Origin: Bryobacterales bacterium
Lineage (GTDB): Bacteria; Acidobacteriota; Terriglobia; Bryobacterales; Bryobacteraceae
Reading direction: 5' to 3'
DNA: 64,000 nt
NCBI GenBank assembly: GCA_016789745.1
Contig: JAEUQF010000139.1
Coordinates: 60,520-124,519, forward strand
The notes beneath the pieces were generated by a model that saw nothing but the letters and a program-made list of their open reading frames with translations, was not told where the DNA came from and ran no database searches. A program made the position numbers and the translations under genes. Positions 1-64,000 of the stretch are shown here, piece by piece (the stretch's first letter is position 1; each line of letters opens with the position of its first letter).

Positions 1-1203
1 GACGTAGCTTTCGGCAACGTAAGTATTTCCAGCCGTATCCATCACGGCGGCTTTCGGATTGGTGACCCGTGCAAAAGGGGCGGGCCCGCCGATGCCCGTC
101 TCACTATCTGCTCCAGAAAAGGTGGAGATGGTGCCATCGGGGCTAACGACACGAATTCGGTACGAGCCCGTCTCGGCAAGATAGAGCGCACCGGCCGGTG
201 AGGTTGCGATCGATGAGACATAGCCAAGACGAGCGCCCGTCGCCGGTATGTTTTCGGTGTCTGCCGCATTGCCGCCCCCGGCAAAGGTATGTATGGTGCC
301 ATCCCGCTCCACTCTGCGAATACGCAGGTTGAAGCGGTCGGCGAAGTAGATTCGCCCGTCGCTGCCAACGCTAATGGAGCCGGGGTTGTTCAGCCGAGCT
401 TCGGTTGCAGGGCCGCCATCGCCACTGAACCCCGGTGTGCCGGGAGTACCGGCCAAGACCCGCACCATGCCATCGGTTGCCGAGACAATCCGAATGGTAT
501 TCGCAGTGGTGTCACTTACCAACAGGTTGCCGGAACCATCAACAGCGATGAACTCCGGCGACCGAATGCTGGCTTTATCCGCAGGCCCGCCATCTCCGTC
601 TGAGCGAGCCTGGCCGCTGCCGAGCACCGTTTCAATAATCCCACCCGGCGTGATTCTCCGGACGCGATGGTTTTCGGAATCGGCAACGAAGAGACTACCG
701 TCGGGACCCCATGCGAGGGTAGCTGGCGACTGCAGCTGCGCGCTGCGGGCGGGTCCGCCATCGCCGGCATATCCACGCGCAGACTGCGTTCCCGCGAAGG
801 TCGTCAACTGCCCGCCGGGGTCCAGACGGCGAATCACCGAAACCCACTGCTCAGAAAAATAGACGTTCCCGGCTGCATCCACGGCGAAGCCCCCCGAGAA
901 ACCAGCGTCCGTTCCCTGCTGCAGGCCGGGGCCGCTGGCAGCGCCATACCAGCGCTTCCAGTCACCGACGAGCCTGGTAAGTACTCCGTTCCTATCAATG
1001 CGAAGAACCCGCCAGCGGTCCGATACCAGCAACCCGCCATCCGGGTGTACCGCGATCTGGCCAAGGTAGTAAAGGTGTGCGTTCCTGGCGTTGCCGCCCT
1101 CTCCCGGCGCTACGCCACCCGCTACCAGAGAGAGCCGGCCGGGCTGGGCGAACAGCGGTGCTGCTACGGTGATCGCAAAAATGGCGCAGAGCGCTTGAGA
1201 CAT
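1..1203 (-). CDS. NHL-repeat secreted protein; N-terminal 401 aa present, 3' end runs off the window start
   Basis: Not in the ORF track because it is open at the window edge. The reverse complement from ATG 1203..1201 reads MSQALCAIFAITVAAPLFAQ (signal peptide). Repeated GDGGPA...L..P..(a/v)D..G.l(y/f)vaD..N.RIRR units follow, and the frame stays open to base 1. Confidence 0.75.
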   Translation of the reverse strand, partial: MSQALCAIFAITVAAPLFAQPGRLSLVAGGVAPGEGGNARNAHLYYLGQIAVHPDGGLLVSDRWRVLRIDRNGVLTRLVGDWKRWYGAASGPGLQQGTDAGFSGGFAVDAAGNVYFSEQWVSVIRRLDPGGQLTTFAGTQSARGYAGDGGPARSAQLQSPATLAWGPDGSLFVADSENHRVRRITPGGIIETVLGSGQARSDGDGGPADKASIRSPEFIAVDGSGNLLVSDTTANTIRIVSATDGMVRVLAGTPGTPGFSGDGGPATEARLNNPGSISVGSDGRIYFADRFNLRIRRVERDGTIHTFAGGGNAADTENIPATGARLGYVSSIATSPAGALYLAETGSYRIRVVSPDGTISTFSGADSETGIGGPAPFARVTNPKAAVMDTAGNTYVAESYV

Positions 1204-1344
1204 GGGCACTTCCAGGAATTCTGGATTATAACGCAGCGAACGCCGCATTCTTTGCGCAAGCCGGTCTCGGCCCTCCGCTATTCCAGGTGAAAGTGAGACT
1301 GCCTGCAGACGCCGGGAGTCCCGTTGAGATGGAAGGAGACAAAT

Positions 1345-2223
1345 ATGCGCAAGATCCTTTTTGTGTTTTTGACGGCCCTGAGCCTGGGATGGGCTGAAAG
1401 CCCGCAGCCGGCGGAGGCTGGCATCCGTATTGCCGTCGAGGAGGGGGCCGGCCTGGCTGAGGTTGTGCCGGAGTTGGAGATCGCTTCCCGCTTGAGCGGC
1501 GACCGCGGATGTGTGGATGGCAGAACCGCGTGCCCGGCACAGGAGCGAATCAGCGGTGCGATTGGCTCGGTACAGCCGGGCAGTCACCTGCGAGTCGGAG
1601 TGGCTGGCGAGGATATGGTGGCCCGCGTCTCTGTTGTGTTCCGCGGCCAGGAGATTCTGGTACGCGAGCAAGAGCAGCTTCCAGGTAGTTTCCTTATTCC
1701 CGCGATCACGGGAAATGGCCGCCTGCATGTGTCAGTGGAAACGAATGGTAAGGTCTTTGAAAAGTCCGTGTTGATCGGAGAGACCGCGGAGAAGGACGGC
1801 GCCCGGAGTGCAGCCTCTGGAACACCTTCCATCCGCTACTTCGTCAACGTCGCGGAAGAGGGCAACTGGGAGGTGATCACCGGCTCGGGAACGGGAGGAC
1901 GGCTAGTCTCGACGCGCACCTTCTGCATGATTCCAGGCGTTGCCGTGAATCTGTGTCCCTGGGAGTACCGCGTCTTCGGCTACACGGACCGCGCCCGCCG
2001 CGGCGAACCGCTCTGGATTCTGACGGAAGGCTCGGGCACGGCCAGCCAAATCGGCGTCACGATCAGTGGGCGGGTACGCAACCAGTGGTTCAATGTGCCG
2101 CTGCCGGTGCTTGTCCCCCAGACAGTGAGTCTGAGTCCGAGCGCCGATAATGTGTACGGGTTTGTGGTTTGGAACAACCGCTATTACGAGCGCCGATTGC
2201 CGATCGGGACGCGGCCCTTCTGA
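1345..2223 (+). CDS. secreted hypothetical protein
   Basis: ORF 1324..2223. The internal ATG at 1345 is preceded by GGAAGGAGA and starts the signal peptide MRKILFVFLTALSLGWA. No family recognised. Confidence 0.6.
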   Translation: MRKILFVFLTALSLGWAESPQPAEAGIRIAVEEGAGLAEVVPELEIASRLSGDRGCVDGRTACPAQERISGAIGSVQPGSHLRVGVAGEDMVARVSVVFRGQEILVREQEQLPGSFLIPAITGNGRLHVSVETNGKVFEKSVLIGETAEKDGARSAASGTPSIRYFVNVAEEGNWEVITGSGTGGRLVSTRTFCMIPGVAVNLCPWEYRVFGYTDRARRGEPLWILTEGSGTASQIGVTISGRVRNQWFNVPLPVLVPQTVSLSPSADNVYGFVVWNNRYYERRLPIGTRPF

Positions 2224-2234
2224 TGTGACGCGTG

Positions 2235-2257
2235 GCCGGCGAGTGAACCTCGCCGGC
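2235..2257. terminator. GC-rich hairpin between convergent genes
   Basis: gccggcgag-tgaac-ctcgccggc is a perfect 9-bp stem lying between the stops at 2223 (+) and 2290 (-). Confidence 0.5.
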
Positions 2258-2289
2258 TCACCCTCAGGCATCAACATTCCCCGGTCAGA

Positions 2290-5200
2290 TCATTCGAGTA
2301 TGATTTCCTCTGGGAGAACAGCCATGGTGACGACTTGGCTTTCAGCGCCCGCGACAGTGAGAACGACACGGGCGGCAGGATCTGCGGTGATGGAGGACGG
2401 CACGACAGCGTAAATGGAGTAGAGACCGACGAGGCCGGGTGTGAGGAGGGCTTCGGTGATCTCGGCAGGTGTGTCCTGGACGGTAAGGCTTACGGCCGCG
2501 AGGGGTTTGGCGGTCGGATCGGAGGGAGCCAGTGCGCCGGAAGTAACCTGGAGATCGACCGAGCCTAGGCCGGCCGCGAGGATACGAATACGCTCCTGGG
2601 GACGGGCGGGACGGTCGATATCGGCGCGCACGGCACCGGAGTCGGTCACGATCTGCACCGGGTACCCACGTTCCTGGTCTTCCGGATCAACGATGGTGGG
2701 TTGAGCGGTGGTGACGGCAAAGGAGACGGGAGCGGAATAGCGAGTGCCACGGCGGACGATCATTTGATAGGTGTTGTCGCGAGGCAGATCGAAAGGCAGG
2801 ATGCCGAGGATCTCGGTGGGATTGACCGCAATGAGGGGGATCGGGACGCCGGAGACGAAAGCAGCAGAATCGGCGAGCAATACCGGATAAGGGGTGTCGG
2901 GAGCGCCGGTGAGTTCACCAGCCAGTTCTTCCCCACGGATCCGGATGTGGGCGCCGGGCGAGACCGGGAGAGAGTCGCGGCTGTCAAAGCGGTTGGTGAT
3001 GCCGTTCGGAAGAATAAGGGGCTGGCCGACATTGCGTTCCGTGGAGCCACTCAGGGAGATGGTGCCTTCCAGGGTGGGCGGCGGGGTGCGGGCAGAGGCG
3101 GAAACATTGGGAATGGCGCTGCGGGCGACGAGAGTTCCGGTCCAGCGGCCAGCGCCGATGTGGACGAGATTGATCGGCGGATCTCCGGCAGCCGTAGCAG
3201 TGACCTGGCCCCGGGTCAGAGGCTGGCCACAATCATCGACGACCTGGACGTCGACGGGGATGGGCCAACCGGCGGGTACCGAGAACGACGCCCCCGGGGA
3301 TCGGAATAAAGGGAGGAGGCGCCTGGGGACACAGGTGGCACTGGTAGTGCGAGCGGCCGGCTGGCTGGCGGGTGCTCCCGGAATTACCAGCAGCAGGCTG
3401 ACTGTGCGTGTGCCGGTGAGGGGGGCAAAGGTCAGCACGATCTCGGCACGGTAGATGCCTGGGGCCAGCCCCGCGAGGTTCGGCTTCACTTCCAGGCGCT
3501 GCGCTTGGCCGGGCGGGAGTGTGCCGTTTGTGGACGAGAGCGTGAACCAGGATTGACTGGAAAAAGAAGGACGGGCGCTGAATGTGGCGTTCTGGCGGGC
3601 CACGTTGGTGATTTCTATGGTTTGAACGCTGTCACTGGTGAAGAGCAGACCGAGCGGTGTGGTGTCGGGCAGAGGCGGATCGTCAGGGGCGCGGACGCTC
3701 AGAATGACCGTCACGATTTGCGGCGTGCCGCCGCCATCGAGTGTGACGGTAATGGTGCCGAAGTAGGCACCAGCGGGGAGGCCGGCGGGGTTGGCACGGA
3801 TATCGAGGGAGGGGGGCGGTTCGCCTGTGGTGGAGCGCCCTGAAGTGGGGGTAGCGGTGAGCCAGTTCGTCTCGCCGGAGAGGCGTTCGATCGCAGCACG
3901 CCAGTTAGCCGCGGTAGATCCGGTGCTGACGACACGGATGCTCTGGGGAGGAGGGGCCACCCCGGCGGTGACTGCGGTAAACAGAAGAGTGGTTTGGGAC
4001 AGGATGACCCGCTGGGTTTCAGCGCTTACGGTCATATTCACAGGGATGAGCACGGTTTCGAGGGTGGTGGTTTCCTGCAGGATAATGCGGGCATTGTAGC
4101 TGCCCGGGGCAATGCTCTCGGGGTTCGCCGTGACTTCGAAGGTGAGTTCGGAATCGCTGTTGACGCTGCCTTCCGAGACCGAGACGGTGAGCCAGGCGGC
4201 AGTCGAGCTGACGCGGTAGGCATAGGGTTCGCGATCGGATGCCGTGATGTTGATCGAGCGCGACTGAGCGTTGGCATTCCGCGCAAACGAGAAGCTGATG
4301 AGAGACGGATTGGCGCGCAGGACCGAAGTTCCTGCGATGCGCCGGATGCGGTTGTTGATGCTGTCGGCAAGGTAGATGCTACCGGTGTCGTCCTGGCCGA
4401 CCCCGAAGACGTTCCAAAATCGGGCGTTGAGAGCAGGGCCACCATCGCCGGTGAAGCCTTGGCCCCCGGCACCTGCGATGCGGACGACGTTGCCGGATGG
4501 CGTGACCTTGCGGAGTGTGCCTCCGCCACCGTCTGTGAACAGAATATTCCCCTGACGATCGAAGGTAAGACCGTTTGCTTGTACGCCACTCACGAACGTG
4601 CTGATGATCCCGGCCGGCGAGATACGGCGGATGACACGGGCACTGGTGTCGCCAAGGTAGAGGTAGCCATCGGGGCCGAAGGCAATGTTATCGACGACGG
4701 CGATTTCCGCGCGGATAGCCGGTCCGTTGTCGCCACTCGCTCCCACAACGCCCGTACCGGCGATGGTCGTGATGATACCGTCGGGATCGACACGGCGGAT
4801 GCGTCGGTTGCCGAGGTCTGAGATGAACAGGGCGCCGGTACTGTCTACGGCGAGGCCGAGTGGCCGGGTCAGCAGTGCCTCGGTGGCCGGCCCTCCGTCC
4901 CCTGCAAAGCCGGAGCGCACGCAAATCCCTGCTTTGGTGGAGATGGTGCCGTCTTCGGTGATCTGGCGGACGCAATGGTTGTCGAGATCGCTAACGTAGA
5001 TCATCCTGCGTACGGGATCTGCGGCCAGGCGCGCGGGCGAGCGAAAGGCAGCGAGGGAGGCAGGTCCCTCGCCCTCGGGTTCGAAGCCATAGATCCCGGT
5101 GCCAGCGAAGGTGGAGACTGTGCCGCCCGGAGAGATCCGGCGGATGCGATTGCCCCAGACTTCCGTTACCAGAACGTTGCCGCTTGGATCGACCATGAGG

Positions 5201-6276
5201 CCGGAAGGGTTCAGGAGGCGGGCGAACGCTCCGGGGCCATCCTGGCCGGCGGAGAGGCTGGTGCCAGCCAAGGTGGTACCGATACCGGCGGCATCGATGC
5301 GGCGGATGCGGTGGTTGTAGACATCGCTGATGTAGAGATTGCCGGCAAGGTCAGCAGTAAGGGAGTGAATAAATTGAAACTGCAGGCCTGCCGCCGGGCC
5401 ATTGTCGCCAGCAAACCCCGGCGTTTCGCGGCCCGAGAAAAGCGAGATCACGCCATCCGCGATGCGATAGATGCGTTCACGGCGGTTGGAGACAAAATAG
5501 ATGTCTCCAGAGGGGGCGACGGACAGAGCGGCGACCGAGCCGACGGGGTTCTCGAGGGCGGCACCTTCGGCGGCCGGGCTGTTGATGCCGTTTCCGGCGA
5601 TGGTGGTTATGACGCCATCGGGAGCGACGCGGCGGATGCGGAAGTTCATGACGTCGGCGAACACGATGGCGCCAGTGTTGGGGTCCAGGGCGAGGGCGCT
5701 GGGCTGGTTGAGTGTGGCCTGGGTGGCTTGGCCTTCGTCCCCGGAGAACCCAGCCTGACCACGGCCGGCAAGGGTGCGGATGACGCCGTTGGGGCTGATG
5801 GCGCGAATGCGGTGGTTTAGGCGGTCGGTGAAAATGAGGGTGCCTGTGCTGTCGAAAGCCAGCGCCGTTGGAGCGTTTACAGTGGCAGTGCCGGCCGGGG
5901 TGTTTTCGCCCGAGAAGCCGGCGACGCCGGTGCCGGCGATGTTGAAGATCGAGCCATCGGGGTTGGCGCGTTGGATGCGTTGGCCGAAGGTGAAAACGAC
6001 ACGCCTTTCGGGGTCAATGGCAATGGCGGAAGGGAGTTCGGACACGAGTACGGTACGGATGATGCCTTCTGGACTGATGCAGCGAATGCGGGCATTACCC
6101 ACATCGTTGAAGCACGCAGAGTTATCCGGGCTGACGGCGAGCGCGCCGGGAAACACGACAGCAGCCTGGGAGGCGGGGCCTCCATCGCCAAGCCGGAAGT
6201 TACCGGCTACCGACGTGATAATGCCCGATTGTTGAGCAGAGGCGAGTTGAAAGAGCAATGCAAAGAGAGCAAGCAC
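2290..6276 (-). CDS. large NHL-repeat / Ig-like-domain surface protein with TIGR03437-like C-terminal module
   Basis: 1328-aa ORF with a GTG start preceded by AAGGAG and signal peptide MLALFALLFQLASAQ. About 14 NHL-type repeats (FSGDGGPA...P.glavD..G.l.iaD..N.RIRR) are followed by Ig-like segments. The C-terminus PGLVGLYSIYAVVPSS...VVLTVAGAESQ resembles the Solibacter-type TIGR03437 domain. Confidence 0.9.
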   Translation of the reverse strand: MLALFALLFQLASAQQSGIITSVAGNFRLGDGGPASQAAVVFPGALAVSPDNSACFNDVGNARIRCISPEGIIRTVLVSELPSAIAIDPERRVVFTFGQRIQRANPDGSIFNIAGTGVAGFSGENTPAGTATVNAPTALAFDSTGTLIFTDRLNHRIRAISPNGVIRTLAGRGQAGFSGDEGQATQATLNQPSALALDPNTGAIVFADVMNFRIRRVAPDGVITTIAGNGINSPAAEGAALENPVGSVAALSVAPSGDIYFVSNRRERIYRIADGVISLFSGRETPGFAGDNGPAAGLQFQFIHSLTADLAGNLYISDVYNHRIRRIDAAGIGTTLAGTSLSAGQDGPGAFARLLNPSGLMVDPSGNVLVTEVWGNRIRRISPGGTVSTFAGTGIYGFEPEGEGPASLAAFRSPARLAADPVRRMIYVSDLDNHCVRQITEDGTISTKAGICVRSGFAGDGGPATEALLTRPLGLAVDSTGALFISDLGNRRIRRVDPDGIITTIAGTGVVGASGDNGPAIRAEIAVVDNIAFGPDGYLYLGDTSARVIRRISPAGIISTFVSGVQANGLTFDRQGNILFTDGGGGTLRKVTPSGNVVRIAGAGGQGFTGDGGPALNARFWNVFGVGQDDTGSIYLADSINNRIRRIAGTSVLRANPSLISFSFARNANAQSRSINITASDREPYAYRVSSTAAWLTVSVSEGSVNSDSELTFEVTANPESIAPGSYNARIILQETTTLETVLIPVNMTVSAETQRVILSQTTLLFTAVTAGVAPPPQSIRVVSTGSTAANWRAAIERLSGETNWLTATPTSGRSTTGEPPPSLDIRANPAGLPAGAYFGTITVTLDGGGTPQIVTVILSVRAPDDPPLPDTTPLGLLFTSDSVQTIEITNVARQNATFSARPSFSSQSWFTLSSTNGTLPPGQAQRLEVKPNLAGLAPGIYRAEIVLTFAPLTGTRTVSLLLVIPGAPASQPAARTTSATCVPRRLLPLFRSPGASFSVPAGWPIPVDVQVVDDCGQPLTRGQVTATAAGDPPINLVHIGAGRWTGTLVARSAIPNVSASARTPPPTLEGTISLSGSTERNVGQPLILPNGITNRFDSRDSLPVSPGAHIRIRGEELAGELTGAPDTPYPVLLADSAAFVSGVPIPLIAVNPTEILGILPFDLPRDNTYQMIVRRGTRYSAPVSFAVTTAQPTIVDPEDQERGYPVQIVTDSGAVRADIDRPARPQERIRILAAGLGSVDLQVTSGALAPSDPTAKPLAAVSLTVQDTPAEITEALLTPGLVGLYSIYAVVPSSITADPAARVVLTVAGAESQVVTMAVLPEEIILE

Positions 6277-6906
6277 GTCAAGGGCTCCTTGGGCGGACCG
6301 GAAACGCTCCGCGCGCTGGGAAATGTGTTCAGAGTAGCCATCGGGAGCGCCGCGGTCAATCGTCGTTGCAACGGGAAGTTCAGGAAGGAGGACATGGGCA
6401 GAGCAACGGCCAACTAAGCCGATCAGGCTCGACAGATAGGAAGCGGGTCAAGTAGGAGCGATTGAATAACTAAGATTAGCTTGATCGCCTTGGCAGCCCC
6501 AGTATGCGACTCCTCGATGTCCGCTTGGTTGGATTTGCGCTCCGCTGGGCTTGAGGCAATGCTGAATCGGAAGAGGAGCGGTGGACTGTCGATAGGGGAG
6601 ATCCGCGGCTCCGGGGGTCGCTGTAGTACGCCACCCCGCGCTAACCGCTCGGAACGGATTTGGTTCCGAAAGGCGTGGGAGTTAACCCTCCCCTCCGCAC
6701 CACCTCCACCAAGTCCAGGTTCCACTCTCGGATGATCCGCAACGAACGGGTTTGCGGCCGGCCCACGTTACCCGGCGGTAACTGTCGTTTGAATCGAGGC
6801 CATCCTCTGAGATCCACCTCACATTGAGGACGGCACCAGTTGCAAAACAGGTTGCCAGCGCTCCCGTGCGGATAGCTCTGCATCTTGCCAGTAAAGCCTG
6901 TATGCT

Positions 6907-7131
6907 ATGTGGAATAGTGATTCACAGGCAACGGATGACTTTAACAGGCGCTGGGGCGCATTGGGAACCGAACTGGTTCAAACCTTGAATGCCAAAGGGA
7001 CCGGGAAGCACGTTGACGAAGCAGAGATCTTGCGGCAAGGGATCGCCTACCATGATGCCCGTAATTACATCATCCTGGGTGATCCGGCGGTGTGCCTGCG
7101 CGCGGCAGAGATGCCGGCCGTGGATGCTTAA
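6907..7131 (+). pseudogene. orphan C-terminal fragment of a larger protein, possibly a clan-CD-like peptidase
   Basis: 74-aa ORF ending ...GIAYHDARNYIILGDPAVCLRA. The (Y)..LGDP(a/s)(v/l) ending resembles the C-termini of gingipain/clostripain-like peptidases. An in-frame TAA lies 15 nt upstream, and I could not read a matching N-terminal part. Confidence 0.3.
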
Positions 7132-7252
7132 GGCCGTAGCTCTCTGTTAACGGTCACTAGAAAAAGTAGAAAATTGGGCATGACGCCGGCGGCGGCCTCT
7201 TTCCCTCCGCAATTGCCCTCTTGGTAGTGGATCGAGAGGGTTGTACCAAGGG

Positions 7253-7588
7253 CTACGGCGGCCACAAAACAGCGCACTGATACAAACGTTCGACCGCAGT
7301 TGTCCTCGGCCAAGTGACCGACCGGGTACCTTGATGCGTCACACTCGGTCGGCCCGTGCGTTCCCGGTACCTCTGCTGTCGCCGACAATGGGCTTGCCTT
7401 CCTGCCTCTGAAGCTTGGTAGCGTTGGCCTGCTGCGGCTACCTGGGCACGGCGAACCTGCTTCCGGCACTCTGGACTGCAATACCGCTGCCCGCGATCGC
7501 AACAGCGGCAGATCGCAAATGAGGCGTTGCATTCCTGGTTGCGGCACTGCCGGAAGCGGAGAGCATCTGTGGACTCTAGGATGGCCAT
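7253..7588 (-). CDS. Cys-rich (zinc-ribbon-like) hypothetical protein
   Basis: ATG at 7588 with GGAGG 7 nt upstream. It reads MAILESTDALRFRQCRNQECNASFAICRCCDRGQRYCSPECRKQVRRAQ...RYQ...GRQAHCRRQQRYRER. The C-x4-C...C-x2-CC...YCS-x2-C pattern is followed by an Arg-rich tail. Confidence 0.55.
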   Translation of the reverse strand: MAILESTDALRFRQCRNQECNASFAICRCCDRGQRYCSPECRKQVRRAQVAAAGQRYQASEAGRQAHCRRQQRYRERTGRPSVTHQGTRSVTWPRTTAVERLYQCAVLWPP

Positions 7589-8033
7589 CGAATCGCCTCC
7601 GATAGTACGCGATCTCCTGGATGATGGGACGGATGATTCGCGCCTGCGGCGCGGATGATATTGCCGCCCCAGCGGCACCCTGCTCAGAAAACTACGTTTT
7701 CAGATGACTGCTAACACTCCCGAAGCCGATGGACTCCAGTCCCCCTCCCGCAAACTGGCGCAACCTCACGAACTGCGCCGATTGCGGCCGCCAACTGCGG
7801 CAGGCCGCTCTTGCAAGTCTTCCACACTCAACTGGACCAACAGATCGCATCTGTCTCATTCAGGCAATCCTTGCATTTCAATAGTGACGCCGCGAACCCG
7901 GATCGTCCAAAGCCACGGGGGATACGCCAGCCGCCGGGCACTGGTGTCCTCGAAAGGAACACGATGGTCTAGTGTTCCAGTTCAGCTGGAAATGGAGAAG
8001 GCGTTCTCCCATTAAGGTACAAGGAGAGAACGC

Positions 8034-9285
8034 ATGAAGAAGCCACGGAAGCACTACGCGCCCGAAGAGAAGGTCGCCATCCTCAGGCGGCATATGCTGG
8101 AACACGAGCCGATCTCGAAGCTGTGCGATGAACTCGGCTTGCAGCCCACGGTCTTCTATCGCTGGCAGAAGGAGTTCTTCGAGAACGGCTCGCAGAAGGC
8201 GCGACCGAACCACTCAGCCGACCAGGAGCGAATCGCCTACCTGGAGAAGAAGATCCAGACGAAGGACGAGGTTCTGGCCCAACTGATGGCCGAGCATGTT
8301 GCCCTAAAAAAACGCTTGGGGAACTCTGACTGGGGTCTGGGTTCCGCACGACACGCGGGACCAGATCGTGGAGTTCGTCCGGCGCTGGTCGGAGAAGACG
8401 GAGATCGGCACCGGGCGGTTCATCGAATGGCTCGACATCACCGCCAGCAAGTTCTACGACTGGCGGGAACGCTACGGCAAGGTGAACGAGCACAACGGCT
8501 GGGTTCCCCGCGATTTTTGACTATAGGAGTGGGAGAAGCAGGCCATCGTCGGGTTCCACCTGGAGAACCCACTGGAGTGCTACCGCCGGGCTGACGTTCA
8601 TGATGCTCGATGCCGATATCGTGGCGGTCAGCCCGTCCAGCGTGCGGCGAGTGCTCGGCCAGGCCGGCCTGCTGTTGAAATGGAACGGGAAGCCGTCGAA
8701 GAAGGGCCCGGGCTTTGCGCAGCCGCTGGTCGCGCACGAGCACTGGCACATCGACGTCTCTTACCTCAACATCGGCGGGACGTTCTACTACCTGTGCAGC
8801 ATCCTGGATGGCCTCAGCCGGTACATCGTGAACTGCGGCATCCGGGAGTCGATGACCGAGGCCGACATCGAGATCATCCTACAGTGAGCCAGGGAGAAGT
8901 AACGGAGGCGCGGCCCCGGATTATCTCGGACAACGGGCCGCAGTTCATCGCCAAGGACTTCAAGGAGTTTATTCGGATCTCAGGCATGACTCACGTCCGC
9001 ACCTCGCCGTTTTACCCGCAGTCGAACGGGAAGATCGAGCGCTGGCACAAATCGCTCAAACGGGAGTGCATCCGTCCGGGGACGCCACTGTCGCTCGACG
9101 ATGCGCGGCGGCTGGTGCAGGGTTATGTCGAGCGTTATAACAACGTCCGCCTGAACAGCGCCGCCGGCTACATCACGCCGAAGGACATGCTCGCTGGACG
9201 GCAGCAGGAGATCCATGCGGAGCGCGACCGGAAGTTGGAGGCGGCGCGGAAGCAACGGCAGATTCGTCGCCAGCCAGCCGCCTGA
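8034..9285 (+). pseudogene. IS3-family transposase (orfA HTH + orfB DDE/rve), multiply disrupted
   Basis: orfA reads MKKPRKHYAPEEKVAILRRHMLEHEPISKLCDELGLQPTVFYRWQKEF. orfB pieces are WVPHDTRDQIVEFVRRW..., LTFMMLDADIVAVSPSSV...HWHIDVSYL (D), RPRIISDNGPQF (D) and NGKIERWHKSLKRE (E). Lesions seen: in-frame TGA 8518-20 and TAG 8524-26, an extra G at about 8588-90, TGA 8885-87 and TAA 8897-99, and a 1-nt shift at about 8900. Confidence 0.85.
8306..8312 (+). promoter_or_regulatory. A7 slippery run at the orfA/orfB junction of the IS3 remnant
   Basis: The sequence is cta aaa aaa cgc. The orfB frame is +1 relative to orfA here. An A8 run would give orfA ...ALKKTLGEL* with orfB in the canonical -1 frame, and an A6 run would fuse the two frames. 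Confidence 0.5.
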
Positions 9286-9362
9286 CGTTCAGCCCACGAC
9301 GGGCCTCCGCCGCAATTAGTTCCGGTTTACTCTATTTCCCGACGGGCACACCGTGGAGGTAC

Positions 9363-9840
9363 ATGCTATCCTCCCACAATCGGCAAGCGTCCATCCATTG
9401 GGTAGCCAATTTGGAGGCAGGTGGAGAGCTTTCGCCGAGTCGCAGGCTTCTCCAATGCGCACAACTCTTAACACGATGGGCCTTTTGGGTTCTCGCGGCC
9501 ACGAGCAGTTGGGGACAGCCGCCTGCGGGCACCAAACTGACAGCGATTGATGCGCTGGCAGGAAGTTATGTGAAGACCGGCAAGACGCCCGGGCTCGTTA
9601 TTGGCGTCATGCACAAGGGCAAAGTCATATTCGCCAAAGGATACGGTCTTGCCAACGTGGAACTCGATGTTCCGGTTACGCCGAGTACTGTCTTCAAGAT
9701 CAATTCCATGACGAAGCAGTTCACGGCGACCGCGATCATGCTACTCGCCGAACGTGGACTCCTGCGTACCGATGACTCGCTTGCAAGATTTTTTCCGGAT
9801 TTTCCACGAGCCAGCGAGATCACGGTCAAACAACCGCGGG
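9363..9840 (+). pseudogene. beta-lactamase-family serine hydrolase, N-terminal fragment only
   Basis: Reads ...TPGLVIGVMHKGKVIFAKGYGLANVELDVPVTPSTVFKINSMTKQFTATAIMLLAERGLL, which includes the S-x-x-K motif SMTK. After ...ASEITVKQ (about 9835) the frame no longer resembles the family, and no YxN or KTG motifs appear in any frame. It lies directly next to the IS remnant. Confidence 0.6.
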
Positions 9841-10209
9841 CCTTCTCAACTACCTCATTCAGGGCAATGTTTCGTTCAACAATGGCTCGCTCTACGGAAA
9901 TGACAAAGTGGACAAACATCCTGATCACGGTCGGTAGTGGCGAATATCCGTCTGGAAAACAATTCCATATCACACGCCGTCAACCGGCGACGGGTACGCG
10001 CGCCTCGGGTGGCAATGGAGCGGTACGGAGTACGGCATTGTGGCTCGCGACAACTACCTCATCGGCGGAGAAGCCGCAATGGAGTTCTGGAAGTGGACCG
10101 ACGCAATCTTCACTGGTAGCACCACTCCCCTTCTTCGGCGATAAACACCGCCATCGGCCTTCCACCTATCGGTTGAAACGGCTGGCGCCCCTATCCTGGG
10201 AGATAGGAG

Positions 10210-10374
10210 TTACGCCACCCGCCGCTGCTGTTGCTCGGCCTCGGCACATACCGGGCAGCACCTCTCACAGTAAAACCCGTGGATCTCCTCCGGCATGTGC
10301 AATACCTGTACGTCGCGCCCGCACACGTCACAGGTGCCGTGTACATGCTTCGATCGGTGACAACGCTGTTCCAT
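10210..10374 (-). CDS. 54-aa zinc-ribbon-like small protein (below the ORF-track size cutoff)
   Basis: Read from the reverse complement: AGGAGG, 7 nt, then ATG (10374). The product is MEQRCHRSKHVHGTCDVCGRDVQVLHMPEEIHGFYCERCCPVCAEAEQQQRRVA, followed by TAA at 10212..10210. It carries two CxxC-type pairs. Confidence 0.5.
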   Translation of the reverse strand: MEQRCHRSKHVHGTCDVCGRDVQVLHMPEEIHGFYCERCCPVCAEAEQQQRRVA

Positions 10375-10499
10375 GGCTCGCCCTCCTGCCCTGTCCCATC
10401 GCGGACATCGGCCTCTGAGTATGAGATTCGACAGCGGTCCAGGTGGTTTCAGGATCTGTTACAATTCCGCGCGCACGGTCACCCGGTTTACCATGAAAC

Positions 10500-11567
10500 G
10501 TGGATCTTCCCGTCCATCCGCCCATCCTTCCTATGCTTGCCAAAAGGGCCGAGACCCTACCCGAAGGGCCCGCCTGGATCTATGAACCCAAGTGGGATGG
10601 CTTCCGTACCCTGATCTTCCGCGATGGTGACGAAATCTACCTCCAAAGCCGCGACGCCAAACCGCTAAATCGTTATTTCCCAGAGCTGTTGCCCACCCTC
10701 CGCGAACAGCTCCCCACCCGTTGCGTCCTCGACGGTGAAATCGTCATCGCGCACGCCGGCGTCCTCGATTTCGACGCCCTTCAACTCCGCCTCCACCCCG
10801 CCGCCTCCCGCGTCCAGAAGCTCGCCGCCCAAATGCCCGCCTCCGTCGTCTTCTTCGACCTGTTATGTGAAGAAACACACGACTTTCGCCCCCAGCCCTT
10901 CTCCGAACGCCGCGCCCGTCTCGAACAGCTCCTGGCACACTGCCGCCCTCCCGTGCATCTCACCCCCGCCACTCGCGACCCGCTCCTCGCCGCCGACTGG
11001 TTTCGCCGCTTCGAAGGCGCCGGTCTCGATGGCGTCATGGCCAAGCCCGAAACCGGTACTTACCAACCCGACAAGCGGGTCATGATCAAGGTGAAACACG
11101 AGCGCGAATGCGACTGCGTGGTCGCCGGATTCCGCTGGCATAAGGACGGCGAAGGCACAGCCATCGGATCCCTGATGCTCGGCTTATTCGATGAGGCCGG
11201 GCTGCTCCAGCACGTGGGAGTTTGCGCCAGCTTTACCACCGCAAAGCGCAAGGAGTTAGTGGAATTCCTCACGCCCTATCGGGAAAATGCCCTCGAAAGC
11301 CACCCCTGGCGCGAGTGGGCGGGCCCGCAGCGAGTCCCCGGCATGCAAAGCCGGTGGAGCGCCGGCAAAGACCTCTCCTGGGAACCCCTGCGCCCCGAAT
11401 TGGTGGCCGAAGTCGCCTACGAACACATGCAGGGCACACGCTTCCGCCACATGGCCCACTTCCGCCGCTGGCGCCCCGACAAGCCACCGGCCGCCTGCAC
11501 CTACGCCCAACTGGAAGTCGTGCCGCCGCTCGAACTCGCTACGATTTTCGGCTCCGCTTCGACATAG
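10500..11567 (+). CDS. ATP-dependent DNA ligase (stand-alone LigD-ligase-domain / LigC-like)
   Basis: Reads PMLAKRAETLPEGPAWIYEPKWDGFRTLIF, containing the KxDG adenylation motif, plus later nucleotidyltransferase and OB-fold motifs. GTG start at 10500. Confidence 0.9.
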   Translation: MDLPVHPPILPMLAKRAETLPEGPAWIYEPKWDGFRTLIFRDGDEIYLQSRDAKPLNRYFPELLPTLREQLPTRCVLDGEIVIAHAGVLDFDALQLRLHPAASRVQKLAAQMPASVVFFDLLCEETHDFRPQPFSERRARLEQLLAHCRPPVHLTPATRDPLLAADWFRRFEGAGLDGVMAKPETGTYQPDKRVMIKVKHERECDCVVAGFRWHKDGEGTAIGSLMLGLFDEAGLLQHVGVCASFTTAKRKELVEFLTPYRENALESHPWREWAGPQRVPGMQSRWSAGKDLSWEPLRPELVAEVAYEHMQGTRFRHMAHFRRWRPDKPPAACTYAQLEVVPPLELATIFGSAST

Positions 11568-12837
11568 CTTCCCGCCACTCCCGCGTCGGATCGTCATCCG
11601 GATCCGGCGTCTCCTGCGCCGGCCGCTGCCCCTCCGGCACATGCCGCAGGTTCACCCGTATCCGCGTCCAGGTACTCGACCGCCCGCGCATCGAATCCAC
11701 CAGCACATCGTCCACCGCCAGCAGCGCCGCCGCCTCCGGATGCCGCTGCTTCCAGCGCTCCAACCCTGCCAGCGCCGCTTCCTTTGAAGGCGAGTTCGCG
11801 ATCGTCAACAACGGCATCTTCTGCCTCGGCGCCTTGGCCCGCTTGGACGGCATCACGCGCTTCGCCTCGCCCTCCATCTTGCGGAAATGCGGCGGCCACG
11901 GCGCGTCTTCCAATCCCGAAGCCTCATCCCTCGCGGCCCACTCCAGCAGCCTCTCCAGCGACCCCGCCGCCCCATCCATTCCCTCGTGCGGATTGCCCAG
12001 TTTCGCAAACCGTGCCGGCACCGTGAATACCGTGAACTCCGCCGGATCGCAGTCCGGCACCTCGCTCCAATCCAACGGCGTCGACACCCGCGCATCCGGC
12101 ACCGGACGCACCGAGTACGCCGAACACGTCGTCCGATCCTTCGCGTTCTGGTTGTAGTCCAGGAATACCCCGTGGCGCTCTTCCTTCCACCAACTCGACG
12201 TCGCCAGCTTCGGAATCCGCCGCTCCACCGCCCGCGACAACGCCAGCGCCGCCCGCCGCACTTCGGAAAACGTCCACTGCGGAAGAATGCGCACGTTGAT
12301 GTGCATGCCCCGCGATCCGCTCGTCTTCGGCCAGCCCTGCAGTCCAGCCTCCTCCAGCAGCGCCCGCACCTCCAGCGCCACCTGCCGCACGTCGGCCCAC
12401 GTCACCCCAGGCCCGGGATCCAGGTCGATCCGCAACTCATCGGGATGCTCCAGATCCGCCGACCGTACCGGGTGCGGATGCAGTTCGATACAGCCCAGGT
12501 TCGCTACCCACGCCAGCCCCGCCGCGTCGTCCACCACCAGTTCTTCGGCCGTCCGCCCCGAGGGAAATGACAGAGTCACCGTGCGCATCCACGACGGCAC
12601 GTCCGAAGGCGCGCGCTTCTGATAGAACGCCTCGCCCTCGGCGCCGTTCACAAATCGCCGCAGCACGATCGGCCGGTCCCGTATCCCCTGCAGCGCTCCC
12701 GGCGCCACGGCCAGGTAGTAGCGCACAATTTCCAGCTTCGAAAGCTTGGCTTCCCGCGTGAAGTATGGCTTGCCCGGATGCGTGATCCGCACCTCGCGCC
12801 CGTCGATCCGCAGCAGTTCGGCGTCGTCTTTGCCCAC
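11539..12837 (-). CDS. LigD-type polymerase/primase domain protein (AEP superfamily, Prim-Pol) with a ~130-aa basic C-terminal extension
   Basis: Reads ITHPGKPYFT...LSKLEIVRYYLAVAP...FYQKRAP...IELHPHP...DLDPGP...KTSGSRGMHINV...FLDYNQNAKDRTTCSAYSVRP. The 3' ends overlap the ligase gene by 29 nt. Confidence 0.9.
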   Translation of the reverse strand: MGKDDAELLRIDGREVRITHPGKPYFTREAKLSKLEIVRYYLAVAPGALQGIRDRPIVLRRFVNGAEGEAFYQKRAPSDVPSWMRTVTLSFPSGRTAEELVVDDAAGLAWVANLGCIELHPHPVRSADLEHPDELRIDLDPGPGVTWADVRQVALEVRALLEEAGLQGWPKTSGSRGMHINVRILPQWTFSEVRRAALALSRAVERRIPKLATSSWWKEERHGVFLDYNQNAKDRTTCSAYSVRPVPDARVSTPLDWSEVPDCDPAEFTVFTVPARFAKLGNPHEGMDGAAGSLERLLEWAARDEASGLEDAPWPPHFRKMEGEAKRVMPSKRAKAPRQKMPLLTIANSPSKEAALAGLERWKQRHPEAAALLAVDDVLVDSMRGRSSTWTRIRVNLRHVPEGQRPAQETPDPDDDPTREWREAMSKRSRKS

Positions 12838-12855
12838 TCGCCCAGACTACCCGAT

Positions 12856-13209
12856 TCAGGCCATCTGCGACATCCGCCGGCAATGCGACGCACACTGCTG
12901 GCAAGCCTCGGCACATTGCATCATCTTGGCGTCACCGCTGGCCAGCCGGTGGCAATCCTCGGCGCATGCCTCGCAGATCTCCGCGCACGTTTCGCAGTAG
13001 CGCTCATGAAAGTCCGACTGCCGTGCCATGAAGCCCGCGCTGGTAATGCACGCCTGCGCGCAATCGGCCAGCAGCGTCTGGTGGGCCCGCGAAGCATGCT
13101 CGCCGCCCATGCTCAGACAGTGCGCTGCCGTCGACAAACAGGTCGTGTGGCAATGCAGACAAGCTTCGATACAGGCCTGCAAGTCCGTGGAAGTATGTGT
13201 GTGGGTCAT
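12856..13209 (-). CDS. four-helix-bundle Cys-rich copper-binding protein (DUF326 family)
   Basis: From the internal ATG at 13209: MTHTHTSTDLQACIEACLHCHTTCL...CAQACITSA...CETCAEICEACAEDC...CAEACQQCASHC. This is the repeated C-x3-C-x2-C pattern of the family. Confidence 0.8.
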   Translation of the reverse strand: MTHTHTSTDLQACIEACLHCHTTCLSTAAHCLSMGGEHASRAHQTLLADCAQACITSAGFMARQSDFHERYCETCAEICEACAEDCHRLASGDAKMMQCAEACQQCASHCRRMSQMA

Positions 13210-13238
13210 GCCCGTAGAGCCCACAAACCGAACGCCCG

Positions 13239-13976
13239 TTACAGGTTCGGCGGCAGCAACAGCCGGTCCACGTATGTCATCGCAGCATCCACGTGCCGCT
13301 GCGCGTCTTGCAACGACCACAACCCGTGCCCCGGGAAGATCATGTCGTAGCTCAACCCCGCCAGCACCCGCAGGCTCTCGGCATACGCCCGCGTGTCGCA
13401 GTCATGCGTCGCCTGCAGCGCAATGCGCCCGCCATAAAACACCGTATCGCCCGGAAACAGCAGCGTCCGCCCGCGCTGCCGGAACACGTACGCCATCATG
13501 TCCTTCGAATGCCCCGGCGTGTGGATGGCCTCCACTTCCGTATCGCCGAACAGCAGTTTCTTCCCGCTCACCAAAATGCGCCCAACCGGACACGCCTCAA
13601 ACTTAAATTCCTTGGGATAGACACCCGCCTCGCGCCCCGCCGGCAGCGAAATCGCCTCCTCATCGCCAGCCTGCAGCACCCGTGCCGTCTCCTGTCCCGC
13701 CATCACCGGCATCCCCAGGTTGCGCTGCATCCACGCCGCGCCGCCCGCATGGTCCAGATGGTAATGCGTCAACAGCAGCCCGCCGATCTTGCGATCCGAC
13801 ACGCCGTCGCGCTCCAACTCCTCGATGATCCGCTCGGTTCCCTGCCCTACCCCAGCGTCGATCAGCCAATAGCGATCGCCGCAGCGCACCGCAAACGCGT
13901 TGCAATCATAAGGGCTCGTGAGCGACACGCCCAGTGAGCCAGAAGCAATCAGGTGAACGCCGTCGGCAATCTTCAT
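13239..13976 (-). CDS. MBL-fold metallo-hydrolase
   Basis: LLLTHYHLDHAGG carries the HxHxDH motif. The later motifs IHTPGHS and FPGHG are also present. Confidence 0.85.
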   Translation of the reverse strand: MKIADGVHLIASGSLGVSLTSPYDCNAFAVRCGDRYWLIDAGVGQGTERIIEELERDGVSDRKIGGLLLTHYHLDHAGGAAWMQRNLGMPVMAGQETARVLQAGDEEAISLPAGREAGVYPKEFKFEACPVGRILVSGKKLLFGDTEVEAIHTPGHSKDMMAYVFRQRGRTLLFPGDTVFYGGRIALQATHDCDTRAYAESLRVLAGLSYDMIFPGHGLWSLQDAQRHVDAAMTYVDRLLLPPNL

Positions 13977-14058
13977 CGGTGCGTTCTATTGTAGTCCGCG
14001 CCGGTGCCCCAACCGCCAAACCTTCAGGACGCCTTCGCTCCCGCCTCCGCGCCTCCAC

Positions 14059-14304
14059 TCACACCAGTCGCCCCAACCACCGCCCCATCGCCCTGCAACG
14101 GAATGCCTCCCGCGAAATCAAAATCCGCTCCCCCGGTTGGCTCTTTTTCGCCAGATCCTTCGTGGCTGCCACGCATTGTCCATTCGCACATGCGCCCACC
14201 AGGTCCCCTGCGTCCACACCGCGATGATCATGGGCTGATCCCTGGGAGCGCGCTTCGTTCTCCGCCGCGGCAATCCCCCACTTCGCGTTCGCAAGTGTCA
14301 CCAT
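14059..14304 (-). CDS. hypothetical small protein
   Basis: 81-aa ORF with AGGAGG 6 nt upstream of the ATG. It contains GACANGQC. No family recognised. Confidence 0.35.
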   Translation of the reverse strand: MVTLANAKWGIAAAENEARSQGSAHDHRGVDAGDLVGACANGQCVAATKDLAKKSQPGERILISREAFRCRAMGRWLGRLV

Positions 14305-14499
14305 TTCCGTCCTCCTGCAATACGTTCCTGCGTCATGCGCTTAGCCGCCGATAAGCGCCGATTCAAAACAAAGAGCCTATCTGCGTTCATCGGCGTTCAT
14401 CGGCGGCCCAGAGATGTTTTTCCACAGCTAGAGAGCATTCCCAACCGCCGGGGTTACCGAAAATCCAGAGTGGTATCCTGGCACAGCGTTAGAATCCAC

Positions 14500-14916
14500 A
14501 TGTCGGAACAACCTGCGCCTTACATCGCCTCCGGCCTGGTCGCTATGGTCCCGGTCGCCAACATCGAACGCTCTGCCAGCTTCTATGCCCACCTCGGCTT
14601 CGCTATCGGCAACCGCGTCCCGCAATCCGGTACCATGCACTGGGCCTGGTTGTACATGCCCGGCTTCCCCGATTGGCGCCGCGGGCCAAATCTCATGCTG
14701 ACCCGCTCGGACTGTCCCATCGAGCACGCCGTCTCCCGGCCTCTGTACTACCTCTACGTCGCCAACCTGCCTGCCCTTCACAACAGGCTCACCGCCGCCG
14801 GCCTGCAGCCCGGCGCCATCCACTATCCGGACTACCTGCCCAAGGGCGAGTGCGCCATCGAAGACCCCGAGGGCAACCGCCTCATGCTCGCCCAAAGCGA
14901 CACCGACACACCCTAA
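14500..14916 (+). CDS. VOC / glyoxalase-bleomycin-resistance family protein
   Basis: From ATG 14500: MSEQPAPYIASGLVAMVPVANIERSASFYAHLGFAIG...ECAIEDPEGNRLMLAQ, the typical beta-alpha-beta-beta-beta VOC pattern. Confidence 0.7.
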   Translation: MSEQPAPYIASGLVAMVPVANIERSASFYAHLGFAIGNRVPQSGTMHWAWLYMPGFPDWRRGPNLMLTRSDCPIEHAVSRPLYYLYVANLPALHNRLTAAGLQPGAIHYPDYLPKGECAIEDPEGNRLMLAQSDTDTP

Positions 14917-15461
14917 AACTCCCACCGACGCGTGCGATACAGCACGTGCCTTCGCAGCCAGTGCCCCTCCGGCACACGCGGGTGATCGAAGTCGCCAACA
15001 GCGTCGTGTACCAACCCGATCTTCTCCATCACCCGCCGCGAAGGCAAATTCGGCATCGCCGTAAACGACACCAAGTCCGTCAACCCCAGTTCTTCCCGGC
15101 CATGCCGCAGCATCGCCGCTGCACCCTCCGTCGCCAGCCCTCGATTCCAATACCGCGCCGCCAACCGCCACCCAATCTCAATACAGGGCGTGAAATGTGC
15201 CTCAAAAGACGGCACGCCCAAACCGATAAACCCGATCATCTCCCCCATCTCCCGCAACTCCACCGCCTAAAACCCAAAGCCGCGCTGCGCAACATGCAAC
15301 CGGTTCCGCGCCAACATGGCATCCGTCTCCGCCGCCGTCAACACACACGGAAAGTAGCGCATCACCGCCGCATCCGCATTGATCGCCACGAACGGATCCC
15401 GATCCGCGGGCGTCCAGTCCCGCATCACCAGACGTGGCGTTTCTATCACCGGCAAGCCCAT
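14913..15461 (-). pseudogene. GNAT (RimJ/RimL-like) N-acetyltransferase interrupted by one in-frame TAG
   Basis: The two adjacent ORFs are in the same frame: ...IETPRLVMRDWTPADRDPFVAINADAAVMRYFP...VAQRGFGF * AVELREMGEMIGFIGLG...GWRLAARYWNRGLATEGAAAML. The TAG at 15269..15267 sits where this family normally has Trp (TGG). Confidence 0.75.
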
Positions 15462-15497
15462 CCCAAGTAGCATAACCGGGCGCGATATACTCGTCAC

Positions 15498-17474
15498 TTG
15501 ACCCGCGCAAATCTGCTCCGTCTTCCTCTTTCCTTCGTCCTTGTCGCCGCTGCCTACGCCCAGGCCCCCCCCGGCATGGCCGCCTTCCGCACCCGCTGCG
15601 CCGGCTGCCACGGTACCGACGGCAACGGCGGCGAACATGCCCCTACCGTCTACCGCGCCGTCGCCGTCAACACCGACGACCAACTGCTCGCCATCGTCCG
15701 CGACGGCATCCCCGCCAAAGGCATGCCCGGCTTCAAGAGCCTGCCGGAGCCGGAGTTGAAGTCGCTGGTCGATGCCATGAAAGCCATGGCGCGCCGCGGC
15801 CGCCGTGGTCAACCCGTGCGCGTCAGCGTCACCCTCACCGACGGCTCCAAACTCGATGGCTTCTCGCTCGGCAGCGCCGCCACGGCCCGCGAAATGCAAC
15901 TGCGCACCGACGACCAGAAAGTGCACCTGCTCCGCAAAGCCGACGGCGACCGCTATCGCCGCGTCACCAGCCAGGCCGACTGGACCAGCATGCACCCCAT
16001 GGACGGCAATCGCTATTCGCCCCTCACTCAGATCACGCCCGCCAATGCCGGTAATCTGCATCTGAAGTGGGTCTATGCCGTGCCCAACTCCGGCCGCCTC
16101 CAGGGCACCCCGCAGGTCTACGACGGCGTGATGTACGTCACCGATACCAACCGCGTCATCGCCCTCGACGCCGGCTCCGGCGCCCGTATCTGGGAATATT
16201 CCCGCCCCTTCACCGAAGGCTTAATCGGCAACGCCCGCTCGCGCGGCAACAATCGCAGCGTCACCATCGCCGGCGACCGCGTCTTCATGCAGACCGACCA
16301 TGCCCACCTGGTCGCCCTCAACCGCCACACTGGCCAGATGCTCTGGGATACCGAAATGGCCGACTTCCGCAAGAACTACAACGCCACCGGCTCGCTGATG
16401 GCCGTCGAAGACCTGGTCGTAGCCGGCACCGCGGGCGGCGAAGAAGGCGTGCGCGGCTTCCTGGCCGCCTATGACCAGAAGACCGGCAAGGAAGTCTGGC
16501 GCTTCTGGACCATCCCCGCCAAAGGCGAGCCCGGCTCGGAAACCTGGGACGGCATCGACATCGATTTCGGCGGCGGCCCCACCTGGCTCACCGGCAGCTA
16601 TGACCCCGAAGCCAAGATCGTCTATTGGCCCACCGGCAACGCCGGGCCCGACTTCAACGGCGACAACCGTAAGGGCGACAACCTCTATACCTGCTCCATC
16701 CTCGCCCTGGATATCCGCACCGGAAAGCTCAAGTGGCACTTCCAGGCCACCCCGCACGACGAATGGGATTGGGATGCCGTGCAGCCGCTGGTACTGGTCG
16801 ACACCACCTGGAAAGGCCAGCCCCGCAAGCTGCTGCTACAGGCCAATCGCAACGGCTTCCTTTACGTCCTGGACCGCCTCTCCGGCAAGATGCTCCTCGC
16901 CTCCCCGCTGGTGAAAAAGCTCACCTGGGCCAAGGGGATTGCTGCCGACGGCCGTCCCATCATGAATCCCAATTCCGTGCCTACGCCCGAAGGCCAGCTC
17001 ATCTGCCCCGCCGTCGAAGGCGCCGCCAACTTCTTCTCCACTTCCTGGAATCCGGCTACCAAGCTCTTCTACGTGAACACGCTCGAACGCTGCGCCGTCT
17101 ACACCAAGCGCGTCACGCCAGCCTGGGAAGCCGGCAAAGCCTACATGGGCGGCGGCGGCCGTCGCGACCCCAACGACAAGCCCCAGAAATTCCTTCGTGC
17201 CTTCGATATCGAAACCGGCAAGGTGGTCTGGGAGATCCCGCAGTTCGGCCCCGGCGACACCTGGACCGGTACACTCACCACCGCCGGCGGCATCGTCATC
17301 TATGGCGATGACGCCGGAGCCCTCGGCGCCGCCGACGCCAAGACCGGCAAGAAGCTGTGGAGCTTCCCATTCACCGAGAACCTCCACACCTCGCCCATGA
17401 CCTACCAGTTCGACAACAAGCAGCACGTCGGGATGATCGTCGGTAGTGTGGTCTACAGCTTCGGCCTGCCGTAA
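15498..17474 (+). CDS. PQQ-type beta-propeller dehydrogenase with N-terminal cytochrome c domain
   Basis: TTG start and signal peptide. CAGCHGTDGNGG carries the CxxCH haem motif. A quinoprotein propeller follows (NRYSPLTQI...LKWVY...GTPQVYDGVMYV...W..D). It resembles the acidobacterial 'empty quinoprotein' group. Confidence 0.85.
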   Translation: MTRANLLRLPLSFVLVAAAYAQAPPGMAAFRTRCAGCHGTDGNGGEHAPTVYRAVAVNTDDQLLAIVRDGIPAKGMPGFKSLPEPELKSLVDAMKAMARRGRRGQPVRVSVTLTDGSKLDGFSLGSAATAREMQLRTDDQKVHLLRKADGDRYRRVTSQADWTSMHPMDGNRYSPLTQITPANAGNLHLKWVYAVPNSGRLQGTPQVYDGVMYVTDTNRVIALDAGSGARIWEYSRPFTEGLIGNARSRGNNRSVTIAGDRVFMQTDHAHLVALNRHTGQMLWDTEMADFRKNYNATGSLMAVEDLVVAGTAGGEEGVRGFLAAYDQKTGKEVWRFWTIPAKGEPGSETWDGIDIDFGGGPTWLTGSYDPEAKIVYWPTGNAGPDFNGDNRKGDNLYTCSILALDIRTGKLKWHFQATPHDEWDWDAVQPLVLVDTTWKGQPRKLLLQANRNGFLYVLDRLSGKMLLASPLVKKLTWAKGIAADGRPIMNPNSVPTPEGQLICPAVEGAANFFSTSWNPATKLFYVNTLERCAVYTKRVTPAWEAGKAYMGGGGRRDPNDKPQKFLRAFDIETGKVVWEIPQFGPGDTWTGTLTTAGGIVIYGDDAGALGAADAKTGKKLWSFPFTENLHTSPMTYQFDNKQHVGMIVGSVVYSFGLP

Positions 17475-17476
17475 CG

Positions 17477-20101
17477 CTACGGCAGCGTCACCGGCGTCAG
17501 GTTCACCCAGCCGCTCGCGATCCCGCCCTGTGGCGTTACATTGGCCAACAGCGCCACCAGGCCGTGATAGTCCATTGGCAGGGCGAGCACCAGCGTCAGG
17601 TAATCCCCGAACGCGAAGGCGCCGGAGCGGCTCATGTCCAGCAAAGGACAGGCCGCATCGCTACGCAAGCCCGTTGCCCGCTCATAGGTCAACGCGCAGG
17701 TTCCCACCTGGAACTGTGCCCGCTCCACAGGCGCCAGTGCCTGCAGCACGACACGTGCAACATGATCTCCGCCGGCCAGCGCCGACCGGCCCAAGGCGTT
17801 CTGGATGACATAGTAGCCTAGCATCGCCTCCGCGCCACCACCATCGTCACGTCGCATCTCCAGCATCGCCACGTAGCTGCTGGATGCCATCATCACTTCC
17901 CGGAACAGCATACGCACATCCAACACCCAACTCGATCGCGTCGCATCCATCCGCCGGATTCCGCTCTGCTCCGCATCTATCACGCACAGGCTATTTTCCA
18001 GTATCGCCTTCTCACCCAACGCCGCCACCCGCGATCCGCCAACCAGCGCCACCGTCCGCGCTCTCAAGTCCACCCGCGCGGCACATTCGCCTAAGACGCC
18101 GGGAGCGCGGAAACGCAGTATGGCCGACGTAACGGATGCCGCCCCCGAATGACTGACCCGGAAGGTCCCGCCAATGCCCCTCGTCTCGTCCACCCACCAG
18201 CGGCTCCCCTCCGGGAGCACCTCCGGCACCGGCAGTGGCTTCGCCTCCGGACGGTTGAACCTGTTGTCCCGATGCCCCTGGAACACATCCATATGCCGCC
18301 CGTCCGCGACCACTGGCATGTAGCCCTGCTCCTCTACCGTCATATCAAGCGCCAGCGTCCGATGCCCCGCCGCGACAAACGTCCGCGCATCATGCAGCGT
18401 GCACGTCCCACTCACCTCAAACGGCCGGAAGCCCAGCCTATATTGGATTCGGCAATTGCGCCCGATCTCCAGTACAGCCCCCTCCAACGGTGCCCCTGCA
18501 CTCTCCAAATAGGTGAAATGGATGTTCGACCGCCGCCCGTTCGGCGAACTCGGCTCCAGCACAAACGGCGCACCGGCCGCCGCGCCCTCTTGCGTCACCG
18601 TGTACACAGCTCCATTCAACCGAATCGTTCCACTCCGCGCGGCACCGGTCAGGTTCTGCGCAAACGCAATCATCCGTGGCGTCGCCACGCGAATCCACGG
18701 AACATCGCTCTGCATCTCCCCACATTCGGGCGGCGAATTCTCCCACTCCACCAACGCCCGACCAGGGCCCGGCCCTAATCGCGATGGAATCACCGGCGCT
18801 GCATAACGGCACGCCTGCGCCTCCTGCAGGATGCTGAAGCTTCTACCCCCAATCGCCATTCGCAGCCGGTTCACACGCGTGGTATTGCTCGGCGCCACGG
18901 TAATCCGCACCGTCGCCGGACCCACACCGCTCGCCGGTTCCACCCGCAGCTCGGTCGAAGACACCTCCGCCTGCCACGCACAACCCTCCGATGTCGACAA
19001 CGGCACCCACACCTCACCGCCCGCCGCCCCCATCGGCACGGTCTGGCCCGGCAGCCGGAACTCGCACACATCGCCCCCCTGCCGTATGACGACAACCTTC
19101 CCCGCCACCACCAACCGGATTACTCGCGCTGTTGCCGATGCCCCAATCTCCCACTCCACCTCACCGCGCCCGCTCCGGCGTATGCCGCCCTGCGCTTGCC
19201 AGTTGCAGCCTTCCTCCGCCTCCACCTGCATCCTGACGAAGCCTCCCCCCGCCGGCACATCCGCGGTCATGGGTGACAACTGCGTCTCACAAGCCTCCGC
19301 CACAAACCGCACTCCCCCCGCGTCCTGCCCCGCGACGTACTGCCCGTTCAAACTTAACGCCGTAAATGCCGGCCCCGGAAACGCCCCCGAAAGCGAGTAA
19401 ACCGTGTTGCCGTCATCGTCGAGAATTGCCGTCTGGAAAGTTGAGTTGGCCAGTCCTAGTCGCGTCGTGTAAAGCGACAGCCCGTTGTTGCTGAGCGGCC
19501 CATTGATCACACCCGGAAGGGACGACTGCGGCCCGATCTCCCCAAAGAAAATCCCGCGCATTCGGAAGAGCCCATACCGCGCAGTTCCCCAGTTGAACGT
19601 GCCCACCACATCGCCGTCATCGTTGATCCCCCAAGCCGCCACCGGCCGATTGGAGATCGTAGGATGCTGTTCCGGCACCGATACCTGCAATCGCCGCACC
19701 GACCCATCTACGTCCCACACCAGCGCTTCCCCATTGGCAATCCCAGCCACCTGCCCGAGATTATTGAGCCCGCCTCCGCTCACGGCTGGCGCGTCCGGCA
19801 CCTCACGGGCCTCCAGTCTCCCGTCCGGGTGCCGCAAGAACAGCCGGTTATCTCGCATCACCAGCGTCTGCCCGCGGCTATTCAGCCCCCGCACGACCCC
19901 CGCAACACCCAGCGCCGTCATCTCACCAACCGGCGATATCGACACCGCGCCCAACTGCGGATGGTTCCCCACCATCTCGCCACGGTCATTGATACCCGTG
20001 ATCGACACGCCCGCCAATCCAGACATCTCGCGGAATCGCAATCCGCCAAACTGTGCTGACACTGGGATGACCAGCAGAACGAAAAGGAGACAGCGGACCA
20101 T
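17477..20101 (-). CDS. large secreted protein with HAF-type extracellular repeats and Ig/BACON-like modules
   Basis: Signal peptide MVRCLLFVLLVIPVSAQ. HAF-like repeats are GINDRGEMVG, GLNSRGQTLV, GLNNLGQVAG and GINDDGDVVG. Modules of the form EEGCNWQAQG and SEGCAWQAEVSS follow. Confidence 0.8.
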   Translation of the reverse strand: MVRCLLFVLLVIPVSAQFGGLRFREMSGLAGVSITGINDRGEMVGNHPQLGAVSISPVGEMTALGVAGVVRGLNSRGQTLVMRDNRLFLRHPDGRLEAREVPDAPAVSGGGLNNLGQVAGIANGEALVWDVDGSVRRLQVSVPEQHPTISNRPVAAWGINDDGDVVGTFNWGTARYGLFRMRGIFFGEIGPQSSLPGVINGPLSNNGLSLYTTRLGLANSTFQTAILDDDGNTVYSLSGAFPGPAFTALSLNGQYVAGQDAGGVRFVAEACETQLSPMTADVPAGGGFVRMQVEAEEGCNWQAQGGIRRSGRGEVEWEIGASATARVIRLVVAGKVVVIRQGGDVCEFRLPGQTVPMGAAGGEVWVPLSTSEGCAWQAEVSSTELRVEPASGVGPATVRITVAPSNTTRVNRLRMAIGGRSFSILQEAQACRYAAPVIPSRLGPGPGRALVEWENSPPECGEMQSDVPWIRVATPRMIAFAQNLTGAARSGTIRLNGAVYTVTQEGAAAGAPFVLEPSSPNGRRSNIHFTYLESAGAPLEGAVLEIGRNCRIQYRLGFRPFEVSGTCTLHDARTFVAAGHRTLALDMTVEEQGYMPVVADGRHMDVFQGHRDNRFNRPEAKPLPVPEVLPEGSRWWVDETRGIGGTFRVSHSGAASVTSAILRFRAPGVLGECAARVDLRARTVALVGGSRVAALGEKAILENSLCVIDAEQSGIRRMDATRSSWVLDVRMLFREVMMASSSYVAMLEMRRDDGGGAEAMLGYYVIQNALGRSALAGGDHVARVVLQALAPVERAQFQVGTCALTYERATGLRSDAACPLLDMSRSGAFAFGDYLTLVLALPMDYHGLVALLANVTPQGGIASGWVNLTPVTLP

Positions 20102-20169
20102 GAGGCAACCTCCTATAGTCCGGACGCGGCTGGGCTAAATTTCAGCCTACCACCGCCGAATCCCCGCAA

Positions 20170-20620
20170 CTACGCCGCCTTCGCCGTCCCCATCCGCCCA
20201 AACATCGCCTTCACATCCGTCCCCACAATCGGGTCCGACTTCGGATCCGCATAGAACTTTTTGAAATGCCCCGCGATGCTCAAGTTCACCAGCGCCATCA
20301 CTGACTTGTTCAACCCGCCGCATGCCTGAATCGGATACACCCGCCCCATTCAACGGCATGTCCGCGTTCTTCACATTCAGATTCGCGTCGTATTGATAGA
20401 TCTTGATAATGTCGATCAGCGTCGCGCTGCACACCCCATTGATCACTGGAATCGACCACTTACTCCCCAGCATCGCCTTCTTATCCGCACGTTCGAAGTG
20501 ATGCTTCAGCAGCCACTGCACCAGCATCACGTCATCCATCTGGTTCGGCATCCCATCACCGACCGCCTTGCTGACGTTGTAGAACGTAATCCCCGCACCC
20601 AGGTTATAAATCTCGGCCAT
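20170..20620 (-). pseudogene. small protein with peptidoglycan-binding-like pattern, split by a +1 frameshift in a G-run (or a sequencing error)
   Basis: Frame 1 from ATG 20620 reads MAEIYNLGAG...NQMDDVMLVQWLLKHHF...INGVCSATLIDIIKIYQ...NADMPLNG and then turns into G/D/E-rich junk. A second frame continues plausibly as (G)RVYPIQACGGLNKSVMALVNLSIAGHFKKFYADPKSDPIVGTDVKAMFGRMGTAKAA* with its stop at 20172..20170. The switch is at ggggcggg, about 20341-20348. Confidence 0.5.
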
Positions 20621-20698
20621 TGCTTCTTCTTCCTTAGTTGTTTTTGCCGCTGACAACCGGCTTCACCAAGGCAGGCGCGGAATCATACCCCGGCTCTC

Positions 20699-22006
20699 TC
20701 ACCGCTCTCCATACTCCGCGGCATCCAAGGAAAACCGCACCACCTCCTCATCGTTCCGCACCACCACATGGCGGTTCGCAAACGCCGGATGCGACCAGTT
20801 CACCGCCTGCAACTCCCGCCGCGCCCCCGGCGTCGACATCGGCTTCAACAGCTTCACCCGGCTGATCTCCTCATACCCCTCCGGCCGCAGCCGCGCCACA
20901 ATCAACTCCCCACGATCGTTATAGATGAACACCCGCTCCCCGTTCCGCACCAGCCACGCCGACACATTCCGCGCCCGTTCCACCGTCGCCGCCTGCGTCT
21001 CCCACACCCGCTCGCCCGTCGATCGCCGCAAGCACCGCAACTGCCCGAACGCGCACACCCCATAAACGTAATCGCCGTCAACCAACGGCTGGCTCATCAA
21101 CGCATGCAGCTTGTCGCTGTTCACTTCGCTCTGGCTGTCGCTCGCCCACAGCAACCGTGCCGACCTCCCATCGCTACGCACCTCCATCATCCGAGCCCCA
21201 TCGAAAAACCCGGACACCAGCAAGTGCGGCTCACTCCAGGCCGGCGTCGCAATCGGCGTGTTCATGCGGATCCGGAACGGGTGCGACCACAACACACGCC
21301 CTGTCTCGGGGTCCAGCGAATCTATCGCCGTCGCATGCCACACCACCAACTGCCGGCGCCCGCCTTCAATCAAAACAGGCTGCGAATACCCCGGCTCCGA
21401 GTTCTCAGAAGACAGTGCCCGCCACACCTCTTTGCCCGTGTGCTTATCGAACGCCACCACCTTTGCGTTCCCCGCCCCGCCCACCACCGCAATCAATCGC
21501 CCGCCATCCACAATCGGCGCGCTCGACATCCCCCAAACCGGCACCACCGTCCCAAAATCCCGTACGAACTCCTTCGCCCACACCTCACCGCCATCGGTCA
21601 CCCGCAGACACCGGAGCGCCCCCATCGCCCCCAACACATACACGCGATCGCCATCCACCGTCGGCGTCGCCCGCGGCCCGTTGTGATAGTCCAGCCCCCG
21701 ATAATCCGCAGCCCACTGCCGGCTCCACAGCGTTCGGCCCGTCGCCTCATCCAGCGCCATCACACGCTCGGTTGCCGCCGTCCCCGCGCCCCGTTCATGA
21801 TCCATCACGAACACGCGCCCATTCGCCACCGCCGGACCCGAATAGCCAGCCTTCACCTCGCGCCGCCACTTCACCCGCAACCCACCTTCGGGGAATCGCG
21901 CCAACAAGCCCGTCTCCCGCCACACGCCTTGCCGGCCCACGCCACGCCACTCCGGCCAATCCTCCGCCTGCGCCACCAGCGCCATCATCAGCAGCAGTCG
22001 CATCAT
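20699..22006 (-). CDS. PQQ-like (BamB/YncE-type) beta-propeller repeat protein, secreted
   Basis: Reads MMRLLLMMALVAQAEDWPEWRG...SGPAVANGRVFVMD...ALDEATGRTLWS...TPTVDGDRVYVLG...CLRVTDGGEVW, with the repeated propeller pattern continuing through the protein. Confidence 0.8.
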   Translation of the reverse strand: MMRLLLMMALVAQAEDWPEWRGVGRQGVWRETGLLARFPEGGLRVKWRREVKAGYSGPAVANGRVFVMDHERGAGTAATERVMALDEATGRTLWSRQWAADYRGLDYHNGPRATPTVDGDRVYVLGAMGALRCLRVTDGGEVWAKEFVRDFGTVVPVWGMSSAPIVDGGRLIAVVGGAGNAKVVAFDKHTGKEVWRALSSENSEPGYSQPVLIEGGRRQLVVWHATAIDSLDPETGRVLWSHPFRIRMNTPIATPAWSEPHLLVSGFFDGARMMEVRSDGRSARLLWASDSQSEVNSDKLHALMSQPLVDGDYVYGVCAFGQLRCLRRSTGERVWETQAATVERARNVSAWLVRNGERVFIYNDRGELIVARLRPEGYEEISRVKLLKPMSTPGARRELQAVNWSHPAFANRHVVVRNDEEVVRFSLDAAEYGER

Positions 22007-22046
22007 GCCTTATCAGCTTGTCATGCCGGAGCCACTTCGGAAAACG

Positions 22047-23291
22047 TCACTGCGGGTAAAAGCCACCTCGACGCCAGCTCTTTTTATCAGCCTTGCTGGC
22101 ACCACCGTCCCCCGCATCAGGGTTCGCATTCGGCTGCGGATTGGGGTTGGGGTTCGGGTTCGGCACTGCATTCACCGTCGGATTCCCGCCCGGTCCTCCG
22201 GCGCCATTGACGCCCATCCCCGCCACCGCCGTCGCCGTCAGCATCATCCCCGCCCGATTCGCCTTGCGCCCCGTCGGAGCCGCATTGTTCGCCCCATTGC
22301 CGAACTTCGCCTGCAAAGACTGTAGATGTGCCTGCCGCCGGGCCTGCTCCTGCCGGTCCCGTTCGTCCTGCTTCGCCTTCGCGCTCTCCCACACCGGCCA
22401 ATGCACCGGCGGCACCGGACCCCTCTGCGCCCCGGCATTGTCCACTACCCATTGCTGGCAATCGGTGCGGTCCGGAGCCGACTTCCGTTCCACAAACGTC
22501 AGCTTCGACGACGTGATATTGCCAACCACGTTGCCATAGTTTGACAGATGGGTTGTCATCCAAGTCTTGAACTTCGCCGGGTCGGTGAAGATCACCTCCC
22601 CAAGGTTCGGATCGAAGTACTGCACCCCCACCCCCGGCATGTTGTAGAGCGCCATCGCATGCCCGCCGCCGGCACCTTCAATCCCGAACAGATAGTAGCC
22701 GGTACCCTCCGTCAGCTTGTTCACCAGTTCCTCCGGCTTCACATCGCTCAACGCCGGAGCATTCAGACTCGTGTTGTCCTTGATATACTTCGACGCCCAA
22801 TTGTCCTTCAGATCCGCCGCCGCCTTCTCCGCCATGGCCAGGTGCACCGGCGCCTGCTGGCCCAACATCGTCTTTACCTTCGCTTCCATCAACGCCATGT
22901 TGGTTTTGCCGCGGTCGAAGTTGCCCACCTTGTCCGCCGTCCCCAGCGCCGACGCCACCATCTTGTTCGCCGCCGCTTCGTTGTGCTGCAGGATGCGCAG
23001 CGTTTCCCGCACGCCGGGCGAGTGCAGCGTCTCCCAGTAATCCTCCCCGTTCACAGAGGTCGAAATCCAGCGCGCGCACATCGCCTTGCAGACGCCACCC
23101 TTCACCGACGCATCATCCAACGCACCCACCAGTTCGGAAACCAGCGCGTTCTGCGACTCGTTCCGGACAATCTCCCCACCGCTCTCTTCCACCGTGTCAA
23201 ATGTAGGATCTGGCACTTTTCCTCTCGATTCCTGAACTAGCGATCTTGCATTGTCCACCGGCGCGCTTGCTTCCGCAACATTCTTGGACAC
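22047..23291 (-). CDS. YopT/AvrPphB-like (peptidase C58) papain-fold cysteine protease with Asn/Pro-rich C-terminal tail
   Basis: Only the C-terminal part of ORF 22047..24050 is credible, because upstream of about 23291 it is antisense to the sulfatase gene. Candidate triad: GGVCKAMCARWI (Cys), GGGHAMALY (His), YFDPNLGEV (Asp), with Asp 16 residues after His. The tail reads ...NPNPNPNPQPNANPDAG. The start is uncertain: GTG 23291, or GTG 23216 preceded by GAGAGGA. Confidence 0.6.
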   Translation of the reverse strand: MSKNVAEASAPVDNARSLVQESRGKVPDPTFDTVEESGGEIVRNESQNALVSELVGALDDASVKGGVCKAMCARWISTSVNGEDYWETLHSPGVRETLRILQHNEAAANKMVASALGTADKVGNFDRGKTNMALMEAKVKTMLGQQAPVHLAMAEKAAADLKDNWASKYIKDNTSLNAPALSDVKPEELVNKLTEGTGYYLFGIEGAGGGHAMALYNMPGVGVQYFDPNLGEVIFTDPAKFKTWMTTHLSNYGNVVGNITSSKLTFVERKSAPDRTDCQQWVVDNAGAQRGPVPPVHWPVWESAKAKQDERDRQEQARRQAHLQSLQAKFGNGANNAAPTGRKANRAGMMLTATAVAGMGVNGAGGPGGNPTVNAVPNPNPNPNPQPNANPDAGDGGASKADKKSWRRGGFYPQ

Positions 23292-23327
23292 AATTGTCCG
23301 GAATATCTGCGCTAGCCTATTCCCTGC

Positions 23328-24821
23328 ATGGACCGCCGCCAGTTCCTCAGCTCCGCCGCAGCCCTCCCCCTCGCCGCCCAACCCAACGCCTCCGCCAAAC
23401 CCAACGTCCTGCTCATCCTCATGGACGACATGGCCTCCCGCACCCTCAGTTGCTACGGCAACCCGCACGTCGAAACCCCGCACCTCGACCAACTGGCGCG
23501 CGAAGGCATGCGCTTCACCCAGGCCTACGTCACCCCGCAATGCACGCCCACCCGCGCCACGCTGCTCACCGGCCAATACACCGCCCGAAACAAGATGTGG
23601 CATGTCATTCCCTGGTACGGCGCGCCCTGGGGCCGCGTCGCCGAGCCCGCCTACGCCGAACAACTCCCCCGTTCCACTTGCACCCTCGCCAAGGGCATGC
23701 GGACCGCCGGCTACCGCACCGCCTGCTTCGGCAAATGGCACCTCAGCACCAACGCCGATGGCGGCTATCCCTCCCTCAAGCCCGAAGCCGCGCCCGCCTT
23801 TGGCTTCGACGAAGGCCTCGCCCAGATGCCCAAAGACATCATGGCTCACGACCGCGGCGTCGACATGCTCAGCGACAAAGCCGTCGACTTCATCGAACGC
23901 TACAAAGACCGCCCCTGGTTCTGCTATCTCTCCCATCACGCCATCCACCGCGTGCTCGCCGCGCCGCCCACCCTCGTCGCCAAGTACAAAGCCAAAGGCT
24001 TCCCCGATAAGGGCCTCAACAACGCCACGCTGCTCGCTTCCATGGAGCATCTGGACACCGGCATCGGCCGCGTCCTCAAATGCCTGGACGACCTCAACCT
24101 ACGCCAGAACACCGTCGTCATCTTCCTCACCGACAACGGCGGTATCTACGAAAGCTACAACCCCAAGCCCGTCCGCGCCGCCAAGGGCGAATGGCACATC
24201 CAGCCCGCCGACTCCGAGTTCGAAAGCACGCCCCTCCGCGCAGGCAAAGGCTTCGCCTACGAAGGCGGCATCCGCGTGCCCCTGATCGTCCGCTGGCCCG
24301 GCAAGGTCAAGGCAGGCACCGTAGAACACACGCCCGTGCATGCGGTGGATCTGCTGCCGACTCTCCTCGACATCGCCGGCGCCAAGGCCCCCGCCAGCCA
24401 TACCGTCGACGGCGTCAGCCTCACACGCCTCTGGCAGGGCCGCGCCAAACTCCCTTCCCGAGCCTTCTTCTGGTACATGCCCCTCTACGACCTCCGCTGG
24501 CTCGGCACCCCCTGCGCCGTCATCCGCGATGGCGACTACAAGCTCATCGAATCCTTTGGCGACTACGTCGACACGCAACCCAACCAGCCCGCCGTCTACC
24601 GCACCGGCCAACGCCTGGAGCTATACAACCTCAAGGAGGACATCGGCGAAACCCGCAACCTCGCCGCCTCGCAACCCCAACGGGCCCAAGCCATGCAACG
24701 CCGCCTCCACGCCTGGATCGAATCCTGCGGCTCCCCCGTGCCCGGCCTCAACACCCACTACGACGAATCACGCCCACTCGAAGAGACCCGCGTCAAACCC
24801 GACTGGCTCCGAGGCGCCTAG
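23328..24821 (+). CDS. arylsulfatase (formylglycine-dependent sulfatase family)
   Basis: Reads NVLLILMDDM...PQCTPTRATLLTGQY, which contains the C-x-P-x-R motif. The N-terminus MDRRQFLSSAAALPLAA is Tat- or signal-like. Confidence 0.9.
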   Translation: MDRRQFLSSAAALPLAAQPNASAKPNVLLILMDDMASRTLSCYGNPHVETPHLDQLAREGMRFTQAYVTPQCTPTRATLLTGQYTARNKMWHVIPWYGAPWGRVAEPAYAEQLPRSTCTLAKGMRTAGYRTACFGKWHLSTNADGGYPSLKPEAAPAFGFDEGLAQMPKDIMAHDRGVDMLSDKAVDFIERYKDRPWFCYLSHHAIHRVLAAPPTLVAKYKAKGFPDKGLNNATLLASMEHLDTGIGRVLKCLDDLNLRQNTVVIFLTDNGGIYESYNPKPVRAAKGEWHIQPADSEFESTPLRAGKGFAYEGGIRVPLIVRWPGKVKAGTVEHTPVHAVDLLPTLLDIAGAKAPASHTVDGVSLTRLWQGRAKLPSRAFFWYMPLYDLRWLGTPCAVIRDGDYKLIESFGDYVDTQPNQPAVYRTGQRLELYNLKEDIGETRNLAASQPQRAQAMQRRLHAWIESCGSPVPGLNTHYDESRPLEETRVKPDWLRGA

Positions 24822-24872
24822 CCAGGACGCGCTCTCACATTGTGGGAAGATGTATACAGGCGAGCACACATC

Positions 24873-25130
24873 ATGACCGAAACCCTCTCCATCCGCCTCG
24901 ATTCCGACACCAAGAAACGCCTCGACGCGCTGTCGAAGCGCTCAAAACGCTCGAAGTCGTTTCTAGCAGCAGAAGCCATCACCGCGTACGTGGCGTCGGA
25001 AGAGTGGCAGCTTGGAGAGGTTCACAGCGGGATCAGCGATCTGGAGTCGGGGAACTCCGTTTCCCACGAGAAGGTGTCGAAGTGGCTGAACTCTTGGGGT
25101 AAGCAGGGCGAGTCCAAGGCTCCTCGATGA
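24873..25130 (+). CDS. ribbon-helix-helix (CopG/ParD-type) antitoxin
   Basis: Reads MTETLSIRLDSDTKKRLDALSKRSKRSKSFLAAEAITAYV. The stop overlaps the start of the next gene (ATGA). Confidence 0.8.
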   Translation: MTETLSIRLDSDTKKRLDALSKRSKRSKSFLAAEAITAYVASEEWQLGEVHSGISDLESGNSVSHEKVSKWLNSWGKQGESKAPR

Positions 25131-25411
25131 AAGTAATCTGGTCGCGCAGAGCCGTTCAGCATCTCGTTGAACTGCGCGAACACATCGAGGAGGACTCCGA
25201 ACCAGTTGCGTCGAGGGTCGCACAGCGGATTCTCGATGCCGTCGAACTGCTTCGATCACAACCCGAGATCGGCCGGCCTGGTAGAGTCGTCGGCACGCGG
25301 GAATTGGTGATTCCGCATACGCCGTACATCATCCCCTATCGCGTTCGGCAGGGCCACTTGGAACTCATCGCCGTTTTTCATGGGCGCCAGAAGTGGCCCA
25401 GGAAGCTCTGA
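25127..25411 (+). CDS. ParE/RelE-family type II toxin
   Basis: Reads MKVIWSRRAVQHLVELREHIEEDS...GRPGRVVGTRELVIPHTPYIIPYRVRQGHLELIAVFHGRQKWP. Confidence 0.85.
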   Translation: MKVIWSRRAVQHLVELREHIEEDSEPVASRVAQRILDAVELLRSQPEIGRPGRVVGTRELVIPHTPYIIPYRVRQGHLELIAVFHGRQKWPRKL

Positions 25412-25412
25412 T

Positions 25413-25949
25413 CTACACGGAGACTAGCCTGAACAACGCGAATAGATTGCAGTCGGCGTGCTGGCTGTCCGGATACCGCTCCCGCAACTCCCGCTGCACC
25501 GTGCGCGCCCGCTCGAAATCCATCAACAGCCCATGCCGTGACAACTCGCTATTCGCAAACACATCCGGATATCCACCACAGTTCGTCAAAGCGCTGATCG
25601 ACCCTTCCCGCTCGATCAGGTCGTATCCCAGAAACTCGAAGTCCCCGCACTGAGGCGCCTGCGGCGGTTCCTCCGGATTGAAGAACACGCAAAGCACGTT
25701 CTTGTGCGCAATCCCGCCCAACTGCGCCATCAGGAACTCAAAGTCCGTGAAGTACTCCAGCAGGAAGTCTTCGTTCACGATAAACGGCCAGTACTCGTCC
25801 TTGATCTCCTCCAACACCGTAGGACAAAGCAGCCCATCCAGAGACACCAACTCCTCAAGCTGCGTCAGTCCGGACCAGGCTACGTACGAATCCCAAGTGT
25901 CCCCGTCCCAAGGCCCAAACCGCTCCGTCGCAATAAACCAGGGCGTCAC
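25413..25949 (-). CDS. hypothetical protein, lower-GC; possible immunity-type protein
   Basis: 178-aa ORF with a GTG start 3 nt after the ankyrin gene's stop. Acidic and aromatic-rich, with the motif FEFLGYDLIEREGSISALTNCGGYPDVF. No family named. Confidence 0.6.
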   Translation of the reverse strand: MTPWFIATERFGPWDGDTWDSYVAWSGLTQLEELVSLDGLLCPTVLEEIKDEYWPFIVNEDFLLEYFTDFEFLMAQLGGIAHKNVLCVFFNPEEPPQAPQCGDFEFLGYDLIEREGSISALTNCGGYPDVFANSELSRHGLLMDFERARTVQRELRERYPDSQHADCNLFALFRLVSV

Positions 25950-25952
25950 CCA

Positions 25953-26564
25953 TCACCCCAACAACGCCGCGATATCCTCATGCCCCAACTCCAGCGCCCA
26001 ACCCTGCGCCGTGGCCTGGAACTGCGTATCCTCCAACGTCCGGTCCGCGCCTCGCGCCACCAGAAACTCCACCGTCTCCCGATGCCCGTTCGCCGCCGCC
26101 CAATGTAATCCGGTCGCTCCGAAGAACCCGCGGTGATTGATGTCCGCCCCGCGCCCCAATAGCGCCTCGGCCACATCCACATGCCCGTTCCGACAGGCAA
26201 TGTACAGCCCCCGCCCCAACTCCAGCCCATCCCCCGCAAACCCCGCCACCCGCTCGCCCATCCCCAACCCCGCGGCACTGTACAGCCGTAACTCCGCACC
26301 CCGATCCAGCAACACCTGCGCCGCCGCCTGGCTGTTCATCGTCGCCGCCCAATCCAGCGGCGTCATGCCCCAATCCGTCAGCGGCTCCAACCCCGCACCC
26401 GCCCCCAACAGCAGATGCACAATCATCGGATGATTAAACTCCGCCGCAATGTGCAGCGGAGTCTTGTCATGTTCCATCGGCAAGGCGGCCAGGGAAGGAT
26501 CCGCCGCCAGCAGTTGGTGCACCGCCAGCAGATCCCCTTCCTGGCACGCCTCGTGAATCGTCAT
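25953..26564 (-). CDS. ankyrin-repeat protein
   Basis: Repeated ..TPLH.AA..GH...V..LL..GA... units: KTPLHIAAEFNHPMIVHLLLGAGAG, MTPLDWAA, ACRNGHVDVAEALLGRGADIN and GLHWAAANGHRETVEFLVARGAD. Confidence 0.85.
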   Translation of the reverse strand: MTIHEACQEGDLLAVHQLLAADPSLAALPMEHDKTPLHIAAEFNHPMIVHLLLGAGAGLEPLTDWGMTPLDWAATMNSQAAAQVLLDRGAELRLYSAAGLGMGERVAGFAGDGLELGRGLYIACRNGHVDVAEALLGRGADINHRGFFGATGLHWAAANGHRETVEFLVARGADRTLEDTQFQATAQGWALELGHEDIAALLG

Positions 26565-26567
26565 CGC

Positions 26568-27761
26568 CTAAACCAACTGCGCCACCGGCCACGTCACCGC
26601 AGCCTGCGCCGCGGCCACCGCATCGCCCTTCACGGCGAAACCTTCCCCGGCCAGCGCATCCTGCATGCCCTTCAACAGCAGCAGCGTGTTGTCCTCGGTC
26701 GCCAGCGGACCCATGATGCCCACCCGGAACACCTTGCCCGCCAGCGGCCCAAACCCGCCCGAAATCTCAATATCGGTGGCGGCCAGCAGGCGCTTGCGAA
26801 CTTTCAGATCATCCACGCCTTCGGGAATCACCGGCGTGTTCAGGTTCCAGATGCGATTGCCGGCCTTCACGTGCATCCGCAGGCCCATCGCCTCTACACC
26901 GGCCACAAACATCTCATGCGACAGCTTGTGCCGTAACCAGCGATTCTCAATCCCCTCATCGTTGATCACCGACAAGCCCTCGCGCAGCGCGTAGAACAGG
27001 CTGATCGGCGCCGTGTGGTGATACCGGTGCGCACCCTCGTAATAATCGGCCAGCAGCTTCAGATCCAGATACCAATCCGCCGGCGTCGTCTTGCGCGCCT
27101 TCAGCCATTCCATCGCTCGCGGCGACACCGTCACCGGCGCCAGGCCCGGCGGGCAGCTCATGCCCTTCTGCGTGCACGAATAGCCGATATCGATGCCCTG
27201 CTTATCCAACTCCACCGGCATCGCGCCCAGCGACGTCACGCAATCCGACATCGTCAGCGCACCCACTTCGTGCGCGGCCGCGCAAAGGATCTCCGAGTTC
27301 TGGAACACGCCCGTCGACGTTTCGGCCTGCACAAAGCCCACCACGTTCGGCTTCAACTCGCGGATCTTCGCCGCCACTTCATTCTGATCGAACGCTTCGC
27401 CCCACGGCTTCTCGATGCGAATCACATTCGCACCCTGGCGGCGGCCCATCTCCGACATCCGATCGGCAAAGAATCCGGCGGCCAGCACCACAAAGGTCGA
27501 TCCAGGCTCAACGAAGTTAGCGACGGCGGTCTGCATACCAGCGCTGCCCGTGCCCGACATAGCCAGCGTGAACTCATTGGCGGTGCCAAAGGCGACGCGC
27601 AGCAGGCGGCGGCAGTCTTCCACCACTTCGAAGAAATAAGGATCGAGGTGGCTGACAACAGTCTTCGTCATGGCCTGGTAAACCCTCGGGTCCACCATGG
27701 TCGGGCCGGGGCCGAACAAAAGGCGCCGCGGCGGATTCAAAGGCGATAGCGGAGTCGACAT
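26568..27761 (-). CDS. class-V aminotransferase (alanine-glyoxylate / serine-pyruvate type)
   Basis: Reads LLFGPGPTMVDPRVYQAM...SGTGSAGMQTAVANF...YSCTQKGMSCPPGL, with the PLP-lysine context TQK. Confidence 0.85.
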   Translation of the reverse strand: MSTPLSPLNPPRRLLFGPGPTMVDPRVYQAMTKTVVSHLDPYFFEVVEDCRRLLRVAFGTANEFTLAMSGTGSAGMQTAVANFVEPGSTFVVLAAGFFADRMSEMGRRQGANVIRIEKPWGEAFDQNEVAAKIRELKPNVVGFVQAETSTGVFQNSEILCAAAHEVGALTMSDCVTSLGAMPVELDKQGIDIGYSCTQKGMSCPPGLAPVTVSPRAMEWLKARKTTPADWYLDLKLLADYYEGAHRYHHTAPISLFYALREGLSVINDEGIENRWLRHKLSHEMFVAGVEAMGLRMHVKAGNRIWNLNTPVIPEGVDDLKVRKRLLAATDIEISGGFGPLAGKVFRVGIMGPLATEDNTLLLLKGMQDALAGEGFAVKGDAVAAAQAAVTWPVAQLV

Positions 27762-27780
27762 GGAAAGTAGTTACTTACCT

Positions 27781-29115
27781 TTACTTAGTGTGTTGCTGTA
27801 TCCAGCGGGTGATCGTTTCCAGCGCTAGGGGGGCGATCGTCTCTTCAATGCTCCCATATTCGCCGGGTCCGCCCGTCGTGGCGGTTTGAAAAAGATGGTT
27901 TAGCTTCGGCAGCTTTGCCACCGTATAGTCCGCATGGTGGCCGTCTTCTAACGCCTTCACCAGCGGCGGAATGTTCTGGCCAGGCAGCACCTGGCGGTCT
28001 AACTCTCCGAACAGTGCCAGCAGCGGCACCTTCGTCTGGCGCAGATACGGCGCCGGGTCCAGCTTCAAAAAGGCGCGATACCAGGGCGCCACCAGCAGAC
28101 GCGCCTGATTCGGCGGCGCAATCACCGAGAGCTTCTCCAGCGCCGCTGCGTCATCCGGTTCCGACTCCACAATGTCCAATACCTTCGTCTGCGCCGACAA
28201 TGCCATCTGGATCGCGCCTTCGTTCATCCCGTTCAGCCGCGTCAGCGTCTGCACCTGCTCCAGAATGATCTCGCGCCCCGGCACCGACGTCCCGGCCAGC
28301 AGCACCACGAACGCCACCCCGGCATTGCGCGACGCCACGATCGGCGCAATCAGCCCGCCCTCGCTATGGCCAATCAGCCCAATGTGCCGCGCGCTCACCT
28401 CGCTACGTGTCTTCAGAAACGCCACCTGCGCCTCGGCGTCGGTCGCCAGATCCATCGTCGTCGCGGTAGCCGCCGTCCCGCTCGACTTCGCATACCCGCG
28501 ATCATCGCAGCGCAGCACCGCCATCCCATTCCGGCTCAAATGATCGGCCAACACCAGGAACGGCTTGTGCCCGGCAATCTCCTCATCGCGATTCTGTGAC
28601 CCCGATCCCGTAATCAGTACCACCGCCGGCGCCGGGCGGCCTTGTTTCGGCACCGTCAACGTACAGGCCAGCTTCACCGCATCAGCCTGCGGATTCGCCA
28701 CCATCACTTCGATCTCTTCATACGGAAACGGCCCCTGCGGCACCTGCGTTCGCCGCACCTCCGCCGCAGGCCCGCGCCGGAATGTCAACGGCAGCGCCAC
28801 CCCCTGTGACCATTCCCCTTCCATCGCAAGCCCATCGGCGCTCAGCGTGCCTTCGTACTTCCCACCCACACTAGGCACCTCGAACCGCACCTTCGCCCCA
28901 TCGCGCGTGACACTTGCTAACGGCAGTCCCTTCGCACCCTGGCTCAGCGAATCCAGCGTTCCCCGATACGTCTGCTCCGGCCCATCCTGGATGTGCAACG
29001 CCAGACGTAGCGAATCGCCCCCCGCCTGCAGCGTTCCGGCCCAATCCCCGGTAATCGGGTGCGTCTGGGCACACAACGCCCAGGCCGATACCGTCAGGAT
29101 TCCCAGCAAATGCAT
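27781..29115 (-). CDS. secreted alpha/beta-fold hydrolase
   Basis: Internal ATG at 29115 gives MHLLGILTVSAWALCAQ. The nucleophile elbow is GLIGHSEGG. Confidence 0.8.
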   Translation of the reverse strand: MHLLGILTVSAWALCAQTHPITGDWAGTLQAGGDSLRLALHIQDGPEQTYRGTLDSLSQGAKGLPLASVTRDGAKVRFEVPSVGGKYEGTLSADGLAMEGEWSQGVALPLTFRRGPAAEVRRTQVPQGPFPYEEIEVMVANPQADAVKLACTLTVPKQGRPAPAVVLITGSGSQNRDEEIAGHKPFLVLADHLSRNGMAVLRCDDRGYAKSSGTAATATTMDLATDAEAQVAFLKTRSEVSARHIGLIGHSEGGLIAPIVASRNAGVAFVVLLAGTSVPGREIILEQVQTLTRLNGMNEGAIQMALSAQTKVLDIVESEPDDAAALEKLSVIAPPNQARLLVAPWYRAFLKLDPAPYLRQTKVPLLALFGELDRQVLPGQNIPPLVKALEDGHHADYTVAKLPKLNHLFQTATTGGPGEYGSIEETIAPLALETITRWIQQHTK

Positions 29116-29159
29116 ATCTATACAGAATAACAACCACGGGGGAGTAAAATAGGAAGATC

Positions 29160-31631
29160 ATGCTGCGAAGGTCCTTGCTGGCTCTGCTGGCTATCCCCGC
29201 CCTGTCGTTTGCCGTCGATTTCCAGAAAGACATCGCCCCGGTACTCGAATCCCGGTGCCATGCCTGTCACGGCGCAAAGCAACAGATGATGAATCTGCGC
29301 CTCGACCAGGCCGCCGGTGTCGCCAAAGTCAAAGACCACCTCATCGAACGCATCACCAGCACCAAGGCCGGCCATCGCATGCCGCCCGTCGGCGCACCGC
29401 TCACCGAACCGCAAGTCGCCGCCTTCAAAGCCTGGGTGGCCGAAGGCGCCACCGTCCCCGCCACCTACCGCCCCGCCGCCGCCAAAGCCGTCCTCTGGAG
29501 CTTCCAGCCCGTCGCCAACCCGCAACCGCCCGTTGTGAAGAACAGCGCCTGGGTCCGCAACCCCATCGACGCCTTCGTGCTCGCCCGCCTCGAAAAAGAA
29601 GGCGTCACCCCATCCCCGGAAGCCTCCAAACTCACCCTCCTGCGCCGCGTCACCTTCGACCTCACCGGCCTTCCTCCCACCCCCGAACAGATCCGCGCCT
29701 TCCTGGCCGACTCCCGCCCCGACGCCTACGAACGCCTCGTCGACGACCTCCTCCGCTCACCCCACTACGGCGAGCGCTGGGCCCGCCCCTGGCTCGACCT
29801 TGCCCACTACGCCGATTCCGACGGCTATGAAAAGGACCAGGTCCGCAGCTACGCCTGGCGCTATCGCAACTGGGTCATCGACGCCATCAACGCCGACTTG
29901 CCGTTCGACAAATTCACCATCGAACAGCTAGCCGGCGACCTGCTCCCCAACCCCAACACCGAACAACTTGCCGCCACCGGCTTCCTCCGCAATACCCTCA
30001 CCAATCGCGAAGCCGGCGTCGATCGCGCCGAAGCCCGCTACGACCAGTTGATCAACCGCGTCCAAACCGTCGGCACCACCTGGCTCGGCCTCACCGTCGG
30101 CTGCGCCCAGTGCCACGACCACAAGTACGACCCCATCTCCAACAAGGACTTCTACCGCCTCTTCGCCTTTTTCGATGCCACCGATGACCGCGAGATCGAA
30201 GCCCCCATGCCCGGCGAACGCGAAGCCTATCTAAACGTCCTGCCCCGCTACCTCGCCCTTCGCGGCCACATCGAACAGCAGTACAACGTCCCCGCCCTCC
30301 AGGCCCGCTGGGAAACCAAGATGCTCGCCGCCATGAATGAGCCCGGCAAGGACGTCGAGTTCGACTTCTGGGTCACCTCCATGCGTGCCATGGTGGATCA
30401 TGCCGAACGCGTCCTGCGCACGCCCGTCGCCCAGCGTACCCCCTACGATGCCCGCCGCCTCACCGACTACTTCCTCTCCGTCATTGGCCCCGAGTTCAAC
30501 CAGGACAAAGACATCAAAGAGGCGCTCACCGAAGCCCGCACCAGGATCAACGAGTTGAAGGCCGACCTGCCGGCGCTCACCTACGCCATGGCCATCGAGC
30601 CCAAGCCCGACTACAAGCAAAGCCACATGCGCATCAAGGGCGATTGGAAAGCCATGGGTGAGCCCATCGCGCCCGGCGGCTTCTCCGCCCTGCCCCCGCT
30701 CGATGGCAAAGCCGACCGCCTCGCCCTCGCCCGCTGGCTGGTGTCGAAAGACAACCCGCTCACCCCGCGCGTCACCGTCAACCGCTCCTGGCAGGAGTTG
30801 TTCGGCAAGGGCCTCGTCCGCACCTCCGAAGACTTCGGCACGCAGGGCGAAAAGCCCACCCACCCCGAATTGCTTGACTGGCTCGCCCGCCGCTTCATGG
30901 ACGATGGCTGGAGCCAGAAGAAGCTCCACCGCCTGATCGTGACATCGGCCGCCTACCGCCAGGCCTCCGATACCCGAAAAGAACTGGCCGAGCGCGATCC
31001 CGACAACACCCTGCTCGCCCGCCAGGCCCGCCTTCGCCTGCCCGCCGAACTCATCCGCGACGCCGCGCTCGAATCCGCCGGCCTGCTCAAGAAAACCATC
31101 GGCGGCCCCAGCATCCGCCCCTTCCAGCCCGCCGGCGTTGCCGAATTGGGCTACGGCAACAGCGTCAAATGGAAGCAGAGCGAGGGCGACGACGTCTATC
31201 GCCGCGGCCTCTACATCCACTTCCAGCGCACCACGCCTTACCCCATGCTCATGAACTTCGATGAGCCCGATTCGAACGTCTCCTGCAGCCGCCGCCGTCC
31301 CTCTAATACGCCGCTGCAGTCGCTCAACCTCCTCAATGACCCGGTCTTCTTCGAAGCCAGCCAGGCGCTCGCCAAACGCATCCTCGGCACCGATGCCACC
31401 GGCTTCGCCCCGCGTCTCGAAAAGGGCTACCAGTTCGTCCTCGGCCGCAAGCCCGATACCTTCGAAACCGAACGGCTCGCCCGCTACTACGACCAGCAAC
31501 TCGGCATCCTCAAAGCCGAACCTGCTGCCGTTGCCAAGCTGTCCCCCAAAGACGCCACCCCTGAGGCCGCCGCTTGGGTCGGCGTCAGCCGCGTCCTCCT
31601 CAACCTCGATGAATTCCTCACCCGGGAGTAA
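29160..31631 (+). CDS. PSCyt1 (cytochrome c) + PSCyt2/DUF1549 + PSD1/DUF1553 protein
   Basis: Signal peptide, then FQKDIAPVLESRCHACHG (CxxCH). Further motifs are NPIDAFVLARLEKEG, DRLVDDLLRSPHYGERWARPWLDL and CAQCHDHKYDP. Confidence 0.9.
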   Translation: MLRRSLLALLAIPALSFAVDFQKDIAPVLESRCHACHGAKQQMMNLRLDQAAGVAKVKDHLIERITSTKAGHRMPPVGAPLTEPQVAAFKAWVAEGATVPATYRPAAAKAVLWSFQPVANPQPPVVKNSAWVRNPIDAFVLARLEKEGVTPSPEASKLTLLRRVTFDLTGLPPTPEQIRAFLADSRPDAYERLVDDLLRSPHYGERWARPWLDLAHYADSDGYEKDQVRSYAWRYRNWVIDAINADLPFDKFTIEQLAGDLLPNPNTEQLAATGFLRNTLTNREAGVDRAEARYDQLINRVQTVGTTWLGLTVGCAQCHDHKYDPISNKDFYRLFAFFDATDDREIEAPMPGEREAYLNVLPRYLALRGHIEQQYNVPALQARWETKMLAAMNEPGKDVEFDFWVTSMRAMVDHAERVLRTPVAQRTPYDARRLTDYFLSVIGPEFNQDKDIKEALTEARTRINELKADLPALTYAMAIEPKPDYKQSHMRIKGDWKAMGEPIAPGGFSALPPLDGKADRLALARWLVSKDNPLTPRVTVNRSWQELFGKGLVRTSEDFGTQGEKPTHPELLDWLARRFMDDGWSQKKLHRLIVTSAAYRQASDTRKELAERDPDNTLLARQARLRLPAELIRDAALESAGLLKKTIGGPSIRPFQPAGVAELGYGNSVKWKQSEGDDVYRRGLYIHFQRTTPYPMLMNFDEPDSNVSCSRRRPSNTPLQSLNLLNDPVFFEASQALAKRILGTDATGFAPRLEKGYQFVLGRKPDTFETERLARYYDQQLGILKAEPAAVAKLSPKDATPEAAAWVGVSRVLLNLDEFLTRE

Positions 31632-31634
31632 GCC

Positions 31635-33053
31635 ATGAACGAGCGCCAATTCCGAGCCATCCAAAGCCGCCGCAGTTTCCTCACCCAAACCGCAGGCGCC
31701 GTCGGCCTGCCTGCCATGGCCTCCCTCCTGGGAGGCGCCGAGGTCCCCAATCCCCTCGCCCCCAAGAAGGCCCACTTCGAAGGCAAGGCCAAGAACGTCA
31801 TCTTCATGTTCATGGAAGGCGGCCCCAGCCAGATGGATCTCTTCGATCCCAAGCCGGCGCTCCAGAAATGGCACGGCCAGCCGCTGCCGGCCTCCATGAC
31901 TAAGGACCTGCAACTGGCCTTCATCAAGCCCACCGCCGCCGTCCTCGCCAGCCCGCGCAAGTTCGAAAAACATGGCCAGAGCGGCATCGAGTTCTCCGAC
32001 TACATCCCCCACACCGCCGCCCAGGCCGACAACCTCTGCCTGGTGCGCTCCATGCACTCGGACGCCTTCAACCATCACCCCGGGCAGTTACTCCTCATGA
32101 CCGGGTCCACCCAGTTCGGACGCCCCACCATGGGCGCCTGGGTCACCTACGGCCTCGGCTCGGAATCGAAGAACCTGCCGGCCTTCGTGGTGCTCTCCTC
32201 CGGCGTCGGCACTTCCGGCGGGGCGTCGAACTTCATGAGCGGCTTCATGCCGTCTCATTACCAGGGCACCATGTTCCGTAACTCCGGCGACCCCATCCTC
32301 TATCTCTCCAATCCCGCCGGAGTCAGTAACAACACCCAGCGCGCCGCCATCGACGCCGTCCGCGACCTCAACCAGCACCGCCTGGAACAGGCAGGCGACA
32401 TGGAAATCGCCAGCCGCATCGCCGCCTACGAGTTAGCTTTCCGCATGCAGATGGCCGCCCCCGAGTTAGTCGATTTCAGTAAGGAATCGCAGGCGACCCT
32501 CGACTTATACGGCGTCGGCAAAGAGCCCACCCATCAGTTCGCCACCAACTGCCTGCTCGCCCGCCGGTTAGTCGAACGCGGCGTTCGCTTCGTCCTCATG
32601 ATGCACGCCAGTTGGGACGACCATACCCAGCTCAATCGCAAGCTGAAACGTAACTGCGACATCAGCGACCGCCCCACCGCCGCACTTATCGCCGACCTCA
32701 AGCAGCGCGGCCTCCTCGACGACACCATCATCATTTGGGGCGGCGAATTCGGCCGCACTCCCATGGTGGAAGTCCGCAACACCAAGGAGGCCGACAACGG
32801 CGGCCGTGACCATCACCCCTTCGGTTACTCCATGTGGGTGGCCGGCGGCGGCTTCAAGGGCGGCACCGTCGTCGGAGCCACCGACGAACTCGGCCTCGCC
32901 ATTACTGAAGACAAAGTTCATATCCACGACCTTCAGGCATCCGTGCTGCATAACTTGGGCTTCGACCACGAACGCCTCACTTACCGCCACATGGGCCGCG
33001 ATTACCGCCTCACTGACTTAGGCGGCAAAGTCGTAAAAAAGATGCTCGCCTGA
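31635..33053 (+). CDS. DUF1501 (sulfatase-fold) protein, Tat-signal
   Basis: Reads SRRSFLTQTAGAVGLPA, then FMEGGPSQMDLFDPKP...GGEFGRTPM...GRDHHP. It starts 3 nt after the preceding gene. Confidence 0.9.
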   Translation: MNERQFRAIQSRRSFLTQTAGAVGLPAMASLLGGAEVPNPLAPKKAHFEGKAKNVIFMFMEGGPSQMDLFDPKPALQKWHGQPLPASMTKDLQLAFIKPTAAVLASPRKFEKHGQSGIEFSDYIPHTAAQADNLCLVRSMHSDAFNHHPGQLLLMTGSTQFGRPTMGAWVTYGLGSESKNLPAFVVLSSGVGTSGGASNFMSGFMPSHYQGTMFRNSGDPILYLSNPAGVSNNTQRAAIDAVRDLNQHRLEQAGDMEIASRIAAYELAFRMQMAAPELVDFSKESQATLDLYGVGKEPTHQFATNCLLARRLVERGVRFVLMMHASWDDHTQLNRKLKRNCDISDRPTAALIADLKQRGLLDDTIIIWGGEFGRTPMVEVRNTKEADNGGRDHHPFGYSMWVAGGGFKGGTVVGATDELGLAITEDKVHIHDLQASVLHNLGFDHERLTYRHMGRDYRLTDLGGKVVKKMLA

Positions 33054-33056
33054 CTT

Positions 33057-33464
33057 ATGGAACCGCTGGCAGAAGACGAAGTGTATGGTGTAATCGGCGA
33101 AGAAGGCTTCACCAAGTTAGTGGCTGCCTTCTACCGCCAGATCCCGGCCGACGACATCCTCGGCCCCATGTATCCGAAGAAGGATCTCGAAGGCGCCGAA
33201 CAGCGCCTCCGCGAGTTCCTCATCTTCCGCTTCGGCGGCCCCCTCCGCTATCTCGAAAACCGCGGCCATCCCCGCCTCCGCATGCGCCACGCGCCGTTCC
33301 CGGTCGACACCGGCGCCCGCGACCGCTGGGTTGAGATCATGGACCGCGCCCTTGCCGAAGCCCAACTCGATCCGCGCGCCGAAGCCGTACTCCGTCCCTT
33401 CTTTCACCAGGTGGCCACCTTCCTGATCAACAGGAATAGTCCTGGGCCGGGCCTGCACGCGTAG
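33057..33464 (+). CDS. glbO: group II truncated haemoglobin
   Basis: Reads FYRQIPADDILGPMYP...LREFLIFRFGGPLRYLENRGHPRLRMRHAPFPV. The RGHPRLRMRHAPF block is as in trHbO proteins. Confidence 0.85.
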   Translation: MEPLAEDEVYGVIGEEGFTKLVAAFYRQIPADDILGPMYPKKDLEGAEQRLREFLIFRFGGPLRYLENRGHPRLRMRHAPFPVDTGARDRWVEIMDRALAEAQLDPRAEAVLRPFFHQVATFLINRNSPGPGLHA

Positions 33465-33607
33465 CCCGTCTAAGCAGAACACCCGAACTCGGCCCTAAGG
33501 AACTTTCTCGGTCCCCACGGTTTTACCCCACCTGTTAAGGTCTTCTCCGCGTAGTAACTTCCTGTCAGCCACTCTACGATGGGGGAGAAGCCAGGAGACC
33601 GCCTCCC

Positions 33608-36600
33608 ATGAAATGCCTGTATTGCGGCAAGAAGATCACGCTTCTCCGCAAACTGAAAGATAGCGAGTTCTGCAAGGACGAGCACCGCCAGCAATACCTG
33701 CGTGAGCAGGAGCAGATGGCGATTGCCCGTCTCAAGGGCGCGCAACTGTGGGCAAAGGGAGAAAAGGCGGACCGGGAAGAGGAGCAGAAGGCCAAGGCGG
33801 AGGCATCCCAGATTCCCGCGGATATAAAGGCCGGGATGAAGAGCTTCCTGCCCCTGCTGCCGCATGTCATTTCCCGCAAAGGCTTCCTCCGGTTGCGTCC
33901 GGACAGTATTCCCCAGCACCCGGAAGTCTGGCTACCGGAATTCCTCGCCTCCGTCGACAACAGCAATCTGCACACCCCGGCCGGCGAGATCGCCTTCACG
34001 GCCGAACCGGCCCCAGCCCAGGTCCCGGCGTCCACCCAGAAGCCCGCCGATCAGGACCTGGACACAGGGCTCCTGCTTCCGGAACCTGAACACGCCAGTC
34101 CTCCCGAAGCCGGTCCTGTCTACGCCGCGGCGACACTCCGCAGTTCCGGTGCCGCCTTCGTCCCGCACCAGGAGCACGAACTCGCCTGGCCCATCTCCAT
34201 CGGCCTGATCAATATCAAGGGCCTCCCGCTCCCGGCCGCCGTCCTGGCCGCTGCTGGGCGCCTGGACGTCCATCTGGAGCCGGGCTTGCTCGCTCCCGGT
34301 ACCGCTCCGGTTCTCGCGGGCGAAACGCTTCCGGCGCCCCCGTCGTCGACACCTGTTCTTCCCCTTGCCGTCCTCCGTCCCCTGGCCGACCCCGTGGCCC
34401 AGGCCGAGGAACCGCTCGCAGAGGCGTTGCCCCTATTGCCGGGCGAGGCCCAGGCAGCAGCCGTCCCGATGGCCATCCTCATCGCGACGCCCGAGACGAT
34501 GGCCAGAATACCCGTCCTGCCGCCAGCCGCTCTGCGACCCGTGGCTGATGCGGCCCCGCAGGCCGAGGCCGAGCCCGATGCCGCCATCGAACTGCTCCCG
34601 CACGCCGCCCCGGCCCCGGCCGCACCCGCGACGCTGGCCCCCGCCGCGGCCGTCGCCCCCGAAGCCCTTCCCTTCCCCGCCCTGCCTGCCTTCTCCCAAG
34701 CCCTGACGGCGCACCGCGAGGCCGGTATCGAGTTCCTCCCCATCCATACCCTGGAGCCGGAGTTCGTCGAGGTTCCAGAAGCTCCCCCGGCCGATCCGCC
34801 CGCCTCTATCCATATTTATCCGCTCAGCGCTCCGCAGACCCAGCCCACGGCTGGCCGCATGCGCAAACCGCGGGCCCGTGAGATCTTCTTCTCCACCCCG
34901 CGCCTGCATGACCTCCCTGCCCTGGCCGCCGCGGTCGCCCGCTCCAACCAGGAAGCCGTGCGCATGGCCCCCGGCACAAACGGCTGGGACGCCGGCCTTC
35001 TCTCTTTGCTCGCGCCCCGCCAATCTGCCTGGACTGAGTCGCGGCCGCACACGATCGTCCCGTTCGAAGCATGCGATCAGACCGGCGCCACCGCGCTGCC
35101 CCTGCTTTCCCTGCCGGCCAGCAATGTCCAGCTGCCGTGGGCCGCCGAGACCACCTTCGCCACCGCCGCCGCTATCGAATTGCCCGCTGCTCCGCTGCTG
35201 GCCGGCGCTCTCCAGGCGCCGGAAACCTGGAACAGCGATGTCCAGGAACCCGCGCTGGCCGCCACTCCGGCCGGCCTCACCTTGGCCGCCGCCTGGCTCC
35301 AGGCCCCGGCCCCGTTTACCATTCACGCCGGAGCCCAGCCCCGCATCGCCTGCGCAACGCCGTCCCCGCTCGAAGGAGATCAGACGGGCCAGCCCCAGCC
35401 TCCCACCTGGACCCACCCCCGTCCCGCCGCCGGCGTCCGCGCCACCGGCGGACTCGCCCCGCTCCAGCCTTCCGGCAACGGCGGCCGCCACAACCTCCAC
35501 ACCTCCGAGCCGGAGTTTGAGCCCCTGGCCGGCGCCTCTTCTCCCGCCGCTGCGTATCCAGCCACCCGGCCCATGCCGGACGTCGCCCCCCCGATGATCT
35601 CGGAGATGTGGCCCCTGCTGCCCGGCGACGCCCTTCCCTACCCGGCCGGCACGCTGGCGATCCACACGCTGGAAGCTACCTGGCCCGAAGGCAATGCCCA
35701 ACTGCCACGCCTGCAGGCCGATATCCTCGAAGACCGTGCCCTCCGCGAACGCCTCTTCGGCCGCGCCGGCCTCCGCGCCTCCACCGGCAGCCGCATGAGC
35801 CGCGTTGCGGGCGGCTTCTCGTTCCCGACCTTCGCCATCCCCGCCCGCCCCGACGCCAAGTGGCTGGTGATGCTGGTTCCCGTGGCCCTGCTGCTGGCCG
35901 TCTACTCGCTCACCGGCGACAGCAAGAAGGAACGCCCTGTCGCCACCGCCCAGGACCTTGCCCCCGCCGCGGTCGAAGCCGCTATCGACGCTCCTGCCGC
36001 GCCGGTGAATCCGGTCAACAGCGCACGCCGGCGCCGTAAGGCGGAACCCGTGGAAGCTCCCGCTGCGGCCGAGCCTGTGGCCATTCTGCCGGCCGCGGTC
36101 GACCCCAACGCCGGCTTCGCCGAAGGCGTGAAAGCCAGTATCATGCGGCGTTCCGCCATCTCCTTCACCGATGACTTCCGCACGGGGTTGGCCGACTGGC
36201 AGGGCGGTGACAATTGGTCCACGCAGTGGTCCTACGATGCGGCCGGTTTCGTCAACACCGGCCCCCTGGCACTCTACACGCCGTCGATGTCGCTCAGCAA
36301 CTACCGCATGGAGTTCCTGGGGCAAATCGATCGTAAGAGCCTCGGCTGGGTCTTCCGCGCCAAGGATCTCAAGAACTACTACGCCGCCAAGATTACCCTG
36401 GTCCGTGGTGGTCCGCTGCCTTCCGCCGTCATTGAGCACTACGCGGTCCTCAATGGTAAGGAAAGCCAACATCAGCGGCGCCCGCTGCCCATCCAGATTC
36501 GTACCGATACCCTGTATCGGGTGAAATTGGACGTAAATGATGAGGACTTCACCCTAACGGTCCAGGGCCAACTTGTCGATCATTGGAGTGATAGCAGTTT

Positions 36601-36751
36601 GAAACACGGGGGAATCGGGTTCTTCAGTGCAAAGGGAGAGCTCGCCCGGTTGCGATGGGTGGAGGTATCCCATCAGTACGACTTCCTTGGGAGACTGTGT
36701 GCCCTGTTGGTGCCGTACCAGATCCCTGCCAGAGACGGGAGTTTGAAGTAA
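33608..36751 (+). CDS. membrane-anchored protein: N-terminal zinc ribbon, ~700-aa Pro/Ala-rich region, TM helix, C-terminal DUF1080/LamG-like domain
   Basis: Starts MKCLYCGKKITLLRKLKDSEFCKDEHRQQY, followed by long P/A-rich low-complexity sequence. The TM helix is WLVMLVPVALLLAVYSL. The C-terminus reads FTDDFRTGLADWQGG...WVFRAKDLKNYYAAKI...GGIGFFSAKGE. Confidence 0.8.
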   Translation: MKCLYCGKKITLLRKLKDSEFCKDEHRQQYLREQEQMAIARLKGAQLWAKGEKADREEEQKAKAEASQIPADIKAGMKSFLPLLPHVISRKGFLRLRPDSIPQHPEVWLPEFLASVDNSNLHTPAGEIAFTAEPAPAQVPASTQKPADQDLDTGLLLPEPEHASPPEAGPVYAAATLRSSGAAFVPHQEHELAWPISIGLINIKGLPLPAAVLAAAGRLDVHLEPGLLAPGTAPVLAGETLPAPPSSTPVLPLAVLRPLADPVAQAEEPLAEALPLLPGEAQAAAVPMAILIATPETMARIPVLPPAALRPVADAAPQAEAEPDAAIELLPHAAPAPAAPATLAPAAAVAPEALPFPALPAFSQALTAHREAGIEFLPIHTLEPEFVEVPEAPPADPPASIHIYPLSAPQTQPTAGRMRKPRAREIFFSTPRLHDLPALAAAVARSNQEAVRMAPGTNGWDAGLLSLLAPRQSAWTESRPHTIVPFEACDQTGATALPLLSLPASNVQLPWAAETTFATAAAIELPAAPLLAGALQAPETWNSDVQEPALAATPAGLTLAAAWLQAPAPFTIHAGAQPRIACATPSPLEGDQTGQPQPPTWTHPRPAAGVRATGGLAPLQPSGNGGRHNLHTSEPEFEPLAGASSPAAAYPATRPMPDVAPPMISEMWPLLPGDALPYPAGTLAIHTLEATWPEGNAQLPRLQADILEDRALRERLFGRAGLRASTGSRMSRVAGGFSFPTFAIPARPDAKWLVMLVPVALLLAVYSLTGDSKKERPVATAQDLAPAAVEAAIDAPAAPVNPVNSARRRRKAEPVEAPAAAEPVAILPAAVDPNAGFAEGVKASIMRRSAISFTDDFRTGLADWQGGDNWSTQWSYDAAGFVNTGPLALYTPSMSLSNYRMEFLGQIDRKSLGWVFRAKDLKNYYAAKITLVRGGPLPSAVIEHYAVLNGKESQHQRRPLPIQIRTDTLYRVKLDVNDEDFTLTVQGQLVDHWSDSSLKHGGIGFFSAKGELARLRWVEVSHQYDFLGRLCALLVPYQIPARDGSLK

Positions 36752-38413
36752 ATGAATCAGAAAAGAAGAAATGACCGCGAACGTGATCGTGACGCGTCGC
36801 GGAACACAGCAGTGACGGAGGCGGCCGAAAGCCCGGTAATGCCCGGTTCCCATGCCAAGGCTCTGGCGAAAGCCGTCAGCCTGCACCTGGAGGGCAAAGC
36901 CAAGGAGGCCTTGCGCGAACTCGACAACGCCGTCGCCAATGGCGCCGACGCGGCTGAGGTGCATTCGGCACGGGGCCACCTGCAATATGAACTCGAACTC
37001 TACGACGACGCCGTCCAGAGCTACTCCCGCCTGCTCGCGCTCGATCCGCGGCATCTGAACGGCGCCTTCAACCTCGCCGTCTGCCTGGAGAAGCTCGGGC
37101 GCTGGGATCAGGCCGGCGCGCAGTTTGAAAAGGCTCTCGATGCCGATCCGCAGAGGATCGATGCGTGGCTGGGCCTCGGCATCTGCCGTCTGCACAGCGA
37201 ACGCGCCGAACAGGCACTCGATGCCTTCGAACGGTGCCTGGCGCGTGACCCGGAACACGAGACCGCCCGCTTCGGAAAAGCTGTCGCGCTGCAGTATCTC
37301 TGGCGCTTCGACGAAGCCGCGGACCTGTACCGCGCGCTGCTCGAACGCAACCCGAATTCCGAAGAGTCACTGGTCAACCTCATCACCATCGGCATGGCCC
37401 GCAAGGATGAAAAGACCATCCGCGAGTACTCCGAGCGGCTGCTGGCGTTGCGTCCCTTCTCTCAGGCCGCCCTCGAAGGTCTGGCCACCTGCGCCTTCTC
37501 CTCTAACGACTTTGAAGCCGCCGCCCGCTGCTGCGCCAAGCTGGTCGAGTTCACACCCAATCACTTTGAGCGCTGGTTCAACCTGGGCGTCGCCTACCAG
37601 AAACTCGGCCGCCTGGAGCAGGCCGCGCAGGCTTACACCGAAGCCGTCCGCGTGCGGCCTGACGCCAAGCAGGCCTTCGTCAACCTCGGTATCGTGCGCC
37701 AGGAACTGGGCGACCTGAAGGGTGCCCGCGAAGCCTACGAACGCGCCCTGCAACTGGCTCCGGATATCCCCGAAATCCTCTACAACCTCGGCTCGGTGCT
37801 CGAACAGCAGTCCCAGAAAGATGACGCGGAAAAGCTCTATACCCGGCTGCTGGTGAAGAACCCGGATTGGGAAGATGCCTGGTTCCGCCTCGGCTACCTG
37901 CGCCTCAGCCGGGGGGATTTCCACGGCGGCGCCGAAGCCTTCGATGCCTGCCTCCGCAAGCGTCCGAACTGGCCCGAAGCCCTGGTGAACCTTGGTCTGG
38001 CTTACTGGAAGATCGGCGATCGTGATGCCGCCCGCCGCGCCTACGAACAGGCCCTCGAAGCCCAATCGGAATCCGTCGACGCGCTCCGCGGCCTCGCGGC
38101 CCTGGCCATCGAACGCACAGACTTCCAACAGGCGCTCGACTACCAGGCCCGCCTCATTGACCTCGGCGAACGGACGCCTGAACTGTTCTACAACACCGGC
38201 CTGCTGCTGCAGAAGTCTGGCCAGTTGGAAGACGCCATCCGCCTCTACAAGGAGGCACTCGCCGAACGCCCCAACTTCGCCGAAGCGCTCCTCAACCTCG
38301 GCCACGCGCTCAAGAGCCGCGGCCAGCAGGACGAGGCCCGCACCTACTGGAAGCAGGCCCTGGACGCCAAGCCCGAACTGGCCCAAGGCTACTTCGAACC
38401 GGTACACAGCTAA
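36752..38413 (+). CDS. TPR-repeat protein
   Basis: The ATG directly abuts the upstream TAA. About 13 canonical 34-aa TPR units are present (A..NLG......G....A...Y..AL...P). Confidence 0.85.
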   Translation: MNQKRRNDRERDRDASRNTAVTEAAESPVMPGSHAKALAKAVSLHLEGKAKEALRELDNAVANGADAAEVHSARGHLQYELELYDDAVQSYSRLLALDPRHLNGAFNLAVCLEKLGRWDQAGAQFEKALDADPQRIDAWLGLGICRLHSERAEQALDAFERCLARDPEHETARFGKAVALQYLWRFDEAADLYRALLERNPNSEESLVNLITIGMARKDEKTIREYSERLLALRPFSQAALEGLATCAFSSNDFEAAARCCAKLVEFTPNHFERWFNLGVAYQKLGRLEQAAQAYTEAVRVRPDAKQAFVNLGIVRQELGDLKGAREAYERALQLAPDIPEILYNLGSVLEQQSQKDDAEKLYTRLLVKNPDWEDAWFRLGYLRLSRGDFHGGAEAFDACLRKRPNWPEALVNLGLAYWKIGDRDAARRAYEQALEAQSESVDALRGLAALAIERTDFQQALDYQARLIDLGERTPELFYNTGLLLQKSGQLEDAIRLYKEALAERPNFAEALLNLGHALKSRGQQDEARTYWKQALDAKPELAQGYFEPVHS

Positions 38414-38445
38414 CGCACAAGTTTCCCCGACGAGAGAGAACCCAT

Positions 38446-38473
38446 CAGGCCCCGGAGTCCGCTCCGGGGCCTG
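38446..38473. terminator. bidirectional intrinsic-terminator-like hairpin
   Basis: caggccccggag-tccg-ctccggggcctg is a perfect 12-bp stem between the convergent stops at 38413 (+) and 38480 (-). Confidence 0.65.
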
Positions 38474-38479
38474 TTGCGT

Positions 38480-39319
38480 TTACAACTCTCCGCGCAGGCT
38501 TCGCCGCACCAACGAGCCAAACGGCGTGATCGCGCCGTGCCGTTTCAGATGCGGCTCGTCGCACCAACTCCAGGCCGTCCAACCCATGCCGAGCTGATCG
38601 AAGTACGTCGCCATCTGCTCGCCCCATTCCAGATGCTGGTCCCAGCCGCCCCACTCGCCGGCAAACAGCGGCTCACCCTCATCGGCGCGATGGCCGAACG
38701 CTTCGTACGGGTCGAGCGTGGCGGTCTTGTTGGGGTAGACGTGGGTCGAGTAGACGATGTGTTGGCGGTCAATGACGACGTCGCGCAGGTCGTAGGCCCA
38801 GTTCAGCCCACCCACGAAAACCAGCGCATCCGGATGCACGGCGCGGATGGTGTCGGTGAGCAGCGTCGCCCAGTAGCACCAGTCTTCCACGGTGGTGTCA
38901 TGCGGTTCATTGTAGAGGTCGAACAATACGGCCGGGTTGTGCTTGTAGCGGTCGGCAAGCATGCCCCAGGTCTTCGGACTGTTGAGGTCCGGCAGCGGGG
39001 CGATCTTGCGTTCGACGTCCAGCCATTGCAGGTCGAGCAGCGTGTAGGCGCCCCGCTCGGCGGCCCAGGCGATCACCTGATCCAGCGTCTCCAGATACCC
39101 GGGGCGGTTCAACACCCAGTCCTGGTTGAACGGCAGGCGGATGATGCGGCTGCCCCAATGGCCGCAGATCTCGTCGATCTCGGCCGCCGTGATACCGTGC
39201 TGATCGGGCGCCGCGTACTCCAACCCCGACCGGTTGACGCCGCGCAGGATCACCGGCTCCCGCGTGTCGGCACGAAGGACGTCCGGCCCATCAGTGGTCA
39301 GCAGCGGCAGATCAGGCAT
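38480..39319 (-). CDS. glycoside hydrolase family 5 (cellulase-like)
   Basis: Internal ATG at 39319 (MPDLPLL), overlapping the upstream stop as ATGCCTGA. Motifs: RGVNRSGLEY, VLFDLYNEPH (acid/base NEP) and LFAGEWGG (nucleophile). Confidence 0.8.
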   Translation of the reverse strand: MPDLPLLTTDGPDVLRADTREPVILRGVNRSGLEYAAPDQHGITAAEIDEICGHWGSRIIRLPFNQDWVLNRPGYLETLDQVIAWAAERGAYTLLDLQWLDVERKIAPLPDLNSPKTWGMLADRYKHNPAVLFDLYNEPHDTTVEDWCYWATLLTDTIRAVHPDALVFVGGLNWAYDLRDVVIDRQHIVYSTHVYPNKTATLDPYEAFGHRADEGEPLFAGEWGGWDQHLEWGEQMATYFDQLGMGWTAWSWCDEPHLKRHGAITPFGSLVRRSLRGEL

Positions 39320-41195
39320 CCAGCCAGACCACCGCGTAGGGAGCCAAGGCGAGATCGATGGTACCGGAGGCGGCGGTGAGCGTATCAGCCGGCGATGTCC
39401 TCCAAGCTTCGGGCGCCTGCGTGGCCTGCTGGATACTGTACTCGTCAAGCCGGCGAACGGCCAGCCGCTTCTGCGGAGTGCCGAAACGCAGGCGGGCCGT
39501 CTGGGCCTCGGCGGTCATGTTGGCCACCAGCACACGGGTCTTGGCGCCCAGCCGCAGCGCCATAGCATCGACGGTGAGGGGCTGGTTGGAACGCAGCGGC
39601 AGCACCTCGCCGCCGGCAAACTCCGTGACCGCCTGCAGCACGTGATACAGCGGATAAACGCGATCCTCGGCCAGCACGCCACCAGGTCCCGCCGACTCAT
39701 AGTAGGTGACACTGCCGGTGCCCGCTTCCCCCAGATACTTCAAGCTGCCCAGCGTCCAGGCGGCGCCGAACAGCGAGTCCTGCCGGGGATCGGCGGGGGG
39801 CGGGCCGCTCACGGCTTCGGTGGCATTCGGGTTGAAGCGCGGCAGCAGCGTGACCGGGGTGATGACGATGGGCTTGCCGCCAGAGAACTGTTTGGCCGAC
39901 AGCACTGCATCGGCCTGCGCGGCGACGTTCTCCACCAGGCTGGTGTTGTCGAAGGCATGCACCTGCGGGTTCAGCGAATAGCAGAGAAAGTCGAAGCCGG
40001 AAGGGTCGGGGCGGGCACGGTTGAGTTCAGCGAAGTAGGCGTTGGTACCGCCGCCCACCGGCGCGCCGGGCAGTCTCTGTTTGGCCAATTGGATCCACTT
40101 CGGGTCGGTTGCAGGTTGGTCTTTGTGATAGATGAGCCAGCGCGCGATCTTGAGCGACTTCGCAGCCTCTGCGGCGGCCTTCAGATCCGCCTCGCCGTCG
40201 CCTGTGAGGTGCAGCGCCACTTCAAGCGGAATGCCTTCCACGGCGGCTTTCACGCCTTCTACCCGCAGGTGGGCTGCCTTCAACCCGGCGATGCGGCGGG
40301 CAGCGCCGGCACTGAGCTTGTCGCCCGCAAAGCCGAGTCCAATCTTCGGCACCGGCACGGCGGCGGCCTTCGTGTCGAGAGCCAGCTCCACCGCCCGGCG
40401 GCTGACGATGAACCGGCGGGTCGTCTCCGCTTGCACGCCTTCGAGTTCGATGGTCACCGACTGCCGGATCTTCGTCCCTTGCGGCACCTCGACGGGAAAG
40501 GGCTTGGCGAGCGGCGTGCAGTAGGTCTTGTAGGAGGCGTCGGTCCAGTTGCGATGATCTTCCATCTCGAAGGTCTCGCCTTCAAAGCGCACATGCGCCA
40601 TGACGCCCGGCGCCACCTGGTGCGAGACGGAGGCCATGTCCTTGAAAGGCTGATGCGGCGAGACACGGAGCGGGAACTTGCCCTGCTCCTTGCTGCCGTC
40701 GCCATGAAGGACCGTGCACCAGTTGCCGGCGCATTCGGTGATGGGATGCAGGACGGCAAAGCCGATGCGATTGCGGAGGAAGGTGCTGCGGGCCTCGCCT
40801 TCCATGGCGAACTGGACGCGGTTCCGGGCTTCGCCGGTGATGACGCCGCGCCAGAAGAAGTCGATGTTGCCTTGCTTGCAGGTGACATCGAAGGTGGCTT
40901 GGAAGCCGCCGTCGCCGGACTGGACTTTCACGTTGCTGACCTGCGGACTGACGGTGCCCCAGTTGCGGTCGCGAACGGCCGCGTAGAGGCCGCGCAGGAT
41001 CTCGGCGTTGCCGAAGCGGAGGTAGCGGAGGAAGCCGAGGTCGGGCTCGAAGACCATGGTCATACGTCCGGCCGCGAGGGGGATCTGCTTGGGGAGGGGC
41101 TCGTCTTTGCCGGAGTAGAACTTCTGGTAGGCGCCGAGTGGGAGGGCGGCGGTGCCCAGTTGCAGAGCGAAGCGGCGGGAGAGCTTACCTGGCAT
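39312..41195 (-). CDS. Tat-signal hypothetical protein in a glycan-degradation operon
   Basis: 627-aa ORF starting MPGKLSRRFALQLGTAALPLGA. It contains FEMEDHRNWTDASYKTYCTP. No family named with confidence. Confidence 0.7.
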   Translation of the reverse strand: MPGKLSRRFALQLGTAALPLGAYQKFYSGKDEPLPKQIPLAAGRMTMVFEPDLGFLRYLRFGNAEILRGLYAAVRDRNWGTVSPQVSNVKVQSGDGGFQATFDVTCKQGNIDFFWRGVITGEARNRVQFAMEGEARSTFLRNRIGFAVLHPITECAGNWCTVLHGDGSKEQGKFPLRVSPHQPFKDMASVSHQVAPGVMAHVRFEGETFEMEDHRNWTDASYKTYCTPLAKPFPVEVPQGTKIRQSVTIELEGVQAETTRRFIVSRRAVELALDTKAAAVPVPKIGLGFAGDKLSAGAARRIAGLKAAHLRVEGVKAAVEGIPLEVALHLTGDGEADLKAAAEAAKSLKIARWLIYHKDQPATDPKWIQLAKQRLPGAPVGGGTNAYFAELNRARPDPSGFDFLCYSLNPQVHAFDNTSLVENVAAQADAVLSAKQFSGGKPIVITPVTLLPRFNPNATEAVSGPPPADPRQDSLFGAAWTLGSLKYLGEAGTGSVTYYESAGPGGVLAEDRVYPLYHVLQAVTEFAGGEVLPLRSNQPLTVDAMALRLGAKTRVLVANMTAEAQTARLRFGTPQKRLAVRRLDEYSIQQATQAPEAWRTSPADTLTAASGTIDLALAPYAVVWLDA

Positions 41196-41985
41196 CTCTG
41201 ATGTTCCTATCCAAGAATTGAACGACTTTCTGCCGGATCTCGGGGGCGTTGAACGCCGGGCCGCCGTGTCCGGCGCCGGGCAGGATCACCAACTCTACCG
41301 GCACGCCCGCGGCTCGCAGGGCTTTGTCGAGAAACTGGCTTTGGGTGAAGTGCACCAGCGGATCGGCGTCGCCGTGCACGATGAGGAACGGCGGATCGCC
41401 CTTGTTGACGTAGGTGAGTGGGCTGGCTTTCGCGACCTTGTCCTGGTTCTGCTGGATAGGCCCGCCGACCAATTGCGATTCGGGCGAGTGCGGCGCGTCG
41501 TGATCCATGGCGCCTTTGACGTCGTTCATGCGCAAGAAGTCGGTGGGGCCGAAGAAGTCGATGACGGCGTCCACCTGGCTCATGACACCGAGAAGCGCTA
41601 CCAGGTGCCCGCCGGCCGACGAGCCCCAGGCGGCGATTCGGCGCGTGTTGAGCTTGTATTCCGAGCCGTGGTCGCGCAGCCATTTGACGGCGGCCTTGCA
41701 ATCGTCGATCTGGGCCGGATACTGGGCCACCTGCGAGAGGCGATAGGAGATGCTGGCCACCGCATAGCCATGCTGGGTGAGGAAGCGGGCCGGGGTCTGG
41801 GCACGGTCGCCTGCTCGCCAGGCACCGCCGTGGACCCAGACCAGCAGCGGATGCGGCCCATTGCCGGAGGGCAAATAAAGATCAAGCTTCAGTTCGCGGT
41901 CGCCAACCTTGGCGTAAGTGAGCCCGGTATGGGTCTGCCCACCGCAGACAGCAGCGAGAGCCAACAGCAGCCCGGCGAGCTTCAT
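41185..41985 (-). CDS. alpha/beta hydrolase (esterase/lipase fold-3 type), secreted
   Basis: Motifs are LLVWVHGGAWRAGD (oxyanion HGG) and AAWGSSAGGHL (GxSxG). It overlaps the downstream gene by 11 nt. Confidence 0.8.
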   Translation of the reverse strand: MKLAGLLLALAAVCGGQTHTGLTYAKVGDRELKLDLYLPSGNGPHPLLVWVHGGAWRAGDRAQTPARFLTQHGYAVASISYRLSQVAQYPAQIDDCKAAVKWLRDHGSEYKLNTRRIAAWGSSAGGHLVALLGVMSQVDAVIDFFGPTDFLRMNDVKGAMDHDAPHSPESQLVGGPIQQNQDKVAKASPLTYVNKGDPPFLIVHGDADPLVHFTQSQFLDKALRAAGVPVELVILPGAGHGGPAFNAPEIRQKVVQFLDRNIRDAR

Positions 41986-43625
41986 ACGCGCTTCACGTCG
42001 ACGTAGTGAGCGCCGATGGTGTCGACGACAGCCTTCAGCTGCGAGGAACCTGCGATTAGCCGAACGCCAGGTATCGTGAGTTCGGTGGTCCCGGCGGGAA
42101 AGGGCTTCTCGACGCGTGTGTCGCCGAGCGTGAAGGTGGCTTTACGCTCGGCGTCGGCTTTGGGCAGGCGCAGGGTGATGTCGTAGTTGGCGGCCTGCCG
42201 CACATCGACTTCCCAGTGCCCCAGGCCGTTGGCCTCCCAACTGGCTTGCGGGCCGCGCCAGTCCTGGCGTGTGAGCGTCGTGACGGCCTCCTGCGGCGCG
42301 CCGAGGTAGATCTTCGGCGGCGCATAGTTGCGGGTGGCCGAGACATCGGCAAACCAGGCATCGTAGTCGGCACGGAGTTTCTTCACCACGTCGGGGTTCT
42401 GGGGGGCGATGTCGGACTTCTCGGCCGGATCGGATTGGAGGTCGTAGAGTTCCTTGCCGTTGACCAGCTTGTAGCGATCGCGGATGGCGGCGGCGTTCTG
42501 GAAGGGGTTGGGGCGCTCACCGCGATGCCACTGGAAGAAGAGCGTACGCGGGCTCCAAGCGGGCTTGCCTTTGAGGACTGGCAGGAGGCTGCGGCCGTCG
42601 ATTTTGAGATCCTTGGGACGCGTCACGCCGCAGGCATCGGTCAGGGTAGGCATGATGTCGATATGCGCGGCCATCTGCGAGTGCTTCAGGCCGCCCTTGG
42701 TGCCGCCGGGCCAGCGGAGCAGGAACGGGACGCGGATGCCGCCTTCGTAGACGCCGCCCTTATGACCGCGCATGCCGCCATTGAAGCGAGGCCGCTGCGG
42801 TCCGTTGTCGGTCATGAACATGAAGATGGTGTTCTGGTCGAGCTTCAGTTCGCGCAGCCTGGCGAGCAGGCGGCCGACGTTGTCGTCGAGGTTCTTGCAC
42901 ATGCCATAGGTTTTGGCATCGCGGTCATCGAGGCCGGCTTTGCGGAAAGGGTCGACGTACTTGTCGTCGATCTGCAGCGGGTCGTGCGGGGCGTTAGTGG
43001 CGATGTAGGTGAAGAAAGGCTGGTTACGATTGGCTTCGATGAAACCGAGCGCGGCGTCGAAAAAGATGTCGGTGCAGTAGCCCTTCTTCTTCACCCATTG
43101 GCCGTTGTGGCGGAGCATGGGGTCGAAGTAGGTGTTGCCGACCGGATCAGAAGGCTGGGTAAGGCCGCCGCCGGTGCAGTTGAGCGACTCTTCGAAGCCC
43201 TGGTCGATGGAGCGCAGCGGGTAGCAATCGCCGAGGTGCCACTTACCGAACAGGCCGGTGCGATAGCCGGCGCCCTTGAGCAGTTCGGGCAGCGTGGTTT
43301 CGTCGTTATGCATCATGGAGCGGCCGAGGTAGGTGTCGGTGACGCCGGTACGGTAGTAGTAGCGTCCGGTCATGACACTGGAGCGCGTGGGCGAGCAGAC
43401 CGGGTTGACGTGGAACTGCGTGAACTGCACGCCTTCGCGGCCAATGGAATCGGTGTGCGGGGTTTGCAGATGCGGGTTGCCGTGAAGGGAGAGATCGCCG
43501 TAACCCTGGTCGTCGGTGATGACGAGTACGACGTTGGGACGCTTCCCGGCGGCCCTTACCACAGCGGGCGCCATAGCGGCGGCCGAGGCAGAAGCAATAA
43601 AATGACGTCTGGAACACTCCGGCAT
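41982..43625 (-). CDS. arylsulfatase, Tat-signal
   Basis: ATG at 43625 gives MPECSRRHFIASASAAAMA. Further motifs are VVLVITDDQGYGDL and NPVCSPTRSSVMTGRY (CxPxR). There is a 4-nt overlap with the esterase gene. Confidence 0.9.
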   Translation of the reverse strand: MPECSRRHFIASASAAAMAPAVVRAAGKRPNVVLVITDDQGYGDLSLHGNPHLQTPHTDSIGREGVQFTQFHVNPVCSPTRSSVMTGRYYYRTGVTDTYLGRSMMHNDETTLPELLKGAGYRTGLFGKWHLGDCYPLRSIDQGFEESLNCTGGGLTQPSDPVGNTYFDPMLRHNGQWVKKKGYCTDIFFDAALGFIEANRNQPFFTYIATNAPHDPLQIDDKYVDPFRKAGLDDRDAKTYGMCKNLDDNVGRLLARLRELKLDQNTIFMFMTDNGPQRPRFNGGMRGHKGGVYEGGIRVPFLLRWPGGTKGGLKHSQMAAHIDIMPTLTDACGVTRPKDLKIDGRSLLPVLKGKPAWSPRTLFFQWHRGERPNPFQNAAAIRDRYKLVNGKELYDLQSDPAEKSDIAPQNPDVVKKLRADYDAWFADVSATRNYAPPKIYLGAPQEAVTTLTRQDWRGPQASWEANGLGHWEVDVRQAANYDITLRLPKADAERKATFTLGDTRVEKPFPAGTTELTIPGVRLIAGSSQLKAVVDTIGAHYVDVKRV

Positions 43626-45843
43626 GACCCTCAAAGTTTACAGCATCGTCTGGATGCTCGGATTGGGTGTGAGCCTGCGGGCGGAAGTGGATTTCGCTCG
43701 CGAGGTACACCCGATTCTGACAGCAAGATGTACGGCGTGCCACAGCGGGCACAACGCGCAAGGCGGCCTGGCGCTGAACTCGCGCGCCGACGTATTGAAG
43801 GCGGTGGTGCCTGGCGATAGCAAGTCGAGCAAGCTGCTGCAGCGGGTGACGGGAGAGAAGCCGCCGCGGATGCCATTGAGCGGCGCGCCGCTGACGGAAG
43901 CGGAGATCGCGACGCTGCGCAAGTGGATTGACGAAGGCGCCAAGGGCAGTGTGGGCGTGGCCGATGTGGCGACGTGGAAAGCGCCGCTGGCGCCGCGCAC
44001 GCCGACGCCGCCGAAGGCCGGGCATCCGGTGGATGCGTTCCTGGGCACGCTGGATGCGAAAACCATACCGGACCGATTGTTTGCGCGGCGCGCGTATCTG
44101 GATCTGCATGGGCTCCTGCCGACACCGGAGCAGTTGCGGGCGTTTGAGAAGAGCCCGGATCGGGCGAAGCTGATCGACCGGCTGTTGAAGGACAAGGATA
44201 CCTATGCCGGGCATTGGATGAGCTTCTGGAATGATGTGTTGCGTAACGACGACGGTGTCGTTTATTACGGCGAGCGAAAGTCGATAACGGCGTGGCTGCA
44301 GCGGGCGCTGGAAGAGAACATGCCGTATGACCGCTTCGTGGCCACGTTGTTGAATCCGGCGAAGAAGGGCGATCCGGAGGGTTTCATCCTGGGGGTGACG
44401 TGGCGCGGCGAGGTGCCGGCGAGCGAGCGGCCGCCGCTGCAGGCGGCGCAGAACAGTGCGCAGGCATTTCTAGGGATCAACCTGAAATGCAATTCCTGCC
44501 ATGACAGCTTCATCAGCAACTGGAAGCTGAAGGACGCGTATGGGCTGGCGGCGTTCTTCAGTACCGAGCCGCTGGAGATTGTGCGCTGCGATGTGAAGAC
44601 CGGAGAGACGGCAAAGCCGAAGTTTCTGTTCGAGGAATTGGGCGCGGTGCGGCCGGTATCGACGCTGGAAGAGCGGCGGGCGGAAGCGGCGCGGCTGTTC
44701 ACGTTGTCGGAGAATGGACGGCTGGCGCGGACGGCGGTGAACCGGTATTGGAAGCTGCTGTTCGGGCGCGGCGTGGTGGAACCGGTGGATGATATGGCGG
44801 CGCAGCCTTGGAATGCGGAACTACTGGATTGGCTGGCGGCGGACTTCGCGAAGAACGGGTATGACGTAAAGAAGCTGCTGCGGACCTTGATGACGTCGAA
44901 GGCTTACCAGATGGCGTCGGTGAAGGCGGCGCCGGTGGCAGGGGCACCATACACGTTTGCGGGTCCACACCGGCGCCGGTTGTCGGCCGAACAGTATGCC
45001 GATGCGGTGGCGGCGATCACGGGCGAGTGGCGGTTCAAGCCGGCGAGTTCGGCGGCGCCGACGCGGTGGGTGCGCGAGTGGGAGTTGAAGTCGACTTCGT
45101 TGACGCGGGCGATGGGGCGGCCGGTGCGAGACCAGATGGTGACGGAGCGGTTGACGGCTCCGACGACGCTGCAGGCGATTGAGTTGGTGAACGGGCAATA
45201 CTTGGCGGGCTGGTTGAATGAGGCGGCGAAGCGGATGATCGGCGAGACGCCGGAGGCGCCGGAGAATCTGTTCGACAGCGGCGTGCTGCGGCGGAATCCG
45301 GTGAAGGTAGACATCTCCGTGAAGGGCGTGAAGGAGCTGTACCTGCTGGTGGAGAACGTGGATTCGTATAACCCGTCGCGGGTGGTGCCGATGTGGAAGG
45401 ACGCGGTGTTTTTGAAGGGGAAGGAGCGCGTGCCGCTGCGGGAATTGATTGGGCAGGATCCGGAGAATCTGAAGCTGCCGGCAAGGTTGAAGGTGGATCT
45501 ACAGGGGAAGAAGTTCCAGCGGTTCCAGGCATCGGTACAGGTGAGTAAAGAGAGCACGGCGTCGGATGTGGGGCCGGCGATCCGGTTCTTCGTGTTTGAC
45601 GAGCAGCCGTTGGCGCGGCAGTTGGTGCGCGTGAAGGACGAGACACCGGTGGCGCGGCCGCCGGTACGGCAGACACCGGAGGCGTTGGCCGAGCGGCTGT
45701 ATCTGCATGCGTTCCAACGAACGCCGGCGGAGGCCGAACGATCAGTGCTGCGTGAGATTTTGGGATCCAGGCTGGAGGCGTCCGGCGTGGAAGACCTGCT
45801 GTGGATGATTCTGCAATCGCCCGAGTTCCAATACATTGAGTAA
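43624..45843 (+). CDS. second PSCyt1 + DUF1549 + DUF1553 protein
   Basis: Reads MTLKVYSIVWMLGLGVSLRAEVDFAREVHPILTARCTACH, plus HPVDAFL, NSCHDSF and DUF1553-like blocks. Confidence 0.85.
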   Translation: MTLKVYSIVWMLGLGVSLRAEVDFAREVHPILTARCTACHSGHNAQGGLALNSRADVLKAVVPGDSKSSKLLQRVTGEKPPRMPLSGAPLTEAEIATLRKWIDEGAKGSVGVADVATWKAPLAPRTPTPPKAGHPVDAFLGTLDAKTIPDRLFARRAYLDLHGLLPTPEQLRAFEKSPDRAKLIDRLLKDKDTYAGHWMSFWNDVLRNDDGVVYYGERKSITAWLQRALEENMPYDRFVATLLNPAKKGDPEGFILGVTWRGEVPASERPPLQAAQNSAQAFLGINLKCNSCHDSFISNWKLKDAYGLAAFFSTEPLEIVRCDVKTGETAKPKFLFEELGAVRPVSTLEERRAEAARLFTLSENGRLARTAVNRYWKLLFGRGVVEPVDDMAAQPWNAELLDWLAADFAKNGYDVKKLLRTLMTSKAYQMASVKAAPVAGAPYTFAGPHRRRLSAEQYADAVAAITGEWRFKPASSAAPTRWVREWELKSTSLTRAMGRPVRDQMVTERLTAPTTLQAIELVNGQYLAGWLNEAAKRMIGETPEAPENLFDSGVLRRNPVKVDISVKGVKELYLLVENVDSYNPSRVVPMWKDAVFLKGKERVPLRELIGQDPENLKLPARLKVDLQGKKFQRFQASVQVSKESTASDVGPAIRFFVFDEQPLARQLVRVKDETPVARPPVRQTPEALAERLYLHAFQRTPAEAERSVLREILGSRLEASGVEDLLWMILQSPEFQYIE

Positions 45844-45847
45844 AGCC

Positions 45848-47236
45848 ATGTCCCATTTATCCAGAAGAGCGTTTTTGTCGGCGTTGGGTGCGGGGGCGGC
45901 GAGCCCGCTGTGGCCGGCCGAGAAGCCCAGGGCAACGGCCGATACCGTGATCCTGCTGTGGATGGCCGGCGGCATGGCGCAGACCGAGACCTTCGACCCG
46001 AAGAAGTACACGCCCTATGAGAAGGGGTTGGAATCGAAGCGGGTGCTGAGCACGTTTCCGGCGATTGACACGAAGGTGGACCACATCAAGCTGTCGAAGG
46101 GGCTGGAAGGGATTGCGTCGGTGATGGACCGGATGACGCTGGTTCGCACGTACCAGGCGGGGGATCTGGGCTTCATCCTGCACTCGCGGCACCAGTACCA
46201 CTGGCATACAGGGTATGCGCCGCCGTTGTCGGTGGCGGCTCCGCATATCGGGGCGATGATCTCGAAGACATTGGGGCCCAAGCATCCGGACATGCCGGCG
46301 TTCATCGACATTGGGCAGAACCTGGATATCGGCGCCGAGAGCGATGCGGTGAAGGCGTTCCATACGGCGGGCTTTTTGGGGACCGAACATGCGCCGTTCC
46401 TGGTGCCGGATCCGAGCGATGCGGCAGCGGCGGTGCGGCCGCCGGCGCACATTACACCGGGGCGATTCGAGAACCGGCAGAAGTTGTACCGGAAGTTGTT
46501 GGAAGCGAATCCGGTGCTGCGGGAGGGGAGCGATTACCAGCAACAGTCGCTGCTGCAGAGTGTGGAGAATGCGTACCGGCTGATGACGTCGCCGGCGGCG
46601 AAGGCTTTCGATATCAATTTGGAGCCGAAGGAGAGCTTCGATCGGTACAATACGGGGCGGTTCGGGCAGGGGTGCCTGCTGGCTCGGAGGCTGACCGAAG
46701 CCGGGGCGCGGTTCATTGAAGTGACGACCGAGTACATCCCGTTCCGGCATTGGGATTCCCATGAGAACGGGCACGAGCGGGCCGAGCATATGAAGGCGGA
46801 GATTGACCGCCCGATTACGCAGTTGGTGCTGGATCTGGAGGAGCGCGGGTTGCTGGACCGGACGCTGATTGTGCTGGCGAGCGAGTTCGGGCGGGACATG
46901 ATTACCGAAGGCAAGCCGGGGCGCGAAGTAAAGGATCAGATCAAGCAGCCGGACGTTATCAATGAGCCGAAGTTTTACGGCATGCACCGGCATTTCAGTG
47001 AAGCCGGGAGCGTGCTGCTGATCGGCGGCGGGATGAAGAAGGGCTATCTGTATGGGACGACGGCGGAGGAGCGGCCGTGCAAGGTGGTGGATAAGCCGGT
47101 GAAGATCGAGGATCTACATGCGACGATCTACCGGGCGATGGGGATACCGCATGATCTGGCATATGAGGTGGAGCGGCGGCCGTTCTATGTGACCAAAGAC
47201 GGCAAGGGGCGACCCGTGATGGACGTCTTCGCGTGA
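45848..47236 (+). CDS. second DUF1501 protein, Tat-signal
   Basis: ATG 45848 gives MSHLSRRAFLSALGAGAAS. Further motifs are LLWMAGGMAQTETFDPK and ASEFGRD. Confidence 0.9.
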   Translation: MSHLSRRAFLSALGAGAASPLWPAEKPRATADTVILLWMAGGMAQTETFDPKKYTPYEKGLESKRVLSTFPAIDTKVDHIKLSKGLEGIASVMDRMTLVRTYQAGDLGFILHSRHQYHWHTGYAPPLSVAAPHIGAMISKTLGPKHPDMPAFIDIGQNLDIGAESDAVKAFHTAGFLGTEHAPFLVPDPSDAAAAVRPPAHITPGRFENRQKLYRKLLEANPVLREGSDYQQQSLLQSVENAYRLMTSPAAKAFDINLEPKESFDRYNTGRFGQGCLLARRLTEAGARFIEVTTEYIPFRHWDSHENGHERAEHMKAEIDRPITQLVLDLEERGLLDRTLIVLASEFGRDMITEGKPGREVKDQIKQPDVINEPKFYGMHRHFSEAGSVLLIGGGMKKGYLYGTTAEERPCKVVDKPVKIEDLHATIYRAMGIPHDLAYEVERRPFYVTKDGKGRPVMDVFA

Positions 47237-47601
47237 ACTACACCGAATTTCTGAAGCTGCGGGTAGTGGAGCGGCATGAGGATGGGGTCACGATTGAGTG
47301 TCCTCTGCAGCCGTTCTATTTCAACCCCGATGGGACGCTGCATGGCGGACTGATCGCGACGGTGGCCGATGAGGCGGTGTGGTTCGCCATGGTGGAGCGG
47401 CTGGGGAGCGGGATCCAATCGACCACGGTGGAGTTGAAGGTGAACTATTTGCGCGGGGTGAAGGATACGGCGATCCTGCACGGGCGCGCGAAGTTGGTGA
47501 AAGCCGGGCGGACGTTGTGCGTCGGCACCGTGGAGCTACTGGATGAGCGCAGTGCGCTGTGTGCGATTGCCACGGTGACGTATATGTTGCTAGGGGGATG
47601 A
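47233..47601 (+). CDS. PaaI-family hotdog thioesterase
   Basis: The GTG start overlaps the upstream TGA. Reads NPDGTLHGGLIATVADEAV...TVELKVNYLR. Confidence 0.75.
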   Translation: MNYTEFLKLRVVERHEDGVTIECPLQPFYFNPDGTLHGGLIATVADEAVWFAMVERLGSGIQSTTVELKVNYLRGVKDTAILHGRAKLVKAGRTLCVGTVELLDERSALCAIATVTYMLLGG

Positions 47602-47638
47602 GGTTTCAAGACAGCGGCTTTGTTTGTATCGGACGAAT

Positions 47639-48493
47639 ATGCAGACCCAAGACGCTGTAATGAACGACTCCGCGCGTGGCCATGCCTGGAAGTACGTGGC
47701 CGTCTATTACGCCATCGCCTGTGGGGTTTCGTGGGTGCTTTGGCTGCCGCTGGTGCTGGGTTTCGATGGGCTGAAGGTGATTCGCGCCGCTCCTTCGCTG
47801 CCGGTGTTTGTCTCGCTTGGGACGCTGGGACCGTTGGTGGCGTCTTACGTTGCGCATCGGCTGTCGGATGGGAACTGGCGGGCGGTGCGACTCTTTCCGT
47901 CCCCGGCGGCGCAGTGGCTTTGGGCCGTCCTGGGGCCGCTGCTGGTGATTTTCTGTTTCTTCGTGCTATTCCCCGCACTGCTCTCCGACGGGCCGCCGCA
48001 GGGATGGAAGTGGCGCCCAGCGAGTTTGGCCGGATTGCCGGTGCCGATGTTCAATTACAACTTACTGGCAGGCCCGCTGTTTGAGGAGTTTGGGTGGCGG
48101 GGGTTTCTGCTTCCCCGCTTGCAGCGTTTGCTGCCTGCCTGGATGGCAGCGGCCGTTGTCGGTTTGCTGTGGGCCGCGTGGCACCTGCCCCTGTTTCTGT
48201 TGCAGAACTGGAGCAGCGCTTCGCCGCTGGTTTACCTGGTTATCGTCACCGGATTCTCGCTTGTGATTGCATTCGGGTATAACTCATCGGGCGGATCCGT
48301 GCTGGTAGCGATTCTGATGCACTCGGCGTTTAACGCGTCGCCGCGGTTTTTGGGCGAATACCTGGGCTCCACGCCAACGCGTAACTACCCGGACGCCACG
48401 TGGTACATTGCGGCGGCGTTCCTGCTTGGGGGCTTGGGCTGTGTGGTGGCCTCTCGCGGACGGATGACCGTGTCGCCGGGCGGATTGGGTTGA
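47639..48493 (+). CDS. CPBP (CAAX) family intramembrane metalloprotease
   Basis: Multiple TM segments. Motifs are GPLFEEFGWRGFLLPRL (EExxxR) and MHSAFN (HxxxN). Confidence 0.8.
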   Translation: MQTQDAVMNDSARGHAWKYVAVYYAIACGVSWVLWLPLVLGFDGLKVIRAAPSLPVFVSLGTLGPLVASYVAHRLSDGNWRAVRLFPSPAAQWLWAVLGPLLVIFCFFVLFPALLSDGPPQGWKWRPASLAGLPVPMFNYNLLAGPLFEEFGWRGFLLPRLQRLLPAWMAAAVVGLLWAAWHLPLFLLQNWSSASPLVYLVIVTGFSLVIAFGYNSSGGSVLVAILMHSAFNASPRFLGEYLGSTPTRNYPDATWYIAAAFLLGGLGCVVASRGRMTVSPGGLG

Positions 48494-48496
48494 GCC

Positions 48497-49249
48497 TCAA
48501 GCAGCGGCTTTGTCCGTCATGCCGAGGATGGCGTTCGTACGGTCAGCGCCAAGGACTCGCTTTGTCTGTTCGAAGAACGAGGGCTGGCCGGCGGGCCGGG
48601 CGAAGGGGTAATCGGCGGCGCTGGCGGGCCGGGGTTGCGGCGGCGCCGGTGTTGCGGGCGGAGCAGGGGGCTCGGCCTGTGGGGGCGGCGCTTCGCAGGC
48701 GACTCGGATGGCGGCGAGGTCGGCCTGGTTGCCGCGGAGGCGCTCCGAGACCAGTTGCTTGACGACGGCCTTGGTTTCCACCACGGGCGAGATGTCTTCG
48801 GGCAGGCCGGTTTCGGTGCGGTAGAACATCTCGGTCTGGACGTGGCGGAGTTCCTTGACGGTCTGCGAGAAGGAGCGCTCGGCCCGGCTGCGGTAGAGGA
48901 CAAGGAGTTTCAGTTGCGCGGCGTTGGCCTGGACGAGCAGGGGGTCCGTGGCGGCGCCGGTATGGAGGGCGGCTTCGGCTTGCGAGCAGCGCTCCATGTT
49001 CCAGGCGGCGAGCAGGAGTTGGCGGAAGAGGAAGTCCTGGTAGTGGCCTTCGGGCTGGAATTCGGCGCGGAGATTGTCGGAGAATTCGGCGAATTCGGCT
49101 TCCTGGCCGGGCTGGATGATGAAGTTCTTCGAGGTAAGGCCGTGTTTGGTGGCGTTTTGGGAGACGGCGGCTTTGCCGGCTTCGGTGCGCGGGCCGGTGG
49201 AATGCTGGGCGTTGGCCTGGTTGGCGAGGATCTGGGCGGCGGTTGCCAT
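48497..49249 (-). CDS. conserved hypothetical protein (NQANAQ.STGPRT..GKA..S.NA.KHGL N-terminal motif)
   Basis: 250-aa ORF with AAAGGAA before the ATG. It reads MATAAQILANQANAQHSTGPRTEAGKAAVSQNATKHGLTS and has a Pro-rich segment near the C-terminus. Confidence 0.7.
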   Translation of the reverse strand: MATAAQILANQANAQHSTGPRTEAGKAAVSQNATKHGLTSKNFIIQPGQEAEFAEFSDNLRAEFQPEGHYQDFLFRQLLLAAWNMERCSQAEAALHTGAATDPLLVQANAAQLKLLVLYRSRAERSFSQTVKELRHVQTEMFYRTETGLPEDISPVVETKAVVKQLVSERLRGNQADLAAIRVACEAPPPQAEPPAPPATPAPPQPRPASAADYPFARPAGQPSFFEQTKRVLGADRTNAILGMTDKAAA

Positions 49250-49377
49250 GATGGATTCCTTTCTGTCGCGGACGGTTTGGGAGGGTTGTTTCCCGGTTCG
49301 AGCGTAACAGGCGGGAATGGGGCTACTGGGGCGGCCGCTGCGGAACTATCTGGTAAATCGGAAGTTATTTTTGTGGA

Positions 49378-49630
49378 TCATTGGTGAATGGTTTCGCTGA
49401 CGTCCAGGGGGCGGGCGAGCTCTGTATGGCGCGGGCCGGCGTCCTTCATAGCGAGGCAGAGGACGAGTTTCGGAGCAAGGGAAAGTGGGACGCTGATGAG
49501 TGATCACCGCAACTGCGGGTGGAGGGTTTCGGGATGTCTTCACCGCGGGAGATGCGGGCGGGGTAAGCGAGTGCCATGCGCATGGCGGAGGCTTTCACCC
49601 TTGCGCAGGAACTCACTCTCTTTCATGGGC
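49378..49630 (-). pseudogene. HicB-like antitoxin remnant (copy A), frameshifted and 3'-truncated
   Basis: Reverse-complement pieces lie in two frames: ...ARISRGEDIPKPS and ISVPLSLAPKLVLCLAMKDAGPRHTELARPLDVSETIHQ*. At the DNA level it is about 70% alignable by eye to 51550..51760. Confidence 0.45.
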
Positions 49631-50003
49631 CTAGCATATCGAACACTTGTATTCGACTGGGACGCTGAACGCTGGGAGCGCCCGTCGTTAGCAGGTTCAG
49701 AAGCGCTCCCTTCATCGCGGACTGGCGCTTTGCCAGGCTGAGAGTCTCAAGGACGACATTTTGCACAATCTCGCGGGTATAGCAGGGGAGGCGATGGCGC
49801 CATCAGTCCGGCTGGGCTGTTGAGACACGGCTGGCATGGAATCGGAATACGATATCATCGGATAGCCGATCCACAAAGCCGTTCGATGCTTTGAAAGTGC
49901 GCTTCGCGGCCACCACGAACAACGGGCAGATCACACTTCGCAGAAACTAAAGTCCGTGGAGAACGGCGAAGGCGGTTCTCTGGATCCAGTAAGGAAAGGT
50001 CCC

Positions 50004-51239
50004 ATGCGCTTGCTTATCCCGCTGCTGTCCCTTCTGCTGCCGGTTTACGCGCAGCAATATGACGTGGTGCTCAAGGGCGGCCACGTCGTTGATCCGAAGA
50101 ACGGCGTGAACGCAGTGCGCGATGTGGCCATTAAGGGCAATCGCATCGCCGCCGTGGCGCCCAGCATTCCGGCATCGGCCGGCGGGCGCATCATCGACGT
50201 CAGCGGGCTGTACGTCACGCCGGGTTTGGTGGACATTCACGCGCACGTCTATGCAGGCTCGCGCGGGTCGACCACGAATGGCGGCTACAAGAGCGTCTAT
50301 CCCGATCACCTTACCTTCCGCACCGGTGTGACGACAGTGGTGGATCCGGGTTCGACGGGCTGGCGGGACTTCCCTGACTTCCGCCGGCACGTGATCGAGA
50401 CCGCGGAAACGCGGGTGCTGGCGATGATCAATATCGCGGGGTCCGGCATCCTGGCCTATGAACTGGAGCAGAATGTGAATGACCTGGATCCGAAGAAGAC
50501 GGCGGAGGTAGCCAGGCAGCACAAGGATGTCGTGGTGGGTATCAAGAGCGCGCACTGGTGGGCGGCCAATTTCCTCTCGGTGGAACGCGCCGTGGAAGCC
50601 GGACGCCTGGCGAACATTCCGGTGATGGTGGACTTCGGCTATTTCCTGAAGGAGCGTCCGTACTCCCAGATGGTGTCCGAGATTCTGCGACCGAACGATA
50701 TGAGCACGCACTTCTATCGCTGGCCAGCGCCGCTACTGGAAGACGGCAAGCCCGCCGAGTTCCTGATTGCAGCGCGCCGCCGGGGTGTGAAATTCGATGT
50801 CGGCCACGGAGGCGGCAGCTTCCACTTCCGCCTGGCGGAACCGCTGGTAAAGGCCGGCTTCTATCCGGATTCCATCTCGACGGATATGCATGCTCCCTCG
50901 GTGATTGGGTCCATGCAGGACATGCCTACGACGATGTCGAAGTTTTTGGTGATGGGGATGCCGCTGGTGGAAGTGATTCGCGCCTCGACCACAAACCCGG
51001 CGACGCAGGTGCTACGCCCGGAACTGGGCCAGATCGCGGTAGGGGCCGAGGCCGACATCGCGGTGCTGCGGCTGGATAAAGGCAAGTTTGGCTATGCCGA
51101 TGCGATTGGCGGCAAGATCGAGGGGAACGAACGGCTGTCTTGCGAGATGACGTTGCGTGCGGGTAAGGTGGTCTGGGATTATAACAGCCGCGATGCCAGG
51201 CCCTGGCGGACGAGTGATTTGAAGTATCCGGAGAAGTAG
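50004..51239 (+). CDS. amidohydrolase-superfamily metallohydrolase, secreted
   Basis: ATG 50004 follows AAGGAAAGG. Reads MRLLIPLLSLLLPVYAQQYDVVLKGGHVVDP...VTPGLVDIHAHV (HxH metal site). Confidence 0.85.
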   Translation: MRLLIPLLSLLLPVYAQQYDVVLKGGHVVDPKNGVNAVRDVAIKGNRIAAVAPSIPASAGGRIIDVSGLYVTPGLVDIHAHVYAGSRGSTTNGGYKSVYPDHLTFRTGVTTVVDPGSTGWRDFPDFRRHVIETAETRVLAMINIAGSGILAYELEQNVNDLDPKKTAEVARQHKDVVVGIKSAHWWAANFLSVERAVEAGRLANIPVMVDFGYFLKERPYSQMVSEILRPNDMSTHFYRWPAPLLEDGKPAEFLIAARRRGVKFDVGHGGGSFHFRLAEPLVKAGFYPDSISTDMHAPSVIGSMQDMPTTMSKFLVMGMPLVEVIRASTTNPATQVLRPELGQIAVGAEADIAVLRLDKGKFGYADAIGGKIEGNERLSCEMTLRAGKVVWDYNSRDARPWRTSDLKYPEK

Positions 51240-51440
51240 GGTGGTCTGGGGGAGTTGCGGCGGGCTACGAACGGATGCTTTGACGGCGAATTCCGGTCAT
51301 CGACGACACCTACGGTTGGGGTAACAGATTCCAGCGAGGCAACGCCTGCAAAAGGAGCTGGCGCCAGACCAGTCCTAGTTGCATCGGGCTTCGATCCGTT
51401 GTTGCGGCCAGCCGCCCTCCGCGTCCACATCGTGCGCCAG

Positions 51441-51900
51441 TTAAGCGGCGTCTTCAAAGGTAGCGACGATGCGTTTGCCAAGTTGGGCGAGGGCTGCCTG
51501 GATGCGCTCAGGCTTGGTGGCGTGCTTGGGATTGAGCATGCGGCGGATGACGGTTTCGCTGACGCCGAGGTGGCGGGCGAGGTCGGTGTTACGGAGGCCG
51601 GATTCCTTCATGGCGAGGTAGATGGCGAGTTTGGGGGCAAGGGCGAGCGGGACGCTGATGGGGTATTGGCCGCGCTTGGGGGTGGAGGGTTGGGGATGCC
51701 GTCGCCACGGGAGATACGGCCGGCGAGGGCTTTGGCGAGACAGTCGCTGGCCTGGAGTTTGGCGTCGGCGAGGGTTGTGCCGCTGGTGAGGGCTTCGGAG
51801 GCAGGGCAACCGACGTGGTAGCGGAGTTATGGCTCTTGAGGATGGGGCGGGGTAAGTGGCGTGGTGAACAGGCGATGATCGCGGAGATCTCAGGGGGCCA
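51441..51900 (-). pseudogene. HicB-family antitoxin (copy B) with in-frame stops and a frameshift
   Basis: The C-terminal HTH part is intact: YPISVPLALAPKLAIYLAMKESGLRNTDLARHLGVSETVIRRMLNPKHATKPERIQAALAQLGKRIVATFEDAA. The N-terminal part lies in another frame (YHVGCPASEALTSGTTLADAKLQASDCLAKALAGRISRGDGIPNP). It is preceded by in-frame TAA and TGA codons, and the frame switch occurs in a C5 run. Confidence 0.6.
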
Positions 51901-51903
51901 TGG

Positions 51904-52302
51904 TCAAGTCGCGCAAACGCCGTCGGGGAGAACGAGTTTTTCGAACATTGGCGCGGGGTAGAGGTAGTCCTCGCCGGACTCGTCGATGATGCGAATCACG
52001 CCTTCGGCCTCGGCTTCGGCATCGTCCACCACGGGGTACAGTTTACGGATCTCGAGGGAGGCGAGGTAGTCGGCATTATTGAGGCAAACGGCGAAACGGA
52101 GAAGGGGCAGAGTGTTGCTGGAGGGCATACTAGAGTCGACGAGGCGCTTGATCTTGAATTCGTTCCTGCCGGTGCCGGAAACCTCCTCGCAATGGACTTC
52201 TGCTCTTCGGATTTTACCAGTTGGCAGTTTCAGGTCCGCGATGCCCTTGCCGATAGCAAACGTCTCGACATCGGTGATCTCATCGCAGATCACGAATGAC
52301 AT
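51904..52302 (-). CDS. hypothetical protein, apparent fusion of two small conserved modules (HCEEVSGTGRNEFKIKR... and ...IRIIDESGEDYLYP...)
   Basis: Internal ATG 52302 (MSFVICDE...). The upstream part of ORF 51904..52566 is Pro/Ser junk antisense to the TPR remnant's tail. The region is lower in GC. Confidence 0.55.
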   Translation of the reverse strand: MSFVICDEITDVETFAIGKGIADLKLPTGKIRRAEVHCEEVSGTGRNEFKIKRLVDSSMPSSNTLPLLRFAVCLNNADYLASLEIRKLYPVVDDAEAEAEGVIRIIDESGEDYLYPAPMFEKLVLPDGVCAT

Positions 52303-52372
52303 TCTGAGCGGTATTTTCGCACGGGCGAGCGGATGGGTTGAAGCGAGCGAAGATGACGAGTTCGTATTTTGT

Positions 52373-53406
52373 CTATCGGTTGAGAAGCCGGAGTGAGAGG
52401 GTTGCGATCCAGCGCCAGAATCGAGGGCGGATGCGGGGCTCTCCTGCCCCGATGGATGCGATCCAGGAGGCGAGGGGCTCCAGTCCTTGCATGCCATCTC
52501 GTTTGGCGGCGGCGAGCAGTTCCTGGGCGGAGGTGCGGTCAAGGGCGGCCTTTTTCGATTGACCAATTTTGAGGAACGCGATTGCGCGATTCGCGAGGGC
52601 TCTTGCCAAGTCTGGACGCAACTCCGGGCGTCCGTGGTCCATCAGCCGGGCGATGATGGCGATGGCCGCGTCGTGCTCCGCGATCGCGGCCGCCGCTTGC
52701 CCCAGAGCGCTGAACGCATTGCCTTTGTTCATCCGCGCACTCGACAGGTCGTTCTCCAACTCCGGGCGTCCGTCGTCCACCAGCCGGGCGAGGATGGCGA
52801 TGGCCGCGTCAAACTCCTTGATCGACGCCGCCGCTTGCCCCAGAGCGCTGAACGCATTGCCTTTGTTCATCCGCGCACCCGCCAGGTTGTCCTCCAACTC
52901 CGGCCGTCCGTTCTCCACCAGCCGGGCAATGATGGTGATGGCCGCGTCGTACTCCTCGATCGCCGCTGCCGCTTGCCCCAGCGCGCTGAGCGCGAGCCCT
53001 TGCTCAAGCGCGCACTGGCCAGGTCGATCTCCAACTCCGGGCGTCCGTTGTCCACCAGTTGAGAGAGGATCATGTGGCCGACCTGGCAGAACTGAAAGGC
53101 CTGACGCCGATCCTGGCGGTGGTACGCCTGGTAAGCGACGCCCATTGCCTGCTGGGCGTGAGCCTCTTCGATGTGACTTGGCCGCTCGGCTACCACTTCC
53201 TGCAGCGGCGGAATTATGCCGTAAAAGATCTGGGGAACATCGAACTCCGGCAACTCGGAGGCGAGCAGGATGCGGCTGCGGCAGAGGCTGCTCAATGCGG
53301 CTTCCAATCGCGCTCTGTCATCAAAAAGAAGGGCTAAGGCCTCCTTGCGTAAGGGGAACGGAAAGAACGCAACGAGGGAGAGGAGGTTTGAGTACAATGT
53401 CCACAA
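52373..53406 (-). pseudogene. 5'-truncated, frameshifted STAND (NB-ARC-type) winged-helix + TPR-repeat protein remnant
   Basis: ORFs 52867..53406 and 52373..52918 are one gene with a 1-nt deletion at about 52995, reading ...LSKG^(L)ALSALGQAAAAI... It begins inside a winged-helix-like segment (LLSLVAFFPFPLRKEALALLF...LCRSRILL). No P-loop domain can lie upstream, because that DNA encodes the trypsin gene on the other strand. Confidence 0.65.
52600..53060. repeat. 138-bp (46-codon) tandem repeats, at least 3.5 copies
   Basis: ccgcttgccccagagcgctgaacgcattgcctttgttcatccgcgcac recurs at 52693 and 52831, with a diverged copy at about 52969. The protein unit is GRPELE.DL..ARMNKGNAFSALGQAAA.I.E.DAAIAI.ARL.D. 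Confidence 0.8.
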
Positions 53407-54404
53407 CCGCCATGCCAGAAGAACTCCTGTCGACAGCGCTACTTGGGGAAGACTACAACGATCTGGTCACGGCAGTCACGGCGGCATTCAATGAAAGAGA
53501 GTTACGGCTGTGCGTTCGCACCAAGCTCAACGTGCGTCTGGACGAGGTGGTCCACACGCCAAGCACGCTAAAGGACAAGGTGGTGGACCTGGTCGACTAC
53601 GCCGAACGTACGCAGTGCATCGCCGCGTTGATTGGGGGACTTCGAGCCAGCAACTCGACCAATCGTCAATTGCAGGAGGTGGCGACGCGAATCCTGAGCA
53701 GGACCGTGCGGACTGAGCGAGCGCTTGAAAGGATTGTGACGCATAGCCGGGCGAAGTTCAGCGACCCGCGGCAGTTCAGTGAACAGCTGGCAGCTTGTGA
53801 ACGGCGGGTCTGCCGGATTGAGGACACGGGCGGCGGCCCCTTGGGGTCGGGGTTCCTGATTGCAGCGGATCTGGTGATGACCTGTAATCACGTGGTAAGC
53901 GGGCGGACGCCGTCCGGACTGCGGTTCCGGTTTGACACACGCGCGTCAGGTGGACCGGTTGGCGCCTCCGGGCTAACTCAGAGCGCGACCGCGCTGGTGT
54001 GTTCGAGCGGAACGCAGGAACTGGACTACGCCGTGATACGGCTGGCGGAACGGATCGGCGATGCCGCGGTGGGCAGTTATCAAAGCGCTCCAGCCCGCGG
54101 TTGGCTGGAGTTTGCCAGGGAGGAGGTGGCGATTGGGGAAGCGGTTCTGATCCTGCAGCACCCCAATGGAAGCGACCTGGTCCTGGCGCAAGGAGGCGTG
54201 CTGGGCAAGTCGGGCACGCGACTCCAGTATCGGGTCAATACGGATCACGGCTCATCAGGATCTCCGGTGCTGAACACGGATTGGAGAGTAGTGGGTCTTC
54301 ACAGCAATGCGTCAGAGTGGGAGCATAACGAGGGCATGCAGGGCGGACTGATCCTTGACCACTGGGAAAGGAATGGTGCGCAAAGCCTGACTGCTAGCGC
54401 GTAA
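53397..54404 (+). CDS. EAD1-like adaptor domain fused to a trypsin-fold serine peptidase
   Basis: ATG 53397 lies 10 nt after AGGAGG. The N-terminus reads LLGEDYNDLVTAVTAAFNERELRLCVRTKLNVRLDEVV...VVDLVDYAERTQCIAALIGGLRASNSTNRQLQEV. The catalytic triad is TCNHVV / LDYAVIRL / DHGSSGSPV. Confidence 0.8.
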   Translation: MSTTAMPEELLSTALLGEDYNDLVTAVTAAFNERELRLCVRTKLNVRLDEVVHTPSTLKDKVVDLVDYAERTQCIAALIGGLRASNSTNRQLQEVATRILSRTVRTERALERIVTHSRAKFSDPRQFSEQLAACERRVCRIEDTGGGPLGSGFLIAADLVMTCNHVVSGRTPSGLRFRFDTRASGGPVGASGLTQSATALVCSSGTQELDYAVIRLAERIGDAAVGSYQSAPARGWLEFAREEVAIGEAVLILQHPNGSDLVLAQGGVLGKSGTRLQYRVNTDHGSSGSPVLNTDWRVVGLHSNASEWEHNEGMQGGLILDHWERNGAQSLTASA

Positions 54405-54416
54405 CCCGGAGTCGCG

Positions 54417-56759
54417 ATGCCCCAGTTTACGGGAGAGCAATACGAAGAGCTATTCGTAATTCTGGCGGGGATTGCGGGCAAGAAGCAGCCTGCCAGTTCT
54501 CACCCGGAAGAGGCTGTACAGGAAGAATTGGATGCCGCGGAGCGCCAGGACCGCGTCCTCACCTGTGCGTGTCGATGGTACGCAAAGTGGCGGGATCCGG
54601 CACTGGAGAGATGGCTGCGCCGGAACTGGCGACACTTATCCGAGATCGAAGCGGAACCGAAACCGGTCTGCCCCGCCGGGATTCTGCCGGAGACTGTCAA
54701 CAATCCATATCCCGGGATAAAGGGATTTGATGTGGAGGACGGGGCACGGTTTTACGGGCGCGGCCGGGAGTTGGAACAAGTGCAAGCGGGGCTGGCGAAG
54801 CGCTTGGAACAGAATCTGCCGCGGATGTTGGTAATCGCAGGGGAATCGGGCGTCGGTAAGTCTTCCTTCGCAAGGGCAGGTCTGCTTTACGGACTTCGCC
54901 GAGGAGACGTTCCGGGAAGCCGGCACTGGCCGCAGCGGATTATGCGACCGGGCAAGAATCCGGCAAACTATCTGGTTGACCAGGTTGTCGATCCGAACTG
55001 GCCGGCGGCACAAATCAGCCAAGACAAGAAGGCCATGGAAACGGATCCGGGCATATTGCATCACAGCGTGCAACGGAATATGCGGGATCGTGGTGAGCAG
55101 GAGCGTTGGGTCTTGCTGGTGGATCAGGCGGAGGAAGCGTTTACCATCGCGGACACGAAACAGCGAGAGGCGTTTTTTCGAAACCTTCTATTTGCGGCGG
55201 CGCAGCCGGAGGGCAAAGCGCTGATCATTCTGACGATCCAAGAGAACTTCCTTTCGACGCTGCAACAAATGGAGCGGGGTTGGGTGACAGGTGCCGAGAC
55301 CTTTTCGTTGCAAGTGATGCAGGAAGACGCCGTGAGAGAAGTGATCGAAGAACCTGCACGGAAGCGGGGAGGCACGGTAGAAGCTGGCCTGAGTGACCTG
55401 TTGTTGCGGGACGCCGGCGGCGAACCAGGACAGAAACTGGCGCTGATCCAAGACGTGCTCGCCAACTTGTGGGCGTTAGGTAACGGACAACTGCGTCTCA
55501 CGGATTATGTGACACAGGGAGGGTTAGATAATTTCCTACTGGATCGGGCGCGGAAGGCTTACCGCGAGAGTGAGCATCAAGAGATCTGGCGTGAACTTGC
55601 CCTGCAGTTGGCCGTGCCCTCCGATAGGAAGCAATATCTTCGCGTGAGCGTAACGTTAGAGGAGTTGCCGGGAGCGGGCTCGCCGGGGAGGGACGCGGCG
55701 CTACGGGAGTTGCTGGGCACAGGACTGCTCATTGCCCGTGGACCCCTGGAATCTCCGGCGACGACCCGGATCGAGGTTTCGCACGAAATTCTTTTCACGG
55801 TGTGGAGAGGTCTGCGTTGGTGGCTTCGCCACAATCAGAATTACCTGCAATGGAGAGCGGGATTCCGGCTGGATTGCGCCCGATGGCAAGTGGGCAGGAG
55901 GTCGGAAGATCTGCTGCGTGGAGAGCGGCTACGGCAGGCCAAGGGGCAACGGAACTTAAAGCGTGCCCGATTCACAACTGCTGAACTCCAGTTCGTGCGG
56001 GCGTCGGAGCGTCACCGCCTGTGGAAGTATGTTTTGATCCTTGCGGCCGCGGTGATGGTTGCGACGGCGGGATATGGCGCCAAGGTATCCCATGACGCGA
56101 AGGAGGCTGTTGGGTGGATCGCGGAAGCGCGTCAAAGACTGCGCAATGAGAACTCACCAAGATCGATGCATGAAGCGTTGCTGATTGCGCTGCACGCCGA
56201 GGCGCGCAGGCATTCCCGGGAGTCGGAGGAACTGTTACGGGAAGCGTGGCTGTCGGTGAAAGGGGCAGAGTTCTACGCACAGGATGAAACGATTCTGCGG
56301 GTTTTGTTTGAAAAAGACGGCATTGGGGCGATCACCTTCAATCCGGCCGATCAATCGTATGGAGTTTATCGTGGGGGCAACCGCACGACGATCCCACCAG
56401 GCGACCGGTTGATCCCGGAAGAGAATCCGCCACTGGTGGCGCAGCACGATGGTGTCGAGTACGTTGTCAGTCATGGCGTGAAGATTACCGCGCGGACGCG
56501 AGGATCGGGGGAGACGATCTGGGAGGTGAATGAACAGGCGAACATTCGCATGCTTCAGATCAACCCTGATCAGCGTGTACTGGCGATTGGGCGAACAAAC
56601 GGGCAGATTGTATTGCTGGATTTGGACCTGCAGCGCCTTATGTCGCAGGTTGCGGCTGCCCTGCAGACGAAACGGCAGGCATTTTCGCTAGACGCGGTGT
56701 GCAAGAAATACTTTGACAGCGAATGCTTCGCCCTTCCGCCCGCGTCCAAGTCTCCGTAG
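54417..56759 (+). CDS. nSTAND-type P-loop NTPase with TM helix and a degenerate WD40-like C-terminus
   Basis: It starts 12 nt after the upstream stop, with GGAG before the ATG. Motifs are NPYPGIKGFDVEDGARFYGRGRE, VIAGESGVGKSSFARAGLL (Walker A) and WVLLVDQAEE (Walker B). The TM helix is LWKYVLILAAAVMVATAGYGA. The C-terminus contains ...RVLAIGRTNGQIVLLDLD. Confidence 0.8.
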   Translation: MPQFTGEQYEELFVILAGIAGKKQPASSHPEEAVQEELDAAERQDRVLTCACRWYAKWRDPALERWLRRNWRHLSEIEAEPKPVCPAGILPETVNNPYPGIKGFDVEDGARFYGRGRELEQVQAGLAKRLEQNLPRMLVIAGESGVGKSSFARAGLLYGLRRGDVPGSRHWPQRIMRPGKNPANYLVDQVVDPNWPAAQISQDKKAMETDPGILHHSVQRNMRDRGEQERWVLLVDQAEEAFTIADTKQREAFFRNLLFAAAQPEGKALIILTIQENFLSTLQQMERGWVTGAETFSLQVMQEDAVREVIEEPARKRGGTVEAGLSDLLLRDAGGEPGQKLALIQDVLANLWALGNGQLRLTDYVTQGGLDNFLLDRARKAYRESEHQEIWRELALQLAVPSDRKQYLRVSVTLEELPGAGSPGRDAALRELLGTGLLIARGPLESPATTRIEVSHEILFTVWRGLRWWLRHNQNYLQWRAGFRLDCARWQVGRRSEDLLRGERLRQAKGQRNLKRARFTTAELQFVRASERHRLWKYVLILAAAVMVATAGYGAKVSHDAKEAVGWIAEARQRLRNENSPRSMHEALLIALHAEARRHSRESEELLREAWLSVKGAEFYAQDETILRVLFEKDGIGAITFNPADQSYGVYRGGNRTTIPPGDRLIPEENPPLVAQHDGVEYVVSHGVKITARTRGSGETIWEVNEQANIRMLQINPDQRVLAIGRTNGQIVLLDLDLQRLMSQVAAALQTKRQAFSLDAVCKKYFDSECFALPPASKSP

Positions 56760-56809
56760 GTTCAGCGAAAATAATTGTGATACGCTGTCGCGGACTGGAG
56801 GGACCGCCT

Positions 56810-59575
56810 GTGCGACGAAGCGTCTCCTTGTGCTTTCTTTTCTGGTACGCGAGTGTAGCACCATCGCAGACCATCTCTAGCATCTCACCGACATCGGTGG
56901 CAGCCGGGTCCGGTGACACCACGTTACTCGTTTCCGGAGCAGGATTCCAGGGCGGTTCGCTGTGCGCGACCGCGTGCGGAATAAGGTGTGCTCGAAGAAG
57001 TGTTGTCCAACTCGGCGGCGTGAGCCTGAGCACGACGTTTGTGAGCAACTCGGCCGTAACCGCGGTCGTGCCGCGGTCACTGCTAGCGTCGGCGCGGGTT
57101 ACGCAAGTGACGGTAGTGAACCCCATCGATGTGCAGTGCGCGGCTGGTACGAGCACGGTATCGAGTCCAGTGCGATTTGAGGTAACGCAGGCGGAATCGA
57201 ATCTCAGTGTGAATCCGAGCCGAATCACCTTGAGATCGGGCGTGGTGCCGCTCACGGACAACGCGCCGCAAGCATTGACGGGATCGAGCATGCTGTCGAA
57301 TCGAGGGCCGGTCGCTTACTCCTTCACCGCCAGCACAGGCAACCCAAACATCTTTGTGCAGCAGTTGGTACCTGCCCCGGTCTCCTGGTTGACGGTAACA
57401 CCTACGAGCGGGCGCTTGGAGGCGTTCGGGTCGACCAGGTTGGACCTATCGGTGTATCCGGCGGGTTTCAGGCCGGGGACCTATACGTCCTACGTGACGA
57501 TAGTGGGAGTACCGATCGCGGTGACGCCAGCAGCACGCAGCGAGCGGTCTGCCGCGACGACGGAAGTGCTGACGATTGAGGTTGTGCTGGTTGTGGAAGA
57601 GCCGACCGATCTGGAATTCGTTCCGGATACGCTAAACCTGACGGCGCCGCAGAATGGCGTCGCCAGCGGTACGTCGATTTTGACCAGCACCGGCACGGCG
57701 GCGCTGGATTGTGACCAGATTCAGGACGAGGGATCGTCTGGAACCGGCTGGTTCTCTTATACGAGGCGAAATGCCGGTGCGTCATGCGAAGTGGGCGTAA
57801 CGGCGACAGCCGGTACGTTATCTCCGGGCCTTTACGTTGCAAGGCTAAAGGTGCGTCCGAGTCTGGATGGCCGGGTTGCGACCCTCACGGTGAACTTCAC
57901 GGTGACTGCCGCCGATGCGACGATTACGCCGTCGGTGTTGACGATCACTTGCGATACGTTGGGCGAGGGGAACCGGATCATCAGCCAGCCGCTGCGAGTG
58001 AATTCTCCGGTGGGCGCGGAATTGGGATTCGCGGCGATCGGGTCGAGTTTTGGATCATGGCTGGAGGTTTCGCCGGGGAGTGCGCGGACCACGGCAAACC
58101 TGGAGGTGACGTGTGACCCGAACCAGATCCCTTCGTATCCGGCCTTGGGAACGGTCCGACTCAGCCCGACGATCTCGCCAGAGCGTGCGGTGCGGATACC
58201 GGTACGCGCGGAGGGGCCGAGAGGGCGTCGTGTGCTGCCGTATCTGGTTGATGGCGGCGGTGACGCGAGCACACTTGTGCTGGTGAACTCAGACCGCAAT
58301 GCGGCGACGGTACAGCTGAGCTTTTACCGTACGAACGGGGGTCCGGAAGGTGCCGTGGATACGTGGACGCCGGGGACAGCAGCAGGGGTGAATACAAGCA
58401 ACTTCACACTGGCACCGGGTGAAGTATCGCGCATCCCGCTAACGGTGAGCAATGGGCAGCGTACGACCGGGTGGGTGGAGGTGGGTGTTGGCCAAGCGGA
58501 TGTGAACGGTTGGGTATCGGTTCGATCAGCGGATGGGCGCCGGGAGACACTGACGGGGTTGCTGGCCCAGAATCTGCCGGAGTCGGTAGTGCCGTTTGAC
58601 AACCGGAACGGCTCCACGACGAGCCTGGTGATTACGAATGCGAGTGCTGACCCGGGCGGGGCTCAGGTGCGGGTTCGCGATGCACAGGGCAATGTGATCC
58701 GCACAGTGTCGCGCAGTCTTGCCGCGCGTGGGCAAGACGTGTTCCGGCTCAGCGAGGAGATTCCCGAATCGGCTGGGCGTATGGGCGTCATCGAGGTGGC
58801 GCAACTCGCGGGGCAGATTTACCCCACCGGACTGATCCGGAGCGCAGGAGGGGATTTTGGGGTTGCGCCGCAGCGATTGAACCGCGCCGCGAAGGGGCGG
58901 CGCACAACGCCGCTGGTTGCCGACGGCGGAGGTTTCTGGACGGAGATCACGATTCTGAATACGTCCTCGACACAAGCGGTAATCACACTCCGCTTTCGGC
59001 GATCCGGAGGCACGGGCAGCAGTGAAGCGTGGAGGCCGGAGTTGGTAGATGACGCGGGCATCGAGCAGATCCGGCTGAATCCGCGGGGCAGTTATCGGGT
59101 GATTACGCAAGGGGCAGGACAAGAGACTACGTTCGGCTGGGCTGAGCTGATTTGTCAGCAATCGGTAGCGGCGTTCTCGCGGATAATCCAACCGGCAGAG
59201 CAGACGAACGCCGAGACGATGCTTGGATGGAACCACGGCAATCCGGATCGGTTTCTGATGCCGTTCGACACCAGCCTGGGAACGAACCGTACGACTTATC
59301 TGCTTTCGAATATCAGCGCGGACCAGCCGGCGACGGTCGAGTTGCTGTTTCGCAGCCGGCAGGGGACGCTGCTACGACGGCATACTTTGCCGCCGATCCC
59401 GCCGCAGGGGTACAGTTCGATCGACGTTGGAGCGCAGTTTGAAAGTCTGGGACAGCGGGAAGGGTACACGGAGTTTGACGTCAAGACGGGAGTGATCACG
59501 GCCTCCGGTCTCAGGTCGGGGACCGGAAGCGCGGTGGTAACACCACTGTGGCCGGTGAGTACGGCCCGCGAGTAG
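56810..59575 (+). CDS. secreted IPT/TIG + Ig-like protein with four ~105-aa C-terminal repeat modules
   Basis: The GTG start at 56810 lies 8 nt after GGAGGG and avoids overlap with the upstream gene. Reads VRRSVSLCFLFWYASVAPSQTISSISPTSVAAGSGDTTLLVSGAGF. Later repeats have the form (V/L)P.(L/F)(V/D).G.G..T.(l/i).(l/i).N. Confidence 0.75.
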   Translation: MRRSVSLCFLFWYASVAPSQTISSISPTSVAAGSGDTTLLVSGAGFQGGSLCATACGIRCARRSVVQLGGVSLSTTFVSNSAVTAVVPRSLLASARVTQVTVVNPIDVQCAAGTSTVSSPVRFEVTQAESNLSVNPSRITLRSGVVPLTDNAPQALTGSSMLSNRGPVAYSFTASTGNPNIFVQQLVPAPVSWLTVTPTSGRLEAFGSTRLDLSVYPAGFRPGTYTSYVTIVGVPIAVTPAARSERSAATTEVLTIEVVLVVEEPTDLEFVPDTLNLTAPQNGVASGTSILTSTGTAALDCDQIQDEGSSGTGWFSYTRRNAGASCEVGVTATAGTLSPGLYVARLKVRPSLDGRVATLTVNFTVTAADATITPSVLTITCDTLGEGNRIISQPLRVNSPVGAELGFAAIGSSFGSWLEVSPGSARTTANLEVTCDPNQIPSYPALGTVRLSPTISPERAVRIPVRAEGPRGRRVLPYLVDGGGDASTLVLVNSDRNAATVQLSFYRTNGGPEGAVDTWTPGTAAGVNTSNFTLAPGEVSRIPLTVSNGQRTTGWVEVGVGQADVNGWVSVRSADGRRETLTGLLAQNLPESVVPFDNRNGSTTSLVITNASADPGGAQVRVRDAQGNVIRTVSRSLAARGQDVFRLSEEIPESAGRMGVIEVAQLAGQIYPTGLIRSAGGDFGVAPQRLNRAAKGRRTTPLVADGGGFWTEITILNTSSTQAVITLRFRRSGGTGSSEAWRPELVDDAGIEQIRLNPRGSYRVITQGAGQETTFGWAELICQQSVAAFSRIIQPAEQTNAETMLGWNHGNPDRFLMPFDTSLGTNRTTYLLSNISADQPATVELLFRSRQGTLLRRHTLPPIPPQGYSSIDVGAQFESLGQREGYTEFDVKTGVITASGLRSGTGSAVVTPLWPVSTARE

Positions 59576-62500
59576 TCAGAACTCGAAGCGCACCATCAGT
59601 TGGAACTGGCGAGCGGTTTCGCTTGCGGGCGTCTGGAGGGGGAAGCCGCTGGGACGTTCGAGACGGCCCGGATAGGCGACACCGAATGCACTGGAGGAAC
59701 CTAACGAGGGAGTCCACTGCAGGTTGACGGGGTTGCCGAAGTTGGCGTGGTTGAGAAGGTTGTAGCAGTCGGCACGAAGCGTGAGGCGCAGTCCAAGCGC
59801 CCCGGCAGGGATCGAGAAGGTACGACTGAGGGAAGCGTCGGCGCTGAGGGAGCCTGGGCCATGGAATGCGTTTCTAGGCACGTTCCCGACCTCGCCGATG
59901 GCCGGGCGGGAGAACCAGTCGGGGTTCACCAAGCGCCGCCCTCCATCTGGAGGCGGGGTGAGCAACGAGAGGGGAACAGCAGCGGCCCAGTTGGGACGAT
60001 TGTTGTAGAGAGCGTCCGGGCCTGTGTACAAAACCGAGAAAGGAGTACCGGATCGTGCGGAGGCGACGGCTCCGAAGCGCCAGTTGCGCGTCAGGACAAA
60101 GGTTTCCTTCGGTGATTCGGCATATCCCTGGAACAGCAGGCTGTGCCGTTGATCGAAGCCGGAAGGGGCGCGATCGAGGCGAGATGATGCCTCGCGAGTG
60201 AAGGCGGGGGCAGCGGGGAGTGCCCGCCCGAGCGCGGAGGGCTGGTAGCGGCTAAGGTCGAGGTATTCGCCAAACAGGGCGTCGGTTTGCTCATCGCGGG
60301 TTCTCGATAGCGTGTACGACACATGGGTGTTCAGCCACCGTCCCCGGTGCCGCAGGGCAACGGACATGCCGGCGTGGTTGGCCTCTCCCAGAGCGGAGCG
60401 AGAGACCAACTCCGGAAGGAGAGGGGTAATGCTTCCCATCCGATTGATGCGATCGGTGGTCAACAGTCCACGGCTTACAGCCAGAGTGCCGGTGACTTCC
60501 AGCAAGGCGTCGGCTCGGATGCGGCGTTGCCAAGCGCCGAACGCGGTATGGGTGCGGCCAGGGCTCAGCGCTTGCTGGAAGACGATGGGACGGTCGTAGA
60601 GACTGCGAGTCTGCAATGCATCGGCGAGCCGCAAGATGCCGGGTGCGGGGCTTCTGACGTCAATGGTGCGGAGGAACTGACTCGCCGTGACGACGTCGAA
60701 GCTGTTGCTCACAACGTTTTGCCAGATGTTCTCGAAGGGGCGGTCGCGGAACAGACCATAGCCAGCACGCAAGACAGCATCGCCGCGCGGGTCGAGAAGG
60801 ACAGAGATGCCGATTCTGGGTGCGATTCCAAGGGAACCGGAAGTAAAGAGCGGACGACCGGCCGTGGAGGGGACCAGGCGTGCCTGTGACAAGCTCAGCA
60901 GTGCGGAGGGCTCAAGCAATAGGTCGGAAGTTCCTCCGCGGCTTTGTGGAGAGCCGAAGTATTCGAGCCGGGCACCGAGATTGAGATTGACGCGCGGAGT
61001 GAGGCGGAAGCTGGTGTGACCGAAGAGATGGAACTGGCGGTAGGAATAGTATCGAAGGAAGTCGTCAGCGCGCCCGCTGGCGTCGGCACGGACAGGCCTC
61101 TTAGCGGCGGCAACGAAGTACCTGTCGGGGGAGTCGCCGGCCAACTCCTGCACGGACTCGAACTGGAGGAGTCCTGAGGATAGGGAGGTGATGCGGGAGT
61201 CCGTATGGCGATGAAAGAAGCCACCGCCCAGTTTCAGGACCAACCGGTCGTTAACGAGGGTCAGGTTCGAGAGGGCTTCGCGATTCCGGCCTTGGTTGCG
61301 ATAGCCGAAGATGGAGGGTGGGCCGGGAAGGGTGACGGTGTCGCGCAGACCCAGAACGCCGGCCTGCAAGACGGGCAGGCGAGTTTGCGTGGTGTCGAGG
61401 GAAAGTCTGTCCGAGCTGGCGGAAAGGCGCAGTTCGTGGGAAACCTTTCCGGAGTAAGTCCAGCCCGCGGCATAGTTCCTTGCGTCGTTCAGGAGCGGGG
61501 CGCTGGACCGGGCGTACGGGGAATAGAGGAAGTCCGGCGTAAATAGCGAGGCGAACAGGAATCGGAGAAACAGCCGGTGTTCGCGAAGCACGGGAGAGAC
61601 GCGGAGCAAGGCCGTGTTACGGTGCTGGGTGAGAGTGGGACGTAGCGAGAGTGGCGCGACTTCACCCGGGCTCTCGGGGACAGCAGCGGCGGGAAATTCC
61701 CGAAGCAGCCGAGCGCCCGTTGTGTTGACTGATGCGAGGGAGTTCAGAAAGGTGCGAGTGGGCAACCAATAGGAGACAGGCTCGCGTTGCGTACGAAAGC
61801 GAAACTGCTCGCCGGCGAAGGTGAAGATTCCCAGGGATGCCAAGAAGCCCGTCTGGTTTTCGCGCAGGCCGGCTTTGGAGAAACCGAGGCGACGCGCCGG
61901 GAAGTTGATGGCATTGAGAGAATCGCGTTTGAGGTAGTTGTATAGAAGCAGGTGCAATGAAGAGGAGGAAGAGGACTGGCCGGAGGTGACCGCATTGGCG
62001 AGAAAACCGGAGGCACCGCCGTACTCCGCCGAAAAATGGCTGGTGGCGACACGGTACTCCTGGATGATTTCGGGCGGAATGGGAGCCAGCGGGCCTGAGA
62101 GGAGCATGTTGTTGAACTCCAAGCCATCGAGCAGGTAGTTGGCGGAGGACGGCCGCTGCCCGTTAGTGGAGACGTTCAAGCCACGAGCCGTGCCGGTTTC
62201 GGAAACCGTACCGGGCAGCAGGAGCAAGAGACCATAGGCGTCGCGGCCCGCCAGCGGAAGTACATCGATATCTTTGCGGGATATGGAGAAAGAGACACTG
62301 CTTTCCAGGAGTTGGCGCGAGGAGGCAACGGCGTGGAGCGGTTCGGGGTTCTTTGTGTTCAAGTCCGCGGCATAGGTGTGGATAACGGCGCCGGCGTTCG
62401 CAACCATACCATCCCGATAGGCCAGGCGCGAGTACACGTCGCCGCGGAGGCGTAGGGGAATGTCGACCTGGACGCGGCCGCCAGGACCGATTTCGATGTC

Positions 62501-62770
62501 TAATACGACGCGATCCTGGTATACACCCGCCCCGTCGATCCGCAACCGGTAGCTGCCGGGGGGCAACTGCGGGACGGCGTATGCGCCACGCGAGTCCGTC
62601 GTTGCCGGCTGAGAGAACCACCCGGACTCGGCTTCACACTGGATCCGGAGTCCTTCCACAGGGCGTCCGGAAGGGGCTTCGTAGACTCTGCCGGCGATCA
62701 GGCCGAGAGAGGTTTGCGACAAGGCGGTATTGCCGAACAGCAGCAGGAGAAGCGCTAGGAATAAGGGCAT
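59576..62770 (-). CDS. TonB-dependent-receptor-like outer-membrane protein with CarboxypepD_reg N-terminal domain
   Basis: Internal ATG at 62770 gives MPLFLALLLLLFGNTALSQ...IAGRVYEAPSGRPVEGLRIQ...TDSRGAYAVPQLPPGSYRL. The protein ends ...QLMVRFEF, a typical OMP C-terminal Phe. Confidence 0.85.
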   Translation of the reverse strand: MPLFLALLLLLFGNTALSQTSLGLIAGRVYEAPSGRPVEGLRIQCEAESGWFSQPATTDSRGAYAVPQLPPGSYRLRIDGAGVYQDRVVLDIEIGPGGRVQVDIPLRLRGDVYSRLAYRDGMVANAGAVIHTYAADLNTKNPEPLHAVASSRQLLESSVSFSISRKDIDVLPLAGRDAYGLLLLLPGTVSETGTARGLNVSTNGQRPSSANYLLDGLEFNNMLLSGPLAPIPPEIIQEYRVATSHFSAEYGGASGFLANAVTSGQSSSSSSLHLLLYNYLKRDSLNAINFPARRLGFSKAGLRENQTGFLASLGIFTFAGEQFRFRTQREPVSYWLPTRTFLNSLASVNTTGARLLREFPAAAVPESPGEVAPLSLRPTLTQHRNTALLRVSPVLREHRLFLRFLFASLFTPDFLYSPYARSSAPLLNDARNYAAGWTYSGKVSHELRLSASSDRLSLDTTQTRLPVLQAGVLGLRDTVTLPGPPSIFGYRNQGRNREALSNLTLVNDRLVLKLGGGFFHRHTDSRITSLSSGLLQFESVQELAGDSPDRYFVAAAKRPVRADASGRADDFLRYYSYRQFHLFGHTSFRLTPRVNLNLGARLEYFGSPQSRGGTSDLLLEPSALLSLSQARLVPSTAGRPLFTSGSLGIAPRIGISVLLDPRGDAVLRAGYGLFRDRPFENIWQNVVSNSFDVVTASQFLRTIDVRSPAPGILRLADALQTRSLYDRPIVFQQALSPGRTHTAFGAWQRRIRADALLEVTGTLAVSRGLLTTDRINRMGSITPLLPELVSRSALGEANHAGMSVALRHRGRWLNTHVSYTLSRTRDEQTDALFGEYLDLSRYQPSALGRALPAAPAFTREASSRLDRAPSGFDQRHSLLFQGYAESPKETFVLTRNWRFGAVASARSGTPFSVLYTGPDALYNNRPNWAAAVPLSLLTPPPDGGRRLVNPDWFSRPAIGEVGNVPRNAFHGPGSLSADASLSRTFSIPAGALGLRLTLRADCYNLLNHANFGNPVNLQWTPSLGSSSAFGVAYPGRLERPSGFPLQTPASETARQFQLMVRFEF

Positions 62771-64000
62771 CCGCGCGCTCTCTGCTCGATCTGCTTCCGG
62801 GTGTTTTCCAGAGTTAAAGGCGACAGGGTCTTGCGGGCGGCAGTGAACTCCTTGCAAGCGAGGGAGTGGCGATCGGGCATCTTGGTCTGGAGATAAGCCT
62901 CGCCCAGCAGCAAACGCAAGGCAGGGTCGGGGCTGATGCCTTGGCGTACGGCAGTCTCGATGGGGACACGCAGCAATTCGATGGCGGAGTCCGGACGGCC
63001 CGTCTTGTTTTCCAACTCCGCCAAGCTCGCCAGGGCGCCATCCGGGGAAGCCTGCATGGCAGCGGTGAATTCGACCCTGGCGCGCGTCCATTCGGCGGTT
63101 CTCATGTAGAGTTTCCCGAGCAGGAGGCGGGCGAGGTTGAAGTTGGGATCCTGACTGACGGCCTCGACGAGGAGCGCGACGGCATCGAGGGAAGTTGCGG
63201 CCGGGAGCCGGTGCTCCTCGCTTCGTTGGAGGAGGTGGGCGAGGTTGTAGCGGGCCGGGTTGTGTTGGGGGTCGTGCAGCAGGGCCGCGCGGTAGTGCGC
63301 CAGGGCCAGAGTCCTGTCGCGGCCGGGTTTGGCGTCGCGCGGTTCGGTCAGGACGCCGAGGACGTTACGCACCTCAGCCATGTTTCGGTAATACAGGAGG
63401 GCACGCCGCTCCAACCAGTCCGCACGTCCTTCCAGTCCTTCGGTTCGACACCAAAGGGCAACTTCGGTGAAGCGAGCCATGGCGCGCTCGAAGGAAGACA
63501 ACGCGTCCTGATAGGCCCGCCGCGCGTCATTAAGGCGGTTAGCGCGATGCAACACGAGGCCCAGGTTGTAGTAGAGGTAGGGGTAGTTGGGCATCAGGGC
63601 GATGGACTTCCGATACTCCTCAGCCGCGGATGCGTAGTCACCAGCTTCGGCGAAAGCGAGGGCAAGGTTGTGACGAGCATAGACCCAGCGTGGAGAAATC
63701 TCGACCGCCTTCTTGAAATGCCGCGCAGCGGCGGCAAGATCGGGGTCGACAGGATCTTCCAGGAAAGAAATGCCCAGTGCGTTCTCAATTTCTGGCATGC
63801 GGAACTGCAGTTCCGGGTATCTGAGCCGCAGTTGCTCGAACTGCACTCGCGCGTGAGACAACGTGAAGCGTGCGTCCTTGAACTGCTGGTCGAATAACTG
63901 GATACGGCCGCGGCAGAACAGTTCGTCGACTTCGCTCTTGTCTCGCAGTGCCTGGTCGTAGCGGGCGTAGCCCTCATGGATGGGCGACGGCCACAATTCG
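62755..64000 (-). CDS. TPR-repeat protein, 5' end beyond the window
   Basis: The frame is open to the window end. Multiple TPR units are present (ARHNLALAFAEAGDYASAAEEYRKSIALMPNYPYLYYNLGLVL...). The stop overlaps the receptor gene's start by 16 nt. Confidence 0.8.
   Translation of the reverse strand, partial: ELWPSPIHEGYARYDQALRDKSEVDELFCRGRIQLFDQQFKDARFTLSHARVQFEQLRLRYPELQFRMPEIENALGISFLEDPVDPDLAAAARHFKKAVEISPRWVYARHNLALAFAEAGDYASAAEEYRKSIALMPNYPYLYYNLGLVLHRANRLNDARRAYQDALSSFERAMARFTEVALWCRTEGLEGRADWLERRALLYYRNMAEVRNVLGVLTEPRDAKPGRDRTLALAHYRAALLHDPQHNPARYNLAHLLQRSEEHRLPAATSLDAVALLVEAVSQDPNFNLARLLLGKLYMRTAEWTRARVEFTAAMQASPDGALASLAELENKTGRPDSAIELLRVPIETAVRQGISPDPALRLLLGEAYLQTKMPDRHSLACKEFTAARKTLSPLTLENTRKQIEQRARGCPYS

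Follow-up and report, generated by a model that had tools for sequence, protein, structure and literature searches.

In the EAD-coupled systems described by Kaur et al. (2020, PMC7159879), the same EAD is carried by an effector and by a core NTPase, usually encoded by an adjacent gene, and the core bears a large and variable sensor region of the repeat, FGS or lectin kind. The nSTAND1 clade, with its architectures [EAD/effector]-nSTAND1-[FGS/WD40/TPR], goes back to the 2021 paper of Kaur et al. (PMC8195603), and not to that of 2020, which a preliminary description of the DNA studied here had cited for this class of architecture. A trypsin/nSTAND1 pairing has already been described in Thiohalocapsa PB-PSB1, where the DGR6 pair consists of EAD8-nSTAND1-FGE and EAD8-trypsin (bioRxiv 10.1101/2023.09.22.558884).

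Systems with a comparable division of labor have been studied at the bench. In CARD-NLR systems the adaptor on the trypsin-like protease is needed for defence, and the adjoining NLR-like STAND protein has a helical N-terminus that is not a CARD (PMC10312443). [quoted passage not shown] In Avs2, it is tetramerisation of the STAND protein that activates a fused trypsin domain (bioRxiv 10.64898/2026.08.25.746987). The earlier remark that there was no experimental work holds for EAD1 and nSTAND1 proteins, for none of which we found experiments in the literature searched (where nSTAND1 is mentioned in only 5 papers), but not for analogues that combine an adaptor-trypsin with a STAND protein, as these have been tested. 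The EAD-trypsin/nSTAND1 class, like the gene pair described below, is known from computation alone.

The pair comes from a soil acidobacterium (a Bryobacterales bacterium MAG) and occupies positions 53397-56759 on the + strand of the window, by which we mean the whole 64-kb stretch of DNA analysed. The features of the pair and of its upstream border are the following.

52376-53466, - strand: TPR gene remnant, 5'-truncated and frameshifted, overlapping the gene 1 start and lying outside the module (TPR profiles)
53374-53386, + strand: Shine-Dalgarno-like purine-rich stretch GAGGGAGAGGAGG, its 3' end 10 nt from the gene 1 ATG (sequence reading)
53397-54404, + strand: gene 1, EAD1-trypsin-like serine protease, 335 aa, stop codon within the coordinates (ORF, Pfam)
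53439-53693, + strand: EAD1 adaptor domain, aa 15-99, all-helical bundle (PF19955, own HMM, AF2)
53694-53807, + strand: conserved helical linker, aa 100-137, motif LE.I...DP..W/F...E..VCRIE (alignment, AF2)
53808-54341, + strand: trypsin-fold (PA clan) protease domain, aa 138-315 (Trypsin_2, alignment A1, Foldseek)
53889-53891, 54024-54026 and 54261-54263, + strand: catalytic codons H165, D210 and S289 (alignment A1, SplB alignment)
54408-54411, + strand: GGAG Shine-Dalgarno of gene 2, in the 12-nt gap, 5 nt upstream of the ATG (sequence reading)
54417-56759, + strand: gene 2, nSTAND1-clade STAND NTPase, 780 aa (ORF, PF20703)
54417-54572, + strand: orphan N-terminal segment, aa 1-52, low-confidence predicted helices (no EAD1 detectable, pLDDT 42-51)
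54705-55907, + strand: nSTAND1 NTPase module, aa 97-497 (PF20703, motifs, alignment A3, AF2)
54840-54863, + strand: Walker A GESGVGKS, aa 142-149 (sequence reading)
55113-55136, + strand: Walker B LLVDQAEE, aa 233-240 (sequence reading)
56019-56087, + strand: hydrophobic helix, aa 535-557, LWKYVLILAAAVMVATAGYGAKV, with basic residues before it (Kyte-Doolittle 1.84)
56289-56627, + strand: short WD40-like beta region, aa 625-737, about 3 blades, presumed reduced sensor (ANAPC4_WD40, AF2)

The gene coordinates, strand, lengths, 12-nt gap and GGAG given in the preliminary description agree exactly with the ORF list and our sequence reading. As both genes are co-oriented and separated by only this gap, with a Shine-Dalgarno before gene 2, their co-transcription is probable; promoter and terminator evidence speaks neither for nor against an operon. 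An NTPase core adjacent to the effector gene, as known from EAD-coupled systems, is thus present in the form of the nSTAND1 gene 12 nt downstream of gene 1. An identical copy of the gene 1 protein (P0001) occurs in two further metagenome assemblies, where the DNA is identical too, and the gene 2 protein is identical to P0072 from a Bryobacterales bacterium MAG (locus tag JNK87_12125). Because the other copies are all identical in DNA, dN/dS is uninformative either way.

The first protein matches the EAD1 profile PF19955 over aa 15-99 with 31.7 bits (34.1 bits for the N-terminus alone; Pfam cut-off 24.2 bits), while our own EAD1 HMM gives 77 bits. This part is modelled by AF2 as helices only (17-30, 33-44, 48-51, 58-71 and 75-85), and helices 90-116 and 124-135 make up the linker. 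Trypsin_2 (PF13365, cut-off 27.6) is matched over aa 150-301 with 71.8 bits, and the best PDB matches found by Foldseek for the model (pLDDT 88.2) are Esp, V8, SplB, HtrA and related proteases, with E from 5e-13. The residues H165, D210 and S289 are invariant in an alignment of 33 EAD1-trypsin proteins (A1) and in register with the SplB/V8 triad; all 18 invariant columns of this alignment are present in gene 1, and E111, C139 and R140 are near-invariant in it. The majority of the 71 homologues found share the EAD1 plus Trypsin_2 architecture. Both an N-terminal EAD1, for which the Pfam match exceeds the curated cut-off, and a full H/D/S triad, as initially proposed for this protein, are hence borne out.

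In gene 2, PF20703 is matched with 250.6 bits (cut-off 27.1) over profile positions 1-378 of 379, the Walker A and B motifs are intact, and there is no deviation from alignment A3 in its 16 invariant and 15 near-invariant columns, which upholds its assignment to the nSTAND NTPases. The NPY box reported earlier does exist at aa 96-118, as NPYPG...F...DG..FYGRGRE, but has DG where the consensus has DA, a single substitution. AF2 gives a pLDDT above 90 over aa 100-550, and the gene 2 model has full-length Apaf-1 as its top structural match in Foldseek (3shf, E 1e-8). The domain calls all pass their curated thresholds, and placing the pair among the NTP-dependent conflict systems that Kaur, Burroughs, Iyer and Aravind predicted also stands. 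The hydrophobic helix is a segment of a long AF2 helix (521-577) and a candidate membrane anchor judging from its sequence; it had been called atypical, but 151 of 187 relatives possess an equivalent at the same position.

The difference from EAD-coupled systems lies in the two ends of the NTPase. Firstly, no copy of the protease EAD can be recognised in gene 2, and with it the feature that defines the coupling is absent. Its N-terminus shows no EAD of any type in Pfam at E<=10 and no BLASTP match to the EAD1 of gene 1; our own EAD1 HMM gives E 0.63 against the first 160 aa, with an hhalign probability of 3%. A six-frame translation search with this HMM revealed no second EAD1 in the 64-kb window, and within it the same EAD on both effector and NTPase core was not found. 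In 15 of 16 comparison loci, by contrast, the protease gene has a second EAD1 protein beside it (11 above the Pfam cut-off and 4 by our own HMM alone, E 1e-3 to 1e-5). The homotypic adaptor pair suggested in the preliminary description is therefore not supported. The helix echo mentioned there is real as a motif, the ten residues QFTGEQYEEL of gene 2 being in register with HMM positions 6-15 (the first EAD1 helix), but is not above chance level (E 0.05-0.26 for a single sequence). A second short in-register echo, EEAVQEELDAAERQDRV, corresponds to the EAD1 A-E-x-E-G-W-L helix. Residues 1-93 are modelled at low confidence, and the alignments with the best 150 of 27,036 relatives all begin at aa 53 or later.

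Secondly, the presumed sensor is reduced to about three WD40-like blades. The hydrophobic helix is followed by no more than 223 aa, as compared to the family median of 620 (250 or fewer in 23 of 150 relatives), so the sensor had rightly been described as reduced; a WD40-like region is there as well, though as about three low-confidence blades and not 1-2. AF2 predicts about 11 strands in aa 625-737 (pLDDT 47-72), the ANAPC4_WD40 match at aa 694-747 (25-27 bits) is the sole Pfam WD40-type stretch, and the C-terminal region gives blade-like matches to the P0073 WD40 array. After about aa 650 no relatives were found among the best 150 of 27,036. A three-blade fragment alone cannot close a propeller.

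As far as its sequence tells, the pair is a real but stripped-down member of the computationally predicted kind of conflict system, and thus adds a member to the EAD-trypsin/nSTAND1 class. In more specific terms, we favor the reading, to which we give about an even chance, that it forms a minimal STAND-activated protease conflict module of the abortive-infection type, with heterotypic docking, and that this module is probably functional. This is suggested by the fact that neither protein has lost any of the catalytic or structural positions conserved in its family, by confident AF2 models (pLDDT 88 for the protease, above 90 for the NTPase module), by the tight spacing and the Shine-Dalgarno, by a P-loop NTPase core a few genes at most from the EAD1-trypsin homologue in 16 of 16 comparison loci (with nSTAND1 in three of them, L006, L010 and L013), and by the Foldseek search, in which the gene 2 model matched Apaf-1 best. 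Also the layout, with an N-terminal EAD on a trypsin-fold effector and an adjoining nSTAND1 that ends in a C-terminal repeat or sensor, fits the published EAD-trypsin and [EAD/effector]-nSTAND1-[FGS/WD40] models, and CARD-trypsin with NLR-like STAND, LypA/LypB and Avs2 provide experimental precedents. On the other hand, the reading is weakened by the absence of a cognate EAD1, unlike in 15 of the 16 comparison loci, by the 223-aa sensor and the low-confidence ends of gene 2, as well as by null results with PADLOC and NCBIfam, non-defence neighbours and the empty experimental record of EAD1 and nSTAND1.

In this minimal module, the nSTAND1 protein would be kept ADP-bound and off, as in characterised STAND/NLR proteins, until a trigger is sensed via the short C-terminal WD40-like stretch, which would lead to nucleotide exchange and oligomerisation. 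[quoted passage not shown] Since gene 2 has no recognisable EAD1, this docking would be heterotypic; EAD1 self-association might contribute. Activated by proximity, the protease would cut cellular or invader proteins, resulting in growth arrest or death; the prediction for the gene pair is thus that infected cells are killed or arrested. Beside the two genes there is no second protease or protease-activated effector (gasdermin, nuclease, phospholipase), and as a downstream pro-effector gene such as one for a gasdermin or nuclease is missing, the protease would be the terminal effector.

Other described systems resemble the pair to a different extent. The Thiohalocapsa pair differs in its DGR, which is lacking here. 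The CARD-NLR systems (the Lysobacter gasdermin operon, Pedobacter and Azospirillum; PMC10312443) and Caulobacter LypABC (PMC13236601) likewise have a ~100-aa helical adaptor at the N-terminus of a trypsin-like protease and a STAND/NLR-like ATPase with a different helical N-terminus; both protease and ATPase activity are required there, and LypA/LypB docking is heterotypic. However, these are systems of 3-4 genes in which a second protease is accompanied by a pro-effector (gasdermin, nuclease or phospholipase), whereas our pair has no third effector gene, and their ATPase belongs to another STAND clade with TPR-like repeats. As to the CARD-like death fold, a six-helix domain expected at the protease N-terminus in CARD-NLR systems (Wein et al.; as used by DefenseFinder), the gene 1 model shows six helices in aa 17-116, with the whole-model Foldseek list filled by proteases, and the EAD1 profile had no sequence match to solved CARD-like domains. 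In the Avs/AVAST systems (Avs1, Avs2-trypsin-MBL) a STAND NTPase also controls a trypsin-fold protease that is activated by oligomerisation, but this protease is fused to the STAND protein, which belongs to another NTPase clade and has large TPR-array sensors binding phage terminase or portal. Finally, Apaf-1 of the apoptosome shares the order of N-terminal recruitment region, STAND NTPase, helical domain and WD40-type sensor, as well as a separate protease recruited via an adaptor, at only 11-12% identity to the gene 2 model and with low TM-scores (0.15-0.28); it differs in homotypic CARD-CARD recruitment, in using a caspase, in having two full propellers of 7 and 8 blades, and in lacking a hydrophobic helix.

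Both shortened ends of gene 2 might alternatively mean that the pair is a decaying relic, i.e. an ancestral [EAD/effector]-nSTAND1-WD40 gene which has been stripped of the adaptor or effector at its N-terminus and of most of its propeller, with the ORFs still open and the coupling gone. Gene 2 has a short N-terminal extension, with Walker A at aa 142 where the median is 204 (at or before aa 145 in 24 of 187 relatives), and a short C-terminus with few and poorly modelled blades; QFTGEQYEEL and the second echo could be relics of an EAD1 with an internal deletion, and the truncated, frameshifted TPR gene shows that gene decay occurs at this site. Yet the ORFs of 335 and 780 aa are intact and lack none of the catalytic or family-invariant residues, the 12-nt spacing has been preserved together with the ribosome-binding site, and there are other nSTAND1 proteins as short as 695-880 aa, so that a short form may well be viable. 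We thus find decay unlikely, though it is the best of the alternatives.

Somewhat less probable still is that the genes are neighbours but not partners, the EAD1-trypsin serving an EAD1-bearing core elsewhere (STAND, MoxR-vWA or GTPase) and the nSTAND1 acting alone or with another partner. According to Kaur et al. (2020, PMC7159879), genomes often encode further EAD copies at other sites, the cognate EAD being carried by a core component; gene 2 itself has no EAD1, and our search for one spanned 64 kb of a ~137-kb contig that is itself part of a whole MAG. Against this, the spacing and Shine-Dalgarno argue for co-expression, the nSTAND1 protein minus the protease has no effector domain, and in every one of the 16 comparison loci an NTPase core is encoded at most a few genes away from the protease. 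These cores are of nSTAND1, NACHT/NPHP3-like STAND, Roc-type GTPase and MoxR-vWA types.

The surroundings are of housekeeping and envelope genes plus the decayed TPR gene, and there is thus no clear defence island. A TIG/BACON ORF of 950 aa lies directly downstream on the same strand, followed by a TonB-dependent-type outer-membrane protein, and no known defence genes were found adjacent to the pair. PADLOC and NCBIfam recognised no defence system, merely partial protease-domain similarities: among Avs family models Avs1b matched about 35 protease-domain residues (E 0.057 and 0.16), and gene 2 had nothing except a P-loop-only match to mad8. A non-defence switch, that is regulated proteolysis or lysis in the service of the host, for example in envelope signalling via a membrane-anchored NTPase or in LypABC-like GTA release, would suit these envelope or secreted neighbours and the precedent of LypABC, a CARD-protease/NLR-like module co-opted for programmed lysis outside defence islands, but seems quite improbable, as no GTA or prophage genes lie nearby, no relatives were found in viral contigs, TIR, kinase and FGE-sulfatase domains, as is typical of conflict systems, are found in the nearest nSTAND1 relatives, and positive evidence for any specific host programme is nil.

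Returning to the STAND-activated protease module, a bolder version of it would be a "minimal apoptosome" that joins heterotypic EAD1 docking, an oligomer-closed propeller and a membrane-anchored nSTAND1; that all three hold jointly we consider a long shot. In such a case, EAD1 would contact a ~50-95-aa non-EAD segment at the N-terminus of the STAND NTPase, the three-blade WD40 fragment would close into a propeller only across several NTPase subunits, and the Arg-flanked, family-wide helix would tether nSTAND1 to the membrane, placing the sensor on the opposite side of it. If the membrane anchoring is true, nSTAND1 would represent a class of transmembrane STAND receptors.

The TPR remnant upstream spans two reading frames and matches TPR_12 and other TPR families with E down to 3e-6, all below the Pfam gathering cut-offs. 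Within it, at 52619-53058, lies a tandem repeat of 3.2 copies of a 138-bp unit.

The pair formed by gene 1 (EAD1-trypsin-like protease) and gene 2 (nSTAND1 NTPase) is real, its domain calls are correct, and it is a further member of a class predicted computationally; what is distinctive here is that the cognate adaptor is missing and the sensor is cut down. Both open reading frames have exactly the coordinates and lengths that the preliminary description assigned to them, and they are tightly linked, with only 12 nt in between:

53397-54404, + strand: gene 1, open reading frame of 335 aa
54408-54411, + strand: GGAG ahead of gene 2, 5 nt before the second ATG
54417-56759, + strand: gene 2, open reading frame of 780 aa

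Ahead of gene 1, a stretch rich in purines stops 10 nt short of the start codon, and a scan for promoters and terminators gave signals no better than those in shuffled sequence. A Bryobacterales MAG encodes a protein identical to the gene 2 product (locus tag JNK87_12125), which bears out the Acidobacteriota origin. The same gene 1 DNA occurs on two short contigs of other metagenome assemblies, and because these are identical to it in DNA, a selection test on this gene was uninformative. GC content over gene 2 (0.58-0.60) is about 3 points lower than in the flanks (0.61-0.64), a dip that does not settle the question of horizontal transfer. No relatives were found among viral contigs (IMG/VR).

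The reading of gene 1 as an EAD1 domain (effector-associated domain 1) fused to a trypsin-fold peptidase with a complete H/D/S triad was borne out. Pfam places EAD1 (PF19955) at aa 15-99 with 31.7 bits, the cut-off being 24.2 (34.1 for the N-terminus alone), and Trypsin_2 at aa 150-301 (71.8 bits). H165, D210 and S289 do not vary among 33 aligned EAD1-trypsin proteins and align to the residues responsible for catalysis in staphylococcal SplB and proteases of the V8 type. The AF2 model (pLDDT 88.2) consists of helices at 17-30, 33-44, 48-51, 58-71, 75-85 and 90-116 and, after these, a double beta-barrel. In a Foldseek search with the whole model, proteases took up the list of hits, the best-matching solved structures being Esp, V8, SplB, HtrA and Rv3671c. 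A likeness of EAD1 to CARD-like domains was sought by sequence, and the EAD1 profile matched only designed helical repeats among PDB sequences (E>=0.0075). As no hydrophobic N-terminus was found in gene 1, its protein is presumably cytoplasmic. The linker between the two domains (aa 100-142, window 53694-53822) keeps the motif LE.I ... DP..W ... E..VCRIE family-wide (alignment A1, the same 33 proteins), with E111, C139 and R140 almost invariant, and may serve in regulation or processing.

Gene 2 is likewise what it had been taken for, an nSTAND NTPase with both Walker motifs and the N-terminal box. Its residues 97-497 match nSTAND1 (PF20703) with 250.6 bits, Walker A (GESGVGKS) lies at 142-149 and Walker B (LLVDQAEE) at 233-240, the NPYPG...F...DG..FYGRGRE box is present, and every invariant and near-invariant column of a 34-sequence family alignment is retained. 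AF2 pLDDT exceeds 90 across aa 100-550. We found no solved nSTAND1 structure; in a Foldseek search, the whole model matched full-length Apaf-1 best (3shf, E 1e-8), with the low TM-scores that a multi-domain protein would be expected to give. Exhaustive searching of 1.84 billion representatives by phmmer (E<=1e-3) gave a nearest relative just 35% identical. In the best 150 of the 27,036 relatives, the best-matching stretches never begin before aa 53 or end past aa 649, so that, by this comparison, the N- and C-terminal ends are orphans.

The preliminary description proposed that the first helix of gene 2 echoes that of gene 1 and that the two N-termini form a homotypic adaptor pair. The echo exists in so far as QFTGEQYEEL falls in register with positions 6-15 of the EAD1 HMM, but with E 0.05-0.26 for a single sequence it is not significant, and the homotypic pair itself was not supported by any of four approaches. 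The two N-termini gave no BLASTP alignment at E<=100, Pfam detected no EAD of any type in gene 2 aa 1-100 (E<=10), our own EAD1 HMM, made from 33 trypsin-linked EAD1s, scored this N-terminus at E 0.63, and hhalign with an 18-sequence EAD1 profile returned 3% probability. Neither a six-frame translation of the 64-kb window nor the 149 closest relatives of gene 2 contained a further EAD1. A word-indexed protein search with aa 1-94 (E<=10) had no match either, a weak negative, since with so short a query the parent protein P0072, identical to the gene 2 product, was also missed. Only aa 1-52, for which AF2 predicts helices at low confidence, are truly unmatched in the best 150 of the 27,036 relatives, and this segment could not accommodate an 85-aa EAD1.

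We compared loci holding EAD1-trypsin homologues. A P-loop NTPase core lies a few genes or less from the EAD1-trypsin gene in all 16 of them, seven reached via protein-collection homologues and nine taken from GTDB genomes via alignment A5, which biases these nine to proteases with [HY][DR][VT]NTDHGS (active-site serine) or LILQH[PA]. The types of core were:

L006, L010, L013: nSTAND1
L003, L008, L011, L015, L017-L020: NACHT/NPHP3-like STAND
L012: TIR-WD40-Roc GTPase
L005, L009, L014: MoxR-vWA/VMAP ternary system

The link between EAD1-trypsin genes and an NTPase core is thus seen family-wide; in three of the 16 loci the core is nSTAND1. A second EAD1-bearing protein adjoins the protease gene in 15 of the 16 loci (11 above the Pfam cut-off, four only by our own HMM, E 1e-3 to 1e-5). 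The sole exception is L003, where the gene directly downstream encodes a calcineurin-like phosphoesterase and the NACHT/NPHP3-like STAND is about 2 kb off on the other strand. The window thus obeys the NTPase-adjacency rule and, with no second EAD1 present, breaks the second-EAD rule.

The C-terminal part of gene 2 contains one further element:

56019-56087, + strand: hydrophobic helix (gene 2 aa 535-557), KD 1.84, preceded by a basic stretch

This helix had been considered atypical, yet an equivalent hydrophobic 19-mer (KD >= 1.6; 320-520 residues past Walker A), mostly with arginine runs ahead of it, is found in 151 of 187 nSTAND1 relatives (drawn from homologues P0073-P0264), and so it is typical. 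In the searched text of the family-defining paper (PMC8195603), a membrane-spanning segment is not mentioned for nSTAND1. Were the helix to cross the membrane, WD40 or FGE-sulfatase sensors would sit outside the cytoplasm. The reduced sensor region is indeed unusual: 223 aa follow the helix, against a median of 620 aa in relatives, and only 23 of 150 relatives have 250 aa or fewer there. That it is a shortened WD40 array agrees with one WD40-type stretch at aa 694-747 (Pfam) and with blade-like BLASTP matches to the array of relative P0073, e.g. IRMLQINPDQRVLAIGRTNGQIVLLDL; its proposed size of 1-2 blades does not agree with the AF2 model, in which aa 625-737 form, at low confidence, about 11 strands and about three blades. 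The missing blades do not continue in a different frame further on; the ORF that follows encodes a TIG/BACON protein.

The best-supported reading, which we would call roughly an even bet, is a minimal STAND-activated protease module. The data themselves establish that the enzymes are intact, that the two genes are tightly linked and that EAD1-trypsin genes go with NTPase cores across the family; for sensing, oligomerisation, docking and substrates we reason from related systems. The nSTAND1 protein, co-expressed with the protease, would sense a trigger via its C-terminal region and oligomerise upon nucleotide exchange; the oligomer would then recruit the EAD1-protease, the putative terminal effector, by a heterotypic contact via the nSTAND1 N-terminal helices.

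On one hand, the missing adaptor and short sensor could be a simplified working design; on the other hand, they could be decay. That the pair is a decaying relic is unlikely in our view, both enzymes being intact. The surroundings comprise:

51444-51809 and 51907-52300, - strand: small HTH_3 (XRE-type) gene and adjacent small ORF without Pfam match
52376-53466, - strand: TPR gene remnant directly upstream, overlapping the gene 1 start, in two frames and with its 5' part missing
56723-59575, + strand: TIG + BACON_2 ORF, 950 aa, with a signal-peptide-like segment, abutting gene 2

The missing 5' part of the TPR remnant would fall where gene 1 now lies, which suggests gene turnover at this site. 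Its frames (52870-53466 and 52376-53317) are frameshifted, which may be a MAG assembly error, and it contains a tandem repeat (138 bp x 3.2, 52619-53058). Its N-terminal residues may resemble the winged-helix end of a STAND NTPase; Pfam gave no match there. The HTH_3 gene (21.7 bits, just below cut-off) and the small ORF look, from the HTH match alone, like a toxin-antitoxin layout; an amidohydrolase gene also lies upstream of the TPR remnant. Gene 2 is followed by the TIG/BACON ORF and by a gene for an outer-membrane protein of TonB-dependent type. The former overlaps gene 2 by 37 nt if it starts at its first ATG and lies about 50 nt away if it starts at a GTG near 56810; as no terminator-like site lies in between, it may be co-transcribed with gene 2.

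Less probable still is that the two genes are unrelated neighbours and the true EAD1 partner is elsewhere in the genome. A non-defence proteolytic switch is the least probable. PADLOC and NCBIfam recognised no defence system at the locus.

The minimal STAND-activated module has precedents. Both the EAD-coupling principle and EAD1-trypsin effectors were described by Kaur et al. 2020 (PMC7159879), and nSTAND1, in architectures of the type [EAD1/2/7/8 or TIR, trypsin, caspase or kinase]-nSTAND1-[FGS etc.], by Kaur et al. 2021 (PMC8195603). An EAD8-trypsin and EAD8-nSTAND1-FGE pair of Thiohalocapsa has been discussed (bioRxiv 10.1101/2023.09.22.558884), and a 2026 STAND survey (PMC13581612) covers WD40 and FGE-sulfatase sensors as well as an nSTAND clade. 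The same logic has been tested experimentally in CARD-NLR, where a trypsin-like protease lying beside an NLR-like STAND with a non-CARD helical N-terminus cannot do without its CARD-like domain (PMC10312443), and in Avs2, whose fused trypsin domain is activated by STAND tetramerisation (bioRxiv 10.64898/2026.08.25.746987). In agreement with the preliminary description, no experiments on EAD1 or nSTAND1 were found in the literature searched, where nSTAND1 is seldom mentioned.

Both EAD-linked effectors and nSTAND1 NTPases are common (gene 2 has matches in 27,036 representative clusters) and have been proposed as the bacterial equivalent of the way adaptors recruit proteases in the apoptosome and inflammasome. 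The locus alone opens no long-standing question. It is an acidobacterial example of EAD1-trypsin with nSTAND1 and a naturally occurring exception to the homotypic EAD rule: an EAD1-protease and a STAND, both intact, lie side by side, and the STAND has no detectable EAD1; if the two products do not interact, it illustrates decay of such modules. With its cognate adaptor missing and its sensor shortened, it is less suited to experiments than the canonical loci of the cultured strains Devosia insulae DS-56 (L011), Paracoccus sediminis DSM 26170 and Massilia sp. Leaf139, where EAD1 coupling is better tested.

Some comparison loci have layouts of their own. In L008, L015 and L017-L019, EAD1-trypsin is followed by an EAD1-small P-loop NTPase (about 350-450 aa) and a large P-loop protein (840-2270 aa), a three-gene module which recalls CARD-NLR and LypABC and occurs in two of the cultured strains (L017, P. 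sediminis; L018, Massilia). In L008 and L019 the large protein resembles AAA_16/NPHP3_N and carries TPR repeats; in L015, L017 and L018 it is known only by its Walker A motif. In L006 (6260-13151), Terminase_6N lies directly upstream of a run of EAD1-trypsin, a weak-EAD1 419-aa protein and an nSTAND1 with C-terminal Trypsin_2, which may be a prophage setting; the N-terminus of this nSTAND1 (about 100 aa) is likewise not detectable as EAD1. In L005 (8001-16421, a Bryobacteraceae MAG), EAD1-trypsin shares a single same-strand cluster with a 343-aa EAD1 protein, a MoxR-type AAA_5 ATPase, a 1014-aa FGE-sulfatase protein and a diversity-generating retroelement (bAvd and reverse transcriptase).
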